From positions 99,948 through 163,947 of IMG/VR virus record IMGVR_UViG_3300032236_001232: a stretch of 64,000 bases of DNA, one strand, 5' to 3'. This DNA is from a virus. Of the stretch, positions 1-64,000 are shown in pieces. How positions within the stretch are numbered: the stretch's first letter is position 1; each line of letters opens with the position of its first letter. The translations under genes and the position numbers were made by a program. The notes beneath the pieces are model-generated. The model saw only the letters and a program-made list of their open reading frames with translations. It did no database searches and was not told the DNA's origin.

Positions 1-237
1 TGTTCTATCTTCGTGCAACTCGGACATCTCTACGGCCAATCTATCGCTTAACATCTTGTCGATCGCCTCAACCATAACAGTCTTATCGTGACTGTATTTT
101 TGTGCGAATTCTTCACGAAGTTCAGCGGTGACTTGGTCGCGATTCTCTTGTAATTTTTGGGCAAAGGCGGTTTCTAACTCAGATCTTACATCTTCATTAA
201 TTAACCCACTTTCGACCAATTGTTTGAATGCGTCCAT
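1..237 (-). CDS. Prohead core scaffold protein (T4 gp22-like), N-terminal part, runs off the window
   Basis: Hand-translated: MDAFKQLVESGLINEDVRSELETAFAQKLQENRDQVTAELREEFAQKY..., open to position 1. AGGAGA RBS upstream; Glu-rich helical; directly downstream of gp21 as in T4-like head operons. Confidence 0.7.
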   Translation of the reverse strand, partial: MDAFKQLVESGLINEDVRSELETAFAQKLQENRDQVTAELREEFAQKYSHDKTVMVEAIDKMLSDRLAVEMSELHEDRT

Positions 238-255
238 TTGCTTTTCTCCTCGGGC

Positions 256-885
256 TTATTTTAGACCTTTAATAATTTGAAGGAGACTTTCCTTCAAATA
301 TTTCTGGGCCTTTGGATCTTCTTTCGTTTCTTGTGCAACCTTAAATGCTTTGCTTCCTCCACGAGCATTCATTAAATGTTCGTAAACTGGAGTAGGATAA
401 GCACCGGGAGCACTGGGTTGGGCAACCACATCTACTGTGATAATCTCAAAATCGGATACATGGCCGTTCATGTCGTTGACATTGCCGCTACCACGAGAAC
501 TTACGCCAAGTTTTACACCGCTTTCAAGCATAGTACGAATTAAATTACCCATCGGCGTAGGAAGGATTTTCATCTTTCCATATCCATTGGGACCTTCCAT
601 CCACATATGAGTAATCATATGAGACACACGATCCAAATTCACTTTTAAATCATCGGGATGATCAACTTCGCCTAACACTGAATAACCATTTTGAATCTGA
701 TCATTCAGTGTTTTTACAGCACGTTCAATTTCATCCACTGGATAAACACGTTGGTTGGCATTGCGAATACCGCCTTGGATGGTAATACCTTTTAAGTAAA
801 GATTCTTACCATCCTTGTCGTCGCTTTCCAGAACAATGCCGCTCTGGTCGAAACTTAGATGCTCACGTAGATATGCCAACTTCAT
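256..885 (-). CDS. gp21: Prohead protease (T4 gp21-like)
   Basis: Motifs NANQRVYP, LGEVDHP, VSHMI, TPMG, GVSSRGSG, TVDVVAQPSAPGA. Confidence 0.95.
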   Translation of the reverse strand: MKLAYLREHLSFDQSGIVLESDDKDGKNLYLKGITIQGGIRNANQRVYPVDEIERAVKTLNDQIQNGYSVLGEVDHPDDLKVNLDRVSHMITHMWMEGPNGYGKMKILPTPMGNLIRTMLESGVKLGVSSRGSGNVNDMNGHVSDFEIITVDVVAQPSAPGAYPTPVYEHLMNARGGSKAFKVAQETKEDPKAQKYLKESLLQIIKGLK

Positions 886-896
886 CTGTTTCTCTA

Positions 897-1871
897 TTAG
901 GCGTTACGATTAGGAGCACCGTTCAGTGGGCTCTTAACATTACCAACACTGGTCTGACCAGCTTTGTCGCCTGTTCCGCTACCAACTGGACCTGGGGTCT
1001 TGTTGTTGCTAGGATATCCAGATCCCTGCTTGTTTAGAGCAGCACCATCTTTCATGCTGGCCTTAGAACTGCTGGCGATGTTTTTTTCAACACCTTTAGT
1101 AAACTGACCGCCACTCTTAACTAGACCGCCAACTTTACCGTGTGGTGATGTTCCGTCTTCGTCAGCAGTTGCACTCTTACCTAGGATGTTTTTAGCATCG
1201 GCACCAGTTGTAGGCTTGCCTTTACCGCTACTCACGACCGGCTTGGTATTAACACCACTAGGCATTTTCTCGCCTGTGTTAGCACCTGCTAGACCGCCTT
1301 CGGCAGCACCTTTCTTTTCAGCACCGTGTCCGTCACTAACGGCTTCACGATATTCACGTAAGCGGCGTCCTTCGAACATGCCCATTTCAAGCTCTTCGTC
1401 ATCTTCTTCGTCGCCAAACTCTTCGTCGCCCTCTTCATCACCGAACTCGTCGCCCATTTCTCCGCCCTGGGCTGCTTCTAATTCAGCAAAGGCTGCTTCT
1501 AGTTCTTCAATGGCGTTCTTGATATCAAACATGGCTTGATCTTCGTCACCTTCATCGTGGTCCATGTCGGCTTCGATGTCACTACCAAAATCATCAGTAG
1601 CATCGCCTTCTTCTCCGCCCATGTCGTCCTCAGCGTCCATTACGAAACTGTCTTCTAGTTCTTCGGAACCTTCATCCATTTCCTGCTCATCAGCAGACTC
1701 GTCCATTTCTTCGTCTTTTACAGACTCATCCATCTCATCATCCTCTTCGGCGATAAGATTTTCATAAATTGTTCTTGACTTCTCTACAACGATCTCATGG
1801 AAAAGTTCATTGGCTTTGTCCATCTCTTCGTTTACTAGATAGTCTAATAATTGTTCAAATTTCGTAGACAT
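897..1871 (-). CDS. Acidic prohead core/internal scaffold-like protein
   Basis: Probable start MSTKFEQ at 1871 with AGGAGA RBS. Very D/E-rich N-half and G/K/S-rich C-half; lies between portal and gp21 (T4 gp67/68 position); repeated MDE/LxE motifs. Confidence 0.6.
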   Translation of the reverse strand: MSTKFEQLLDYLVNEEMDKANELFHEIVVEKSRTIYENLIAEEDDEMDESVKDEEMDESADEQEMDEGSEELEDSFVMDAEDDMGGEEGDATDDFGSDIEADMDHDEGDEDQAMFDIKNAIEELEAAFAELEAAQGGEMGDEFGDEEGDEEFGDEEDDEELEMGMFEGRRLREYREAVSDGHGAEKKGAAEGGLAGANTGEKMPSGVNTKPVVSSGKGKPTTGADAKNILGKSATADEDGTSPHGKVGGLVKSGGQFTKGVEKNIASSSKASMKDGAALNKQGSGYPSNNKTPGPVGSGTGDKAGQTSVGNVKSPLNGAPNRNA

Positions 1872-1945
1872 ATTAAAAATTCTCCTATAGGTTAGCGGCA
1901 AGGCTATGTTATATTTAACACCGTTACAAATATGCTACACGAAAT

Positions 1946-2029
1946 AGGCCTAAAACGAGTCGTTTTGGCCTGAGATGGCAGAGTTTTACCTCTGGTTTGA
2001 CAAGTTTTTGTTAAAAAATTTAACAAAAA
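1946..2029. other. Cluster of intergenic inverted repeats (terminator/processing hairpins)
   Basis: AGGCC-T-AAAACGA-G-TCGTTTT-GGCCT (1946-1971), CAGAG..CTCTG, TTTTTGTTAAA..TTTAACAAAAA (2005-2029). Confidence 0.5.
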
Positions 2030-2045
2030 TTTATATCAGTAGTTA

Positions 2046-2288
2046 TTAAGGTGCTGCTTCCGCTGGAGGAGCGGCATACATCTTTCTAACTAATCCCAAT
2101 TCTTTCTTAACTTCTTTACTATGAGATTCCGCAGCTTTGCGTATATTGTTTATCATACGCAAAGTTAGTCTACTTTTTCGCAGATCGCCTTGCCGCAACA
2201 CTGTGGTATCATTCTGACTGAGGTATCTGCCATCGTCCTGCTGATCAGCATGATCTCGATCAAAATAAATGAATTCCCTTAGTATCAT
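2046..2288 (-). CDS. Small head-region protein (80 aa)
   Basis: Probable start MILREF at 2288, just downstream of an ATAAATA late-promoter motif; the longer ORF call overlaps the portal gene. Confidence 0.6.
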   Translation of the reverse strand: MILREFIYFDRDHADQQDDGRYLSQNDTTVLRQGDLRKSRLTLRMINNIRKAAESHSKEVKKELGLVRKMYAAPPAEAAP

Positions 2289-2301
2289 GTCAATATTTAT
2301 C

Positions 2302-4038
2302 TCAAGGTGGGGTAGTTGCCCCAGCCGCTGCTGGTGGTGTTGGAGCGCCACCCGGTGCGGCATTTTCTTCACCTACCGCTGATGGTTCTGCGGTATTGGC
2401 TCCTAAACTGCTTAAATCGCCTGCTACAGAATTAGCACTAACTCCAGCACTGCGCATTTCTGCACTAGCGCTGAGTTTGGTATCCTCGTCGATGTTTTCT
2501 TCTTTCCACATGCGTTCATTCTCTGCCACCTCCTCGGCCGTCATTCCTAAGAAACGTTTCATAGCAAATCGCTTGCTAACAAACGGAACAGCTACCATTA
2601 CATTAAATGTATTAACACGGGCTGTGTCCATTTCTGCTTGCCGGTAGCTAGCAAAGTTCTGCGGTGGATTAAACTTAACATCGAAAATATTGCTGTCAAT
2701 ATTAATACCTTTGTTCAGTAAGTAGCGTTTGAATTCAGTGTCAAATGCTTCATGCATAAGGCTTTGTAGACGCTTACAATATTCGTTGAATCTTAATTCT
2801 TGAATATATGCTGTCCCGACTCGGCCATCATTGAAGTTACTACCACCATCATCGGAACCAGTTGGTAGATAACTACTAGGTATACGGAGAGCTCTAAACA
2901 ACTTATTGGTAAAATATTTAAGGTCATCAATTTCTCCTAAATTCTGACCGCCTTGAAGAATTTCAACTTTACTACCACGACCTTCTGCTGTTTGTGGGAA
3001 GAAATAATCTTCATTAATGCTTAGAGGATTATATCCAGCATCTACAACAGTTTGACTACCTCCTGTAGTGCTAGGGATACGGCGTTGATTAACTTCATTT
3101 TTAACACGTTCAACAAAACTCATAGCCAAATGACTAGGCATGTTGCCCACATCAATATAAAACACACGACGCTCTGGAGCACGTTGAATGCGATAGATTA
3201 GAATACTGTCTTCTAGTAGTTCTTTCTGTTTGAACACTTTGAAGATGCTTTCCATTAGGCTATTACCAAAAGGATAGTTATTATCTAGCCCTTCACTCAT
3301 GCTGATGTGTATTACATGTTTGGCATCGATGGCGTATTGATTTTGATTCTGTTGGAACCTGCTGCTGTTTGTGCTGGTAGGAAAAGCACCAACCATGCCG
3401 CGTGAGCCGCCAGCGCCGCCCTGCCCTGTTCCGTAACTACCACCAAATTGATTGCCACCGCCATGCACATTGCTAGGATTAATAGCAGTAGTGGCCAGTG
3501 TTTCTAAGTTAGGGTTAAAGTCTCTAATGATATATTGTTCAGGTTTCTTACCTTCACTTTCATTTACAATAACTTTATCTACTTTGGCAGGATCAACATA
3601 CATCCAAGCCTGTGTTTCTGGATCTCTAACAAAGAAACTGTCGCCATATTTGAAAGCATTACGAACTATTTTAAATATTCTAGTATGGAACTTGTTTAGT
3701 TTAGTCCACTGCTGTAGATATTTTTTAATAATCTTAATTTCAGTGCTGGTAGCAGACTCTTTAAAGAATACTTGAAATGGTGTGCCATTTTCTTCGTTGG
3801 CCTGTGTGCAGAATTCTGCCAGGATATCTAGGGCAGCGTTGACTTCGCTGTCCCAGTCCATGGTGTCATATTGACCGTAACGTTCAAGACGATTAGGATG
3901 TCCTGAATAGACATCAGGTAAGTAGCTGGAATAGTTAGTCCTGCTAGGGTTTGTCGAACCACCTGAGCTCATTGAGCCGCTAACTGGACTTAGTCGTCCA
4001 CCGGTGTTAACGGGAGTAAAATACTTTTTCCATGCCAT
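2302..4038 (-). CDS. gp20: Portal vertex protein (T4 gp20-like)
   Basis: Motifs LLEDSILIYRIQRAPERRVFYIDVGNMP, EDYFFP, GRGSKVEILQGGQNLGEIDDLKYF, ALRIPSSYL, ELRF. Confidence 0.95.
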   Translation of the reverse strand: MAWKKYFTPVNTGGRLSPVSGSMSSGGSTNPSRTNYSSYLPDVYSGHPNRLERYGQYDTMDWDSEVNAALDILAEFCTQANEENGTPFQVFFKESATSTEIKIIKKYLQQWTKLNKFHTRIFKIVRNAFKYGDSFFVRDPETQAWMYVDPAKVDKVIVNESEGKKPEQYIIRDFNPNLETLATTAINPSNVHGGGNQFGGSYGTGQGGAGGSRGMVGAFPTSTNSSRFQQNQNQYAIDAKHVIHISMSEGLDNNYPFGNSLMESIFKVFKQKELLEDSILIYRIQRAPERRVFYIDVGNMPSHLAMSFVERVKNEVNQRRIPSTTGGSQTVVDAGYNPLSINEDYFFPQTAEGRGSKVEILQGGQNLGEIDDLKYFTNKLFRALRIPSSYLPTGSDDGGSNFNDGRVGTAYIQELRFNEYCKRLQSLMHEAFDTEFKRYLLNKGINIDSNIFDVKFNPPQNFASYRQAEMDTARVNTFNVMVAVPFVSKRFAMKRFLGMTAEEVAENERMWKEENIDEDTKLSASAEMRSAGVSANSVAGDLSSLGANTAEPSAVGEENAAPGGAPTPPAAAGATTPP

Positions 4039-4041
4039 ATA

Positions 4042-6108
4042 TTATGCCGCAAATAGGTTTCCGTTTAGGCCTCGGGTAGCAGTTAATGTGCGTTTACTAA
4101 CTTCTACCAGTTCTCGAACTGCCGATAGCATTTGACCATTAGTAGTATTTAACTGATTTATACTTTCTGCTAGCCCGTTCTGATTAGACACAGCAGACAT
4201 CATCGAAGTGAGATTGTCATTGCTAATAACATCGCCCCGAGCACCGAGATTTACTATTTCAGGACCACGTTCTCCAACTAGGTAAGATCCCGGAGTAGTT
4301 ACTCCACCCTTTTCTCTTTCCCCAGTTAATGGTGCTGCCGGTATCGCCGATTGCGACGGGGGTGAACTAAAAAATCTTTCATCGATTCCGTTTAAGATTT
4401 GTCTTACAATCCCTCCTGAATTTTCTGCACCACTAACAGCGCCGGGTGTTCCTTCACCAGCAGCACCTGGCTGATTCTCAAATAGTAAATTTGTCAGTGT
4501 TGGAATGGAATTCTTAATGTGGTCCATTACTCCATTCCACCCTGCTAACATATCTTTAAACAACTTTTCTTGAGCAGTTTTATCTCCGAGAGCAGCCGCT
4601 GTGGCAGTTTTTGCTAAGTCAAGAGCGTCGTTGACAAATTTTGTTATTTTTTCCCCAAGTTTGGTTGGATCCAACATGCCCTCTATTGCTGTCATTCCTC
4701 CTGCTTTATCAAACAACTGCTGTGTAAAAGATTCTATAGAAGTTATTATATCGGGTAATTTCTTAGCTAACGGTAATGCAATTTTATTGTTTAAAAACTC
4801 AGAAATACTGGTTCCTATTGTCAACGCACTTTTAAAAGTAGGTTCTAATGCTTTTAGAACCTTATTAGCATTGTCTATGGTTTGTTTTAACTGATCTGTT
4901 CCTATTGTTGCTTCTGTTTTTGATAGTTTCGAGCTGGCTACTAAACTATCTGTAATTTCTTTTATTTCTGCCGGGGTCTTGTTAGTTGTTGCAGTTAATG
5001 TTCTAACAATTTGCTCAATGGCTTTGCTAAGATCTGTGCCGCCTTGTAGTCCACCGGCGAGTAATACTGTCCTGATTTTATTAAAATCTTCTCGCACACC
5101 CGGAATCGAGTCTGCTAGAGATTTGCTAAATCTTCCTAGTGCATCCTCGTACTTAATGTTTCCATCTTTTGATATTGCTATTAATTCCTGCTGTCTTGCT
5201 ACACTGGCTTCTTGTGTAGCTGTAAACAATCTTGCCGCTTGAGTCATTGGTGGAAACCCAGCAGCCTGTGCTTTTAGTGCGTCTGCTCCTGCTTTACCGG
5301 TTACAGCAAGTTCTTGAGTCACTGCTGCTTGAAGTTTTTTAGCTTCTTCAGGATCGAGCGAAGCAAGATAATTTTGATATTGTGCTTCTGCCAGTTCCTC
5401 GGCAGCCTTTTCTGCCAATGCTTTTCTACTTTGACCTGTAAGATCGCTTAGGGCAGTTAATTGCACAGCATAATCAGCAGTAGCCTTTGCTATTTCTGTT
5501 TCACTCATCTGCCTGGCTTTGTTCATCGAACCTTGGCCACGCATAAACAATGCTGTCATCTCTGCTGCTTCTTGGAATCCAATACCAAGATTGGCCATCA
5601 TGTTGCTGGTCTCTGATCCCTTGGCCAGTAAAATGCCCTGTGTCCTAGCAAATGTTTCAGTTCCTGCTTGAACACCTCCACCAAAGGTAGTTAATATACT
5701 CGAGTTATCACCAACAACTTTTCCAAACTGATCAAGGCTAAGATAAGTTTTATTGGCAGTATCTCTCATGAGATCAAGTTTTCCGCCAAATGTCGCGCCA
5801 ACATTACTGAGAGTCTGCTGAGTTGCTATATTTTTTTCTAGTGTTGCTATAGCAGTGTTTAAAACAGAAGAAAAGGCTGCCCCTAGTGGCCCAAGTAAAC
5901 TGGCTACCTGCCCAACTGCTGCCCCCATATCCCCAAGACTTGCTGCCCCTGAAGCGGCCGATTTAGACATCGCAAATGATGAGGAAACAAACGTATTAAG
6001 TATATTAGAAATACCACTAGGGAGTTTATCAAGAGCAACCTTAGTCGCTATTGCAGCAGCTCCTAATCCTACTATTCCTGCTGTGGTAGTTGCTGCTTCA
6101 TCTGCCAT
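4042..6108 (-). CDS. Tape-measure-like protein (gp29 analogue)
   Basis: 688 aa, Ala/Gly/Leu-rich helical; C-terminal REKGG..PGSYLVGERGPEIV motif typical of tape-measure C-termini; adjacent to gp26-like gene. Confidence 0.65.
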   Translation of the reverse strand: MADEAATTTAGIVGLGAAAIATKVALDKLPSGISNILNTFVSSSFAMSKSAASGAASLGDMGAAVGQVASLLGPLGAAFSSVLNTAIATLEKNIATQQTLSNVGATFGGKLDLMRDTANKTYLSLDQFGKVVGDNSSILTTFGGGVQAGTETFARTQGILLAKGSETSNMMANLGIGFQEAAEMTALFMRGQGSMNKARQMSETEIAKATADYAVQLTALSDLTGQSRKALAEKAAEELAEAQYQNYLASLDPEEAKKLQAAVTQELAVTGKAGADALKAQAAGFPPMTQAARLFTATQEASVARQQELIAISKDGNIKYEDALGRFSKSLADSIPGVREDFNKIRTVLLAGGLQGGTDLSKAIEQIVRTLTATTNKTPAEIKEITDSLVASSKLSKTEATIGTDQLKQTIDNANKVLKALEPTFKSALTIGTSISEFLNNKIALPLAKKLPDIITSIESFTQQLFDKAGGMTAIEGMLDPTKLGEKITKFVNDALDLAKTATAAALGDKTAQEKLFKDMLAGWNGVMDHIKNSIPTLTNLLFENQPGAAGEGTPGAVSGAENSGGIVRQILNGIDERFFSSPPSQSAIPAAPLTGEREKGGVTTPGSYLVGERGPEIVNLGARGDVISNDNLTSMMSAVSNQNGLAESINQLNTTNGQMLSAVRELVEVSKRTLTATRGLNGNLFAA

Positions 6109-6132
6109 TTAGTTTTTCCAATAAAGTGCTCA

Positions 6133-6162
6133 TATAAATAATCTAGTTAATATGTATTTATT
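6133..6162. promoter_or_regulatory. Overlapping divergent late promoters
   Basis: TATAAATA on + at 6133-6140 (towards gp26) and AATAAATA on - at 6155-6162 (towards tape measure); matches T4 gp55 late consensus. Confidence 0.7.
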
Positions 6163-6173
6163 GGAGATAAGAT

Positions 6174-7046
6174 ATGACGATTCAGGCAAAAGTAAACCCA
6201 TTACTCGGCTATATGAGACAGCCGAAGATCTATGTTCGATTACCAAGTAATGGATTCTTTTGGGAAGAGGGCAGTATTGATGTGCCCGAAAACAACGAAT
6301 TTCCAGTATATTCGATGACAGCCAAGGATGAATTAACATTCAAGACTCCGGACGCCCTAATGAATGGGCAAGCGGTAGTTGATGTTATTCAAAGTTGTAT
6401 GCCTAACATAAAAGATGCATGGAAATGTCCCGGGATAGATGTTGACCTTATTCTAATCGCAATTAGAATCGCTACATACGGCGGGACCATGACCATCTCA
6501 CATCAGGTTCCCGGGACTGATGAAACCGTTGACCACAGTATCGACCTTACTGCTGTAATGGATCAGATATTATCTACAACAAATTGGAATGAAACCGTAG
6601 AAATTAGTCCAGATATTACATGTGGTGTTAAGCCGTTAACATATAGGCAAATGACCGATGTAGGTATTAGGACGTTTGAATCACAAAAGACCATGCAGTC
6701 CGTTGCTAATTCCGATTTATCAGATGAACAAAAATTAGAATTTTTTAATCAAGGACTATCAAAGCTAACTGATCTTACAGTAGAAATGATTGCGGCCAGT
6801 ATATTTTATGTAAAGACACCCAATAGTTTTGTTGAAAATCGACAATTTATTCAAGAATTTATTCAAAATGCTGACGCAGTGTTAACGCAAAAGATTCAAG
6901 ACCTTATAACTGAAAACAAAAAGACAGTGGGTATTCTTCCAATAACAGTGCATTCTACCGAAGAGCAGATTCTTGCTGGTGCTCCTGTATCTTATGAATT
7001 ACCTATCACAATGGATAATTCCAATTTTTTCGTTCAAGGCTCTTAA
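6174..7046 (+). CDS. gp26: Baseplate hub assembly protein (T4 gp26-like)
   Basis: LPSNG, PVYSMTAKDE, ALMNG, D-D-ILIAIRIATYG motifs; ends in NFF. Confidence 0.8.
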   Translation: MTIQAKVNPLLGYMRQPKIYVRLPSNGFFWEEGSIDVPENNEFPVYSMTAKDELTFKTPDALMNGQAVVDVIQSCMPNIKDAWKCPGIDVDLILIAIRIATYGGTMTISHQVPGTDETVDHSIDLTAVMDQILSTTNWNETVEISPDITCGVKPLTYRQMTDVGIRTFESQKTMQSVANSDLSDEQKLEFFNQGLSKLTDLTVEMIAASIFYVKTPNSFVENRQFIQEFIQNADAVLTQKIQDLITENKKTVGILPITVHSTEEQILAGAPVSYELPITMDNSNFFVQGS

Positions 7047-7261
7047 CATTATCTAATGATGAGATTATCAAATTAGTTGAGAGCCATGAAAAAGAATCAA
7101 AGGTATTAAAGAAAGAATTATTTAAACTGTGTTGGTATATGAGAGGATCTATTACCATAGAGCAAGCCTTTCAATTAGATTACGAAAGTAGAGAAATTAT
7201 TAGTAGTATTATTAGTGAGAACTTAGAAACAACAAAGGAAAGCGGACTTCCTTTCTTTTAA
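7025..7261 (+). CDS. gp51-like hub assembly ORF in -1 frame of gp26, probably reached by programmed frameshift
   Basis: Frame FFRSRLLTLSNDEIIKLVESHEKESKVLKKELFKLCWYMRGSITIEQAFQLDYESREIISSIISENLETTKESGLPFF*. No ATG before about 7139; T TTT TTC heptamer at 7025-7031. Confidence 0.65.
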   Translation, partial: FFRSRLLTLSNDEIIKLVESHEKESKVLKKELFKLCWYMRGSITIEQAFQLDYESREIISSIISENLETTKESGLPFF

Positions 7262-7264
7262 TAC

Positions 7265-7711
7265 TGAGAAGTGAACTGCGTTCACTTGATATTTCGCGCG
7301 AAGCGCTCATATCATATGGTCTTCTTCGAAGAAGATATTAATATTATCCAGATTCATTGGTCACACTTCGCCCGCACAGGGCGAAGAATATTGAACATTA
7401 TCCGAGTTCTTATGTTCACTTAGTGTTAGAGCGTTACAGAGGCGGTCATCCGGTACCTCGAGCTCCGTCTTCGATATGACGGCAGCATAACAATATACAC
7501 TAACATATTGGTATGCCCAGGGTTTTTCTCCCTTCTTTTAGCCTATTTTAATATTTTCTAACAATCAAACAGCAGGTCTTGGCTGTCTACATCCTTGCGG
7601 GTAGTGATTGAGAACTCTTAGCGGCAAGAGATTTCCGTCCCTGTGATACGATTGTCCAGGTTTAGGGCACTTGAAGTTGGCCAGTGCAAGCCTTAATACC
7701 GCGTGATATGC
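7265..7711 (-). ncRNA. Putative large structured non-coding RNA of unknown family
   Basis: About 450 nt with no ORF in the track, more than 10 stem-loops, a 3-way junction with a GCAA tetraloop and a 7-bp loop-to-distal pseudoknot. G-U pairs favour the minus strand; begins right after the stop of the GIY-YIG gene. Confidence 0.6.
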
Positions 7712-8137
7712 CTATTTTTTTCTTATATGACTACCGTGAATACGGCAGTTTATGATGCCATTGTAATAATCGTCTGATTCCAATACTTTGCGTTCAAACT
7801 GTTCTCGGGCCTCGATGTAACTGGTTTCTGCCTTGCTGCCACAATAATAAAGTATTTCTCTTGTGAAATTTTCTTTGCCTAGTTTAGATATGTCTTCATG
7901 GAGATTAGGACTGCTACCCCAATATTCTCTCCAATCGCTGTCTATTTTACTTTTAATTCGTTTTTTCTTTTTAGTGCCGTTTTTTAATGTAACTGTTTTA
8001 TATGTAGTTTTGCTGAATTTACTTAATTTTTTGCCTATGTATTTTCTGCCGGTGACAGTGTTGGTTATGATATAAACATAACCAACACAATCCTCGGGCA
8101 GTTCATCAATAACTGTACCTTGATAGGTCCAGGTCAT
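7712..8137 (-). CDS. Minimal GIY-YIG-family nuclease (141 aa)
   Basis: GYVYIITN..GRKYIGKK, Y.GSS, F.REIL, E..EQ and YYN motifs; Lys-rich insertion; no C-terminal DNA-binding domain. Confidence 0.75.
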   Translation of the reverse strand: MTWTYQGTVIDELPEDCVGYVYIITNTVTGRKYIGKKLSKFSKTTYKTVTLKNGTKKKKRIKSKIDSDWREYWGSSPNLHEDISKLGKENFTREILYYCGSKAETSYIEAREQFERKVLESDDYYNGIINCRIHGSHIRKK

Positions 8138-8140
8138 TGA

Positions 8141-8368
8141 TTATTTTTTAGCTGCTTTTACTGGTGCTGCTTTCGCTGCGTCTTTTTCTGCCTTGCGAGC
8201 ATTCTTTTCAGCAGTGATTTCGTTGCGACGAGCCTTCACTAGTTTGCTGATATCGGCCAATGCTTTGCGAGCACGAGTTCCGGCAGCAGCGTTACCACTG
8301 GTGAATTTAGCATCTTCTTTGAGAAACTCATCAAATGCTGCTTGTAGATTTTCAACTGTCGATTCCAT
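8141..8368 (-). CDS. Histone H1-like protein (Hc1 family)
   Basis: KF..GNAAAGTRARKAL..I.KL.K..R.EI signature with Ala/Lys-rich tail. Confidence 0.75.
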   Translation of the reverse strand: MESTVENLQAAFDEFLKEDAKFTSGNAAAGTRARKALADISKLVKARRNEITAEKNARKAEKDAAKAAPVKAAKK

Positions 8369-8666
8369 TTTTTCTTCCTTTTGGTCTTCCGCCAGGCTTA
8401 ATCCTGGGTTTTGCTTTTGCTCTCAATTCTTTGAGACGTTGTCTTTGAGCCTTGGTGTTTTCTTGATTTTCTTTAAAGCACTCTAATGCCAATTGAGCCA
8501 TTTCTCTTTCAAGTTTGATCATTGAATATAAACTGGTTCTAACTTGAGCAGTAGAATCTTTACCTCGATTCTCCATAAACACGCTATGATAGTTATGCAA
8601 AGTTACAAAGTGCTTTACATATTCTGAATACAGCACTCTATAACGATCAATTTTTTCAGTTAACAT
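8352..8666 (-). CDS. Hypothetical helical basic protein (possibly divergent Hc1-like)
   Basis: Overlaps both neighbours (translational coupling); K/R-rich C-terminus. Confidence 0.5.
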   Translation of the reverse strand: MLTEKIDRYRVLYSEYVKHFVTLHNYHSVFMENRGKDSTAQVRTSLYSMIKLEREMAQLALECFKENQENTKAQRQRLKELRAKAKPRIKPGGRPKGRKNGIDS

Positions 8667-10443
8667 AATCTAAACTGTTAGAATACGAAGTGAACCCATT
8701 CTCTTTGATAACCCTAAGCACGTTATTCACACGCCCGATCAATTCATCCTTATGACTGATTAAGTATATATTCTTATTTCGTTCTCTGGCCATCTTTTTT
8801 AGAACCGCTAGGGCACTTTCTACCCCTGCTGAGTCCATGCCCGCATCGACTAACTCGTCGATAAACAGTAGATTGATATGTTGATACAGTCCTTCCCATA
8901 CATCACGGAAGGCAAAACTCATGCTGAGAATCAATCTATTGCGTTCTCCGCGTGACAAATTGTCAAAATCTAAGTCTTGTCCTAACTGTGTAATCTCCAC
9001 TGTAAGGTCATTTTGAAACACAACAGTATGTGGTAATCCAAGTTTGTCAATATAATAACTTAATCGCTTGTTGAGATAGGACAAATTCTGATCAATAATA
9101 CGTTTTCTAATAAAACTATCTTTATTGGTCAACAGTTTATGTAAGAATTCTTGATGATCCTTTAATCGAGTAAGATCATTAATGGTGTCCCAGGATATTT
9201 CTTGGATAGCGGTATTCTTTAATTCTTCAATTTGTTCATCAAAGGGATTTAATTCCAATACCTTGCTCTCTAGTGACTTGGTTAATTGATCTAAATTATT
9301 CTTATGCCCTAGTGCTTCCGCCTCTGTATCGTAGAAAGGTTCTGGTCTGCGCCCTTGTTCGCCTATGTCTGAAAGCTCTTGCAGCACATTATCATAGTTG
9401 GTCTGACAAGTATCGAGATATACAACAGCATCTTCTAAATTCTTAGTTGCCGTTGTGGTCATTTCTTCATGTTTGTGATCATGAATATTCTGTTCACAAG
9501 CAGGACATTTTTTATCCAGTAGTGATTCCAATGCCTTACGATACCGTTCAACGGCTTTTTCGGCCTGTGTCACTGCTGTTTCATATGTGGCTTTTTGTTT
9601 ATTTAGATCTCTAATCCTGTTAGAGTTTTCTAGCCACTGCTTTAGTGTAGCATGAAGCAGTAGTTCGGCATCAATATCTACCGATTCAAGACTGACAATA
9701 GCAGCACCTAGTTTTTCAATCTCTTCATTCTTCTTTTTATTCCATGCTGCGCTCTTAATGCCTAAACTGTCAATGCTTTTTTGAACGTTTTCGTTGGCAG
9801 ATTTAATTGCTTCAATACGAAATTGTTCGGAACTGATTAAATCTTTAGTTTCTTTGACACGAGTTTTTAGTAGTTCGGCCTTTTCACTGAGCAGTGTAAT
9901 GCCCAACAATTGTTCAATTACTTCACGTTGATCAGCAGCCCGCATGGCCAAGAAAGGTTCTGTATAGGTATTCAGAGCAACTAGATGTTTGAACATGGTA
10001 TGAGTCATGTCCAACATCTGTTCAATAGACTTTTGTGTTTCTCTGCTGTCACCTTGGCTTTCGTCCTCGCCTTGATTATCCATACTGATCTCTCGATCAT
10101 CTACATACAATCTCAGCAAATTGGGTTTGCGTCCTCGTTCAATACGATAGTTTAGCCCATTCTTTTCGAACTCCACAGTGATCAACATGTTCTTACCGTT
10201 GATCTTGTTGATTAAGTTTTCTTTACGGATGTTGGTCAGTGCTTGTCCGTATAGGGCATAGCTGAGAGCATTGATAATTGTAGTCTTACCGGTGCCGTTG
10301 CGTGATCCAGTATCGTCGCCACCTAGGTCTAGGTTGCTGCCTAGCACCAATGTAAGAGATTCTTGGTCAAAATTTACTGCCTGGGTTTGATTACCCACGC
10401 TCATAAAATTCTTTACGGTTAAGTTTTTAATGCGGAATGTCAT
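8656..10443 (-). CDS. gp46: Recombination endonuclease ATPase subunit (gp46, SbcC/Rad50-like)
   Basis: KNFMSVGN, Walker A NGTGKTT, zinc hook CPAC, signature LSRGE, Walker B LFIDE, ISH. Confidence 0.95.
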   Translation of the reverse strand: MTFRIKNLTVKNFMSVGNQTQAVNFDQESLTLVLGSNLDLGGDDTGSRNGTGKTTIINALSYALYGQALTNIRKENLINKINGKNMLITVEFEKNGLNYRIERGRKPNLLRLYVDDREISMDNQGEDESQGDSRETQKSIEQMLDMTHTMFKHLVALNTYTEPFLAMRAADQREVIEQLLGITLLSEKAELLKTRVKETKDLISSEQFRIEAIKSANENVQKSIDSLGIKSAAWNKKKNEEIEKLGAAIVSLESVDIDAELLLHATLKQWLENSNRIRDLNKQKATYETAVTQAEKAVERYRKALESLLDKKCPACEQNIHDHKHEEMTTTATKNLEDAVVYLDTCQTNYDNVLQELSDIGEQGRRPEPFYDTEAEALGHKNNLDQLTKSLESKVLELNPFDEQIEELKNTAIQEISWDTINDLTRLKDHQEFLHKLLTNKDSFIRKRIIDQNLSYLNKRLSYYIDKLGLPHTVVFQNDLTVEITQLGQDLDFDNLSRGERNRLILSMSFAFRDVWEGLYQHINLLFIDELVDAGMDSAGVESALAVLKKMARERNKNIYLISHKDELIGRVNNVLRVIKENGFTSYSNSLDYVN

Positions 10444-11453
10444 AGATCGTTGTAGATATCCATTAGGATTTTTTTATCAAATTGGCCGCTGTCGATATTG
10501 ACCAGTTGTTCGGCAACAATAGTGTCAATACTTTCAAATTTAGTGTCGGGCGTGTCTTCGTAACTGCCTTCTAAGTTGCTTTTATCTTGGACCAGACCAA
10601 TTTCTCTGATGTCATAGTCTTTAATAAAGGTTTCTTTGATGTAGTTGGCTTCTTCAAAACTGATATCAATGTCGAGATTAACACGCAGATACATTTTGCT
10701 CAGCATGATCTCATCCTTGCGATCAATTAGTTCGCTAAGTTTGATAGTTCTAAACTTAGGAGCGTCAGGCCAGTTTTTGTATTCTGGCTGCCCACCCCAC
10801 TCTATCATCATCATGCCGCGTTCATCATCCCACGCATCGGAGAAGTTATGTGGGAAAGCATTACCAATATATACAACATTTTGATTAGTTTGGCGTTTGT
10901 GGAAATGGCCACTGAACACATATTCTGGCCCGACAAAGTCTTCTGCCCGTAGTTCGCCATGATCCGGCATTTGCACCATGGCATTCATAAAGAACTTGGG
11001 CAGTTCAAAGTGTCCAAACACATAGCGGCTTTTGATGTTGCGCATGGTTTTCCACTCATCACCCACTAGCCAAGGCACTAGAGTAACTTCATCTAGTGTG
11101 GTAACACCTTCAACTACAGTTACTCCGGGGATGTGTCTGCCAAAAATACTGCTGTGAATGTCTCGTTTGTCTTTATAGAACAGGTCGTGATTGCCTGGGA
11201 ACCAGAAAAACTGTTTAAAGGCAGCACCCAGTTTCTCTAAACACCTAATACTGGTGTCTAGAGTGTATAGGTTCATGCTGTTTCTGTTGTGCGACCAATC
11301 ACCGAGAAAGATTGCAGTTTCGCAACCTGCAGATTGAGCCTCTGCAATAAACCAGTCTACAAAATCTTCACAATCCTGTAGATGAATTACGCTATTGGAC
11401 TTGGCGCCCACATGAAGATCTGTCATACAGGCAACTTTCTTAAACAGTCCCAT
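10440..11453 (-). CDS. gp47: Recombination endonuclease nuclease subunit (gp47, SbcD/Mre11-like)
   Basis: Metallophosphoesterase motifs TDLHVG, LGDW, GNHD, GHFE, SGHFH. Confidence 0.95.
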   Translation of the reverse strand: MGLFKKVACMTDLHVGAKSNSVIHLQDCEDFVDWFIAEAQSAGCETAIFLGDWSHNRNSMNLYTLDTSIRCLEKLGAAFKQFFWFPGNHDLFYKDKRDIHSSIFGRHIPGVTVVEGVTTLDEVTLVPWLVGDEWKTMRNIKSRYVFGHFELPKFFMNAMVQMPDHGELRAEDFVGPEYVFSGHFHKRQTNQNVVYIGNAFPHNFSDAWDDERGMMMIEWGGQPEYKNWPDAPKFRTIKLSELIDRKDEIMLSKMYLRVNLDIDISFEEANYIKETFIKDYDIREIGLVQDKSNLEGSYEDTPDTKFESIDTIVAEQLVNIDSGQFDKKILMDIYNDL

Positions 11454-12214
11454 TATACTTCCTTGGCTTTATATCCATTATAAAATTCTCCCTTGTTTGA
11501 CTTTTCTAAAACTGTTTTAGCCCACTGGCCTGTCTGTCTGTAAAATTCGGCTTTGCTGGTAAAGTATAACACTTTACCATCCTCAGTTTCAACCTCTAAT
11601 TTCTTCGAAACTTTTGCAGATCCCTTTGCTCCATTTTCCTTTGCAATTTTTCTGTGTTTTTCTTTATTATTATTTTGCCATTCAAGTAATTTACTAATTT
11701 TGTATTCTTTTGCTCCGGGAACAGATTTGTAATATTCTTTTAATGATGATGCTCTTCGAGCATTTACCTCGGGTGTAAATGCAGGTTTAAGCATCTCTTT
11801 TCTTTGTTCAGGAGTAGTATTAGCCCATTTTACTTTATTATATTCTGTAAAATGTTTTCCTAATGTTGATTTTATTGCAAGTATTTCTTCTTCAGTGAGA
11901 TTGATCCACCCATTGTGACCTAACCCATCACCGCCTCTACTAGAGTTTAATCCATTTTTATAAGAATCATGCAATTCAATATGTTTTATTTCTGCTATTG
12001 CTAACGATCCTAAAGATGTAAATCCTCGTTCAATAACTTCATATAAACAATTTTCAATACCATGTTGCTTCATGGCTACATGAATTTTTCTTTTAGTTTC
12101 TTTTTTAGCAGATCGGCAATGATCTTTCCATCTTGATTTCTTATATTCGAGTTCGGTGTCCATTCCAATATAGACTTGATTTAATGGAACAACTGTAATT
12201 TTGTATATAAACAT
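11453..12214 (-). CDS. Free-standing GIY-YIG homing endonuclease (Seg-like)
   Basis: N-terminal FIYKIT..VYIG, RW..H, E..I, GLN...GG; basic C-terminal DNA-binding region; own TATAAATA upstream. Confidence 0.8.
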   Translation of the reverse strand: MFIYKITVVPLNQVYIGMDTELEYKKSRWKDHCRSAKKETKRKIHVAMKQHGIENCLYEVIERGFTSLGSLAIAEIKHIELHDSYKNGLNSSRGGDGLGHNGWINLTEEEILAIKSTLGKHFTEYNKVKWANTTPEQRKEMLKPAFTPEVNARRASSLKEYYKSVPGAKEYKISKLLEWQNNNKEKHRKIAKENGAKGSAKVSKKLEVETEDGKVLYFTSKAEFYRQTGQWAKTVLEKSNKGEFYNGYKAKEV

Positions 12215-12239
12215 ATTTTTGATCCTAAATGTAAATTAT

Positions 12240-12247
12240 TATTTATA
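12240..12247 (-). promoter_or_regulatory. Late promoter TATAAATA
   Basis: Exact T4 late consensus about 26 nt upstream of the homing endonuclease start. Confidence 0.7.
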
Positions 12248-12268
12248 CATGTAGGATCAAAATCAACA

Positions 12269-13177
12269 TTATACTTCTTCTTCTGGCAATTCTTCTTCGA
12301 TGCTGTCGTCTCTCTTAGGTTGCCTGATGTTTTTATACAGTTCAGCTTGACGAGCAGTTTCCTCTGCATATTCATGTGCGTGTTGTCTAGTAGAACTTGG
12401 AGTTAGTCCATTTTCTTCCAGCATATCATCGCGAATATTTTGATTCTTTTTCTCGATATTCAGCACACGAGTAAAAGAATTAGTTACCGCGGCAGTGTAG
12501 TAGGCAAATGGGTTTTCGCTTTTACTCTCATCAAACTGTAGACCAATTTGACTTAATTGTAGAATGGCTTGTCCACGCATTTCGTCAATGTAAGTATATC
12601 CACGCCAGTTGCTGCGTTGGGCATAGCGTTCGCTTAGTTTAATATACATGCGTCCCAGACCTTCTGTGATACGACCATGGTCTTTATTAAAATTACCTGT
12701 ATCAACTGGGCCCTTCCAGTGGCTCTTTCCTACACAGATCAGTTGATCTTGGTCGTCGTATTTCCAATGTTGGAATGGAGGGAAGTTTACTTTTTCGTGA
12801 CCATCGGCTGTGGTTTTGGTAGTTTTCTTTCTACCCGGGCTTAATGGGATATGATCAAAAGTCATTATGCGAATAACAAGATCAATTTTGTCAATGGTAT
12901 TAGGATCCTTTACACATTCTGCCAGTTTAATTTTCTTATCACCGGCGGCTCTTGCTAAGTTAAATGCTTCTAATCCTAATCTTTTAGCACGATTCTTTTT
13001 GGCTTCGTCGATTACAGACTGGTCAATGCTGGACAGGTTAGAAACGATAACGTCGTATTGATGGTATTCTGGTTTAGCAAAGCTAGAGTAAGAACATTTA
13101 CTTTTGTGAATTTCTATCAGTAAGTCTCGATTATTTAGATATTTTACCTTGCGTCCAGTGGTTGCGTCAATCGTCAT
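12269..13177 (-). CDS. gp55: Late-transcription sigma factor (T4 gp55-like)
   Basis: YLNNRDLL N-terminus; KLSERYAQRSNWRGYTYIDEM, FDESKSENPFAYYT, NSF.R.L..EKK; upstream of gp47/46 as in T4. Confidence 0.9.
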   Translation of the reverse strand: MTIDATTGRKVKYLNNRDLLIEIHKSKCSYSSFAKPEYHQYDVIVSNLSSIDQSVIDEAKKNRAKRLGLEAFNLARAAGDKKIKLAECVKDPNTIDKIDLVIRIMTFDHIPLSPGRKKTTKTTADGHEKVNFPPFQHWKYDDQDQLICVGKSHWKGPVDTGNFNKDHGRITEGLGRMYIKLSERYAQRSNWRGYTYIDEMRGQAILQLSQIGLQFDESKSENPFAYYTAAVTNSFTRVLNIEKKNQNIRDDMLEENGLTPSSTRQHAHEYAEETARQAELYKNIRQPKRDDSIEEELPEEEV

Positions 13178-13202
13178 ATTTTTTATATTTTCCTTGTGAT
13201 TT

Positions 13203-13231
13203 ATAATAGCACAGCAATGTGTTTATGTCAA
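13203..13231 (-). promoter_or_regulatory. Sigma70-type promoter for gp55 operon
   Basis: TTGACA-17 bp-TATTAT. Confidence 0.75.
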
Positions 13232-13292
13232 TACCACGGGTTATTAAGTTAGCAGTTTATTTAACGGTAAATACACAGTAAAGGAGTGGTTT

Positions 13293-14078
13293 ATGGCTAC
13301 CGGTGATGAAATTGTAGGTGTTATTGACAAGTTTGGAGGACGGGCCTTAGGTGATGCTGCCAGGAATGTTCAAGGGCTTACTCGCAGTGCTCAAGCATTG
13401 GTCAATAAAGTCAAAGGCATAGGTTTACCAACTGCTAAAGTTAACGTCACGGGTGTGTCTGGAAAAGCACTAGGTGCAGACATGCGGGTAAGGATTAAAG
13501 TTCCTGCTGATTATCTAGATTATGTTGGTGTAGGTGGGTTAGTAGATCCTTCTTTCTCTTTATATAATGTAGGCGGAATAATTTTTCCATATACTCCGCA
13601 GATTTCGTATGACAATAAAGCAGATTATGCGGCAGTGACTCCTACACACAGTAATTATACACAGTATTTTTATAAAAACAGTTCTGTAACTGATATCAAT
13701 ATCATAGGAAAGTTTACAGTTCAAAATGAAACAGATGCTTATATATTATTATCAACAATACATTTATTAAAAGCACTAACTAAAATGAGAGCAGGTGGGG
13801 AGGATAATAGCGGAGCACCTCCTCCTGTATGTAGATTATATGCTTATGGTCAGCAAATGCTTGATGAAACTCCTGTAGTTATTAAATCTTTTAGAATAGA
13901 ATTGCCAGATGGTGTGGATTATTTTACAGTGAATAAATCGGGTTCATCTAACAAAGCATCTGTGCCTACTTCTTGCACTATTACATTAAATTGTGCCGTG
14001 GTATATAGTAGGAATGAAATTAAAAACTTTACAGTTCAAAATTGGTTAGCAACTGGAAGGACTAAAGGATATCTATAA
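13293..14078 (+). CDS. Baseplate/tail-tube initiator-like protein (gp48/gp54-type)
   Basis: IFPYTPQI, GAPPPV.RL.AYG and PVVI.SF motifs common to tube-fold baseplate proteins; first gene of the tail module. Confidence 0.6.
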   Translation: MATGDEIVGVIDKFGGRALGDAARNVQGLTRSAQALVNKVKGIGLPTAKVNVTGVSGKALGADMRVRIKVPADYLDYVGVGGLVDPSFSLYNVGGIIFPYTPQISYDNKADYAAVTPTHSNYTQYFYKNSSVTDINIIGKFTVQNETDAYILLSTIHLLKALTKMRAGGEDNSGAPPPVCRLYAYGQQMLDETPVVIKSFRIELPDGVDYFTVNKSGSSNKASVPTSCTITLNCAVVYSRNEIKNFTVQNWLATGRTKGYL

Positions 14079-14377
14079 TGGCACTATACGATAACAACAG
14101 CCCTTATGCTAAGACAGATTATTCATTAGGATATTTGGATGTTCAAGTATTTCGAGATATTCCACAATCTGTCGATGATGTGCTATTCACAGTGGGCAAA
14201 GAATATGAGAATCGTCCGGACCTGTTGGCATATGATCTGTATCAAACACCTAGCCTCTGGTGGGTATTTGGTGTGAGGAATAAAGACATACTTCGAGATC
14301 CTGTTTTTGATCTAGTAGCCGGAGTAAAAATTTATGTTCCTACTCAGGCTACTTTAACATCTGCCTTGGGAAATTAA
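14078..14377 (+). CDS. gp53: Baseplate wedge protein (gp53-like, LysM-like)
   Basis: RPDLLAYDLY...LWWVF...N...DP.FD...G..IY.P. Confidence 0.85.
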   Translation: MALYDNNSPYAKTDYSLGYLDVQVFRDIPQSVDDVLFTVGKEYENRPDLLAYDLYQTPSLWWVFGVRNKDILRDPVFDLVAGVKIYVPTQATLTSALGN

Positions 14378-14378
14378 A

Positions 14379-16610
14379 GTGGGATTTAATACAGTAAGAG
14401 GTGGGCATGGTGACACACTAATCCCTTCAATTGGTATAACAAAAACCCCCGAGGTTAGTAGAGATACGCCTGCTGTAGTTAAACCTGTTTCTAATATTTT
14501 AAACATTGAATCTTCGGGAAATACCAATGTTTTAAACAGTTACAGATCCTACACTTATAACTTTACCTTGTCTGCTGTTAGTATTAAAAAGGCTAACGAT
14601 CCTGAAAATTATAGAAAAAGTTCTCAAGATTTTGTAATTTTAAAATCGGGAGGAAAAGGATCTCAGGGATTAACCGGAGATGTAACAGGCTCCCCGATGT
14701 ATCGGACAGACACATCAATATCAACTGAAACCAGCGATGGCGATGGGTTCAAAGTTAGAAACAAAACCACTAAAGTTCTTACAGGGTTTGATCGACAATC
14801 GGCTCAAAAGTTAGTTCAAGAATTTAACAAAAAAAGCCCCGGTCGATTTGACATGTATATTGATAATGTTGAAATAACAACTATTATGGCACCTAACAAG
14901 GCTGGCGGTCTTACACTACCTACTAACGTATCTTTCGATGTCTTTGAGCCATATAGTATTAATGGATTTATTGAAGCATTACAAGTATCGGCACAGGCCG
15001 CAGGATACGACGTTTATTCTAATGCCAGTTTTTTATTGAAGATTGATTTTATAGGTTATAAAGACGATGTAGATCTTCCTAAACCTGAATCTATTCCTAA
15101 TACATCCCGATATTTTTTAATTCGATTTACAGGAATGAGTATAGAAGTAACAGAAAACGGGACAAAATATTCATGCACCGCCGTGCCATTTGCCGATAAG
15201 GGATTTGGCGAGGAAGGTAAGATTCAATCTTCGGCATCGATGACAGGATCTAAGGTCGGCAGTGCATTAAAAAATTTAATGGAAATTTTAAGTAACAGAA
15301 TTAATACCAGTGAAGCTACCAATAAGGATGACACTGAGTCGGATTCATATGAAATAAAATTTCCTAAATGGAACGCTGGTAGTGGATGGGATCTAAAAAG
15401 TGAAGAAGAAAACGAAATTGCTGGATTTGACATATCGTATGGACATAAAGGCGGTGATCTGGTTAGATTTATTCGGCACGATGCCGTTAGCACCACCACA
15501 TCAATAGCCGAAGCGTTAGGGACAACATCTACCGCTCCTACGATACAGTTTAAAGAAGGTGATAATATTCATGATATTATTACAGCCACTATAAGAGATA
15601 GTGCGTATGTCAGAACAAAATTAGATACCATAGGGCAAACTGGAAACCCTGATAGTTATGGCAGAGTTAAATATTTTCTTATCAGGCTACATGTTGAAAA
15701 TAAAGAAAAAATTAATTCGCCAAAGGGAAGACCTTATCAAAAATTCACTTATATAGTTACGGAACATTACGTTCATTATACTTTTATTCCTACATACGGA
15801 AATAGTCAAAATATAGATAAATCTAAATTAAAAACACTGGTATTAAGAGACTACAATTATATCTATACAGGAAAGAATGTAGATATAACTTCTTTCAAAT
15901 TGGATTACAATTATCTATATTTTGAAGCTATTCCTAAAGCATTAGGAAGAAATAACGATTCGAGCTTGGCCAATGCAACTAGTAAAAGCAACGCCAAGGA
16001 AGAGATCAGGACAATTCCGATAGATACTGAAGCCGGTCGAGCAGAAACCGCTTCAAATTCGGAAAGAAATAAAGTTCAGGTTGGAAATGAAATAACTGGT
16101 AATCAGCCCAACTCCGACCCATACACTGCTATGGCAAAAAATATGCACTTAGCCTTGGTAAATTCTGTCAGTAGAGTATCTGGGGATTTAGAAATTATTG
16201 GAGATCCTTTTTACCTTGTCACTGGGGGTATTGGAAATTATAATCCCAAGCCGAGTGAAACTCAACAGGGTGTTACCAAGGATAACGAAGCCGACAGGTT
16301 TTATGGTCAGTTATTAGTATCATTGACATTTAAAAATCCGATTGATATTGATGAAAGAACTGGTTCCCTTAAATTTGAACCAAGTTCGGCAGATGCCAGT
16401 GGAGTTTTTATGGTAACAGAAGCTACTAGTTCATTTAGAGAAGGATTATTCAAACAAAAATTAAAAATTATAAGGGTTCCTGGGCAATTGCCGGATGGAA
16501 ATAAAATTACCAATCCTGCAGATTCTAATATCACTGATCAAGATCCTTCTAAACAGGCAGCTCCTGTTGCTGATGTTAAGATAAATCCTTTCGGGGTGGC
16601 AGCAATTTAA
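14379..16610 (+). CDS. Baseplate hub protein (gp27-like)
   Basis: Position before gp5; C-terminal LEIIGDPF and G.F.V....SF.EGLFKQKL hub motifs; YNYIYTGKNVDI. Confidence 0.6.
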   Translation: MGFNTVRGGHGDTLIPSIGITKTPEVSRDTPAVVKPVSNILNIESSGNTNVLNSYRSYTYNFTLSAVSIKKANDPENYRKSSQDFVILKSGGKGSQGLTGDVTGSPMYRTDTSISTETSDGDGFKVRNKTTKVLTGFDRQSAQKLVQEFNKKSPGRFDMYIDNVEITTIMAPNKAGGLTLPTNVSFDVFEPYSINGFIEALQVSAQAAGYDVYSNASFLLKIDFIGYKDDVDLPKPESIPNTSRYFLIRFTGMSIEVTENGTKYSCTAVPFADKGFGEEGKIQSSASMTGSKVGSALKNLMEILSNRINTSEATNKDDTESDSYEIKFPKWNAGSGWDLKSEEENEIAGFDISYGHKGGDLVRFIRHDAVSTTTSIAEALGTTSTAPTIQFKEGDNIHDIITATIRDSAYVRTKLDTIGQTGNPDSYGRVKYFLIRLHVENKEKINSPKGRPYQKFTYIVTEHYVHYTFIPTYGNSQNIDKSKLKTLVLRDYNYIYTGKNVDITSFKLDYNYLYFEAIPKALGRNNDSSLANATSKSNAKEEIRTIPIDTEAGRAETASNSERNKVQVGNEITGNQPNSDPYTAMAKNMHLALVNSVSRVSGDLEIIGDPFYLVTGGIGNYNPKPSETQQGVTKDNEADRFYGQLLVSLTFKNPIDIDERTGSLKFEPSSADASGVFMVTEATSSFREGLFKQKLKIIRVPGQLPDGNKITNPADSNITDQDPSKQAAPVADVKINPFGVAAI

Positions 16611-16614
16611 TATT

Positions 16615-18147
16615 ATGGATTTTGTAGATACCAGAACTAGATCAAAATTAGGATCACCAGGTCCCTTTATTGGTATAATAACCAATAACTTAGATCCCAC
16701 CTTTATGGGCAGATTAGAAGTGGCGTTGATTAAAGGATTATACCCTGATCCGACCGAACAAGCAAACACTTATATTGTAAAATATCTCAGCCCATTCTAT
16801 GGAGCAACCTCGGACAAGTATCAAGGTCCTAATGGTGCAGATTTCAAAGATGTTCAAAAAAGCTATGGTATGTGGATGGTTCCGCCTGATATAGGAACTA
16901 GGGTATTGGTTATATTCATTGACGGAGATACTAACCAGGGATATTGGATTGGTTGCGTTATGGATCAATTTCAAAATCACATGGTTCCGGGTATTGCTGC
17001 CAGCGATACTGCGTTTACATCAGAAGAACAAAAAAGACAATATACAGATGGTCCATTACCTGTTGGCGAATTTCTTAAATCTACACAGATTGAAAATGCC
17101 GGACCTAATGTTAATAAGTTTAAAAAACCACTACATCCTTTTGCTGAACGACTTAGGGACCAGGGATTGCTAGCAGATGATATTAGAGGAATAACATCTA
17201 GTTCAGCAAGGCGTGAAGCACCTAGTAAAGTATTTGGTATCAGCACACCTGGCCCGCTTGACCCTAATGGTAAAAAGGCTGATGTTGGTTATAAAGGGCA
17301 CAGCAAGCTTCAACCAGTTAGTCGACTCGGTGGGACTACCTTTGTCATGGATGACGGCGACGAAAAAGGTGACAATGAGTTGATGAGGATTCGAACTAGA
17401 ACTGGTCATCAAATACTATTTCATAATACACACGATTTAATTTACATTGCCAATAGTCGAGGAACAGCTTGGATAGAATTAACCAGCGACGGTAAGATTG
17501 ATATATACTCTCGAGACTCTATCAGCATACATTCTGAAGCAGATTTTAATTTCAGAGCCGACCGAGATATTAATTTAGAAGCAGGAAGAAATATCAACAT
17601 ACACTCAGTTGGGGATTTCAATATCAATACTGATAACAATCATAATGTTATAGTAGGAGTTGATGGTAAAATTCAATTCAAAGGCAATTTAGACCAATCA
17701 GTAACCGGCAGCACAAAAATAAAATCTGATGCTGGGTTTGATCTCAAAGTAGTAGGAGACATTAAACAAACCGCCTCTGGTAATTTTAATATTGCAGCCG
17801 GAGGAAATAATAATTTTTCAGCCAATGGTAATACTAATATTTCTACACAGGGTCAACATTTAGAATCTGCCAAAGCAATTCATATGAATGGTCCTACGGC
17901 AGCCACAGCTTCTCCTGCCGCATCGGCTACAACACCAACTTCTTTAGACAAATACAGTTTGCCAAATACAGATCCTTCTGTGGGGTGGGCAGGAAAGCAT
18001 TATACAACCACAAACATGGTCAGTATTATGCAACGTGTTCCGGTGCATGAACCTTGGATACAACACGAAAATAACACAAATAGGGTTAAGGTTAACTCCA
18101 CTGCCACTGATGTGTTAACAGGAACAGCGAACAAAAAAGCTGAATAA
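16615..18147 (+). CDS. gp5: Baseplate central spike (gp5-like; OB fold plus beta-helix)
   Basis: DPTFMGRLEV, SYGMWMVPPDIGTRVLVIF, GYWIG, RIRTRTGHQI, repetitive beta-strand C-terminus. Confidence 0.85.
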   Translation: MDFVDTRTRSKLGSPGPFIGIITNNLDPTFMGRLEVALIKGLYPDPTEQANTYIVKYLSPFYGATSDKYQGPNGADFKDVQKSYGMWMVPPDIGTRVLVIFIDGDTNQGYWIGCVMDQFQNHMVPGIAASDTAFTSEEQKRQYTDGPLPVGEFLKSTQIENAGPNVNKFKKPLHPFAERLRDQGLLADDIRGITSSSARREAPSKVFGISTPGPLDPNGKKADVGYKGHSKLQPVSRLGGTTFVMDDGDEKGDNELMRIRTRTGHQILFHNTHDLIYIANSRGTAWIELTSDGKIDIYSRDSISIHSEADFNFRADRDINLEAGRNINIHSVGDFNINTDNNHNVIVGVDGKIQFKGNLDQSVTGSTKIKSDAGFDLKVVGDIKQTASGNFNIAAGGNNNFSANGNTNISTQGQHLESAKAIHMNGPTAATASPAASATTPTSLDKYSLPNTDPSVGWAGKHYTTTNMVSIMQRVPVHEPWIQHENNTNRVKVNSTATDVLTGTANKKAE

Positions 18148-18155
18148 ATATCATC

Positions 18156-18593
18156 ATGTCATACAAAACATTAGTAATTACTACTCAAGATTCTATATAT
18201 CAGCAGGCTGCAAAACAGGATCATTTTTACAAAGGATTCAGCACAGTCGATCCTACCAATAAGGGTAATAATCTCTATGACATTGATTTAATTAAACAAG
18301 ATATTATAAATCACTTCAACACCAAGCGTGGTGAAAGGGTAATGAATCCTGCGTTCGGTAGCATTATTTGGGACCTGATCATGGAACCGTTAACAGACGA
18401 AACGACAGATCTTCTCAAAAATGATATTAAAACTATCTGCACAGCAGATCCTAGGGCAATTCCTTTACAAATGGATTTAACAGAATATCAGGATGGGTAT
18501 CTATTAGAATTAACATTACAGATAGTAGGAACCGATCAATCTGCCAGTATGAGGGTATCATTTAATAGAGAAACCGGGATAGCCGTCCAATAA
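18156..18593 (+). CDS. gp25: Baseplate wedge/sheath initiator (gp25-like)
   Basis: IKQDIINHFNTKRGERVMNPAFGS.IWD...EP, DPR; AATAAATA upstream at 18143-18150. Confidence 0.9.
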   Translation: MSYKTLVITTQDSIYQQAAKQDHFYKGFSTVDPTNKGNNLYDIDLIKQDIINHFNTKRGERVMNPAFGSIIWDLIMEPLTDETTDLLKNDIKTICTADPRAIPLQMDLTEYQDGYLLELTLQIVGTDQSASMRVSFNRETGIAVQ

Positions 18594-18641
18594 TATATTC
18601 AGTTTATTACATCAATAAATACGATATCTACTATTAAAACC

Positions 18642-21600
18642 ATGATCCCATCGACTAATAATAAACTGCTTGTAAGCGAAGATTGGAAAAAAATATATCA
18701 ATCTTTTAGAAATGCTGACTTTAAAAGTTATGATTTCGAAACACTAAGAAGAACGATGATTGCGTATCTTCAGGAAAATTATCCCGAAGACTTTAATGAT
18801 TACATTGAAAGCAGTGAATATATTGCGTTAGTGGATCTTATTGCTTATCTTGGGCAGAATTTAAGTTTTCGTATTGATCTCAATGCTCGTGAAAATTTCT
18901 TAGAAACTGCTCAACGCAGAGATAGCATTTTACGGTTGGCGCAGTTGGTTAGTTATGTTCCTTCTCGCAATACCCCTGCATCAGGATTTCTCAAACTAAA
19001 CTCAGTTGCTACAACTGATAATGTATTTGATGGTGCTGGCAATAATTTGGCCAATACCACAGTTTTATGGAATGATTCAACCAATTCAAATTGGTATCAG
19101 CAGTTCATAGGCATTATAAATTCTGCCATCCCTGGCACATTTGTTTTTGGAAAGCCTTACGATAGGGCTACAATTGATGGGGTATTAACAGAGCAATATA
19201 GAATCGCCAGCACCAATAGCGATGTCCCTCTATACAGTTTTACCAAAAATGTAAATGGAACGTCGATGAATTTTGAAATTGTTCCGGCAAGTTTTTCTGG
19301 AGCAACTTCAATTTATGAAGAATCACCTAAGCCTGCTAATACATTCAGTTTTTTATATCGTAACGACAATAAAGGATTTAACAGCGCCAATAATGGATTC
19401 TTTGTTTATTTTCGACAGGGTAGTTTGAATAGATCTACCTTCAGTTTAGATCGTCCTGTGGCTAACGAAATTATTGGAATTAATTCTACCAATATCAATA
19501 ACACCGATGTATGGTTATGGCAACTAGACGGAAACGGTAGTTATTCTACGCTATGGAAAAAGGTTCCCGATGTAGTTGGAAACAACATCATTTATAACAG
19601 CACTGCTAAAGATGAAAGAAATATTTACAGCGTTACTTCAAGAGATCAAGATCAAATTGATTTAAATTTTGCCGACGGTAGTTTTGGTAATTTACCTAAA
19701 GGCCAGTTTGTAGTTTATTATCGTCAAAGTAACGGCCTTACCTATGTTATCAAGCCAGAACAAATGGGCGGTATTGTTATAGAAATACCTTATACCAACA
19801 AGCAAGGTCAAAGTCATACCTTAACAATGAATATGGGCCTTCGGTATACAGTTACTAATAGTGCCGGTGCCGAAAGTAATACCAGTATTCAGAGCAAAGC
19901 ACCTCAAGCATTCTATACACAAAACAGAATGGTCACAGCAGAGGATTATAATATTGCTCCTCTAACATTGGGCAGTGATATATTAAAAGTTAAAAGTGTT
20001 AATAGAATCAGCAGCGGGTTGAGCAAATATTTTGACCTCAGTGACGTCAGTGGGAAATACAGCAAAACAAATATCTTTGCTGCCGACGGTATGATTTATA
20101 AAAACAATCACGAACAAATTTTTGAATTCAATGTTACCAATAGAAATGAAATACTATCGATTTTAAAACAAAAATTAGAACCTATTGTAGCATCTCCTGC
20201 TTTGCGTTCATTTTATTTTGATCAATACGAACGACCTGAATTATTAAGTTATAATCTATCTTGGCAAGTGCCTGTTATTGGGCAACCTCGAGGATATTTT
20301 CTAGGACAATCTGCAGAGTTGTCGGGCCCGTTAAATGTAGGATCGGTTACTTCAAACAACTTATCGTATATAACTACTGGAGCATTGGTAAAGTTTGCAG
20401 CGCCGGCTGGCAAGTATTTTTCTTCTTCGGGTAAGTTAGTTTCTAATTACGGAAGCAACACATCGAATTATATATGGGCTAAGATTTCACAGGTAATTGG
20501 AAACGGTTCTAATGACGGGCAAGGAGCATTAGATGACGGAACAGGGCCTATTGTTCTAAGTAATTACGTTGATAACAATGCTATTCCAGTTGAGATTATA
20601 CCTAATTTTATCAATGTGCTTACCACTGCTTTTGAAAATGAATTGGTAAGTCTGTGTATCAACAAAAGAAATTTTGGATTAAGTTTTGATAAATTAACCA
20701 GGTCTTGGAATATTATTGTAGACACTAATTTAGATTTAATCAATCCATTTAGTCTAATATATCAAGGCAATATAGAAAATGCTAACAAAGATGCCAGTTG
20801 GATGATAGCATTTACATGGACAGGAAGTAATTACAAAGTTAGATATAGAATAACAGATTATATTTTTGAAAGCAATAAAGAAACTGCTTTCTTCATAGAT
20901 AATGATTCTATAAATTATGATTTTGTCAATAATAAAGTTGTAAAAGATCAAATTAATGTATTATCAGTTAACACTGTTAATGCCGGAACATCCTCTTTAG
21001 ATAAAGATTATCAATGGCAGATTGATGGATCTGTTATTGAAACAGATGGATATGTAGAACCTAAAAAAGTTCGAGTAAGTTTCTATGATTATAATAGTTC
21101 TGGGCAGATAACCGACCCTGATTCATTCAGTAATATTGTAGATCCTAACGCAGTTAATTCCGGTAATAATCTGCACAATTTTGTTTACTTTAAAATTTCT
21201 TCAGATGGATTGCGGTATCAATTACAAGACAGTGAAATGTTTACACCATTTCCGACCCCGGAGAGTGTAACAACAACTCCTGCAGATGGTGACCTTTATT
21301 ATTTTTATGATCAAGCATACAATGTCGTAAAAAGTTACTCTGTCGCACTAGAAGGCACACTGGATCCGTGGGTGTATGAGCCAGATTATTTTGCCTATCC
21401 TGGAAGATCTAATTTAAAATTTCATTATATCCATAACAGTGCAGAGGACAGAAGAATTGATCCTAGTAAGAGCAATATTATGGATGTTTACTTATTGACA
21501 TCGTCGTATGATACTGCTTATAGGTCCTGGTTAATAACTGGTTCTGGAGCAGAACCAATGGCACCGACTAGTCAAAGTCTAGAACAAAATTATGGTGGGA

Positions 21601-22046
21601 AATTAGATTCAATTAAAACCATAAGCGATGAAATTGTTTTTCAGCCGGTGCGATATAAAGTTTTATTTGGAGATTTGGCAGATATCAATCTTCAGGCCAA
21701 GTTTAAAGCAGTAAAAAATCCAGCAATACCGGTTAGTGATAATGAATTGAAAAGCCGTATTTTAATTGCCATTCAGAATTTCTTCAGTTTAGAAAATTGG
21801 GATTTTGGTCAGAGCTTTTATTTCAGCGAGTTGTCTACATATATAATGAATGTTATGACTCCGGATATTACAAACTTTGTAATAGTTCCCAAGTCTAATA
21901 ATAATTTTGGAAGTCTTTATGAAGTTGCCTGTATGACAAATGAATTGTTTATCAACGGTGCCACAGCAAATGATATAGAGATAATTTCAGCAATCACAGC
22001 AAGTCAGCTAAAAACCAGTTCAATTGTGACCAGTAGTGGAAATTAA
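18642..22046 (+). CDS. gp6: Baseplate wedge protein (gp6-like)
   Basis: DFETLR..M..YL, FNDYIESSE, ENFLETAQRRDS, TQNRMVTAEDY; follows gp25; AATAAATA upstream. Confidence 0.85.
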   Translation: MIPSTNNKLLVSEDWKKIYQSFRNADFKSYDFETLRRTMIAYLQENYPEDFNDYIESSEYIALVDLIAYLGQNLSFRIDLNARENFLETAQRRDSILRLAQLVSYVPSRNTPASGFLKLNSVATTDNVFDGAGNNLANTTVLWNDSTNSNWYQQFIGIINSAIPGTFVFGKPYDRATIDGVLTEQYRIASTNSDVPLYSFTKNVNGTSMNFEIVPASFSGATSIYEESPKPANTFSFLYRNDNKGFNSANNGFFVYFRQGSLNRSTFSLDRPVANEIIGINSTNINNTDVWLWQLDGNGSYSTLWKKVPDVVGNNIIYNSTAKDERNIYSVTSRDQDQIDLNFADGSFGNLPKGQFVVYYRQSNGLTYVIKPEQMGGIVIEIPYTNKQGQSHTLTMNMGLRYTVTNSAGAESNTSIQSKAPQAFYTQNRMVTAEDYNIAPLTLGSDILKVKSVNRISSGLSKYFDLSDVSGKYSKTNIFAADGMIYKNNHEQIFEFNVTNRNEILSILKQKLEPIVASPALRSFYFDQYERPELLSYNLSWQVPVIGQPRGYFLGQSAELSGPLNVGSVTSNNLSYITTGALVKFAAPAGKYFSSSGKLVSNYGSNTSNYIWAKISQVIGNGSNDGQGALDDGTGPIVLSNYVDNNAIPVEIIPNFINVLTTAFENELVSLCINKRNFGLSFDKLTRSWNIIVDTNLDLINPFSLIYQGNIENANKDASWMIAFTWTGSNYKVRYRITDYIFESNKETAFFIDNDSINYDFVNNKVVKDQINVLSVNTVNAGTSSLDKDYQWQIDGSVIETDGYVEPKKVRVSFYDYNSSGQITDPDSFSNIVDPNAVNSGNNLHNFVYFKISSDGLRYQLQDSEMFTPFPTPESVTTTPADGDLYYFYDQAYNVVKSYSVALEGTLDPWVYEPDYFAYPGRSNLKFHYIHNSAEDRRIDPSKSNIMDVYLLTSSYDTAYRSWLITGSGAEPMAPTSQSLEQNYGGKLDSIKTISDEIVFQPVRYKVLFGDLADINLQAKFKAVKNPAIPVSDNELKSRILIAIQNFFSLENWDFGQSFYFSELSTYIMNVMTPDITNFVIVPKSNNNFGSLYEVACMTNELFINGATANDIEIISAITASQLKTSSIVTSSGN

Positions 22047-22048
22047 TA

Positions 22049-25000
22049 ATGGCATCTAAAGATATTAAATCGGTCAATTTACTACCTGAATTTCTAAGGA
22101 CAGATAAGAATTCTAAATTCTTATCCAGCACCATTGATCAGTTGATCAATCCGGCGCAATTAGAAAGAATAGATGGGTATATAGGTTCTGCTATTACACC
22201 TAATTATGTTTCCACTAGCGATATCTATGTTTCAGAAACATCGCAGCTACGTAGAGACTACCAGCTCGAACCTGCTTGTATTGTAAAAGACAGTCTTGGA
22301 ACCATAAACGATGTAATAGGTATCGATGATCTAACTAACGAGATCAGTCTTTATGGCGGCCATGTTGATAATTTTGATAGATTATATAGAAGTAATTTTT
22401 ACTCCTATGATCCTCATATTGATTGGGACAAATTTGTAAATTATCAAAATTATTATTGGTTAGTAACCGGACCTGATAATTTTATCATTACTGGTAATAA
22501 TCTCAACATAACAACGGATATACTTGGGCAACCAGCATATACCTATAACGGAACTGCTCTGCTAAATGGTATGAAGGTTAGGTTCGAAGGAACAGTTTCT
22601 CCTGAGTCATATCTAGGGAAGGATTTTTTTGTCGAAGGTGTAGGAACTGGAATAAAATTAATACCTTATGATAATTTAAGTTCTTCGGAAGCTATTACTA
22701 CGCTGTATATTGAACACTTTGATGCCGATCCATTCGATGATTATCCTTTTGATGGATATAAAAATCTACCAGAAACACCTGAATATATTACAATTAATAG
22801 AGCCAGTAGAGATTTAAATTCCTGGTCAAGATATAATCGGTGGGTTCATAAAGATGTTATCCGGGTTAGTGCTGAGTCAACAAATCAACAACCGGTATAT
22901 CCAGCTAACAAAAGAGCAAGACGTCCTATTATTGAATTTAAGGCAGATTTAAAACTATATAATCACGGAAATGTAGGTATTCCTGATGTTGATTTAATAG
23001 ATACTGTAACTACTGATGCGTTTAGTATTGTTGAAGGCTCGGCTGGTTATTATGTTGATGGTATTCTGTTAGAACAAGGTCATACAGTTATTTTCACTGC
23101 CGATACAGATAGTCTAGTTCGCAGTAAAATTTATCAAGTTAATTATGTAATTATTCAAGATAGAACAAGATTAGTTCTACAAGAAATAGCCGCACCTATT
23201 GCTGGATCTATAACCAGTGCTGTATTAGGTGATAAAAATTCTGGAACAAGCTGGTGGTTTGATGGTGATTATTGGGTCTATGCTCAACAACATACTACAG
23301 TAAATCAAGCACCCTTATTTGAGTTGTTTGATAATAAAGGACATAGTTATAGTGACATTAATTATTACAAGAGCAATTTTGCCGGTAATAAAATCTTTGG
23401 ATACGAAATAGGAACTATATACGATCCTATTTTACAATTTAAAATAAAATATAGAAACAGCGTTGGAACAGGCAGCTATCTGTTTAAGAACTATTTCATG
23501 ACAGATACCATTTCCATATCAGTTGATAGCCAAACTACTGACATAATTTCTACAGGTATCACCTATTGTAAGTTTTCCACAGCCAACGGGGACACTTATG
23601 CCAATGTTTGGTCTTTAGCAGATCCTTATCCTATTCCTACACTGGTATCTCCTGTTACTGGTGATACTTATTACGAACCACCGTTAGGGTTAACCAATAA
23701 TCCGCTAAACGGCGCAATTTCCAGTTTAACTCTAAGCGAAATAGCAGATCATGTAAACAATTCTTACCGTAGATTAATTTCAAATGTAAATCCTTTAGCA
23801 TTTGCTCAATTGTTTATTGGTAAAAAAGAACACAGTTTAATTGATGCTATTGATTTAGCTGCCGAACAATATAATCAATACAAGTTAGCATTCTTAAAGA
23901 AAATAGCTCAAATTGATAATCAAACAGATCCTGTGGCCGCTGTTGATCAAGCTCTTAATGAATTAAATTCTGATAAAGACACATTAAGTCCTTACTATTG
24001 GTCTGATATGGCTCCATATGGAACAGACAAGATAACGAGAAAATGGACAGTTACCAATAGCAGAAATAAAATTTATTCAATCACGTCCGACTATGATCCA
24101 GCAGTGCTTTCTATGCGGGCAGTATTGGTCTATCTCAATAGAGTCCAACTACTACGCGATATTGATTATACATTTGAAATCAATGATTCCAGTGTTAAAA
24201 TATTAGTAGATCTTACAGTCGGGGATACCATTGTTATTGACGATTATACCAATACCGTGGGTAATTTTGTTCCATCAACTCCTACCAAGTTAGGTCTATA
24301 TCCAAAATATACTCCTAAGATTTTTAATGATAACACTTACGTAGATCAGGAAACTGTAGTCATTCAAGGTCATGATGGTAGTATAATGATTGCCTATAAT
24401 GACTATAGAGATGCTATAATTTTAGAATTTGAAAAACGAATCTTCAATAATATCAAGGCAGAATATCGCAGTGAGTTACTGGACTCTAACACCGTTATTC
24501 CGGGAGCATTTAGAAATACACAATTTACCGTTGACGAAATTAAAGCGATTATCAATGGAGAATTTAATAATTGGGCAGGAATAAATGGTATTGAAATTAC
24601 CAATAATTCCGCATTTGATACGGGTAATCCATTTACCTGGAATTATACAAATACCTATAATTCCAATATAGATGAAAATCTAATAGGTAGCTGGAGAGCA
24701 ATTTACAAATATTTTTATGATACCGATCGTCCGCACACTGCTCCTTGGGAGATGTTGGGTATTGCTATTAAACCTGATTGGTGGGACGATCTCTATGGTG
24801 TTGCTCCGTATACTAGCGGTAATACAGTGCTTTGGGAGGATATAGCAGCAGGTAGAATCAACGGAACTGTTAATACTTTATATGTTCGAGATGGTCTACT
24901 AGATCTATTACCAGTTGACGAGTACGGAGACCTAGTAGATCCTACCGAATTAATTGTTCAAGACAACAGCATAACGCCTACTAAAATTAACAGTCTGTGG

Positions 25001-28000
25001 GCGTTTAATGAACAAGGACCTGCTGAAACCGCATGGCGTCGTAGCAGTTATTGGCCATTTGTCTTACAAAAATTAATGGCATTGACCAAGCCTGCTGATT
25101 ATGCTGCATTATTATATGATCCTATAAGATTAACAAAAAATATTTCTGATCAATGGTCCTACGGTGATGATCACAAATTTTTAAGTCCCGGAATAGTTAA
25201 AATACACGGCAATAACGGTGATATAACAACTGGTTATTCGGTATTTGTTAGTGAGGCAGGTCGTCAAAGAACTGGCAACTATATTAATGAATTAAGCAGC
25301 GATCTTTCTTATGTTGATTTTAATTTATTCTATAAGGTCGGCGGATTCATTAGCAAAAATAAGATGCAGGTCATTATAGATGCAATTGACCCTACCAGTT
25401 CTAGTTCAGGGGCAATTCTTCCACCTGAAGATTATTCCCTTATATTAAACACCAGTAACCCAGTTAAGGTAACAGCGATATCTGGTATCATTGTTCAAAA
25501 ATCCAATGGAAAGTTTATAGTCAGAGGGTATGATAATTTCAGGCCTTACTTTAACACTTATTCACCTGTTCGCAATGCCACCACTCCGACTATTACAGTA
25601 GGCGGAGTTTCACAACCTTTTGTCATCTGGAAGTCCAGTTCCTCTGGGGGTGAAACTGGATTAACTGATGCTGAAATTACTACAGCACAATCGGCAACAT
25701 ACGGAGTGTTCTATCAAAAAGGACAAATAGTTTCTTATAGTGATAGATTCTATCGAGTAAAGATTGATCATAAGAGCGGTGATACGTTCAATGCCAACTA
25801 TTTTCAATTGTTGCCTTCATTGCCGATAGACGGCGGTGTTAGTGTTCAAACAGCCATTAGATATGATAAAAAATTAGTTCAGATTCCATACGGAACAAAA
25901 TTTGATAAAATTCAGGATGTTTATGATCTTATTATTGGTTATGGCACTTGGTTAGAAGATCAAGGATTTATTTTTGATCAATTCAATAATGATTTACAAA
26001 CGATATTAGATTGGAAATTTTCCGGCAAAGAATTTTTATTCTGGACTACACAAAATTGGGCAGACAACAGTGTAATTACACTAAGTCCATTTGCTGATCA
26101 AATTAAATTCTATTCTACTGACAGTGTAGTTGATAATATTTTCAATAATTTCTATCGTCGGACAATATTGCAAGTTAACGGAAAAGCCTTTAGGAATAGT
26201 AATCTCAGCGTTAATAGAGATAATGGCACTTGCACCATTCGCACCAGCAATACTCCACAGGGAATATACTTTGCTGTTCTCAACAACGTTCAGAAAGAGC
26301 ATGCCATGGTGTTTAAAAACACCACAATGTTCAATGATACTATCTATGATATAGAAACTGGTTACCGTCAACGCCGAATGAAGTTGGTTGGTTTTAGAAC
26401 TGCTGGTTGGAATGGGGATTATTTTAGTCCAGGATTTATCTATGATGCCGCTGTAGTTGAAGATTGGAAAACCTATACCGATTACAGATATGCTGATGTT
26501 GTTAGATTCAATGGCAATTATTATTCAGCCAATAAAAATATTGCCGGGACTACTGCGTTTGATTTCAACAAATGGACAGTTTTAAGATCTAAGCCATCTG
26601 CAGATCTTATTCCCAACTTTGATTATAAGATTAGCCAGTTTGAAGATTTTTATAGTTTGGACATAGATAATTTTGATCTTGCCCAGCAAAAGATGGCTCA
26701 GCATCTCACTGGATATACTCCCAGGGTTTATCTAAATAATATCTTCACTAATCCAATTAGTCAATATAAATTTTATCAAGGATATATCAAAGAAAAAGGA
26801 ACTCGTAATGCTATCACTAAATTAGCCAAAGCCAGTATTCATAATCTTCAAGGAGATATAGAATACAATGAAGAATGGGCATTTAGAATAGGGCATTATG
26901 GATCATACGAAACTTTTAAAGAACTAGAAGTATCCTTGGTAGAGGGAACCTTTATAGAAAATCCCCAGATTGTTAAGTTAATTGACTCTGTGCCATCAGT
27001 TCCTAATGATTTAATTTACTACAGCACAGCGACCAGTTGGTCAATTGTTCCTACAGAATATGTCGCTAGCACAACATTTGTTACCACATCCAGCACTGAT
27101 ATTTTTCAGTTGCCTATTGCCGGTTATGTGAATTTTGATGACATTGAGTATACAGCATATAGCGAAACAGATGTGCTGGCTATTGCACAATCTGATAAGA
27201 CAATCAAGCGTGGAGATACGGTTTGGGTAGCTGCTAAAAAGAATAACGACTGGGGTGTATTTAGATATTCGTTGTCCAAGTCTAGAATAATTGGAGCCAA
27301 AGTCGAATTTGGCACTACTGGAGAGCTTACTCTAATAACAGATAAAACACATTATTTGTCAACGGGAGACATCATTGCTATCTACGAATGTGATAGTAGG
27401 ATTGATGGAATTTATACAGTAAAATCAGTTAATAAATTTACTGAGTTCACTATTGATTATGCTGCGGCTAACTCTATTACGTCTTTAGCTTCGACGGGAT
27501 TACTTTTTAAATTTGTTAATTCTCGTTATAGTTTCTACGATCAATTACCATCTGATAATACATTATTACAGTTTCCAATCAATACCAAAGTTTGGGTAGA
27601 CGATGATGGAACTGGAAATTGGGTTGTATATCAAAAAGTAAAAAATTACAATAGATATTCAGTGTCGGGAGCAACTACAGCTTCGAGAGAAGAATTAGGA
27701 TGGAGTTTAACCAAGGCTAAAAATTCTAATATTTTCATGGCAGGAGCACCGGGATATAAGACTGCCAACAACACAGGAACAGTGTTTGTTTATGCGGAAA
27801 AGCCCAACGGGGTTGAGATTAAACTTAGATATGGACTAAACGAAAGCACAGCCATTTATTATTCTCCTGGTTGCGATGCAGAATTTGGTTATTCTCTTGC
27901 CTATGATGACAGAGACTTTATAGGATCTGCTGGGTCTACTGGGTATGGATTATTTTTTGCCGGAGCCCCTGGTGCTAGCGGAACTAGATCCAATGATGTT

Positions 28001-31000
28001 ACAGCAGTTAGATACGCATATTCTACAGGAACAACCAGTGCCTATGTTCAAGAAGGTGCTGTAAAAATAAGTTCAGTTGATCCTATAACAGCCCAGGAAG
28101 ATACTCAACATGTTTTACTAAGCCCTAACCCATCTAGCTACGAAAGGTTTGGACACAGTCTTTATATTCAACAAATAACTACAGACGACAGTAAGATTTT
28201 GTTAGTAGGCGCCCCTGAGATTTATAATCAAGGGACTGGTAATGTTTATGCTTATCGGGTAACCGCTAACACAGTTACAACTGGAACAGTTAATTTAAGT
28301 TATATCAAATCACTTAATACCGCAAGTGTAGTGTTAAGTAGTGGCGATCAATGGGGTTATTCAATCGGTGGATCTGATGCAGCAGATATCGTAGCAATTG
28401 GGGCACCTGGGCATTCTGTAGCAGGAATAGTTTCGATCTTTACTGGAACAGGACTAACTTATTCTCAGACCATTAATTCTCCATTTGGTAATCACGGTAA
28501 ATTTGGATCAGTGGTTAAAGTTTCCCCCGATGGATCTTATCTATTTGTTTCGGCTATTGATGCAAGAGGTCAAGATCAATCTTATGGAAAAGTTGCAGTA
28601 TACACATCAACTAACGGTTTATTTGTATTAGACAGTATATTAGATAATCCCTTACCTACAGTAGGAATGAAATTTGGTCAGGCCATTGATATTAATGATT
28701 CTAATACTGAGTTGGTTATTTCTGCTATAGGTAAAAATAAATCAATCGTTACTACTTTTGATACCTATAAGGATTTATTAGCAACTCAACCTGATCCTAC
28801 TACTCCTTATGCTAACAATCCTGATAGCATAGTCCTTGACAGTAACACAATATTTGATGCTGACTCTACCACATTTTATGATTCATCTACAGATTCCGGA
28901 GCAGCATACATCTATAATAGAAAAACAAATAAATTTAGATTAACCTATGAATTGGCACCAGTAAATGCCAGTTCCGGCACTAATTTTGGTTATAGTGTTG
29001 CGGTAAATGCCAACAGCATTTATGTTGGTGCACCGGCTTATAGCAGTGATGTTCCTGGAGCCTTTCATCAATTTTATAAGATTAATACAGAATCAGATAG
29101 TCTCCGCGAAATTAGAAAGCAAACTGAATTGGTAGATTTAAGCACCCTTCAAAAAGTTTCTTTAATTGACACATTTAATGAAGAAGTTGTAGAGTATCTA
29201 GATACCATTGATCCTGTAAAGGGTAGAATTGCCGGGCAAGCAGATCAGGACATAAGATACAAATCATTAACAGATCCAGCAATATATTCTGTAGGCAGCA
29301 GTTCTACAGTAACCGATCCTAACACCAATTGGTTAGATAGTCACGTCGGTGAACTATGGTGGGATCTTAGCACAGTAAAATATGTGTGGTATGAGCAGGG
29401 CGATGCAGCATATAGAAAAAATAATTGGGGGCGTGTATTCCCTGGATCCAGCATTGATATTTACGAATGGGTAGGAACTCCATACCTGCCTAGCGAGTGG
29501 AGTCAAATTGCAGATACAGTAGCAGGCTTATCTCAGGGAATTAGCGGTCAGCCAAAATATGCAAACGATTCTGTATATTCTATCAAGCAGGTTTATAATT
29601 CTGCTACCAGCTCGTTTGAGAATAGATATTATTTCTGGGTAAAAAATAAAGTAACATTGCCCGATGTTAAAAACAGAAGAATTAGTGCTGATCAAATAAC
29701 CAGTATTATTTCTAATCCAACATTATACGGATTAAAATACGCTGCCATAATTGGACAAGATTCGTTCGCATTATCCAATGTGGGCGATATGTTAATAGAT
29801 GACAGAATACATATTAATCTCACATACGACATTATCAATAATCCTATTCCTCTTCATACAGAATGGTTATTATTACAAGAAGGATTAGCTACAAGTCGTC
29901 CAAATACTTTATTAGAGAAAAAATTACTTGACAGTTTATTAGGGCACGATAGTCTTGGTAATCCAGTTCCGGATCCTGCATTATCACCAAGAGCTCGCTA
30001 TGGAATCAGTATCAGACCTCGTCAGACACTGTTTAAAAATCGTTCAGAAGCTATTAGAAATATTGTAGAGTTTTCTAATAGTGTATTGATTGAAAATAGA
30101 ATAACTGGTAATTACAGTTTTGCTAATCTGAATAAACAAGAAGCCGTGCCCGGTGTCAACAGTGGAAGATATGATGAAATCGTTGAAGACAACGAAGGAC
30201 TGTTGGTCATTGACAATAGAAGTTTTGTAAGAGCAGAGTTGTCTTGTAATATCGAAAATGGTAAAATAGTCAGCATTAATATTGACAATGCAGGACACGG
30301 TTATAAGATCAGTCCTCTAGTTAAATTACCAAATAATACAGATTCTTCTGCAGAGATCAAAACAGTTATTGATTCAAATGGCAGTGTAGTTGATACAGTC
30401 ATCGTAGATGCTGGTGCTAAATTTAGCACAGCACCGACACTGGAAGTTAGATCTTATACAGCAATCGTATTAGCCGACAATGAAAACAATGGTAAGTGGA
30501 GTGAGTTTGTCTACGATGTTCCTAATAAATCCTGGGTGCGCTTACATACACAGAAATACAATACCACATTGTATTGGACATATCACGATTGGGTCAGTGC
30601 TGATTACAACCCGTTTGTAGATTATGCTTACACTGTTGATGAAATATATCAATTAGAATCATTAGAAGATCTAAAGGCCGGCGATTATGTTAAAGTTAAG
30701 AATGGCGGATTGGGATATTATATTATAGTAGAAAGAGTGCTCGATGGCATGATGGGTGATTTCAGTGAGAATTTTAATATTGTTTACAGTGAAAATGGAA
30801 CAATTCAAATATTAGATACCGTTTGGAATTTTGCCAATAGTAATCTTAATTTTGATCAAACCAATAGTTATGATCAAACACTGTATGATCAAACACCTGA
30901 TATTGAATTAAATTATATTCTCTTAGCGTTAAGAGATGATCTATTTGTTAACGATTTAAAAGTTAATTGGAATCTATTATTCTTTAAATCAGTAAAATAT

Positions 31001-34000
31001 GCACTAAGTGAGCAGAAATTATTAGACTGGGCGTTTAAGACTTCGTTCATCAATGTGGTTAACAATGCTGGAACGCTAGACCAACGAACAGTATATAAGT
31101 TACAAAATGCCGAATACTTTGAAGATTATATTAAAGAAGTCAAGCCTTACCACACTAATATCAGAAGTTTTACCAGCAAATATAGTGTAGAAGAACCAAG
31201 CGCAACATTTACAACTGACTTTGATCTTCCTGCCTATTATGATCAAGCCGCTAACCAATTTACCAGTATAGAGATTCTTGCTAGTGAAAGTTCGTCGTTA
31301 TTTACTATAACCAACACTTTAACTAATGTGTATCCTTGGAAATCATGGACCGATAATTATCTAACCAGCGGGACTGTTCGCACGAATCTTATTGGGATGA
31401 AGTTTGACCGAATTAGTAGAGGGCCTGAAATTAGCAATGTTACAACTGTTGATAATTTTATCTGTAATGGTTCTGATAATGAATTTGTATTAACATGGGT
31501 GGCACAACCTAATAAATCTCTGATTACAATTACATTAGATGGTTCATTAGTTTTGGGGTCTGATTATACAGTGACTTACTATGACGAAGATTATGGTCAG
31601 TTTGCAGGCGAATACTACAAGAGTAGAAATAAAATTGTATTCTTAAATTATACACCAAATGATGGACAAATCTTAACGGTGTCTTACTATAAGAAAACTG
31701 ATTCATTAAATTCTATAGATAGAATTTTAAATTATTATACAGCAACTTCTGGTATGCCTGGGTTAGATCTCGGGCAGTTGATGACAGGAATCGTATATCC
31801 TAAAACACGAGTCGAAGGATTAATGTTTGATTATTCCACAGATTGGGATGTGTATAGAGGATTTGATACAACATCATATGCTGACAGTGTTGGATTTTAT
31901 ACCAGCACAACTGCTAGTTCTGCTTCTTCATTAATTGGAGGAACATGGACATCGATTCAATTGTCTAGCACAACTGGAGTTGCCTTGGGACAGTATGTCA
32001 ACGTAGCCAGCACATTAACACAAATCTTCACAACTGCTACAGTTAGAGTGGTTGGTATAAACACAACTACTAATATTGTTAAGTTTAATACCACAACATA
32101 CACAACAATTCCATTAGGTTCTACTATAGAATTTTGGACACTAGATTCTGAAATGAGTATTCTTGACAGTGCTATTGAAGGTGGCACATGGAATACTTCT
32201 ACAAGAATAGGTGCCTTAGGAATTAACCCAGAAGATATTATTATTGATGGTGATGGTTTTATTACTCCTAATACTAGCTATGCACCAGAAGAACTAGTTC
32301 CTGGCGAAGTTAACGAAAGTTTAGGAATAAATGTTTACACTAAAAATCCACAAGGTGGGCCCGTTGTTCTTAGCTCTTATGTTAATATTTCAGCAGGGAC
32401 AACTACTACCAGTGTGTTAGGAATTGTCCCTCCAAGTTCTGATAATATCATAGTATCGTTTAATAATACTATTTTTACCTATATTACAGGCACTAATTTT
32501 ACCGCTAATACTTACACTATTAATTGGGCAACTAATGAGCTCGTTGTTCCACCGCAGTCTGTTAGTGGCAATTTAGGTTATACTATTGTCAGCATAGGTG
32601 GTGGAAGACACGATCAAGAAGCCGGAGTGATAGATTCCTCCAGCGTTTCTGTTATTGGAACATCCACAGTTCAGGCACAGAGTTTATCCTCTTATCAAAC
32701 TGTGAAAAGTGCTTATGTAACAGTTAACGGGCAGAAAATTGAGTCCACAGGAACCGGTGTTTATTATGAATTAACTTATGCTAATTCAGTTAACCGTAGA
32801 GCTGCTGTTAATGTTTATAGATTGCCTATTGATAAAACCAATACTGTAACTGCATGGTTCTTTGGAACATATAACAAATATTTTAATGAAGTTAAGGAAG
32901 AAACATTTGCTATTACTGGTAGCACCTATTACACATTGTCTTATCCTCCGGGTAATATAGAGCCGGTAGCAGAAGAAGCCATTGTGGAATTATACGATCC
33001 TGCCACTGGGTATCGTAACATTCTCAGACCTCCACATACTGATTATTATAAAGTTGTTAATCTTTACAGCACTACATTCCCAATTAACAATACAGGAACC
33101 TATACTCTAGGTAGCAAGTTAAGAGTATATGTTAATGGTATTGAACTAAAACCAGGATTTGAATACAGTGTAGTAGGTGGAACACAGGTTGCAATTAATT
33201 TTGGTATCTGTCAGGTCAATGACGTAGTAGCCATATTATCGAAGCCGGCAACACCTAACTATGATTATGATATTGTAGGTAATGTATTATCGTTAGAGCC
33301 GGGATTCTCCACCAGTAAACAGCTCAAAGTTATCACTTATACTAACCATGATAACATGTTTATTAGAACAGAGCAATTCACGGGTCTTGCTGGTCGTAGA
33401 TATCAAATCAGCCGTCCGGCACTGAATGACAATTATGTCTGGGTTATTGTCAACGGTGTTCCTTTAGTTAATAAACTAGATTATGAAATACTGGATGATT
33501 TTGTAACAGTTCAAATAAGTTCGAGATTTGAGCATACAGCAAGCGATAACATAACCATCATATCGATCAGCGACTCACCGTTGGCTACCACTGTGTTGGG
33601 TTATCGTGTATTCAATGACATCTTCAACAGAACACATTTTAAGAGACTAAGCAAACAGAATACTACATACTTGACACGGCCATTATCGTTTACTGATACT
33701 GAGATATATGTAGCAGATGCCAGTGTATTAACTCCACCTCTAGTGTCTAAAAATATGCCCGGTGTTGTAATTATTGACGGTGAAAGAATTGAATTCTTTA
33801 CAGTTACAGGTAATGTTCTGGGGCAGTTACGCAGAACAACATTAGGAACAGCACCTAGCTTTCACAGTGAAGAAAATACCAAAGTTATTGATCAAGGGCT
33901 TGATCAAACAGTTCCGTTCAAAGAAAATATCTACAAACAGGTATTATTAACTTCAACATTGACTAATACCTATTCAATTAGCCCAACTAATTATGTTGTC

Positions 34001-34618
34001 AATACCGGAACATACCATCAATTTACCAATGATGGAATAACTTTTGTCGATGGTATTGATGCCAAGGATCAAGTTGAAGTCAATTACGGTGGTAGACGAT
34101 TAAGCAAGGTAGGAACTTTCTACCAAGATATTTCTGTATTCCCAGACACTCCTAAATTCAATTATCTAGGAACTGTTACATCGGTTAGTCTATTACCAGC
34201 AACCACAGCAATAGGTGATGGGTATATTGTAACCGATTCAAATCAAGTTTGGATTTATGAAAATTCCACTGAATTACAATCAGTAAATGGATATGTCTAT
34301 CATGGGCTGGATTATAGAGAGCCAGAGTTTACTATAGATATTGATTCACAGCAAATTACGTTAAATATTGAAAATGGAGTTCAGGAAGGGGTTAAACTTA
34401 CCTTGGTTAAACGTGAAATTTCTTCGGTATGGAATGATCAAATCAGTTCCGAATCGACTAAATCTTTAATGGAGAGTAGCACAACCCAGGCCAAGTTCTT
34501 ACAGGCCAGACCAGCCGAACTACCAGATAAGTATTATTATGGAGGTGATCCTGCCCTTGCAGGCGATGATGGATACGCTATAACCACTGATCAAGACCAG
34601 CCGCTAGAAGGATATTAA
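22049..34618 (+). CDS. Giant baseplate wedge protein (gp7-like), 4189 aa
   Basis: Follows gp6; N-terminal [12 protein letters not shown]; KPYHT motif; FG-GAP-like repeats (FGYSLA, FGHSLY, FGQAID, GAP); short carbohydrate-binding-like repeats. Confidence 0.7.
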
Positions 34619-34619
34619 G

Positions 34620-35414
34620 ATGCCAAAGATTTCACAATTACCTGTTATTACAACAGCAACCAATGAGACATATTTTCTTGTTGAGGATCACAGGCTGGCC
34701 AAACGTGCGTCGTATCAAGACATTCTAAATCAAGTATCTAGAGGTCCTAGTGGGCCAACTGGTCCAAGCGGAACAGGACCACAAGGTCCTAGCGGCCCGA
34801 ATGGAACAGATGGTGCTCATGGAGTAACCGGGCCACAAGGACCGCAAGGCGCAGTAGGCCCACAAGGTCCTATCGGTTATACAGGATATGCTGGTGCTCA
34901 GGGACCGCAGGGTGTTACCGGACCGCAAGGTCCTAGCGGTCCTAGCGGAGTTAGTAATATAGCAGGGCCACAAGGACCGGTTGGACCAAGCGGAGCAGGT
35001 GCCCAAGGCCCACAGGGTGTAACTGGCCCACAAGGACCAGTTGGTCCGACAGGAGCAGGTGCCCAAGGTCCGCAGGGTCCGAGTGGATCTTCCGGTCCAC
35101 GTGGATTTGTTGGTGCCCAGGGACCACAAGGACCCAGTGGAGTTAGTAATGTAGCAGGACCACAAGGACCCAGTGGACCACAAGGTGCCGGAGCCCAAGG
35201 TCCGCAAGGTCCTCAGGGAGCATCGGGTCCACAAGGAGTTAGTGGGCCAAGCGGTCCAAGCGGTCCAAGTGGAGCAAACGCTATAACAATAGTGTCGGTC
35301 CCTGCTAATAGCAGTAGTTCTGGAACAGTTGGGCAAATTGCCTATTCTGGGGACTTTGTCTATATATGTGTTGCTACCAATACATGGCGTAAACTCTATG
35401 CCACCACCTTTTAA
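34620..35414 (+). CDS. Collagen-like tail fibre/whisker protein
   Basis: About 180 aa of interrupted Gly-X-Y (GPQ/GPS) repeats; N-terminal KISQLP; C-terminal GQIAY....YICVATNTW. Confidence 0.85.
34740..35275 (+). repeat. Collagen triplet coding repeats with internal duplications
   Basis: Repeated GGNCCACAAGG units; GGAGTTAGTAATRTAGCAGG occurs twice. Confidence 0.8.
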
Positions 35415-35432
35415 TATAGCATAAATATCACT

Positions 35433-36062
35433 ATGAATAATACAGCAACCATTAGAAAACCCGACGAGCAAGGCGCTATCAGCATTCAAGGGCACATTAA
35501 AATTTTCGATCCTGTATCTAAAGAAGTTTTTATTGACAAGCGTAATGCCATCCATTATGAGAATTTTTCTCTAGCATTAGCAAGAAGTTTAAGTAGTCAA
35601 GGCTTTGGAACCATTGCTGAAATGGCGTTTGGTAATGGTGGAACACGAGTTGGGGAAACTGGTATCATTACATACCTAACCCCTAATACAGTTGGCACAA
35701 ACAGCGCTCTGTATAATGAAACTTATATCAAGACTGTAGATCCTAAATTACCAGAAAGTCTAGATCCAGCAAGAAATTTTATGGAAGTTAGACATGTTTT
35801 AGGAACTGCTTATAGTGATATTTTAGTCAGTTGTTTATTAGACTTTGGTGAGCCCTCTGGTCAGGCAGCTTTTGATAATGCCACCAATACCGATGGTCAA
35901 TTCGTTTTTGATGAGTTAGGACTTAAGGCCTACAGTCCAGAAGGTCCGGGGATGGGAGATTTATTAACTCATGTTATTTTTCATCCTGTTCAAAAATCAT
36001 TGAACAGAATGATACAAATTGATTATACAGTAAGGGTTCAAAGTCTTACTAACGGAATTTAA
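35433..36062 (+). CDS. Virion structural (baseplate) protein
   Basis: GHIKIFDP, NAIHYEN, MAFGNGG, FDELGL, THVIFHPVQKSLNR; CATAAATA late motif at 35420-35427. Confidence 0.65.
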   Translation: MNNTATIRKPDEQGAISIQGHIKIFDPVSKEVFIDKRNAIHYENFSLALARSLSSQGFGTIAEMAFGNGGTRVGETGIITYLTPNTVGTNSALYNETYIKTVDPKLPESLDPARNFMEVRHVLGTAYSDILVSCLLDFGEPSGQAAFDNATNTDGQFVFDELGLKAYSPEGPGMGDLLTHVIFHPVQKSLNRMIQIDYTVRVQSLTNGI

Positions 36063-36064
36063 GT

Positions 36065-37420
36065 ATGTCCTACACGTTGAAATTTTCTGATAGCACTAAA
36101 ACCACAGACATTGTGGTTCCCGCCATGCCTCCTGGCATTAACACTGTTGACACCAGTCTAAGTTTAGTAGGACGGGGTTATCCTAATTATGGCGAAAAGG
36201 TAGCAGAAAATTTCCTACATCTGTTGGAAAATTTTGCCAGTTCAGTTCCTCCAGAAAACCCAATTGAAGGGCAGTTATGGTATGATACTAGTGATCCTAA
36301 TAATAAAGTTTTACGGATCATGGATGGAACTGTTTCCAGCACTCGTTGGCCCAGTGTTACAGGAATATATCAACAGTCTACCGATCCAAAGTTAGAAGCC
36401 ACACAAGGTCTTAAAACAGGTGATATTTGGGTTGACATAGGAAAAAATCAGCTTAAGATTTACAGTGCTGGAAATTGGACTACTGTAGGCCCTTCTACAT
36501 CAACTGATACAGGCGCTTTTGTTGCTACTTTACCTGCGGTTTCAGGCGGACCATACAATGTTATCTTAAACAAAGTAGACGGAGCAGTTATATCGGTTGT
36601 TGCAGGTGATGCATTTACTCCTAATCCGGTAATAGATGGGTTTACTTCATTGACTACTGGGACTAATTTAGTCACCGGTTCAATTCTTAATGGAACTGCG
36701 TTAGCCGCACTAAACTTTTCTATCAATGGCACATTGTATTCAGCATCGGGATTTTTAAGGAAAAATAATTCCGGTGGAGAAACAATTACGGGTAAAGTTG
36801 TATATAAAACACCCGCTGATCAATCAGCTGCTCTTGGTCGAGACGGAGTGGTAATCTACAAATCAGATGATTCAGCATCAAACTATACTCAATTTTATAA
36901 GAGTGTTAACGATGCTGTAATTCTTAACAACACCGCTGGTGGAAAAATAATTTTCAAAACCAAAGGTGTTACTGCCGGTCTAACAGAATCTGTATCAATT
37001 GAAAAAACATTAGTTAAAGTTGGTGTAACTACCGAAGCCTCTAGCACTACAACCGGTGCGTTAGTAGTCACAGGTGGAGTAGCTGTTGGCGGTAATCTTT
37101 ATATCGGTAATAAATTATACGTTAATGGTATTAATTTAAACACTGCTACTTTATCTTTATCAAATACAGCAGTATCAACATCAACTACAACAGGTGCATT
37201 AATTGTAGCCGGTGGAGTTGGTATTGGTGGTAGTTTGTATGTTGACGAAACAGTTGTAACAAAGACTTATACCGTAACAACATTACCGACTCCTTCTCAA
37301 GGAATGCGAGCATTTGTTAGTGATGCCAATACCAATACATTCTATAGTGTTGCTGTTTCTGGATCTCCGAACTACTATGTTCCTGTATTTTATGACGGAT
37401 CTAATTGGCGAATAGGATAA
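36065..37420 (+). CDS. Tail fibre/baseplate pin protein (paralogue 1)
   Basis: N-terminal SLSLVGRGYPNYGE..NFLHLLENFA..GQLWYD; repeated STTTGALVV.GGV..GG.LY; C-terminal VPVFYDGSNW. Confidence 0.7.
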   Translation: MSYTLKFSDSTKTTDIVVPAMPPGINTVDTSLSLVGRGYPNYGEKVAENFLHLLENFASSVPPENPIEGQLWYDTSDPNNKVLRIMDGTVSSTRWPSVTGIYQQSTDPKLEATQGLKTGDIWVDIGKNQLKIYSAGNWTTVGPSTSTDTGAFVATLPAVSGGPYNVILNKVDGAVISVVAGDAFTPNPVIDGFTSLTTGTNLVTGSILNGTALAALNFSINGTLYSASGFLRKNNSGGETITGKVVYKTPADQSAALGRDGVVIYKSDDSASNYTQFYKSVNDAVILNNTAGGKIIFKTKGVTAGLTESVSIEKTLVKVGVTTEASSTTTGALVVTGGVAVGGNLYIGNKLYVNGINLNTATLSLSNTAVSTSTTTGALIVAGGVGIGGSLYVDETVVTKTYTVTTLPTPSQGMRAFVSDANTNTFYSVAVSGSPNYYVPVFYDGSNWRIG

Positions 37421-37426
37421 AATTGA

Positions 37427-38410
37427 ATGTCTTACACAATAAAAAACACTGACGGCACTACTCTGTTACTATTAGCAGATGGTACTGTAGATGAAATTAC
37501 AACCAGTTTAGCCTTAATTGGTAAAAATTATACTGGGTTCGGTCAAGAATATAATAACAATCTTGTTAAGCTATTAGCAAATTCAGCAAATAGTGCTAAT
37601 AATCCTCCACGTAGTCCTCTTAAAGGGCAACTGTGGTATGACACAACAGCAAAAAGAGTTAAGGTCTATGATGGAAGTTTTAAATCCATCAGTGGCGCAA
37701 TTATATCTTCCACTCAACCGTCAACATTGGTTGCCGGCGATCTATGGTGGGATAATACTAACGATCAATTAAAAGTTTATACAGGAAGCACTTCTACAGT
37801 AATAGGTCCTGCATTTTCTAAATTAATTGGTGATAACGGTTTTATTTTACCTGCAGTTAGTGTTAGAGATATTGATAACAATGTTAAAAACGTAACTTTA
37901 CTTAAAAATTATGGTGTGACATTAGGATATGTTGCATCGGATCCATTTGTTATCAGCACTATTACGAATTTTTCATACCTAACATCCGGCACTACGACCT
38001 CTACAGTTAAAGGATTGACTGTATTAGGTGATATACAATATAGTGGAAAAATTTCAAACAAGTATCTAACATTAGATTTAAACTTGAGTAATATTACTAC
38101 ATTGGACAACTTATACGAATCTAATTCTGTAAATGTAACTACTCAAAATTCTAGAATCGCACAGGTATTGAGATCAGTTTTTCCAATCAACACCGGGATA
38201 GATCCAATACCTAATTATTATGCAGCCACGTTAAAAGAAACAGGAGTCCCGGTTAATAGCGAAGTTAGAGTTTTATTAAGCTCAACTGCTAATTCTTATG
38301 TATATCAGATTAGACTTTTTACGGCAGATCATACTGGTGGATGGGTAGGTAAGAGCACTGGAGCCGCTTACACGGCCACTAATGTTATAAGTGAATTTTC
38401 AAGGATTTAA
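37427..38410 (+). CDS. Tail fibre/baseplate pin protein (paralogue 2)
   Basis: Same N-terminal module (LIGKNY.GFG..N.N.VKLL.N, GQLWYD, GDLWWD). Confidence 0.7.
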   Translation: MSYTIKNTDGTTLLLLADGTVDEITTSLALIGKNYTGFGQEYNNNLVKLLANSANSANNPPRSPLKGQLWYDTTAKRVKVYDGSFKSISGAIISSTQPSTLVAGDLWWDNTNDQLKVYTGSTSTVIGPAFSKLIGDNGFILPAVSVRDIDNNVKNVTLLKNYGVTLGYVASDPFVISTITNFSYLTSGTTTSTVKGLTVLGDIQYSGKISNKYLTLDLNLSNITTLDNLYESNSVNVTTQNSRIAQVLRSVFPINTGIDPIPNYYAATLKETGVPVNSEVRVLLSSTANSYVYQIRLFTADHTGGWVGKSTGAAYTATNVISEFSRI

Positions 38411-38415
38411 AATAT

Positions 38416-38754
38416 ATGACCGTTATAACCGAAGTATTCAAATCAGACACTGCTCTTGCAGACGGAACTGTGGTTGCCATAGGTGGAACGGCGGAGATTG
38501 TTGCCTGCTCAAACGGGGACAGGGTAGTTGGTATAGTATCCGGCAGTAATCAAACCGATGTAACAGTGGTGATCAAAGGGCGAATTCAAATTAGATGTGA
38601 TTCTTCGGTTAATAAGGGAGATAGACTAGTAGCCGCAGATAATGGTAGAGCAAGGGTTACTCAACCCGGGCATCCAGAAGTATTTGCTATTGCCTTGGAA
38701 GATTCTCGATCAGGTAATTGGGGTAGGGATTTGGTCTCAGTATGGGTCTTATAA
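38416..38754 (+). CDS. Stand-alone tail-fibre chaperone-like domain
   Basis: Aligns by eye with the C-terminus of 38762..40009 (GTV..IGG..E, GIVS, KGR, V.KGD.LV, AL). Confidence 0.6.
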   Translation: MTVITEVFKSDTALADGTVVAIGGTAEIVACSNGDRVVGIVSGSNQTDVTVVIKGRIQIRCDSSVNKGDRLVAADNGRARVTQPGHPEVFAIALEDSRSGNWGRDLVSVWVL

Positions 38755-38761
38755 ATAAATT

Positions 38762-40009
38762 ATGCCTTATATTTTAAATAAAACTAATGGATCTAAACTT
38801 GCAGTATTGGAAGATGCCAGTTTAGATCTCACCACTAATCTAAGTTTTGTCGGCAGAAATTATTCTGGTTACGGCGAAATTATCAATGAAAATTTATTAA
38901 AGTTATTAGAGAATTTCTCTAATACCACACAGCCTAGTCGCCCAATAATGGGACAACTTTGGTTTAACAGCAGTAGTGATCAAAGAAGATTAAGTGTCTG
39001 TTATGATGGAAAAAACTTCAAAGGACTGGCAACTCTTAGGGTGCAGTCGGCTACTCCTACTACTTCAATTCAAGGTGAGTTATGGTGGGATACTGCTAAT
39101 AATCAACTCAAGGCATTTAATGGTGCTACCTATCTAACTGTTGGTCCTACTACAGTATCTTCTGCTAAATCATCTTGGACATTTACCGAAGAAACTTATA
39201 TTGATCCTACCAACACGCCATATAGTATTCCTTTTATCAAAGGTAATCTAAATGGTAGACCTTCTGTTGCTATCACAGCATTTACAGATTTGGTAACAAC
39301 TTCTACCATCAAAGTAACAAACTCTGATTTGATTAGTTCAACTGGAGAGAACCCTGATTTCTCCAACGGCATTAAGAAAGGTATAACACTAGCAGGATGC
39401 GATGTAAATGGATCAAGTAGAGCCAGTGATTATTACTTCTGGGGAACAGCCGCCGAAGCGCTAACAGCAGTTACAGCAACCGGTCTCACAGTTACTCCAA
39501 AAGTTTCTGGAACATTCTTTGTTCCTTTTGTAAACACCTATAGTGGTGGTGCTAGTTCAATTGGATCCACAAGTTCTTTTAGCTACAATGTGTCTACTGG
39601 AGTTTTGAATGCCACTGCTACTGCTGCCTACTACGCAGACCTAGCAGAACGTTATGCAGCAGATCGACCTTACGAAGTAGGAACGGTTTTAGTAATAGGT
39701 GGAGAAAAAGAGGTTACAACTACAGACATTAAGGCCAATACAGCGGTGATTGGAATAGTCAGTAAAAATCCGGCATATATGATGAATTCTGACGCCGGAA
39801 ACGACGAAACTCACCCCTTTATTGCCTTAAAAGGACGAGTTTCTTGCAAGATTTGCGGCACCGTAGAAAAAGGTGATCTATTGGTAACCAGCTCTATTCC
39901 GGGATATGCAGCAGCCTGGAGTCAAGGCGATAGTCCTAACGCTGTAATAGGAAAAGCCCTAGGATCGCAATCCGAGGGCTTTGGGGTTATAGAAGTTTTA
40001 GTAGTCTAA
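38762..40009 (+). CDS. Tail fibre protein (paralogue 3) with C-terminal intramolecular chaperone/autocleavage domain
   Basis: Shared N-terminal module; YADLAERY..D..YEVGTVLVIGG..IALKGRV; TATAAATA at 38750-38757. Confidence 0.75.
   Translation: MPYILNKTNGSKLAVLEDASLDLTTNLSFVGRNYSGYGEIINENLLKLLENFSNTTQPSRPIMGQLWFNSSSDQRRLSVCYDGKNFKGLATLRVQSATPTTSIQGELWWDTANNQLKAFNGATYLTVGPTTVSSAKSSWTFTEETYIDPTNTPYSIPFIKGNLNGRPSVAITAFTDLVTTSTIKVTNSDLISSTGENPDFSNGIKKGITLAGCDVNGSSRASDYYFWGTAAEALTAVTATGLTVTPKVSGTFFVPFVNTYSGGASSIGSTSSFSYNVSTGVLNATATAAYYADLAERYAADRPYEVGTVLVIGGEKEVTTTDIKANTAVIGIVSKNPAYMMNSDAGNDETHPFIALKGRVSCKICGTVEKGDLLVTSSIPGYAAAWSQGDSPNAVIGKALGSQSEGFGVIEVLVV
39953..39982 (-). terminator. Intrinsic terminator for thyA operon inside the convergent fibre gene
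   Basis: AAAGCCCT-A-GGAT-CGCA-ATCC-G-AGGGCTTT hairpin about 25 nt beyond the thyA stop. Confidence 0.6.
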
Positions 40010-40872
40010 ACAGCCATTGGTGCTGCTATAGCGCCGTGGCTGGTATATCCGATTAGTTCGATATCATCCATACCAAAATTGGTAATGACACTGATTGCTG
40101 GATTCAGTGTTAGAACAGGCAAAGCCATAGGCTCTCTGGACAATTGTTCTTTAACTTGATCGATGTGATTATTGTAGATATGAGCATCACCCAATGTAAT
40201 AATCAACTCCCCTACAGCTAAATTACAGACCTGGGCTATCATGTGCGTAAACAGTGCATAGCTAGCGATGTTGAATGGCACTCCTAAAAACATATCCGCA
40301 CTGCGCTGATACATCTGACAACTTAGTTTACCGCCACTAACATAGAACTGAGCCATCATATGGCATGGTGGCAATGCCATTAGATCCAGTTCACCTGGAT
40401 TCCATGCTGTAATAATATGTCGTCTACCGTAAGGATCAGATTTGATACTGTTGATCAACTCAGTCAGTTGATCGATGTGTTTGATTCCCATACGGTTTGC
40501 GCCAAACACCGGAGCTCTCCAAGTGCGCCATTGAACACCGTAAATTCTACCTAAATCGCCTTTAAACTTTTTTCTACGTTGCCAATAATCAGCACTTTCG
40601 TTATCACTCCAAATAGTTTTCTTGTCGCTATTTGGATCACCGTAAAGTAGTTCTTTCAGTTTTCGTTCATCACCGCTGCCTTCAATAAACCAAAGCAATT
40701 CGCTTACTACAGATCGCCAGGCGAGTTTTTTAGTAGTAACAGCTGGAAATCCTTCTGTTAAATCGAACCTCAGTTGAAGACCGAAAAGACTGCGGGTGCC
40801 TACACCTGTGCGATCAGGACGTAGGTCACCGTTTTCTAGAACATTTTTAAGAGCATCTAGATACTGTTTCAT
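40006..40872 (-). CDS. thyA: Thymidylate synthase
   Basis: DRTGVGT, ELLWF, YGVQWR, MALPPCH, YQRSADMFLGVPFNIASY, GDAHIY. Confidence 0.97.
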   Translation of the reverse strand: MKQYLDALKNVLENGDLRPDRTGVGTRSLFGLQLRFDLTEGFPAVTTKKLAWRSVVSELLWFIEGSGDERKLKELLYGDPNSDKKTIWSDNESADYWQRRKKFKGDLGRIYGVQWRTWRAPVFGANRMGIKHIDQLTELINSIKSDPYGRRHIITAWNPGELDLMALPPCHMMAQFYVSGGKLSCQMYQRSADMFLGVPFNIASYALFTHMIAQVCNLAVGELIITLGDAHIYNNHIDQVKEQLSREPMALPVLTLNPAISVITNFGMDDIELIGYTSHGAIAAPMAV

Positions 40873-41441
40873 TCAGCCTCTACAGCGGCTTTCTTGCTCT
40901 TGCTTTTTGGTGGATCAAGTTCATCTGCCTTCTTGCGAAGTTGTTGAGCCTGTTTGAATAGGGCATCGGCACGAGACCGTAGTTCCCCAGCACTCATTTC
41001 TTCAACAACAGGTTCGACTACAGGTTCTGCAGTTTTAGCAGGTTTAGGATTGGGATTCTTACCATCTGTAACTGCTAGATCCTCTAATGCCACACCTTTT
41101 TGTTCAGCAATGATCACATTGAGTTCGTCAAGTGGAACACTGCTTTGAGGAGTGGGAGTTACTATGACTCCATTTGTGGGAACCTTTTTAAGGTGGTTAT
41201 TAATATGAAACCACTCTAGCATGTTACTGCCATCTGGAAACCTACGAACAGCAAGAATATCTGCCAATTCGTTTGCTGCCTGTGCTTCGTTGCCCTGGAT
41301 CAAATTCATAAGGCTATCGTGGTAAGTATCACCCAACACGTTAGTCCCAATCACTAAGGCACTGTAAGGATCACCTGGTAAAGTTCGATAAGCAATGACG
41401 ATCTTAGCGCCATTGTTTTTCATTTTTCCCACATGTTTCAT
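40869..41441 (-). CDS. Hypothetical protein
   Basis: Clean ORF with RBS; ATGA overlap with thyA. Confidence 0.6.
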   Translation of the reverse strand: MKHVGKMKNNGAKIVIAYRTLPGDPYSALVIGTNVLGDTYHDSLMNLIQGNEAQAANELADILAVRRFPDGSNMLEWFHINNHLKKVPTNGVIVTPTPQSSVPLDELNVIIAEQKGVALEDLAVTDGKNPNPKPAKTAEPVVEPVVEEMSAGELRSRADALFKQAQQLRKKADELDPPKSKSKKAAVEAE

Positions 41442-41453
41442 GTGAACTCCTAT

Positions 41454-41720
41454 TTAGGCTTCTTGGGTATCGGCAGGAGCTTCAGCAGGTGCCTCGGCGG
41501 GTTTTTGTGGTGCTACAGCATTAAGAAATGCGTTAACACGATCAAAAACTGAACCAACTGCGCTCATTTCTGCTGCTTGGAAAGCGCCGCGACGTGCTGC
41601 TGTATCTACAATGGCACGTAGGTTTTGAAGGTCGCTGATGCTGAGTTCAGGTGCAGGAGCGGCGGCTGGAACATCGCCACCAACACCGGTTTCTGTTGCT
41701 ACTTGTGCTTGATCATCCAT
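41454..41720 (-). CDS. Hypothetical protein
   Basis: ORF in operon; core LSISDLQNLRAIVD.A.RRGAF.A.EM. Confidence 0.6.
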   Translation of the reverse strand: MDDQAQVATETGVGGDVPAAAPAPELSISDLQNLRAIVDTAARRGAFQAAEMSAVGSVFDRVNAFLNAVAPQKPAEAPAEAPADTQEA

Positions 41721-41721
41721 T

Positions 41722-42012
41722 TTAAAAATCTTCCTTGTTGTGTAAATAGGGACATCCTAATGACAGCATAGTGATCTCCCTGGGATCCTCTATGCCAATT
41801 ACCGTTACGTCAACGACTTTATTAAGTCGATCGACGCTTAGGCTTCGTTTAATTGCATACCTACTATTTAAGTTGTAGTTAATCCAATGGTCTAATAATT
41901 TGATATCTACAGCAGTGGATACAGTAATAGAACTAAAATGCTCGGGAATAAAGTTTAATTTTCTTACCCCCAAGGCACTTAACGGATTGACTTGTCCTCT
42001 ACTGAGAGCCAT
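41722..42012 (-). CDS. Hypothetical protein
   Basis: TAATG coupling to the VWA gene. Confidence 0.55.
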   Translation of the reverse strand: MALSRGQVNPLSALGVRKLNFIPEHFSSITVSTAVDIKLLDHWINYNLNSRYAIKRSLSVDRLNKVVDVTVIGIEDPREITMLSLGCPYLHNKEDF

Positions 42013-43271
42013 TAGGCAGCATCTTTGTAATAAGCGTATTGTCCAAACGGTGGCACAATAGTTTCGCTACCGTGGATAATAAACAGCGTATCGCAATAAT
42101 GTTCGTCACCCCACGAGCTATAAGGCAGCCCGTCTGTGAACATAATGAACTTCTTAGGCTCGATACCTTCTTCTTTCATAAAGGACCAATTGACTTCAAA
42201 GTCAGTGCCACCACCACCTTTGCATTCGTATTCCATAATTTCGTCGGCATTATCGCCGGAGAATTCGGCATAGCTATAAACACTGGTATCAAAACACCAA
42301 AGTTTAAGTTTAAAGTCTTGGTATTCTTCCATGATGCCTTTGATCTCGCTGATCATGTCTTTGCCCATTGCATCAGTAATACTGCCACTCATATCAATAC
42401 CGCAGGCTATGTCAATAGTCTCTTCATTCATCATACCGGGCAATACAGCACCGCAGTGTTGACTTTTGCGATTTGGACGATTAAAACTGAAGTTACTTTT
42501 GAGAATACTTTGGATATTCATACGCAACATCTGCCGCCAGTCCATCTTAGGCTCGGTAAAATCTTTGATCATACGAGCAATACCTGCCGGCACTTTACCT
42601 GCACCTGCTGCCTGTGCCGCGGCTACTACTGCTTCTTTGATCTCATCGCGGATTTGTTTTCGTTCCTCAGCGGTAAGGCGTGGTCGTTTTCCTTTGCCTT
42701 CTTGGTCCCCGTCGCCGTCGTTGTCGCCATCTTCGACATCGTCGAGATGCTCATCTAACAATTCGCCGAGATCTTCTACATTGATCTTTTCGGCTTTGTC
42801 GTATAGTTCCTCGTAGATCTCCTCGTAAGACTTGCCGCGATATTTGTTATCTTGGAAAATTTTAATCCAATCTGGCACTTCGCCAATACGCTCATCTTTG
42901 AGGATTTGATTAGCGGCATAATCGGCAGCAATATTACTCAATACAGCATGACGCCCATCACGGCGACCCATATGATCAAACACGTTATGAAGCACTTCGT
43001 GTGCAAAGCCAAACTCGGCTTGTTTTGGAGTCAGTCGATTTACAAAGTCGTTGTTGTAATAAAAACGACGACCATCTGTGGCCAGTGTAGAGCACCAGTC
43101 GGTGGCATCAATAAGTTGCATGCGAGTAGCAAGATTGCCAAAGAATGGATGACGGAGCAACAGCCCAATACGAGCGGTTACCAATTTTTCTACAATCTTA
43201 TTCTTTTCTGCCTGAGTAAAGTTCTTAGGAACAATCTTCTTGGTCTTCTCGGATTTCATCACTGATGCCAT
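42012..43271 (-). CDS. Metallopeptidase-VWA domain protein (DUF2201-like)
   Basis: PFFG, TLATDG, zincin HEVLH, NIAAD..N, acidic linker, MIDAS DMSGS, GGGGTDF, FTDG. Confidence 0.85.
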   Translation of the reverse strand: MASVMKSEKTKKIVPKNFTQAEKNKIVEKLVTARIGLLLRHPFFGNLATRMQLIDATDWCSTLATDGRRFYYNNDFVNRLTPKQAEFGFAHEVLHNVFDHMGRRDGRHAVLSNIAADYAANQILKDERIGEVPDWIKIFQDNKYRGKSYEEIYEELYDKAEKINVEDLGELLDEHLDDVEDGDNDGDGDQEGKGKRPRLTAEERKQIRDEIKEAVVAAAQAAGAGKVPAGIARMIKDFTEPKMDWRQMLRMNIQSILKSNFSFNRPNRKSQHCGAVLPGMMNEETIDIACGIDMSGSITDAMGKDMISEIKGIMEEYQDFKLKLWCFDTSVYSYAEFSGDNADEIMEYECKGGGGTDFEVNWSFMKEEGIEPKKFIMFTDGLPYSSWGDEHYCDTLFIIHGSETIVPPFGQYAYYKDAA

Positions 43272-43303
43272 TGCTTTCTCCGTTGTTTAACTGTATATGA
43301 GCT

Positions 43304-43332
43304 ATTATACACACACTTATTTAATATGTCAA
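43304..43332 (-). promoter_or_regulatory. Consensus sigma70 promoter
   Basis: TTGACA-17 bp-TATAAT; spacer contains TTAAATA. Confidence 0.85.
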
Positions 43333-43340
43333 GAGACAAA

Positions 43341-43360
43341 TAAGGCCCTTTCGGGCCCTA
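43341..43360 (-). terminator. Intrinsic terminator after AAA+ gene
   Basis: Minus strand GGCCC-GAAA-GGGCC followed by TTATTT. Confidence 0.7.
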
Positions 43361-43363
43361 TTT

Positions 43364-44443
43364 TTACTCCATTGCAGTGATAATATACTTGCCATACTTC
43401 TCGTGGAAGCGGTCGAAGTTCTTCAACTTGCTGGCATCGAATGGAAGTTTGTATGTGGTCAAGGCCGTTTTTGCACCCATCACAACCAATTCTGTTGGGA
43501 AATTATCCATCATAAACCCAAAGAAGCAATCTGCCATAGGATCCCAATCTTTAACTTTCTTCTCATATGCAGATTGCAGTTCGTAGCACATACTCACAGT
43601 CAGCGAATACATTGCCGAAATTTCTTTGATATTACAAACTTTGACCTTGCCGTTGAGAATCTCTGTTGGGTCAGGCATTTGCTTGGCAACCTTGCGATGC
43701 GCCATAAATTTAACAGCAAGGCCCTCGCCTACAGCACCGGCAACCAAATCAGTCAGTGTGCTTTCTGGCAAGTCGTCGTCCTGCAACAATTCGCTAACAA
43801 AGGACCAGCTACGCGGAGTAGCAAAGGAGCGGCTTGCACTTTTTGGATCAAAGTCATAAAGATCTTGTTTAGCAAAACCAATATAACCTACGACCTGTTC
43901 GTGAACTTTGTTCAGCGTAGCCCACTGTAGCCAATCTTCGTAGTCGCTACGCAATTCAATATGCAGGAAGCGATTTGCCAACGGAGCAGGCATACGATAA
44001 GTAACGCCCTTGTCAGTCTCGCGATTGCCTGCTGCCACAATGCTAACACCTTTAGGAAGAACATAGGTGCCAACGCGGCGATTAAGAATCAGCTGATATG
44101 CCGCAGCCTGCGTGGCCGGAGCAGCCGAGTTCAGCTCATCCAAGAACAGGATGGCGGTGCTGTCTGGATCTGTAGGCAGTTCTGCTGGAGGTGCCCAAGT
44201 CATAGTATTGGCAGCACTATTGTAATAGGGAATACCTTTGATATCGGTAGGTTCCCAAAGGCTCAGCCGAACATCAATGACCTCGCGATCAAACTCGTCG
44301 CCGATCTGTTTTACGATATCGCTCTTGCCGATACCCGGAGGACCCCACATGAATACAGGGCGTTGGATTTTAATGCACTTGCGAATGCTACGTTTGGCTT
44401 CGTTTGGGCTAACGGTGCGATTTGCGGAAATTTTCTCTGACAT
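43364..44443 (-). CDS. MoxR-like AAA+ ATPase
   Basis: Walker A GPPGIGKS, Walker B LFLDE, AAGNR, PLANRF, TPRSW. Confidence 0.9.
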   Translation of the reverse strand: MSEKISANRTVSPNEAKRSIRKCIKIQRPVFMWGPPGIGKSDIVKQIGDEFDREVIDVRLSLWEPTDIKGIPYYNSAANTMTWAPPAELPTDPDSTAILFLDELNSAAPATQAAAYQLILNRRVGTYVLPKGVSIVAAGNRETDKGVTYRMPAPLANRFLHIELRSDYEDWLQWATLNKVHEQVVGYIGFAKQDLYDFDPKSASRSFATPRSWSFVSELLQDDDLPESTLTDLVAGAVGEGLAVKFMAHRKVAKQMPDPTEILNGKVKVCNIKEISAMYSLTVSMCYELQSAYEKKVKDWDPMADCFFGFMMDNFPTELVVMGAKTALTTYKLPFDASKLKNFDRFHEKYGKYIITAME

Positions 44444-44504
44444 TTAAAAACTCTCAAAGTTAGTATTGGTTAATGTCGATTGCCTACTGCTTCAACATGT
44501 ATCT

Positions 44505-44533
44505 ATTATACCTTAGTCAGCGGTTGCTGTCAA
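44505..44533 (-). promoter_or_regulatory. Consensus sigma70 promoter
   Basis: TTGACA-17 bp-TATAAT upstream of the AAA+ gene. Confidence 0.85.
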
Positions 44534-44902
44534 GTCGCTGGCAATTTTTGCCCGTATTAGACGTTCAATGTTGCCTGAAAACAACACCAATTGAACAGCC
44601 AACCGGTCGTTGAATACATGAATGGCTTTGGGTGTGATATACCAAGGTGCGTCTATGTAGTTGTCTAGTAGGAGAATAAATTCGCTCTTATACTCAAACT
44701 TGGCGTCATATTTGACTTTGAGATCTCTAATTTTGGCTTGGCAAAGAGCAGTATATCCTGCTTCGGTTAGGCGTAGTCCACCTTTGGGTTTAACTCTTAA
44801 ATTTTGCCACCAAAGGCGTTTGCATTTTCTTAAATTTTTATCATCAACTGGCAGGCCTAGCTGTTCTGCCACATAGCGTGTTATTTCAATCTTTTGATTC
44901 AT
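44513..44902 (-). CDS. Hypothetical protein
   Basis: Probable start MNQKIE at 44902; WW.N.R...GLRLT..G motif. Confidence 0.55.
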   Translation of the reverse strand: MNQKIEITRYVAEQLGLPVDDKNLRKCKRLWWQNLRVKPKGGLRLTEAGYTALCQAKIRDLKVKYDAKFEYKSEFILLLDNYIDAPWYITPKAIHVFNDRLAVQLVLFSGNIERLIRAKIASDLTATAD

Positions 44903-45185
44903 TGGTGATCTTTTCACCGGTGGTTAGTTTGTATACAGAAAAATCTTCTGTGTTAAAAAGTTTATTCATTTTACTTGCGAGATTATGTGCATGTCCAGCG
45001 TTAGAAAAACTGACTTTTTTATATTTAGGACCTATATGTTGTGCTACAATGCTACTGGTTTTCAAGTTAATAGGTTTATCTTTATAAAAAACGGCCCAGA
45101 TTGCTTCTGCTTCAAGAACTTGTTCTACCTTAAATGTCTTTTTGCTGATATTTTCTAATATTACATTAGGTTTAGGACGGCTCAT
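44886..45185 (-). CDS. Hypothetical protein
   Basis: Probable start MSRPKP with GGAGA RBS; AATAAATA upstream. Confidence 0.6.
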   Translation of the reverse strand: MSRPKPNVILENISKKTFKVEQVLEAEAIWAVFYKDKPINLKTSSIVAQHIGPKYKKVSFSNAGHAHNLASKMNKLFNTEDFSVYKLTTGEKITNESKD

Positions 45186-45231
45186 ATACACATGTCTCCA
45201 AAATGGTATGTGTATTTATTATATTTTAAGT

Positions 45232-45453
45232 CTAAAAAAACCCGCCGTTCATTTTAACTTCAATATCGCCCGATGGAATATTGGTCATTACTTGGTCCAA
45301 TTCACCTGCTAAACGGGTCATTACTACACTTAGGCTATTCTGTAGATCGGTTACTTCTTTGATAGAAAGAGTAAGGTCTCGTTGATTGCTTTTAATGGCA
45401 ACACGAGCACGATTTAAGAAATCTTCAATAGGCAGTGTGTTTAGTTCTTTCAT
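45232..45453 (-). CDS. Hypothetical protein
   Basis: ATGA overlap with the upstream gene. Confidence 0.55.
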   Translation of the reverse strand: MKELNTLPIEDFLNRARVAIKSNQRDLTLSIKEVTDLQNSLSVVMTRLAGELDQVMTNIPSGDIEVKMNGGFF

Positions 45454-45935
45454 GATTTATTTGCAATATTTAACCGAATTTTCATCTCTTCTTCGGTTTT
45501 AAACGGACCTTGAAATGGATATCTCTGTAGTGTAATTAGTTTAGGGCAATATGCTTTTGTCCAGCCTTTGCGAAATTCAATTAGATAATATCCGGCGCAA
45601 TACCTACTTTTACTTTTGAGATTTTTAACATATAGCGGTAGACGATTTTTTAAATTGAATACCGGGTCGTAAGGCTTGGTTTTACAGGGATAATCATAGA
45701 TAGAATAGTTCTTATTCTCTTCTTTATCTGTTTTTATTTTTTTGATATTGTCTTCGAATAGTGCAATACCCAGTTGAGATTTAACTTCGGACAGATTTTT
45801 AAAAGAGATCTTTTGACCATTTCTTAAAAATGCGTAACCTTTTTTTTCCTTGGAAATACTGCCAATTTTCTCAGTGCCGTATTTGACTAACCATTCTTTA
45901 TTTGGGATTAGATTTTTTGCTGTTGATGATGTCAT
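45450..45935 (-). CDS. Hypothetical basic protein
   Basis: CAGYY, CPKLITLQRY.F.GPF motifs; coupled to rnh. Confidence 0.6.
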   Translation of the reverse strand: MTSSTAKNLIPNKEWLVKYGTEKIGSISKEKKGYAFLRNGQKISFKNLSEVKSQLGIALFEDNIKKIKTDKEENKNYSIYDYPCKTKPYDPVFNLKNRLPLYVKNLKSKSRYCAGYYLIEFRKGWTKAYCPKLITLQRYPFQGPFKTEEEMKIRLNIANKS

Positions 45936-46924
45936 TGAGCATACCTTGCGTTAAGTGGTTCTGCATAACTTTCTACTTGTTCACTGATCTTTTGCAAGTC
46001 AAAAGCCGCACAGAATTTAAGTAATCTTATTCCTACCTGTGGAATATTTTTTGCCTTTTCAATTTCTTGATCTATCGTTTCTTGAATAATCTTTCTAATC
46101 TCGGGTGGTTGAGCAGTAAGATCGCATAGTTGGACATTACGTTGGTAATCGTCTAACACACGATGTTCAACACCTTCATGATCAACCCATCGTTGTAGCA
46201 TCATGTTGTTCCAGTTATATCCGCGAGTTGTTCTATCGGCAAATGCTTCTCGCAGACCAACTTTATTCTTACTGCCTTTTTCTCTCACACCGGGATAGGC
46301 ACTAAAGATGTTATCGCTAGTATCGCCGCGCATACATTTTTCAAATAGTAGCCACTCTGGCTCGGGTGCAGGTTTTACTGCTTTGGTCTTTTTATCGATT
46401 ACCGGTTTACCCTTCTCATCGTAGTATCCTTCGTGAGTAGTGGTAACACCCATGATGCCGTTATATTGACGCACATTAGGCGCAATAAGCTGAGCAAAGT
46501 CGCCGTCTGTGCTGATGATTACATGATTATCGTTGGGATGACTTTGAATCCATCCAGCAATGAGATCATCTGCTTCCAATTGTGGATTATGTAGAACGCT
46601 GGTATTAGTTTTGTTTAGAACAAAGTCTTTAAACTGATCAAATGTTTCCCAGAATACACGCTCTTCTTCTGCTTCTCGTGGGCTGTGTGCTGCACGAGCT
46701 TCTGCCCTTTGCCGTTTGTAAGGAGCATAATGATCCTTGCGCCAACTGCGTCCTTCTAAGCAGAAGATGACATGGTCGCCTTTAAAGTCTCTCCATGCCT
46801 TGCGAACACTACTCAATACAGTATGAATGCTCATACCAATCTTATCATTGAGATCTCCACGGACCACATGTCTGGCCCTAAAAAATGTATTTGCAGTATC
46901 GACTAGAATATAAGTTTTGCTCAT
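45932..46924 (-). CDS. rnh: 5'-3' exonuclease / T4 RNase H-like (FEN/PIN fold)
   Basis: LVD, SWRK..Y..YK..R, EADDLIA, IISTDGDFAQL, GDTSDNI. Confidence 0.9.
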   Translation of the reverse strand: MSKTYILVDTANTFFRARHVVRGDLNDKIGMSIHTVLSSVRKAWRDFKGDHVIFCLEGRSWRKDHYAPYKRQRAEARAAHSPREAEEERVFWETFDQFKDFVLNKTNTSVLHNPQLEADDLIAGWIQSHPNDNHVIISTDGDFAQLIAPNVRQYNGIMGVTTTHEGYYDEKGKPVIDKKTKAVKPAPEPEWLLFEKCMRGDTSDNIFSAYPGVREKGSKNKVGLREAFADRTTRGYNWNNMMLQRWVDHEGVEHRVLDDYQRNVQLCDLTAQPPEIRKIIQETIDQEIEKAKNIPQVGIRLLKFCAAFDLQKISEQVESYAEPLNARYAQ

Positions 46925-47289
46925 TAATAAATCTCAGTTCGCCCATCATCACGAAGAGCGCGATTAACGTAACCAGAACCACGTCGGTTCATATCGACAC
47001 CTTCCTCGGTTCCAACATTGCGGCACAGTTCGGTAAACCAGGAATCCACAATAGCTTCATCTGTTTCTCCGGTGTATCCAGCACTGCGTAATTGTAGCAC
47101 AAAGTATTCATTCCAGTCAAGTTCGAAAAATCCATTGCGAATGTTTTCTTTGTTAACATGAGTGGTTAATACGGCTACCCAGGGCTCTTTATTAGCAGTG
47201 GCAATTTCCTTGGCAGTAGGAGCGGCCTCTGGTTCGGGTGCAAGTTTCCCTTCAACTTTCTTTTCAAATAGTTTTTTAAACCATTCCAT
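46924..47289 (-). CDS. Hypothetical protein
   Basis: Probable start MEWFKK via TAATG overlap with the queE stop; EPWV, GFFELDWN motifs. Confidence 0.6.
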   Translation of the reverse strand: MEWFKKLFEKKVEGKLAPEPEAAPTAKEIATANKEPWVAVLTTHVNKENIRNGFFELDWNEYFVLQLRSAGYTGETDEAIVDSWFTELCRNVGTEEGVDMNRRGSGYVNRALRDDGRTEIY

Positions 47290-48152
47290 TATGTCCCCCA
47301 CTCGTTTTTAAATAAGGGAACTTGAAGCCTATCGCTGTATCGTAGTCCATTTTTCATTGCCAGCATGGCTACATTTTTATTGTTCATGGAATAGATACTT
47401 TCTACCCCACCAATTGGCATTAGATAAACATGCCCTTCAAACCCTGCACCACGATAGGCAGCAATAGCACGTTGGGCATCAGCAAAGTCTTGTTCTGTGG
47501 CAATGACAAACTTTAGATAGGTTGTGCCATAGGTTTCATATTCATAGACCACTTTAGGTTTAATAGCATCTTCCCATGCTTCTCCGCTACAAGGCAGTTT
47601 AGCACTGACACTAAATGTAATTTCTCTATGAAAATCACTATCGTGATAACATTCCCATTTTCTTAAATATTCTTTAAATTTTGGTGTAAGTGTTTGGGTG
47701 CCATTGGTCTCAAATGTGATTTCTTTAAGCCTTGCCATCTTAGGATGATCTAACAAGTCTGGATATTGTTTTTGCCATCCCAGCAATGGTTCTCCACCGG
47801 TGATAACCAAATGTTCGTCACGCCATTCACCGTGTGGAAGAATTTCCATAATGCGATCTACAATAGCATCTGTAGTAAGTAGCGGGCTCAACTCTTTAAA
47901 TGCTGGATCCCAACTGGCATAACTGTCGCAACCTGTGCTCACAAGGGGAAGTTCTTTGTAATCTTTGTAAGGAGTATTGCCGTGAGCAAATGCTACGTTT
48001 ACTCGCTCTACACTTTTCCCTCCACGTGGCATACCAAATCCGTCGCAGGTGAAGTTACAGCCAAAGGTACGAAGGAACACGCTAGGCACTCCCATATATC
48101 GGCCCTCTCCCTGAATGGAGTAGAACAGTTCGCTTATTTTAAGTTTGCTCAT
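47289..48152 (-). CDS. queE: 7-carboxy-7-deazaguanine synthase (radical SAM)
   Basis: ISELFYSIQGEG..G.PSVFLRT.GCN..C, GCDS, ITGGEPL, ETNGT, SVSAKL, LKFV, RLQ. Confidence 0.9.
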   Translation of the reverse strand: MSKLKISELFYSIQGEGRYMGVPSVFLRTFGCNFTCDGFGMPRGGKSVERVNVAFAHGNTPYKDYKELPLVSTGCDSYASWDPAFKELSPLLTTDAIVDRIMEILPHGEWRDEHLVITGGEPLLGWQKQYPDLLDHPKMARLKEITFETNGTQTLTPKFKEYLRKWECYHDSDFHREITFSVSAKLPCSGEAWEDAIKPKVVYEYETYGTTYLKFVIATEQDFADAQRAIAAYRGAGFEGHVYLMPIGGVESIYSMNNKNVAMLAMKNGLRYSDRLQVPLFKNEWGT

Positions 48153-48426
48153 AGATATTTGACCATTGTTTTAGTTTTTCAAATTTGGCCAGTTTGGCCT
48201 TCTCAATATTGAGTTGATTAATTACTCCATGCATTTCTAACAGAGTAATCATTGCTACTAAATCGCCTAGCTCTTCTTCCAGGTGTTCTCGGTTACTTTT
48301 TGGTTTGCCTGGTTTGATATTGTCCAACCCAAACCTAAAACACTTGCTGATTGCCTGAGTAACTTCGGCACACTCTTCTTGAGTAATCAACAAGATTTCA
48401 TCAATTTTATTCATAAATGATACCAT
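48139..48426 (-). CDS. MazG-like nucleotide pyrophosphohydrolase
   Basis: EECAEV..AISK and EEELGDL motifs. Confidence 0.75.
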   Translation of the reverse strand: MVSFMNKIDEILLITQEECAEVTQAISKCFRFGLDNIKPGKPKSNREHLEEELGDLVAMITLLEMHGVINQLNIEKAKLAKFEKLKQWSNIYEQT

Positions 48427-48445
48427 GTATTGTCTGTGAGTAAAT

Positions 48446-48474
48446 AGTATACGCTATTATTTAGGCTGTGTCAA
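48446..48474 (-). promoter_or_regulatory. Sigma70 promoter for mazG-queE operon
   Basis: TTGACA-17 bp-TATACT; spacer contains CTAAATA. Confidence 0.8.
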
Positions 48475-48477
48475 CTG

Positions 48478-49347
48478 ATGTCCGAATTAAAAACTCAAAT
48501 CACCTGGTATCTCAACGATTACTGTAAATCAGAATGTAGTTATTGTCCTATTGCTTCAAGGGGAGGTGGGCTGCCTCCTGCTACTGTTGACTACGTTCGT
48601 ATAACCAATCTACTGATAGATCATTACGCTAATCTTGGCAGAACAATAGATTGGACATTTGACGGTGGCGAACCGTTGGATATGGACGGAACAGTGAGGA
48701 TTCTAAAATTATGTAAAGAGGCCAATGGAAATATAGAACTTCGCACAGGTGGTGGGCAATTATGGATGGATTGGTGGGCGGTTGAACCACAGGTTGATCA
48801 ACTGAGATTAAGTTATCATTATTGGCAAAATCCCAGTTTAATAAAATATATTGTAGAACTGTTCTTATCAAAATCAAAACCTATTGATGTTATTGTTCCT
48901 ATTCGTCCTGATTATTTCGATGAAGATCTTGAGCGAGCATTGGCAATAGAGCGCGAGTATAAGTTTGTTGTAAGTAAATCTGTTTTGTATAAAAACGCAA
49001 TGCACGATTCTGGTATATATCCTTATACTGATGATCAGTTAGATATAATACAAGGTCGAAAAGCAGTAGAGCAAAAAATACATTTTCAATCAACTACTTG
49101 GTATGACCGATACAAAGAAAAATACAATAATAATCCAGTTTATACCGGAATGCGTTGTAATGTAGGAATTGAGCGATTAATAATAAACTACCATGGATGG
49201 GTAGCAGGAGGTGATTGTAATAATCAACCTTTAGGAAACATTTGGTCAGAGTGGTGGGCCCCGCCAAAGGAGCCCCAGATATGCTCTATGCAGGCCTGCG
49301 TATCACAGGCCGATCAACAAATTACCAAATTCAAAAACGTTGATTAA
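48478..49347 (+). CDS. Radical SAM protein with C-terminal SPASM/twitch-like Cys cluster
   Basis: CKSECSYC (CxxxCxxC), GGEP, LSYH; C-terminal C..G..L.I...G....C...LGNI...C....C. Confidence 0.8.
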   Translation: MSELKTQITWYLNDYCKSECSYCPIASRGGGLPPATVDYVRITNLLIDHYANLGRTIDWTFDGGEPLDMDGTVRILKLCKEANGNIELRTGGGQLWMDWWAVEPQVDQLRLSYHYWQNPSLIKYIVELFLSKSKPIDVIVPIRPDYFDEDLERALAIEREYKFVVSKSVLYKNAMHDSGIYPYTDDQLDIIQGRKAVEQKIHFQSTTWYDRYKEKYNNNPVYTGMRCNVGIERLIINYHGWVAGGDCNNQPLGNIWSEWWAPPKEPQICSMQACVSQADQQITKFKNVD

Positions 49348-51358
49348 ACATAACACCAGCAACGTTGTCACTAGCACCAACCTGTCCACGATAGTTTTGA
49401 CGATTCTCTACAAATGCCAGAACATTTGAACGGTCTTCATCTTTAAACTTGTAGTAAAGTCCTACTCGTGTTTCGTGAACATCTGCTGCCAGATTTTGAC
49501 GGCTGTTTTGAACAACATTAAAACTGCTGTCTAGTCCTACTGGAGCAGCAACATCTGCCATAGCACGATATACTGATACAGGCTGGTATACCATAAGGCC
49601 TACAGAGTTTTTAGCATCTACCTTGTGCTCTGCACCTACAGTCCAAGTATAGCTAAGAACATTACTGAGGTTGCTAACAGTATCGCTAGAGCTGGCAGCT
49701 AAGGTAACTCCGTGTGTGACATTGGCATAGAAATTGGTCTTGCCAATAGTGCGATCAATTCCAATACCGGTAAAGTATGTTGAGCTCATCTTGTTATCGC
49801 CGCCGCCACTGAAGCTGTTCAGGGCGTTGCCTAGCCAAGTATTGTTCTCTACAAACATACCCGAAGTGAATTTAACATCGGCATAATCATTACGCAGACG
49901 ATAATTCATTTCAATCATACCAGGATTATTCCCTACAAGATTGAAATTGGTATTGCGATAAAGATTAATTTCAAAATCGCCAGACTGATTATGAACATAG
50001 TCGGTATAGTTGTTAAATTGGCTGTAGTTATTACCGGTAGTATATGGCATTGCTGCCTGTGCTACATTAAAATAACTCTGATTATTGTAGGCAGTTAATG
50101 TTTTACCTGGAAGATAAAAATCACGTTGGAAACTGTCAACTACCATAAGACCGCTGACTTTACCTGTGCTAGCACTACCGCTGGTAACCAATACAGGTTG
50201 AACGGCAGTAGTTGTTGGACCGCTGAGCCGACCGGTAGTAGGAATACCCAATGTTCCAAACGGGCGGGTGGCCTTGTCGAGGTCCATTAGTCCTTGGCCA
50301 TACAGTTCCGGTTTGTATCCTGGAAGATTTTTATTAGCCGTAACAAACAGCAGTTGAACAATGTTAGCGCCAGTCATCTGCGGCCACATTTGGTGAATAA
50401 TGGCTACACCACCGCTAATAGCAGGAGCAGCCATTGAAGTCCCAGTCATGTTACTGAATCCGGTGTTGTTCAGGCTGAGTGGAACAGTTGAGCTAATTCC
50501 AGTTCCTGGAGCCAGGAGGTAGAACTGGCTCATACGATACCGGTCCTGACACACATTGGCAACTACTACTTGGCAAAGTGTGGCAGCAGCATTACTACTG
50601 GGTCCCAAGCCGGTATTACTTTGTTCGTTCCAGTTTCCGGCAATAATAACTCGGCCGCCTAATAATAGGTTTCCGCTTTTATCTGTAGCAGTTGCCATTT
50701 GTGCTAGTCCGCCTGACCATGCTGTTCCGTCGTTACCGGCAGCTAGAACCAAGACCATGTTGCCTTTCATAGCATCCACCCATTGTTGGGTATTTGATAC
50801 ACCTGGCAAAGATCCGGTATTGGTATACACAGTGGAATAAACACCGGGAGCAATAAGTTTCGCTCCAATGGTAGCAGCCGATAATGTTGAGCTGAAACTC
50901 ATATTAGCAACATCGGCATTATTGTTATTGGCCCACTGAACACCATTACCTAGAGTAGTGGTAGTGGCTGATCCATTATTGGTAACTTTGCCAATAAGCA
51001 GAGTAGCATCAAATGCTACTCCCTCTACACCAACTCCATTATGTGCTGCGGCAGCAATGCCTGCCACATGGGTGCCGTGTCCGATGTTATCAACAATGCT
51101 GCCACTACCGGAAAAGTCTTGGATTAGTTTAATACGCTTGTCAAATTCGGTATTTTTGGCATCAATACCAGAATCTAAAATAGCAATTACACTGCCTTTA
51201 CCTGTAAATCCACGGCTCCATGCAGTGCTGGCGTTAATGGATTGTAGAGTTCGACTTTTGTAGTATTCGCTAGTTTCCCATACTGACGTTTGGGTCTGAG
51301 CAATCGCTCCTGTTGAAAGAACAAGGGCGATGCTGGCAGCTAATTTTTTGAGTTTCAT
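49331..51358 (-). CDS. Secreted subtilase (peptidase S8) with autotransporter-like beta-barrel C-terminus
   Basis: Signal peptide MKLKKLAASIALVLSTGAIA; triad ILDSG / HGTHVAG / GTSMAAP; AAGND; amphipathic beta strands ending in Phe. Confidence 0.85.
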   Translation of the reverse strand: MKLKKLAASIALVLSTGAIAQTQTSVWETSEYYKSRTLQSINASTAWSRGFTGKGSVIAILDSGIDAKNTEFDKRIKLIQDFSGSGSIVDNIGHGTHVAGIAAAAHNGVGVEGVAFDATLLIGKVTNNGSATTTTLGNGVQWANNNNADVANMSFSSTLSAATIGAKLIAPGVYSTVYTNTGSLPGVSNTQQWVDAMKGNMVLVLAAGNDGTAWSGGLAQMATATDKSGNLLLGGRVIIAGNWNEQSNTGLGPSSNAAATLCQVVVANVCQDRYRMSQFYLLAPGTGISSTVPLSLNNTGFSNMTGTSMAAPAISGGVAIIHQMWPQMTGANIVQLLFVTANKNLPGYKPELYGQGLMDLDKATRPFGTLGIPTTGRLSGPTTTAVQPVLVTSGSASTGKVSGLMVVDSFQRDFYLPGKTLTAYNNQSYFNVAQAAMPYTTGNNYSQFNNYTDYVHNQSGDFEINLYRNTNFNLVGNNPGMIEMNYRLRNDYADVKFTSGMFVENNTWLGNALNSFSGGGDNKMSSTYFTGIGIDRTIGKTNFYANVTHGVTLAASSSDTVSNLSNVLSYTWTVGAEHKVDAKNSVGLMVYQPVSVYRAMADVAAPVGLDSSFNVVQNSRQNLAADVHETRVGLYYKFKDEDRSNVLAFVENRQNYRGQVGASDNVAGVMFNQRF

Positions 51359-51406
51359 CTAAGTTCCTTACTATGTAAGACTATTTAATGGAGTTAACGT
51401 AGGACT

Positions 51407-51435
51407 ATTGTAGCAAGAATGTGTGAACAAGTCAA
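51407..51435 (-). promoter_or_regulatory. Sigma70 promoter for subtilase
   Basis: TTGACT-17 bp-TACAAT. Confidence 0.7.
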
Positions 51436-51436
51436 G

Positions 51437-52636
51437 TTAATACTTGGATTGACGCGAATGTTGTCTGTAATCGACACTGTCTCGACGCCATTCTTCACCT
51501 TTCCCTTCGATGATGTCCAGTGTGCGGTCGATGCAGTCATTGGTCCAATCACTGATCTTACCCTGATTTGGGTGTTCGTGTTTGAGAAGGTTTTCTAATT
51601 TTTGAATAGCATCCTCAATACTCCAAGGAACATAAAGACGTTCGTGGTCATTGGCAAAGGTTTCTGGAAAACTGCGATATGCCGGAAACAACACATTACA
51701 TCCAAGTGAATCGGCCTCGCTAACTGTATTGCTGGTCCAATCCTGTAAAGCACAGTTAAACAACACACGAGTGTCATTTAGGATACGATAGTATTCGTTC
51801 TTCTCCAAATCCTCGTAGATTGTCAACAATCCACGGGTTTCTAATTCTCTTGCTCTTTCTACATATCGAGCACCGTTTGAACGCAGGCGACTTCCAGAAA
51901 GAATACAGAATTCTACTGGTTCTCGACGTTGGGCTTTGGCAATATCATTAGGATACCGACGGAACCATTCTTCGATTAGATCCATGTAGAAGTCTGGTTG
52001 TTTCTCCTGGTCCCACCGAGCAGAAAACGCCACACGATGAGTTCTATTCTCAAACGGTGTCACATCATCTACCCGGCTCATTACTTCTTGTTTCCCAAAT
52101 GCCAACCCGGAGATATTGTAGATTGGAGCAGTCCAGCCAGCAATCTTCATGTGCATGACCATTTCTTCGTTACTGGCCAGCACACCGTCTACAAACGAGT
52201 CAACCATTTTCTCATAGTGTCCCATCCACTTTGACATACCCCAGACATGAACAAAATCATCTGGATCAATAGACTGAGCAAGACAGCGAACAAAAATGCG
52301 AGGGCGATGCTCACTACCGATCTGATTGAGGATGTATGGTAGGCTTTCGATGCCTGGCTGAAACATGTCTTCAAAATAGACAACATCTTCATTACTGCAT
52401 TCTCCTGCCTTCATCATTTTAACTAGATTCATTAGTTGCGACATACCAAAATATGTGCGACCATGAGCATCGAGAACCTGACCAGTAACGATTGCTTGAT
52501 CACTGCTGAGTGTTTCTCCGGGAACGATTTGGTAGTCAATACCGCGTCGTTTGAATACAGTTTCGTTCCAATCTTGGAGTTGTAAAGTATATCTGGCCTT
52601 GTAGGGTTCTAGCCCCATATACCAAAGTTTTCTCAT
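51437..52636 (-). CDS. GT-B (GT4-like) glycosyltransferase, probable DNA modifier
   Basis: FSARWDQEKQPDF, Y..IL...RVLFNCALQD....VSEA..LGC.VL.P.YRSFPE, LY.PWS. Confidence 0.8.
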   Translation of the reverse strand: MRKLWYMGLEPYKARYTLQLQDWNETVFKRRGIDYQIVPGETLSSDQAIVTGQVLDAHGRTYFGMSQLMNLVKMMKAGECSNEDVVYFEDMFQPGIESLPYILNQIGSEHRPRIFVRCLAQSIDPDDFVHVWGMSKWMGHYEKMVDSFVDGVLASNEEMVMHMKIAGWTAPIYNISGLAFGKQEVMSRVDDVTPFENRTHRVAFSARWDQEKQPDFYMDLIEEWFRRYPNDIAKAQRREPVEFCILSGSRLRSNGARYVERARELETRGLLTIYEDLEKNEYYRILNDTRVLFNCALQDWTSNTVSEADSLGCNVLFPAYRSFPETFANDHERLYVPWSIEDAIQKLENLLKHEHPNQGKISDWTNDCIDRTLDIIEGKGEEWRRDSVDYRQHSRQSKY

Positions 52637-52854
52637 GCTTGATCGGCCTGCTGGCGATTGTTGCCGCGACGATTGTTTTCGTAGCGACTACGGCGTTTGA
52701 ATTCCTTGTAGTCGGGACTGCGATAAAGGTCCTTCTCGTCATAACGCATGAGATTAAAGCGGCAAACGTCAAGCCATTCTTCGAGATCATCAAAGATCTT
52801 GCTGACTTCGGGTTTCATACGAAAAGATTTAGTAATATAAGCGGGATGTGCCAT
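52633..52854 (-). CDS. Hypothetical protein
   Basis: IFDDLE.WLD.CRF...YDEKDLY; ATGA overlap with the glycosyltransferase. Confidence 0.55.
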   Translation of the reverse strand: MAHPAYITKSFRMKPEVSKIFDDLEEWLDVCRFNLMRYDEKDLYRSPDYKEFKRRSRYENNRRGNNRQQADQA

Positions 52855-52886
52855 GATAAAAATAAAAAGAAAGTTTAAAAATATTA

Positions 52887-53264
52887 TTAAGGTTTATACT
52901 CAATAATTCCGTCGGATTCTCCGTCTTCGGAGACCACAATTTCATAATACCGTTGCCCGTATTTAGGAAGTAGATGATTTTCTAAAATATCTGTAGCAAT
53001 CATCTCACAACTTTTGTGATTTTGATTTCCAGATTTAATAAATTCTTGTAATGCCCATTTGACTAAGAAAAATTCCAATTCACGATCTAGATGTTCAACT
53101 GAAATTTTCACTTCTACTTTGAACATATGACGATGTTCATTTTCAAGAAACTGAATACGAGGATCAATTGTTCCAGCATTTGGATAATAATGAAACCCTT
53201 CAAATTCTGTGCGAACTTTGATAAAAGTCATCTTGCAAGGGCGAACATCTTGTCGAATAATCAT
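52887..53264 (-). CDS. QueD-like T-fold protein (DpdL-type motif)
   Basis: EGFHYYP, LENEHRHMF (LxxxHRHxF), DRELEF, SCEMIA, VSEDGE. Confidence 0.7.
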   Translation of the reverse strand: MIIRQDVRPCKMTFIKVRTEFEGFHYYPNAGTIDPRIQFLENEHRHMFKVEVKISVEHLDRELEFFLVKWALQEFIKSGNQNHKSCEMIATDILENHLLPKYGQRYYEIVVSEDGESDGIIEYKP

Positions 53265-53446
53265 TCTGGAGTCGCTTCTTTTTTAGGTGAGATTTTAGGT
53301 GACTTAGTCTTGGGTTTTTCTGGGAGATTGTCTTTCATCATATTATACATCTCCCACAGTTTCCAGTCAATGCTTTCCAGCAGTTTAAGCATACGCTCGT
53401 CTGTGCTGGCTTCAGGAACACCTTTGGTAATTTTACTAGTGATCAT
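53261..53446 (-). CDS. Hypothetical protein
   Basis: LESIDWKLWEMYN; ATGA overlaps on both sides. Confidence 0.5.
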   Translation of the reverse strand: MITSKITKGVPEASTDERMLKLLESIDWKLWEMYNMMKDNLPEKPKTKSPKISPKKEATPE

Positions 53447-53961
53447 TTTAGGATTTCGTCCTTGTTATATTGTTCCCAGCCTGTAAATTTACTACGATCC
53501 ATAAGAGTGTGTAGGCTGTGACACCACACTCCGGGATTGGTTGCGTTAAAATCTCGATCGTCGATTTTAACCATTGTATTGTAATTCCATAATTTCACGT
53601 ATGGAATGCTAATACGAATTTGTGGAATAAAATTGTTGTATTCGCAAAGTCCGCTATCATTAAATTCTTCAACAGCACTAATCGGAATATCTAGGCTACA
53701 GAGGTAATCCTTATTAAGGAAATCGCTAATCATTTCCTCCCAGGCCCGCCAGTATTCTGGATTGTCTGCAGGTGGATTGAAACTGTGATTGGCACCAAAG
53801 AAAATATGTTCACACCCTAGCAGATGTGTGTGAATATCTTGAAACTTTTGCAAGCCCACAACAAATAGTGTTTTCTTACCCAAAGCAGGGGTATGTTCTA
53901 CCTCCACTCCGGTAAAAAAGTTTACATCCTCAGTGGATTCGGTTGCGTATGTTCTTTCCAT
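53443..53961 (-). CDS. Hypothetical protein in DNA-modification cluster
   Basis: GVEVEHTP..G.KTLFV, HIFFGANHSF, KIDD.DF.ATNPGVWCH motifs look enzyme-like; first gene after a promoter. Confidence 0.6.
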   Translation of the reverse strand: MERTYATESTEDVNFFTGVEVEHTPALGKKTLFVVGLQKFQDIHTHLLGCEHIFFGANHSFNPPADNPEYWRAWEEMISDFLNKDYLCSLDIPISAVEEFNDSGLCEYNNFIPQIRISIPYVKLWNYNTMVKIDDRDFNATNPGVWCHSLHTLMDRSKFTGWEQYNKDEILK

Positions 53962-53967
53962 GTATCT

Positions 53968-53996
53968 ATTATAGTAGAATTGATAAAATTAATCAA
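53968..53996 (-). promoter_or_regulatory. Sigma70 promoter for QueD-like/glycosyltransferase operon
   Basis: TTGATT-17 bp-TATAAT. Confidence 0.7.
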
Positions 53997-54013
53997 TCGT
54001 AAATTTTACCAAT

Positions 54014-54403
54014 TTATTCATCGATCTCTACTAATTTTAGTGGACCGTAGAACCAATATTCGGTATCGTCATTGACCCACCCATCTCCTTCTAGTCCTTC
54101 AAAAAAATCTTCATCCCATAATTCCTGAATTCGTTCTTGTTCTTCTTCGTCCATATCTTCAGGGAAGTCCCATACTACCCAACAACCGTCGTCGAGTGTG
54201 TCTAATTCCCAGTCGTAATCGGAATTGGTAAGATCATATCCGTCTTCATTGTCAAGATCGATGTCGGGTTGTTCATCACTTTCGCACGAAAAGGTTCCCC
54301 AACGGTATCCCTCTTCTTTAGTAACGGTAACACCCTCTTTGGTCCAAAACTGTTTCTCTACAGCATTTTTCTTTGATGCGGTTGTTAGTTGCCATGTTGG
54401 CAT
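54014..54403 (-). CDS. Highly acidic hypothetical protein
   Basis: Roughly 30% Asp/Glu, Trp-rich; AGGAGA RBS. Confidence 0.6.
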   Translation of the reverse strand: MPTWQLTTASKKNAVEKQFWTKEGVTVTKEEGYRWGTFSCESDEQPDIDLDNEDGYDLTNSDYDWELDTLDDGCWVVWDFPEDMDEEEQERIQELWDEDFFEGLEGDGWVNDDTEYWFYGPLKLVEIDE

Positions 54404-54404
54404 G

Positions 54405-55967
54405 TTATTCTCCTAATAGTCCTTGTTCAAGTGCCCGAAGTTTTTCATCTTCGGGATTTTCTAGCCAAATATCATCTGCTCGTGTAACTTCTTCGATAGA
54501 AAAAAGACTACCAAACATATTATCACTTTGACCATTTGTTGTATTTCTAGCACCGGCAATGCTGGTTAAAAATGCCTTGGCATTGGGTTGTTCAAGCATA
54601 CCCATAGCCTCTGTGAGATTTTTAGTTGCAAAAAGTTCTTCAACGAACCGATCAAAATAAAGAATGCTTCGAGGAATCCATTCGCTAAATTGGTTGCTAT
54701 TGAGGTTTTTAGCGTTGAGTTTATTCCATTCGCGCCAATCTGGTTTATATTTGGTGCATTCAATATCAGCCAATTGATTGGCTCGTTGAACTGCTGCAAT
54801 ATGGCAATAAACATTATGCCCCATCATTAGTGCGTAGGCAAAACTATCCCAACTGGTAGCACCTTCTTTTCCTATTTTGTTTAGCATTCCCGGAGCATAA
54901 TGGCAAATATCGCCCATTACTAACCTGCGGCCGATTTCCGATTCGAATGGGAATGGGATTGTGGACTCTGCAAGTGCTTTGTTATCTGGTGCCTTGTCCA
55001 TAACAACACTGAACTTTTTGGACGTGTGGATTGCGTTGGTGTAAGTGAGTCCGTGTGCAGTTGCGACAAACGGTGAGGCGCAGTCAAAAGATATGGTAAG
55101 GTTTTCATTGATATGTTCTCTGATTCGTCGTTGAATTGAAGTTAAATAGCAAGCCCAATCTAGTTGAGCAGTTCCGAGAAAGTGTATCCAATCTTTTCCT
55201 TTAAGTAGTCCTTCTTCACGCAGGATCATTATGCGTTTCAGTGTCATGTCCATCTTGCTCATATTGACACCACCAAATGCCCAGCCTTCAAAAGCCTGGT
55301 CGCCGTAGATGTTATTGTCGCTGTATTCCTTAACACCTTCATACCATGTTTCTGCGCTGAGCCAATCGCTGCCCTGTAGAACATTTAGGTATTTTGTTTT
55401 ACCTTGACGATTCTTTATAAAAAATTCATTGTTGAATCGAGTCTTTAACAAGCAATCGTCTGGACTAGTCAAACCGGTTCTTACTCTGTTATTTTTATCA
55501 CAGGCCCAGATAGGAACGTCCAGTGTCATTGACCAATCTGCTGTTGCTTCTAACCAATTAACAATTTCACTGCGTGTTTTATTCGCCGATGCTCCTTCAA
55601 AGTCTTTCCAGTCAAATTTAAGAATACCTTTACCAATTTGGTATCCGCCGGAATCACCGAGAACCATGGTATTAGCACGATCTCGTTGTTGCAACATTGA
55701 ATCATCAGTAAAGGCTTTTTTAAGGTCCAACTGAGCATGACCTGCAGAGTATAGGGCATATTTGTATGTAAAATATCCCTGTTCGAGATTAAGAAAATTC
55801 ATACCCTCGATACCGCGATCAAACCCTATAGGCATACGGTCTTTGGGTATATATTCGCTGAGTCGTTGTTTGGCTACATAAGTGCTGTAGAACGAACTGA
55901 TAGCCGGAAGGAAGCAGGCGTAATCTTTATTCAAGATACTTAAATCTATCGGTGGTCTATTTTTCAT
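54405..55967 (-). CDS. dpdA: TGT-fold transglycosylase, DpdA-like (7-deazaguanine insertion into DNA)
   Basis: Probable start MKNRPP at 55967; [35 protein letters not shown]; clustered with queE and QueD-like genes. Confidence 0.75.
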
Positions 55968-56634
55968 TTCGTTTTTGTTCCCATAATTTTTTTCTTGCTT
56001 CGGACATTTTTCTTTTAGTCTCGTCTGACATTTTTCTTCCTTTAAGTGTAGCACTTATTTTTTCTTTTATCAAGTCCGGCACTACTTTACCTTTCTGAGA
56101 CGCACTCATTTTAGCACGAGTTTCATCACTTACTTCTACACCTAGCCTACTTCCAACTTGAACACCTTTTTTGCCTTTATTCCAAGGAATATTACCTTTA
56201 CCGGCATCACTTAGTTTGCGTTTATGTTCTTCAGATTTTGGCACCCCTTTAAGACCGGAAGATACCTTATCACCGTGATTCTTAGGAATACCTTTATTAG
56301 CATCGCTTATTTTTTTTCTGCCTTCCATTGTTAAATACGATCCTATTTTTTTGCCACGATTCCAAGGAATAATACCTGCTGATCCATCTCCACCGTCAGT
56401 TCTATTATGAAGTATACCAGTTCCTAAATCAACACGACCATACCATCTTATCATTCTGCGTTCAATAGAAAATGCTCCGAGTTCTGTTAAATTTGTTTCT
56501 AATATAACAATTCTATTTAGATCTTTAGGAACAATAACAGAATGGTCTTTATCCCATGCTCTGTTATCTTTTCCCTTACCGATGTAATATGGTGTTAAAT
56601 CCTTGGTTCTTAAGTAAGCATAAACATAAAACAT
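55957..56634 (-). CDS. Free-standing GIY-YIG homing endonuclease with NUMOD3-like repeats
   Basis: FYVYAYLR...PYYIGKG, E...[13 protein letters not shown]; PWNKG and [18 protein letters not shown] repeats; CATAAATA upstream. Confidence 0.85.
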
Positions 56635-56681
56635 AATAATCTCCTATATGTTTATTTATGCTTACTTGCGATATATTCCTA

Positions 56682-57053
56682 TTAGATAGAGTTGTTTTCT
56701 TTACTCAATATAATTGTTGCTTTTAACTGATCTTTGGCTCGCTTTACATTTTCATATGCTGCCTTTACAGCAGGATGATTCAATGATAAACTTTCTAATT
56801 CCATTTCCTGTTGGCGTTTTTCTCTGGCCCAGTCTAAAATACCGATTGCCTCGTTATCTAATTGTATACTGGCATGGGAACTTTGTAAAGGTTGCCACAT
56901 AGTACCGTCGTATACTTCTATATTATAAGTGGAGCCATTATATCGCATCATTCCTGCACTCTGTGCGCCACTATAAGGGTCGATGTAGGTGGTGGCAGGT
57001 TGTCCACCACTTACTGTAAGATATTTGCCAGAATGGAATAAACTTTTTATCAT
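56682..57053 (-). CDS. Hypothetical protein
   Basis: GMMRYNG...EVYDG..W, ILDWAREK, HPAV; ATGA overlap with the clamp gene. Confidence 0.55.
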   Translation of the reverse strand: MIKSLFHSGKYLTVSGGQPATTYIDPYSGAQSAGMMRYNGSTYNIEVYDGTMWQPLQSSHASIQLDNEAIGILDWAREKRQQEMELESLSLNHPAVKAAYENVKRAKDQLKATIILSKENNSI

Positions 57054-57784
57054 GCCTGTGCTGGAATAATGTATTTGTAGACTGCAAGTCCGCTATCTAG
57101 CGTAATCTGCATAGCACCTTCATTGCTGAAACTGATCTTAGCATTGTTAGCATCGGCAATTTTAAAAATGCCCAGCACAGATGCCACCGGCCATGTCCAG
57201 GACTTGGTGATTTTACCTGTAACACCGGTAGCAAATATAAATTCTCCGCCGTGTGTGCTAACATCGCCGAATGTAAATTTCAATTTGTCTCCATCGACCT
57301 TGGCCAAAAAGGTAACATGTTCTGTATTGGCACCAGCCTGGAATTGAAATCTCTGAATAGCACTAACGGTTGGCTCAACTTCTACATCCCATTTGACGCC
57401 ACGGAATTTAACAGTTTTAAGTTTCTCGTTGATGATGTCCTGGTTCATAAAACGGTAATCGTTTTTAAAATCACCATCTGCATTTTCAAAGTGGAGACCG
57501 ACTGGAACCAATTCTCCATTGCGAGTTTCGCGAACTACTTCAATAGTAGCATCCTGTTGATATTCTTTACCGTCTACTAGATAACGAAGTTTTTCCAGTT
57601 GAGGCATACCAAATGTGCCAATCATTTCTGGTTGTGGATCAGTAGTTTCGGCATACATGATTACGGTGCGGTCTTCTGCCATGGAATCAATGAGTGTCTG
57701 CTTATCGGTTCCTGTGACTTTAACAATGTTTAAGAAGCCAAGTTTTTGAGTATGGGCAACGATGTCTTTGAGTAGGTCTAGCAT
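57050..57784 (-). CDS. Probable DNA sliding clamp (gp45-like)
   Basis: Probable start MLDLLK at 57784 (244 aa); directly after DNA polymerase; two-domain beta-rich pattern, C-terminal ISFS.EGAMQI......YKYII. Confidence 0.6.
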   Translation of the reverse strand: MLDLLKDIVAHTQKLGFLNIVKVTGTDKQTLIDSMAEDRTVIMYAETTDPQPEMIGTFGMPQLEKLRYLVDGKEYQQDATIEVVRETRNGELVPVGLHFENADGDFKNDYRFMNQDIINEKLKTVKFRGVKWDVEVEPTVSAIQRFQFQAGANTEHVTFLAKVDGDKLKFTFGDVSTHGGEFIFATGVTGKITKSWTWPVASVLGIFKIADANNAKISFSNEGAMQITLDSGLAVYKYIIPAQA

Positions 57785-57803
57785 GATATATTTCCTTTGT
57801 GTT

Positions 57804-57832
57804 AGTTTATTTAGATTTTGAAGCAAAGTCAA
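57804..57832 (-). promoter_or_regulatory. Sigma70-like promoter overlapped by a TAAATA late motif
   Basis: TTGACT-17 bp-TAAACT; CTAAATA overlaps the -10. Confidence 0.55.
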
Positions 57833-57840
57833 GGCAAAAA

Positions 57841-60513
57841 TCAATCAAATGAAAAAAGATTACCAAATGTGTTGTTCTGTGTAGTCGAGTCTAAATCCCA
57901 TTCCAGAACTCCAATGAGATTATCTAATTTGTTATTGATGATAGTGGCTTCCATTTCACCGTGATCAAATGGCAATTCTTGAAACCATTTAGGCAAACGC
58001 AGTTCATCGACAGGATATGCCACGCTGGTATATCCTAATGGATTATCTCTCAGTTTGCACACGATTACTTTCATGCCATCAACAATATTCATAGAATATT
58101 TGTCGCCGTTCATTCGTTTGAGCGTATTCCAATTAATACTGGCTCTAACATGACCGGGCATATTGGCCTTGCCTTGTTTAGCTTCTTTAGCTTGATATTC
58201 GGTGATGTTGTTAGCTCGTTTAGGACTGCCTTTTTCCCAACCGGGTCGAGTTTTAAAATCTGTTCTAAATTCGCTAATTCTCTCTAAGATTTCTTCTTCT
58301 TGGGCACCGTTTAGCACTTTAGTCAAAATCTCTTCCAAGAACTTTTGCATAAATTCTGGAGTATCACTGCGTTTAAGATCTAGACCCATGGCCTTAATCT
58401 TTCCTGGCCTTCCTTCCACATCGAGTCGCTTGCCTTCTTTATCATAGTTAAGAACAGCATAGCGTTTCTTAGTAATGAATAGTCCCTTAATAGCAACGAT
58501 CTCTCGACCGGCTTTAATAACTTCACCACGTGTTTTAGGACAATGAAATGCCTCCAACATAAAATCTGCAAATGTTGAGTTTACTTCATCGGCTACCGTA
58601 TCGTATAGTTTGACCACGGTGTCTTTGTCCCAGGCAATTTCGCCTTTGGCGATTTCATTCTTCAGTGCAGTATATGCTGTAAAGTAAGCACTATCTGTAT
58701 CACCGTAAATAACAGCCTTGCCTACATGGTTATAGTCGCCAGTTATGACTTCGTTAATTTTGCCAGCCATGTGTCGGGCAATTGAACGCCCGGTAAGGGT
58801 GGTAGACTGACCGATGCGATTATCAAAGAACCTACAACCAGCGTTAAGAATAGCACCGTATAGACTGTTAAGATTAATTTTCTTAACCAGTTGTCGTTTG
58901 TCCCAGTATTCTTCTTCAATTTTATTCTCCGCTTTAATAGCGTCTTTTAGTTTGGCCTGCATTTCTTTACGTTCAGCATACCAGCGTTTCAGCAGTCCGG
59001 GAATAATACCTTCAAACTCGTGGGTGAAGATTGTGCCATTGGCAGAAAGCATCCATGGTTTACCACCATTAAAAACCATTTCGTAGATTTGAGCACCGCT
59101 CATGATCTCAGTTCTGCCATCTTCCCAATCAACCACAATGTCATGACTGCGATCTTGTGCCATAACAAATTCGTATTCATTAGTGCCGAATTTACCTTCC
59201 CATGCAGCAGCAAAACTAGAGCCCTTGGCCATTTTAACGTCAATTTCTTCTTTCGTATAATCCATGCGTAATTGACCGATGATGGTTTCTGGGCCCATAT
59301 TGAGTGCTCGAATTACTGATGGATACAGACTGTTAATGTCCATACTACCAATCCAGTCATGTAGACCTTTTTTAGGATATGCTACATAAGCACCTGCCGC
59401 TTGTGTATCTGTTCCATCTTCGCTACGTCTGGGTCTGCTGGGCACCATCATTCCACGACGATGTGCTTCATTAACAATGGCCTGTTCAGTTACAGCCACA
59501 GCACCCATAGTGGTCTGTAGCAGCACAGTATTTTCATGTGCAATAGTATTGGCTAGATCCAGGAACTTGAGTTTTTTGTCGAGTTTGTCCAGAAGTGCGC
59601 AGTCTTGCCTGTTGTATTCAATGAATTTGCGGAAGTCGTTGTTGTAGAGTTGGTCCAGAGATCCTTCGTAGACTGTTTTGTTTTCACCGATTTCCATTTC
59701 TCCAATGGCATCCAATCGGTATGTGTGACGCTCTTCATATGTATATTTCCTGTAAAGTTCCAATGAATCTAAATGAACGCGACCGACTAGGTCATATGTA
59801 ACAGCAGTTTTTCCATACTTTTCATATTCACGTTTTTTAGGCATCTGATCCCACAGACAAAACCTGCGAGTATCCTCTTTGCTTAAAACCTTGGTGACTC
59901 TATTTACCGTATATGGTATATCAAATCCTTCGCTGTTCCACCCACTAAGAACATCTGCGTCTTCGATAAGATTAAGGAATGTATCTAACATTTCATATTC
60001 TGTTTCAAATAGGATAGTGTTAGGGAATTCTTTAACCTGTTCTTGTGCCTCTGCTATAGTCAGTGTTTTAGGCGGAACAGCCAAACATACCAGCGTATCT
60101 AGCCACTGTAGATGAACAGCAATGGCAGTGATGGGCATAAAAGCATCATCAGGCGATGCATATCCCCGTTCTGGATCAAAGTCCACCTCAATATCGAAAA
60201 ATGCTACGTTTAGTTTTGGAGCATCTCTATCCAAGTAGTTTTCTTCAAGGCAGCGAAATATAGGATTCATGTCGCTTTCATACAAGCGATGATTGCTGTG
60301 AATCTTTTGTTCTTTGGTAAATTCTTTGAAACTTTTAGCCGTTACCTTATTCAACGGCTCGTTATGGATGCTGCGATATTTTCCTCGAGCATCTGGATAA
60401 TAGAAAATGTATCGGGCGGCGTATTCTTGATAGATACGACCTTTTTTTGGATCTCTTTCAATGACCTGGACAATATCTCGGTCACGATCCCAGCGGGCAT
60501 CAACATAGCTCAT
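57841..60513 (-). CDS. gp43: Family B DNA polymerase (gp43-like)
   Basis: Probable start MSYVDA at 60513 with AGGAGA RBS; exonuclease FDIEV, GWNSEGFDIPY, YNRQD; polymerase DINSLYPS, KINLNSLYG, YGDTDS, KKRY. Confidence 0.97.
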   Translation of the reverse strand: MSYVDARWDRDRDIVQVIERDPKKGRIYQEYAARYIFYYPDARGKYRSIHNEPLNKVTAKSFKEFTKEQKIHSNHRLYESDMNPIFRCLEENYLDRDAPKLNVAFFDIEVDFDPERGYASPDDAFMPITAIAVHLQWLDTLVCLAVPPKTLTIAEAQEQVKEFPNTILFETEYEMLDTFLNLIEDADVLSGWNSEGFDIPYTVNRVTKVLSKEDTRRFCLWDQMPKKREYEKYGKTAVTYDLVGRVHLDSLELYRKYTYEERHTYRLDAIGEMEIGENKTVYEGSLDQLYNNDFRKFIEYNRQDCALLDKLDKKLKFLDLANTIAHENTVLLQTTMGAVAVTEQAIVNEAHRRGMMVPSRPRRSEDGTDTQAAGAYVAYPKKGLHDWIGSMDINSLYPSVIRALNMGPETIIGQLRMDYTKEEIDVKMAKGSSFAAAWEGKFGTNEYEFVMAQDRSHDIVVDWEDGRTEIMSGAQIYEMVFNGGKPWMLSANGTIFTHEFEGIIPGLLKRWYAERKEMQAKLKDAIKAENKIEEEYWDKRQLVKKINLNSLYGAILNAGCRFFDNRIGQSTTLTGRSIARHMAGKINEVITGDYNHVGKAVIYGDTDSAYFTAYTALKNEIAKGEIAWDKDTVVKLYDTVADEVNSTFADFMLEAFHCPKTRGEVIKAGREIVAIKGLFITKKRYAVLNYDKEGKRLDVEGRPGKIKAMGLDLKRSDTPEFMQKFLEEILTKVLNGAQEEEILERISEFRTDFKTRPGWEKGSPKRANNITEYQAKEAKQGKANMPGHVRASINWNTLKRMNGDKYSMNIVDGMKVIVCKLRDNPLGYTSVAYPVDELRLPKWFQELPFDHGEMEATIINNKLDNLIGVLEWDLDSTTQNNTFGNLFSFD

Positions 60514-60525
60514 AATTTTTCTCCT

Positions 60526-60574
60526 TTTGTCTTTTGCGGCAGACAAATACCCTAGCGATCATTTGTGGCTGATC
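60526..60574 (-). promoter_or_regulatory. Tandem hairpin operator in polymerase leader
   Basis: GATCA-GCCACAAA-TGATC and TTTGTCT-GCCGCAAA-AGACAAA directly before the Shine-Dalgarno. Confidence 0.6.
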
Positions 60575-60583
60575 TAACCTTAA

Positions 60584-60883
60584 TCAATGTGTATTTATTA
60601 ACAGTCTTACCAGGCCTGTGGAATCAATGGTGACAAGCAGGCAGTAGTTAGCCAGCATACCAAATGAGCGCCTAGTCCAAGCAGCCCAGGCATAGATAGC
60701 ACAACCAGAAATCCAAAGAGGGTACATGTAAATAAAGGGAGGGGATGGTACTGTTCCAGCCATCGCAATAGCACACCCAATACTAATAGCCCAAGCAATG
60801 AGCTCCATAATAAACCTAAAACGATTGGATTCATAATCATTCCTAATCCACTCCAGGGTCGGCCTGAACAGAGTATTAATCAT
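60584..60883 (-). CDS. Small membrane protein (about 3 TM segments)
   Basis: Hydrophobic helices. Confidence 0.6.
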   Translation of the reverse strand: MINTLFRPTLEWIRNDYESNRFRFIMELIAWAISIGCAIAMAGTVPSPPFIYMYPLWISGCAIYAWAAWTRRSFGMLANYCLLVTIDSTGLVRLLINTH

Positions 60884-60886
60884 TAT

Positions 60887-61162
60887 TTATTCATCATCTT
60901 TGCGTCGATTGGCATGACCACTGATATCCACAATGGATTCAAGATCGTCAAATTCACGGAATACTTGATCCCACGTGTCTTTCTGTGCAATGCGAATTGC
61001 TTTTTTGATCACACTGGGTTTTACTTCCAGTTCTTCGGCTACTGCTTTGATAGTATCATTAAGACCTTCGGTGAGATCTTGGATTTCCTGCATGACTGTA
61101 ACCCCTTCGGCAACGATCTGCTTGATCTTAGCCTGTTCGGGCGCACCATATGCTTTACTCAT
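60887..61162 (-). CDS. Small dsDNA-binding/transcriptional regulator (T4 DsbA/GapR-like)
   Basis: Probable start MSKAYG; coiled helix then IKAVAEELEVKPSVIKKAIRIA. Confidence 0.55.
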   Translation of the reverse strand: MSKAYGAPEQAKIKQIVAEGVTVMQEIQDLTEGLNDTIKAVAEELEVKPSVIKKAIRIAQKDTWDQVFREFDDLESIVDISGHANRRKDDE

Positions 61163-61184
61163 AGAATAATTCTCCTTATACACT

Positions 61185-61213
61185 AGTATAAGAGATTATT
61201 TGTCTGTTGTCAA
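61185..61213 (-). promoter_or_regulatory. Sigma70 promoter for polymerase operon
   Basis: TTGACA-17 bp-TATACT. Confidence 0.8.
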
Positions 61214-61717
61214 GAATGTATTGGCAAATGTTTCGCAAAGTCTGCGTATATCAGGATTGGCAGATTCTTCTAAGGTGAACTCACGTTCATCGTGTTGATC
61301 ATCGCCCTGTGTAGGATCCATGTATCCACAATAGACTTTACGGACCGGGCTGCGGTTGATTAAATCGGTGCAGCTTTCCTTGTAACGATCATCTGCAGTT
61401 ACATCGTGCAATTCATTACAAGGACTCAATGTAGTGATGATGATACTGCCCTCTGGTATCTCACCATATTCTCTATGGTATTTGTCTATGGCCACACGTT
61501 CGGCATGAACTCGTGTTCCGTCGTCGGCAGGTTGATTTATTCCAAATACAGGACGATTGTCTGGATCCAACACACAAGCGGCAACCATGCCGTAGTGATC
61601 GGCATCCTTTTGCTGTCCGTGAACTATCATCTCGCACAGTTCAACTAGGATATGATCCAGTTTTTTTAGATTATGTATTTCATATCTATCTGGATCATAG
61701 ACTTCGTTTATTTTCAT
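61196..61717 (-). CDS. Zinc-dependent cytidine/RibD-like deaminase
   Basis: VAACVLDP, HAE, TTLSPC..(insert)..C, VYCGYMDP. Confidence 0.8.
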   Translation of the reverse strand: MKINEVYDPDRYEIHNLKKLDHILVELCEMIVHGQQKDADHYGMVAACVLDPDNRPVFGINQPADDGTRVHAERVAIDKYHREYGEIPEGSIIITTLSPCNELHDVTADDRYKESCTDLINRSPVRKVYCGYMDPTQGDDQHDEREFTLEESANPDIRRLCETFANTFLTTDK

Positions 61718-64000
61718 TTTTTCTGAATCTGATTATAACGAGCTACATCGGCCATATGACGTTTTTTCTCATCAGTTTTGTTTCTAAACTGTTTATATTT
61801 GACAGGATCTGCATTTACAAAATCATCACGCCATACTTCGGGGGTATCATTTACACTGAGTTTTTGTTCTAGTGCAGCAGATAGAGATTCCATGTAAGTA
61901 TCTTCGTTGGTAGGTAATAGTGATGGCCCAGGAATCCACGCATCCAATTTCTCATCATATATATGTGTTTTTGGGTGTGGTGAATTTCTTCCAGGAATAG
62001 CACCCTGTGGAAGAGTTTGTGCCGATTGTTGAGATTGTTGTTGCTGATACATAGCCTGTGTCTTGGCCTGTTGATCTGCTGCGAATTTTTTTGCCTCGTC
62101 GGGAGTCAATCTAGCCGGTGGTAATTCCATTTTAAATTCTGAGACCTTCTTAGGTAGTCCGGCATGTTTAGTTTTGGCAAAATCCTTTGCATCACTCTTA
62201 CTCATGCTTTTAGCAGTTTTCTTTAGTTCGGCACTGGCTCCTGGAATCTTCTTGCCTTTCTGCATAGCGTGAACCATACCGAAGAACTTTTGCTGTTGCT
62301 GACTAACTGCCTTTTCGCTTAGTTCGAGACTTTCTTGAGCATCACCGCCGACTAGGTCACCTGCTTTTGCTGGTCGTTTCATGCTGCCCTTAAGATGTGC
62401 TGCTGGGCCTAGTTTGTTTTTATCACTGCCTGCAAATGCACTCTTTGGTAGCATGGCTTCAACTGCATCCTCTTCTTTAAACCGTTCTTGGCTGGTAAAA
62501 ATATCGCCGAACTTATTGCCCAACATACTGACCAGTTTTGCTTTTTGTTTTTGATCTACAGTGATGCTATCACCTTTGATATTAAATCCTAAATTCATTC
62601 CACGTAGTTGTTGAGCAAATCTTGGATCTTTAAACCGATAGGTAGTCATTCCTGGCTGTTCTGCGGATTTGCCACCCATTTGTGTTTGTGGTTTTACACC
62701 AACTACTTTACGTGCTGCTCCGGTTTCGGGATCAATGCGTAGCATATTACCGCCGGTTGTTTCACCGTCATCTTCCTCATCATCCTCCGGTGCCTGATAT
62801 ATTTTCATACGACGATCATCACCATTTTCGATGTAATCTCGTAGGTGTTTAACATCTTCACCTTGATCGCTACGTAATGCGGAACTGTGAATAATAAATT
62901 CTGCTGCTTCGGCGCCCACAAAATCTACATCTCTAAAAATGGTTCTTAGTTGTTGGATAGTGGATCTAAAATCGTTAAACAAGAAATCGATCTTTAGTTT
63001 GGTTTTAGCACCTGATTTATCTCTCGTGCCACGCTTGCTGATCTTGTGCATAACATCCTGTGGGAATGATCCAAAGTCTCCAAATACGTGAGTAGCACCG
63101 GCGTTATCTGCTTTGACAATAATGAATAACTTACCACTTGGACGATCCAGTTCGGCTAGTTGGGATTCCGCCACACCATCTTGACCAAATGGAAACACTT
63201 GAATCCATTTGCTGCCCTGTTTTTGTATCCACTTATTAGGGTTGAATTTGCTACGAATGATATTTTGATCTCTAAGAACTTGTTCTACACTATCTCTCCA
63301 TCCTTGATTAAGAGATTCTCTTCTTCTGGCATGTAATATGGATCTTTTTCTAATGGTGCCGTCGCTGTCATCCCAACGATACATTACATCGCCTTCGTCC
63401 CATTCGTCATATCTTTCCTTCACATCTTTCGTAATAACCTTAGCGTTGCCAACCATTTGGTCTTTTGGTTCAATAGGGGGAGTTTTTCTATCCTGTTCTT
63501 GACGACGCTTTGCTGCCAAATCGGCCACTGAGCCTTTGCGTGGGGGTTTACCATAACTAAATGGACCTGCTTCCGCCATATCCTGCTCACCGTGACTGAC
63601 ACTACCATCTTTATTCAACTGTAGGTTGAGATCGTATTGTTTGTTGTCGTGGCGTATTCTCGCCAAACGCCCCTCTTTGAATCCTTTGGCAAAGTAATGT
63701 TTATACATGCCACCATGTCGTTTATGCCAGTGTCCAATTTCCATTGCTCGTTCTAATGTAGCAACCATTGCAAGACTTACACCTTTTGTAAAGCCTTCCT
63801 CATGTGCCATCTTGGCCATATCTGGGTCAAAACCATCGCCGTCATCACCACCGAACCCATCTGGTGCGAATTCATTCAAGCCTTCCGCCACACCTTGGTC
63901 TTTCAACTTGTCTTGAATTTTCTTATAGCGTTGGAAGTTAGCATCTTTATCTGCATCAGTTTTGCCAAACTTTCCAGCATCCATCTTTTTATCAATCTCA
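61714..64000 (-). CDS. Large modular putative internal head protein, 5' end outside window
   Basis: Frame stays open beyond ATG 63984 to the window edge (EIDKKM); modules separated by GVAE/DMAE/LNE/LSE motifs. Confidence 0.6.
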   Translation of the reverse strand, partial: EIDKKMDAGKFGKTDADKDANFQRYKKIQDKLKDQGVAEGLNEFAPDGFGGDDGDGFDPDMAKMAHEEGFTKGVSLAMVATLERAMEIGHWHKRHGGMYKHYFAKGFKEGRLARIRHDNKQYDLNLQLNKDGSVSHGEQDMAEAGPFSYGKPPRKGSVADLAAKRRQEQDRKTPPIEPKDQMVGNAKVITKDVKERYDEWDEGDVMYRWDDSDGTIRKRSILHARRRESLNQGWRDSVEQVLRDQNIIRSKFNPNKWIQKQGSKWIQVFPFGQDGVAESQLAELDRPSGKLFIIVKADNAGATHVFGDFGSFPQDVMHKISKRGTRDKSGAKTKLKIDFLFNDFRSTIQQLRTIFRDVDFVGAEAAEFIIHSSALRSDQGEDVKHLRDYIENGDDRRMKIYQAPEDDEEDDGETTGGNMLRIDPETGAARKVVGVKPQTQMGGKSAEQPGMTTYRFKDPRFAQQLRGMNLGFNIKGDSITVDQKQKAKLVSMLGNKFGDIFTSQERFKEEDAVEAMLPKSAFAGSDKNKLGPAAHLKGSMKRPAKAGDLVGGDAQESLELSEKAVSQQQQKFFGMVHAMQKGKKIPGASAELKKTAKSMSKSDAKDFAKTKHAGLPKKVSEFKMELPPARLTPDEAKKFAADQQAKTQAMYQQQQSQQSAQTLPQGAIPGRNSPHPKTHIYDEKLDAWIPGPSLLPTNEDTYMESLSAALEQKLSVNDTPEVWRDDFVNADPVKYKQFRNKTDEKKRHMADVARYNQIQKK

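What the first reader, a model, noticed from the sequence alone, without database searches (positions are those of the whole stretch)
7265..8137. Minimal GIY-YIG nuclease followed immediately by a ~450-nt highly structured, pseudoknotted non-coding RNA: candidate novel ribonucleoprotein system
Seen: this is the only long ORF-free stretch in a wall-to-wall coding window. It starts right after the stop of a 141-aa GIY-YIG gene and is packed with helices (+ coordinates): GCACT/AGTGC 7667-7687; CCCT/AGGG 7639-7667; CTCTT/AAGAG 7615-7630; a 3-way junction closed by CAATCA/TGATTG 7562-7610 holding ACAGC/GCTGT and a CC-GCAA-GG tetraloop arm (minus strand); AGGG/CCCT 7519-7533; GCATA-CAATAT/ATATTG-TATGC 7485-7516; CCGTC/GACGG 7465-7482; GAGC/GCTC enclosing GAGG/CCTC 7429-7465; TGAACAT/ATGTTCA 7392-7418; CTTCGCCC/GGGCGAAG 7366-7386. 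The loop ACACTAA (7497-7503) is complementary to unpaired TTAGTGT (7420-7426), which would form a long-range pseudoknot. The protein lacks the DNA-binding tail seen in the two homing endonucleases in this window and instead has a Lys-rich insertion (KKLSKFSKTTYKTVTLKNGTKKKKRIKSK). Inference: the RNA partners with, or guides, the nuclease, an ORF-plus-RNA layout reminiscent of TnpB/IscB omega-RNA loci. Alternatives are a ribozyme or a structured replication/processing origin.
Basis: partly seen in the sequence, partly recalled or inferred. Interest (0 to 1): 0.9.

Follow-up and report, generated by a model that had tools for sequence, protein, structure and literature searches.

The report
Twin-box jumbo-phage RNA, likely origin
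The gene-free gap behind a small DNA-cutting gene of this giant lake phage encodes a real, doubly knotted RNA whose first third is already catalogued; it is not that enzyme's guide, it has relatives in lab-grown E. coli giant phages, and it most likely helps start phage DNA replication (inferred, not shown).

Summary
7559-7692 (-) is Rfam Polynucleobacter-1 (106 bits), and its link to this gene family was noted in 2010. The RNA runs on to about 7343: an uncatalogued core with two covarying pseudoknots, then two 7-nt boxes around a hairpin. The boxes vary between phages yet are identical to each other (105/107 loci, at least 44 switches). The GIY-YIG protein has RNA-less homologues (462 cultured-phage records). 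Its gene slot beside gp46/47 holds a PD-(D/E)XK resolvase or endonuclease VII in related phages, so it is probably a Holliday-junction resolvase. A related RNA (same knot, core and twin boxes; shown by synteny and a motif descriptor, not by profile search) sits in cultured RaK2-like phages that lack the protein: 4-5 evenly spaced, co-oriented copies with their own promoters, all sharing one genome-specific box. This points to a phage-coded reader acting in trans. Best reading (0.45): a structured primer RNA of R-loop replication origins, with DNA-type mini-hairpins downstream. The scan noted this RNA before on other DNA.

The parts
7712..8137 (-). 141-aa stand-alone GIY-YIG nuclease (PF19835, phrog_447, mis-annotated 'NAD synthetase'); probable Holliday-junction resolvase
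   Evidence: slot shared with PD-(D/E)XK resolvase and endonuclease VII
7940..8020 (-). Lys-rich beta-hairpin (residues 40-66); also present in RNA-less homologues
7343..7695 (-). conserved structured RNA, about 350 nt; ends inferred from conservation, not mapped
7559..7692 (-). 5' domain = Rfam Polynucleobacter-1 (RF01718); replaced by other 5' domains in other RNA types
   Evidence: 106.4 bits, gathering 37
7484..7533 (-). two hairpins; the loop 7497-7503 is the 5' arm of pseudoknot 1
7420..7503 (-). pseudoknot 1 (7497-7503 with 7420-7426)
   Evidence: 98% paired, 7/7 compensatory
7428..7482 (-). most conserved core: helices 7462-7466/7428-7432 and 7456-7459/7439-7442, pseudoknot 2 (7476-7480 with 7445-7449)
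   Evidence: same knot in cultured phages
7397..7403 (-). box 1 (GGATAAT), followed by a U-rich tract in most homologues
7366..7386 (-). central hairpin between the boxes; folds on the RNA-sense strand (G-U 37, A-C 0)
7343..7349 (-). box 2 (GGATAAT), always identical to box 1
7265..7340 (.). tail of DNA-type mini-hairpins on both strands: GCGAAGC hairpin 7296-7306 on the template strand, GCA-loop hairpin 7269-7287 on the sense strand
8141..11453 (-). upstream operon: gp47 and gp46 (SbcD/SbcC-like), 104-aa ORF, Hc1-like histone protein
   Evidence: gp46/47 read from the sequence and from annotated relatives
6174..7261 (+). convergent baseplate hub gene and gp51-like frame that bound the locus, here and in cultured relatives

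Best explanation
The element is the RNA part of a transcription-primed (R-loop) replication origin of RaK2-like jumbo phages. Shown: a pseudoknotted RNA on the gene strand, ending in two boxes that must match each other. Inferred: RNA polymerase transcribes it (here as the end of the gp47-gp46 operon, in cultured relatives from its own promoter); the knotted body folds and the polymerase pauses or stops in the U-tract behind box 1; a phage-coded factor acting in trans (a dimeric protein, or the RNA's own 3' end acting on every copy) reads box 1 and box 2 on single strands and holds the RNA as a persistent RNA-DNA hybrid; its 3' end primes leading-strand synthesis while the mini-hairpins downstream help load helicase or primase. 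The GIY-YIG protein is the phage's Holliday-junction resolvase and a conserved neighbour, not the RNA's partner.
For: Copies in cultured relatives are all co-oriented and evenly spaced round the genome (GAP32 35/99/178/262/341 kb; P 0.001-0.02, essentially one evolutionary event), each with an extended -10 promoter; T4 uses several promoter-plus-unwinding-element R-loop origins (PMC3016281). C(GNA)G and GC-GNNA-GC hairpins on both strands of the tail, against GNRA bias in the body; such hairpins are DNA-stable and occur at phage priming sites (PMC13037366); 3 of 14 in 164 kb lie in this tail. U-tract behind box 1 in 69/103 loci against 12/103 behind box 2, often a full terminator between the boxes in cultured phages. 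One clade has RNase HI directly in front of a divergent RNA at this locus. All copies of one genome share the box, which follows phage lineage, not host. Resolvase reading: three unrelated nuclease folds in one slot, mutually exclusive in the genomes tested; catalytic residues invariant; homodimer modelled at 0.59 against best control 0.00, runs agreeing in 93% of contacts, pLDDT 88 or more (mark reached by 20/30 solved pairs and 1/23 single chains).
Against: No origin activity, transcript end or R-loop was observed. No strand-skew switch at the locus (neutral for one-way origins). The tail is only mildly AT-rich (0.60-0.70). Freshwater genomes show one copy. T4 and ColE1 origins need no twin boxes, and T4 origins need no ornate fold. 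No promoter stands out in front of the window's RNA. Complete GIY-YIG genomes have no RNase HI of their own. Homology to the cultured-phage RNA was not detected by profile searches.
Confidence: 0.45

Rival explanations
1. A free, trans-acting ornate RNA (GOLLD/ROOL-like scaffold, decoy or regulator) bound at its two boxes by a dimeric phage RNA-binding protein; unrelated to replication.
For: Own promoters and terminator-like hairpins in cultured phages; elaborate conserved fold; genome-wide box identity fits a protein reader; box spacing varies 47-100 nt but collapses on folding; a copy sits in an E. coli island with defence-like genes.
Against: Does not explain even spacing and co-orientation of copies, the DNA-type hairpins on both strands, or a terminator that would leave box 2 outside the transcript.
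Confidence: 0.27
2. One reading: the RNA partners or guides the nuclease in the gp46/47 slot (GIY-YIG here), the box serving as a short guide.
For: A slot nuclease lies directly upstream in 74 of 88 loci and nearby in 84 of 88; 95/96 for RNA type 3; basic beta-hairpin on a tail-less nuclease.
Against: Three unrelated folds would have to use one RNA; 3-4 of the 4-5 copies in cultured phages have no nuclease neighbour; 462 cultured records carry the protein and the three inspected have no RNA behind it; close homologues with the full insertion lack it; no residue follows the box.
Confidence: 0.12
3. A ribozyme: the invariant double-pseudoknot core cuts or joins RNA at the two boxes.
For: Compact double-pseudoknot core with invariant unpaired residues.
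Against: No match to any ribozyme family; no internal guide complementary to the boxes within 900 nt; no interrupted gene.
Confidence: 0.08
4. A template for polymerase jumping between the boxes (DRT2- or telomerase-like repeat synthesis), which would also copy one box into the other.
For: At least 44 box switches with no mismatched tip among 101, tighter than any helix of the RNA.
Against: No RVT_1 reverse transcriptase in three complete genomes; diverged paralogues share one box, which cis copying does not predict; unit length varies freely.
Confidence: 0.04

Closest known systems
Polynucleobacter-1 RNA motif (Rfam RF01718; Weinberg et al. 2010, PMC2864571, Additional file 1)
   Same: 7559-7692 is a full-length member; the paper already places most examples downstream of a gene family with possible homology to cyanophage PSSM2_218.
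   Different: The model covers only the exchangeable 5' third; the 3' core, both pseudoknots, the twin boxes and the tail are not in Rfam; no function was proposed and none was found in purified phages in 2010.
ColE1 RNA II primer and T4 oriF/oriG R-loop origins (PMC5043065, PMC3016281)
   Same: Long non-coding transcript whose fold is proposed to govern a persistent hybrid; several promoter-driven origins per genome; RNase H and UvsW-type context.
   Different: No sequence or fold similarity; twin boxes with a genome-specific trans reader are unknown there; origin activity is not shown here.
OMEGA systems (TnpB reRNA, IscB omega/HEARO RNA)
   Same: Small nuclease gene followed at once by a pseudoknotted RNA.
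   Different: GIY-YIG, not RuvC/HNH; no IS200/605 element; fixed genomic position; RNA and protein each occur alone; no flank-derived guide.
T4 endonuclease VII and RusA-like PD-(D/E)XK phage resolvases
   Same: Occupy the same slot next to gp46/47 in related phages and replace the GIY-YIG gene.
   Different: Unrelated folds; resolvase activity of PF19835/phrog_447 proteins is untested.
GOLLD and ROOL ornate phage RNAs
   Same: Large, pseudoknotted, phage-borne, function open.
   Different: No Rfam match; smaller; twin boxes and DNA-type tail.

Membership tests
Polynucleobacter-1 RNA (RF01718) | full-length covariance-model score above the gathering cut-off | tested here: met
   106.4 bits against 37, model 1-141
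Polynucleobacter-1 RNA (RF01718) | downstream of a GOS11034/PSSM2_218-like gene | tested here: inconclusive
   upstream gene has homologues in over 400 cyanophage records; identity with PSSM2_218 itself not looked up
OMEGA (TnpB/IscB) | RuvC (and HNH) nuclease with bridge helix | tested here: not met
   protein is a GIY-YIG fold
OMEGA (TnpB/IscB) | RNA and nuclease obligately linked | tested here: not met
OMEGA (TnpB/IscB) | mobile IS200/605 element with a guide taken from variable flank | tested here: not met
   fixed synteny, no transposase in the loci read, semi-conserved 3' flank; no HEARO match
OMEGA (TnpB/IscB) | RNA-dependent, programmable cleavage | not testable with these tools
   needs biochemistry
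free-standing GIY-YIG homing endonuclease (Seg type) | C-terminal DNA-binding domain | tested here: not met
   141 aa, model ends after the catalytic fold
phage Holliday-junction resolvase (functional class) | replaces known resolvases at the gp46/47 slot | tested here: met
   few complete genomes tested
phage Holliday-junction resolvase (functional class) | intact active site and homodimer | tested here: met
   Y22, Y33, G35, E109, N126 invariant; dimer model 0.59 against 0.00; a model only
phage Holliday-junction resolvase (functional class) | symmetric cleavage of four-way junctions | not testable with these tools
   needs an assay
R-loop replication origin (T4 oriF/G, ColE1) | promoter driving a transcript into the origin | tested here: inconclusive
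   present at 20 of 21 cultured-phage copies read and at L117; none above chance in the window
R-loop replication origin (T4 oriF/G, ColE1) | A+T-rich unwinding element downstream | tested here: inconclusive
   tail A+T 0.60-0.70 (types 1/2), 0.65-0.79 (type 3), near to above the genome average
R-loop replication origin (T4 oriF/G, ColE1) | persistent RNA-DNA hybrid that primes DNA synthesis | not testable with these tools
   needs nascent-strand or hybrid mapping
DRT2/telomerase-like template RNA | reverse transcriptase in the same genome | tested here: not met
   no PF00078 match in three complete genomes, control genomes positive
known ribozymes, group I/II introns, RNase P, GOLLD, ROOL | Rfam model match | tested here: not met

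The most novel reading that the evidence does not exclude
A new kind of replication start: an ornate primer RNA whose 3' box is a short address, read in trans at the matching box of every origin copy (by the RNA itself or by an unknown phage initiator), so that each phage lineage fires only its own origins and bacterial islands can carry a copy to exploit or jam it.
Probability: 0.25. Interest if true: 0.88.

Novelty: new variant of a known kind. Interest (0 to 1): 0.66.

Why it matters
It extends a 2010 orphan motif into a large RNA family that spans uncultured lake and sea phages and, by architecture and synteny, lab-grown E. coli jumbo phages (PBECO4, 121Q), which makes its function testable. 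Two short boxes that change together, in all copies of a genome, are an unusual constraint that points to an unknown reader. If the origin reading holds, it says how RaK2-like jumbo phages start replication. It also suggests that a widespread cyanophage-type gene annotated 'NAD synthetase' is a Holliday-junction resolvase.

Tried and rejected
Complement of the boxes within 900 nt: none above shuffles. Covariation of the box with the GIY-YIG protein or eight neighbours: nothing for box position 1; one Hc1 column tracked position 5 in 30 redundant loci, taken as kinship. Pure cis register-shift pairing (my first idea): weakened when paralogues proved to share the box. Reverse transcriptase, endonuclease VII and RNase HI in complete GIY-YIG genomes: none. 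Sequencing runs: no RNA holder listed; DNA contigs showed no box-to-box joint, which shows nothing about rare forms. Bacterial genome scan with the core pattern: chance matches except two short MAG contigs. blastn of the RNA against cultured phages: nothing. Profile tests between the freshwater and RaK2 types: negative; the reverse model search failed internally. PA5oct/Ettore gap: no model or descriptor hit, not among the four ncRNAs of PMC7318152. Strand skew: follows gene orientation. PDB sequence search: no significant relative; Foldseek none at E 0.001. Paper searches for a description of the extended RNA: none. The descriptor was written after seeing both sets and is post hoc.

Full report
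Setting. The window comes from a partial (164 kb, about 46% complete) T4-like jumbo phage contig. Its nearest cultured relatives by baseplate hub and gene order are the RaK2-like phages GAP32, PBECO4/121Q, XbC2, PA5oct and Atu_ph07. The finding lies where the gp47-gp46 operon meets the convergent baseplate genes.

The observation. ORF 7712-8137 (-) is a 141-aa SegE-type GIY-YIG protein, PHROG 447, modelled at pLDDT 94 as the I-TevI catalytic fold (Z 8.4, rmsd 2.6, 82 aligned) with a long basic beta-hairpin. Behind it, 7559-7692 (-) is Rfam Polynucleobacter-1. Weinberg et al. already wrote that most examples lie downstream of a family with possible homology to cyanophage PSSM2_218 (PMC2864571 supplement). 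So neither the 5' third nor the gene link is new. Eighty loci found by protein and 119 by an RNA pattern show conservation running on for about 215 nt past the Rfam model. On 62 sequences my structure is 88.8% paired against 73% for shuffles and 40-46% for slid registers.

Twin boxes. The strongest signal that is not base pairing is identity between 7397-7403 and 7343-7349. The two 7-nt boxes are the same in 105 of 107 non-redundant loci over more than a dozen variants (shuffle mean 18, maximum 32); one of the two exceptions is a parsing error, the other differs at position 7. On a tree of 101 genes the box changes at least 44 times with no mismatched tip; the tree is short and recombination may inflate the count. 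Proteins 93-94% identical differ in box, and no residue follows it. No complementary third strand lies within 900 nt. Other RNA types with different bodies keep the module: type 3 (93/95 identical) and two type 4 loci. None of these types is in Rfam.

Independence from the GIY-YIG gene. Of 88 RNA-first loci, 67 have the gene directly in front, 7 with inserted genes between, 1 divergent; 9 have a PD-(D/E)XK RusA-like resolvase instead, and 4 have neither. One stand-alone copy has a perfect sigma-70 promoter. The RNA model hits behind the resolvase in 15 of 28 resolvase loci; other divergent RNAs, one behind RNase HI, fill several of the rest. Three complete GIY-YIG genomes lack both that resolvase and endonuclease VII; an 85% complete resolvase genome lacks the GIY-YIG gene. 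GAP32 and PBECO4 have endonuclease VII in the same slot, and four RaK2-like genomes have no PF19835 protein. Conversely 462 cultured-phage records encode the protein; the three inspected keep the Lys-rich insertion and have no room for the RNA. Three unrelated folds in one slot, an intact active site and a modelled homodimer (0.59 against 0.00) make a Holliday-junction resolvase the likeliest role (inference, about 0.7).

The cultured relatives. The 800-bp gap beside endonuclease VII in GAP32, PBECO4 and XbC2 is conserved in 72 records. It aligns element by element with the window RNA: the 5-bp knot with compensatory changes (20/20 paired at all five positions), the same core word, a hairpin and twin boxes. 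Profile searches do not bridge the two sets. One descriptor, written post hoc, hits the window RNA once in 164 kb, another complete genome once, 27 of 28 RaK2-type copies, 91 of 119 freshwater loci and once in 3.06 Mb of shuffled phage DNA. With the shared position I put homology at about 0.85. These phages carry 4-5 diverged copies, all on one strand, evenly spaced, each with an extended -10 promoter, only one beside a nuclease. All copies of a genome share one 6-nt box: CGTCAG in GAP32, XbC2 and BF, CGTCAA in PBECO4, CTTCAA in RaK2. The box follows phage lineage, not host genus. This moved me from cis pairing to a phage-coded reader acting in trans. A copy also sits in an E. coli island with a tyrosine integrase.

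Mechanism. Behind box 1 lies a U-tract (69/103 against 12/103 behind box 2), in many cultured copies a complete terminator, so box 2 may be read on DNA. Behind box 2 lie C(GNA)G and GC-GNNA-GC hairpins on both strands, unlike the GNRA-biased body. These are much more stable as DNA and occur at phage and plasmid priming sites (PMC13037366). ColE1 primes from a 550-nt folded RNA that forms a persistent hybrid (PMC5043065); T4 has several promoter-driven R-loop origins (PMC3016281). A UvsW-like gene is in the contig, recognised by eye only. I therefore favour a structured primer RNA of R-loop origins (0.45) over a free RNA-protein particle (0.27), a nuclease partner (0.12), a ribozyme (0.08) or a template-jumping substrate (0.04). 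Shown: fold, strand, boxes, distribution.

Verdict. Real; member of RF01718 in its 5' third; not an OMEGA-type system; an undescribed extension with an unusual constraint and a cultured model. I found no paper on the extended RNA. The scan noted it before on other genomes, once with the same link to cultured phages and the same origin guess; these notes are not independent support. Novelty: new variant of a known kind. Interest 0.66.

Noticed in passing
Cultured relatives annotate a separate small gene there.
   Followed up: no
L084, behind the core: RNA copy lacking the 3' arm of pseudoknot 1, box 1 and the central hairpin: natural deletion or assembly artefact.
   Followed up: no
L324:1992-2150 (same genome as L145); also L103: Short tandem repeats between the resolvase gene and the RNA start.
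   Followed up: no
L327-L337: Clade with resolvase, own promoter, RNase HI gene, then a divergent RNA whose two box-like words differ by one or two letters.
   Followed up: partly
L536:2958-13302: E. coli island at ffs with an IS3-interrupted tyrosine integrase, an RNA copy with the GAP32-type box and its own promoter, and DUF488, DUF4326 and dual-OB genes; 2 of 5426 genomes.
   Followed up: partly
L354:4600-5860 (-): PA5oct-like phages have a 1.2-kb ORF-poor stretch with a perfect sigma-70 promoter at the same locus; no model hit, possibly a far relative.
   Followed up: partly
L278 and L319: Short contigs in bacterial MAGs carry the freshwater-type RNA; probably phage contigs in the bins.
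   Followed up: no
window 7712-8137; phrog_447: The family is annotated 'NAD synthetase' in many cyanophage records but is a GIY-YIG nuclease.
   Followed up: yes
window 8141-8368 (-): Histone H1-like Hc1 protein inside the gp46/47 operon.
   Followed up: no
window 11453-12214 (-): 253-aa free-standing GIY-YIG homing endonuclease between the sigma factor and gp47.
   Followed up: partly
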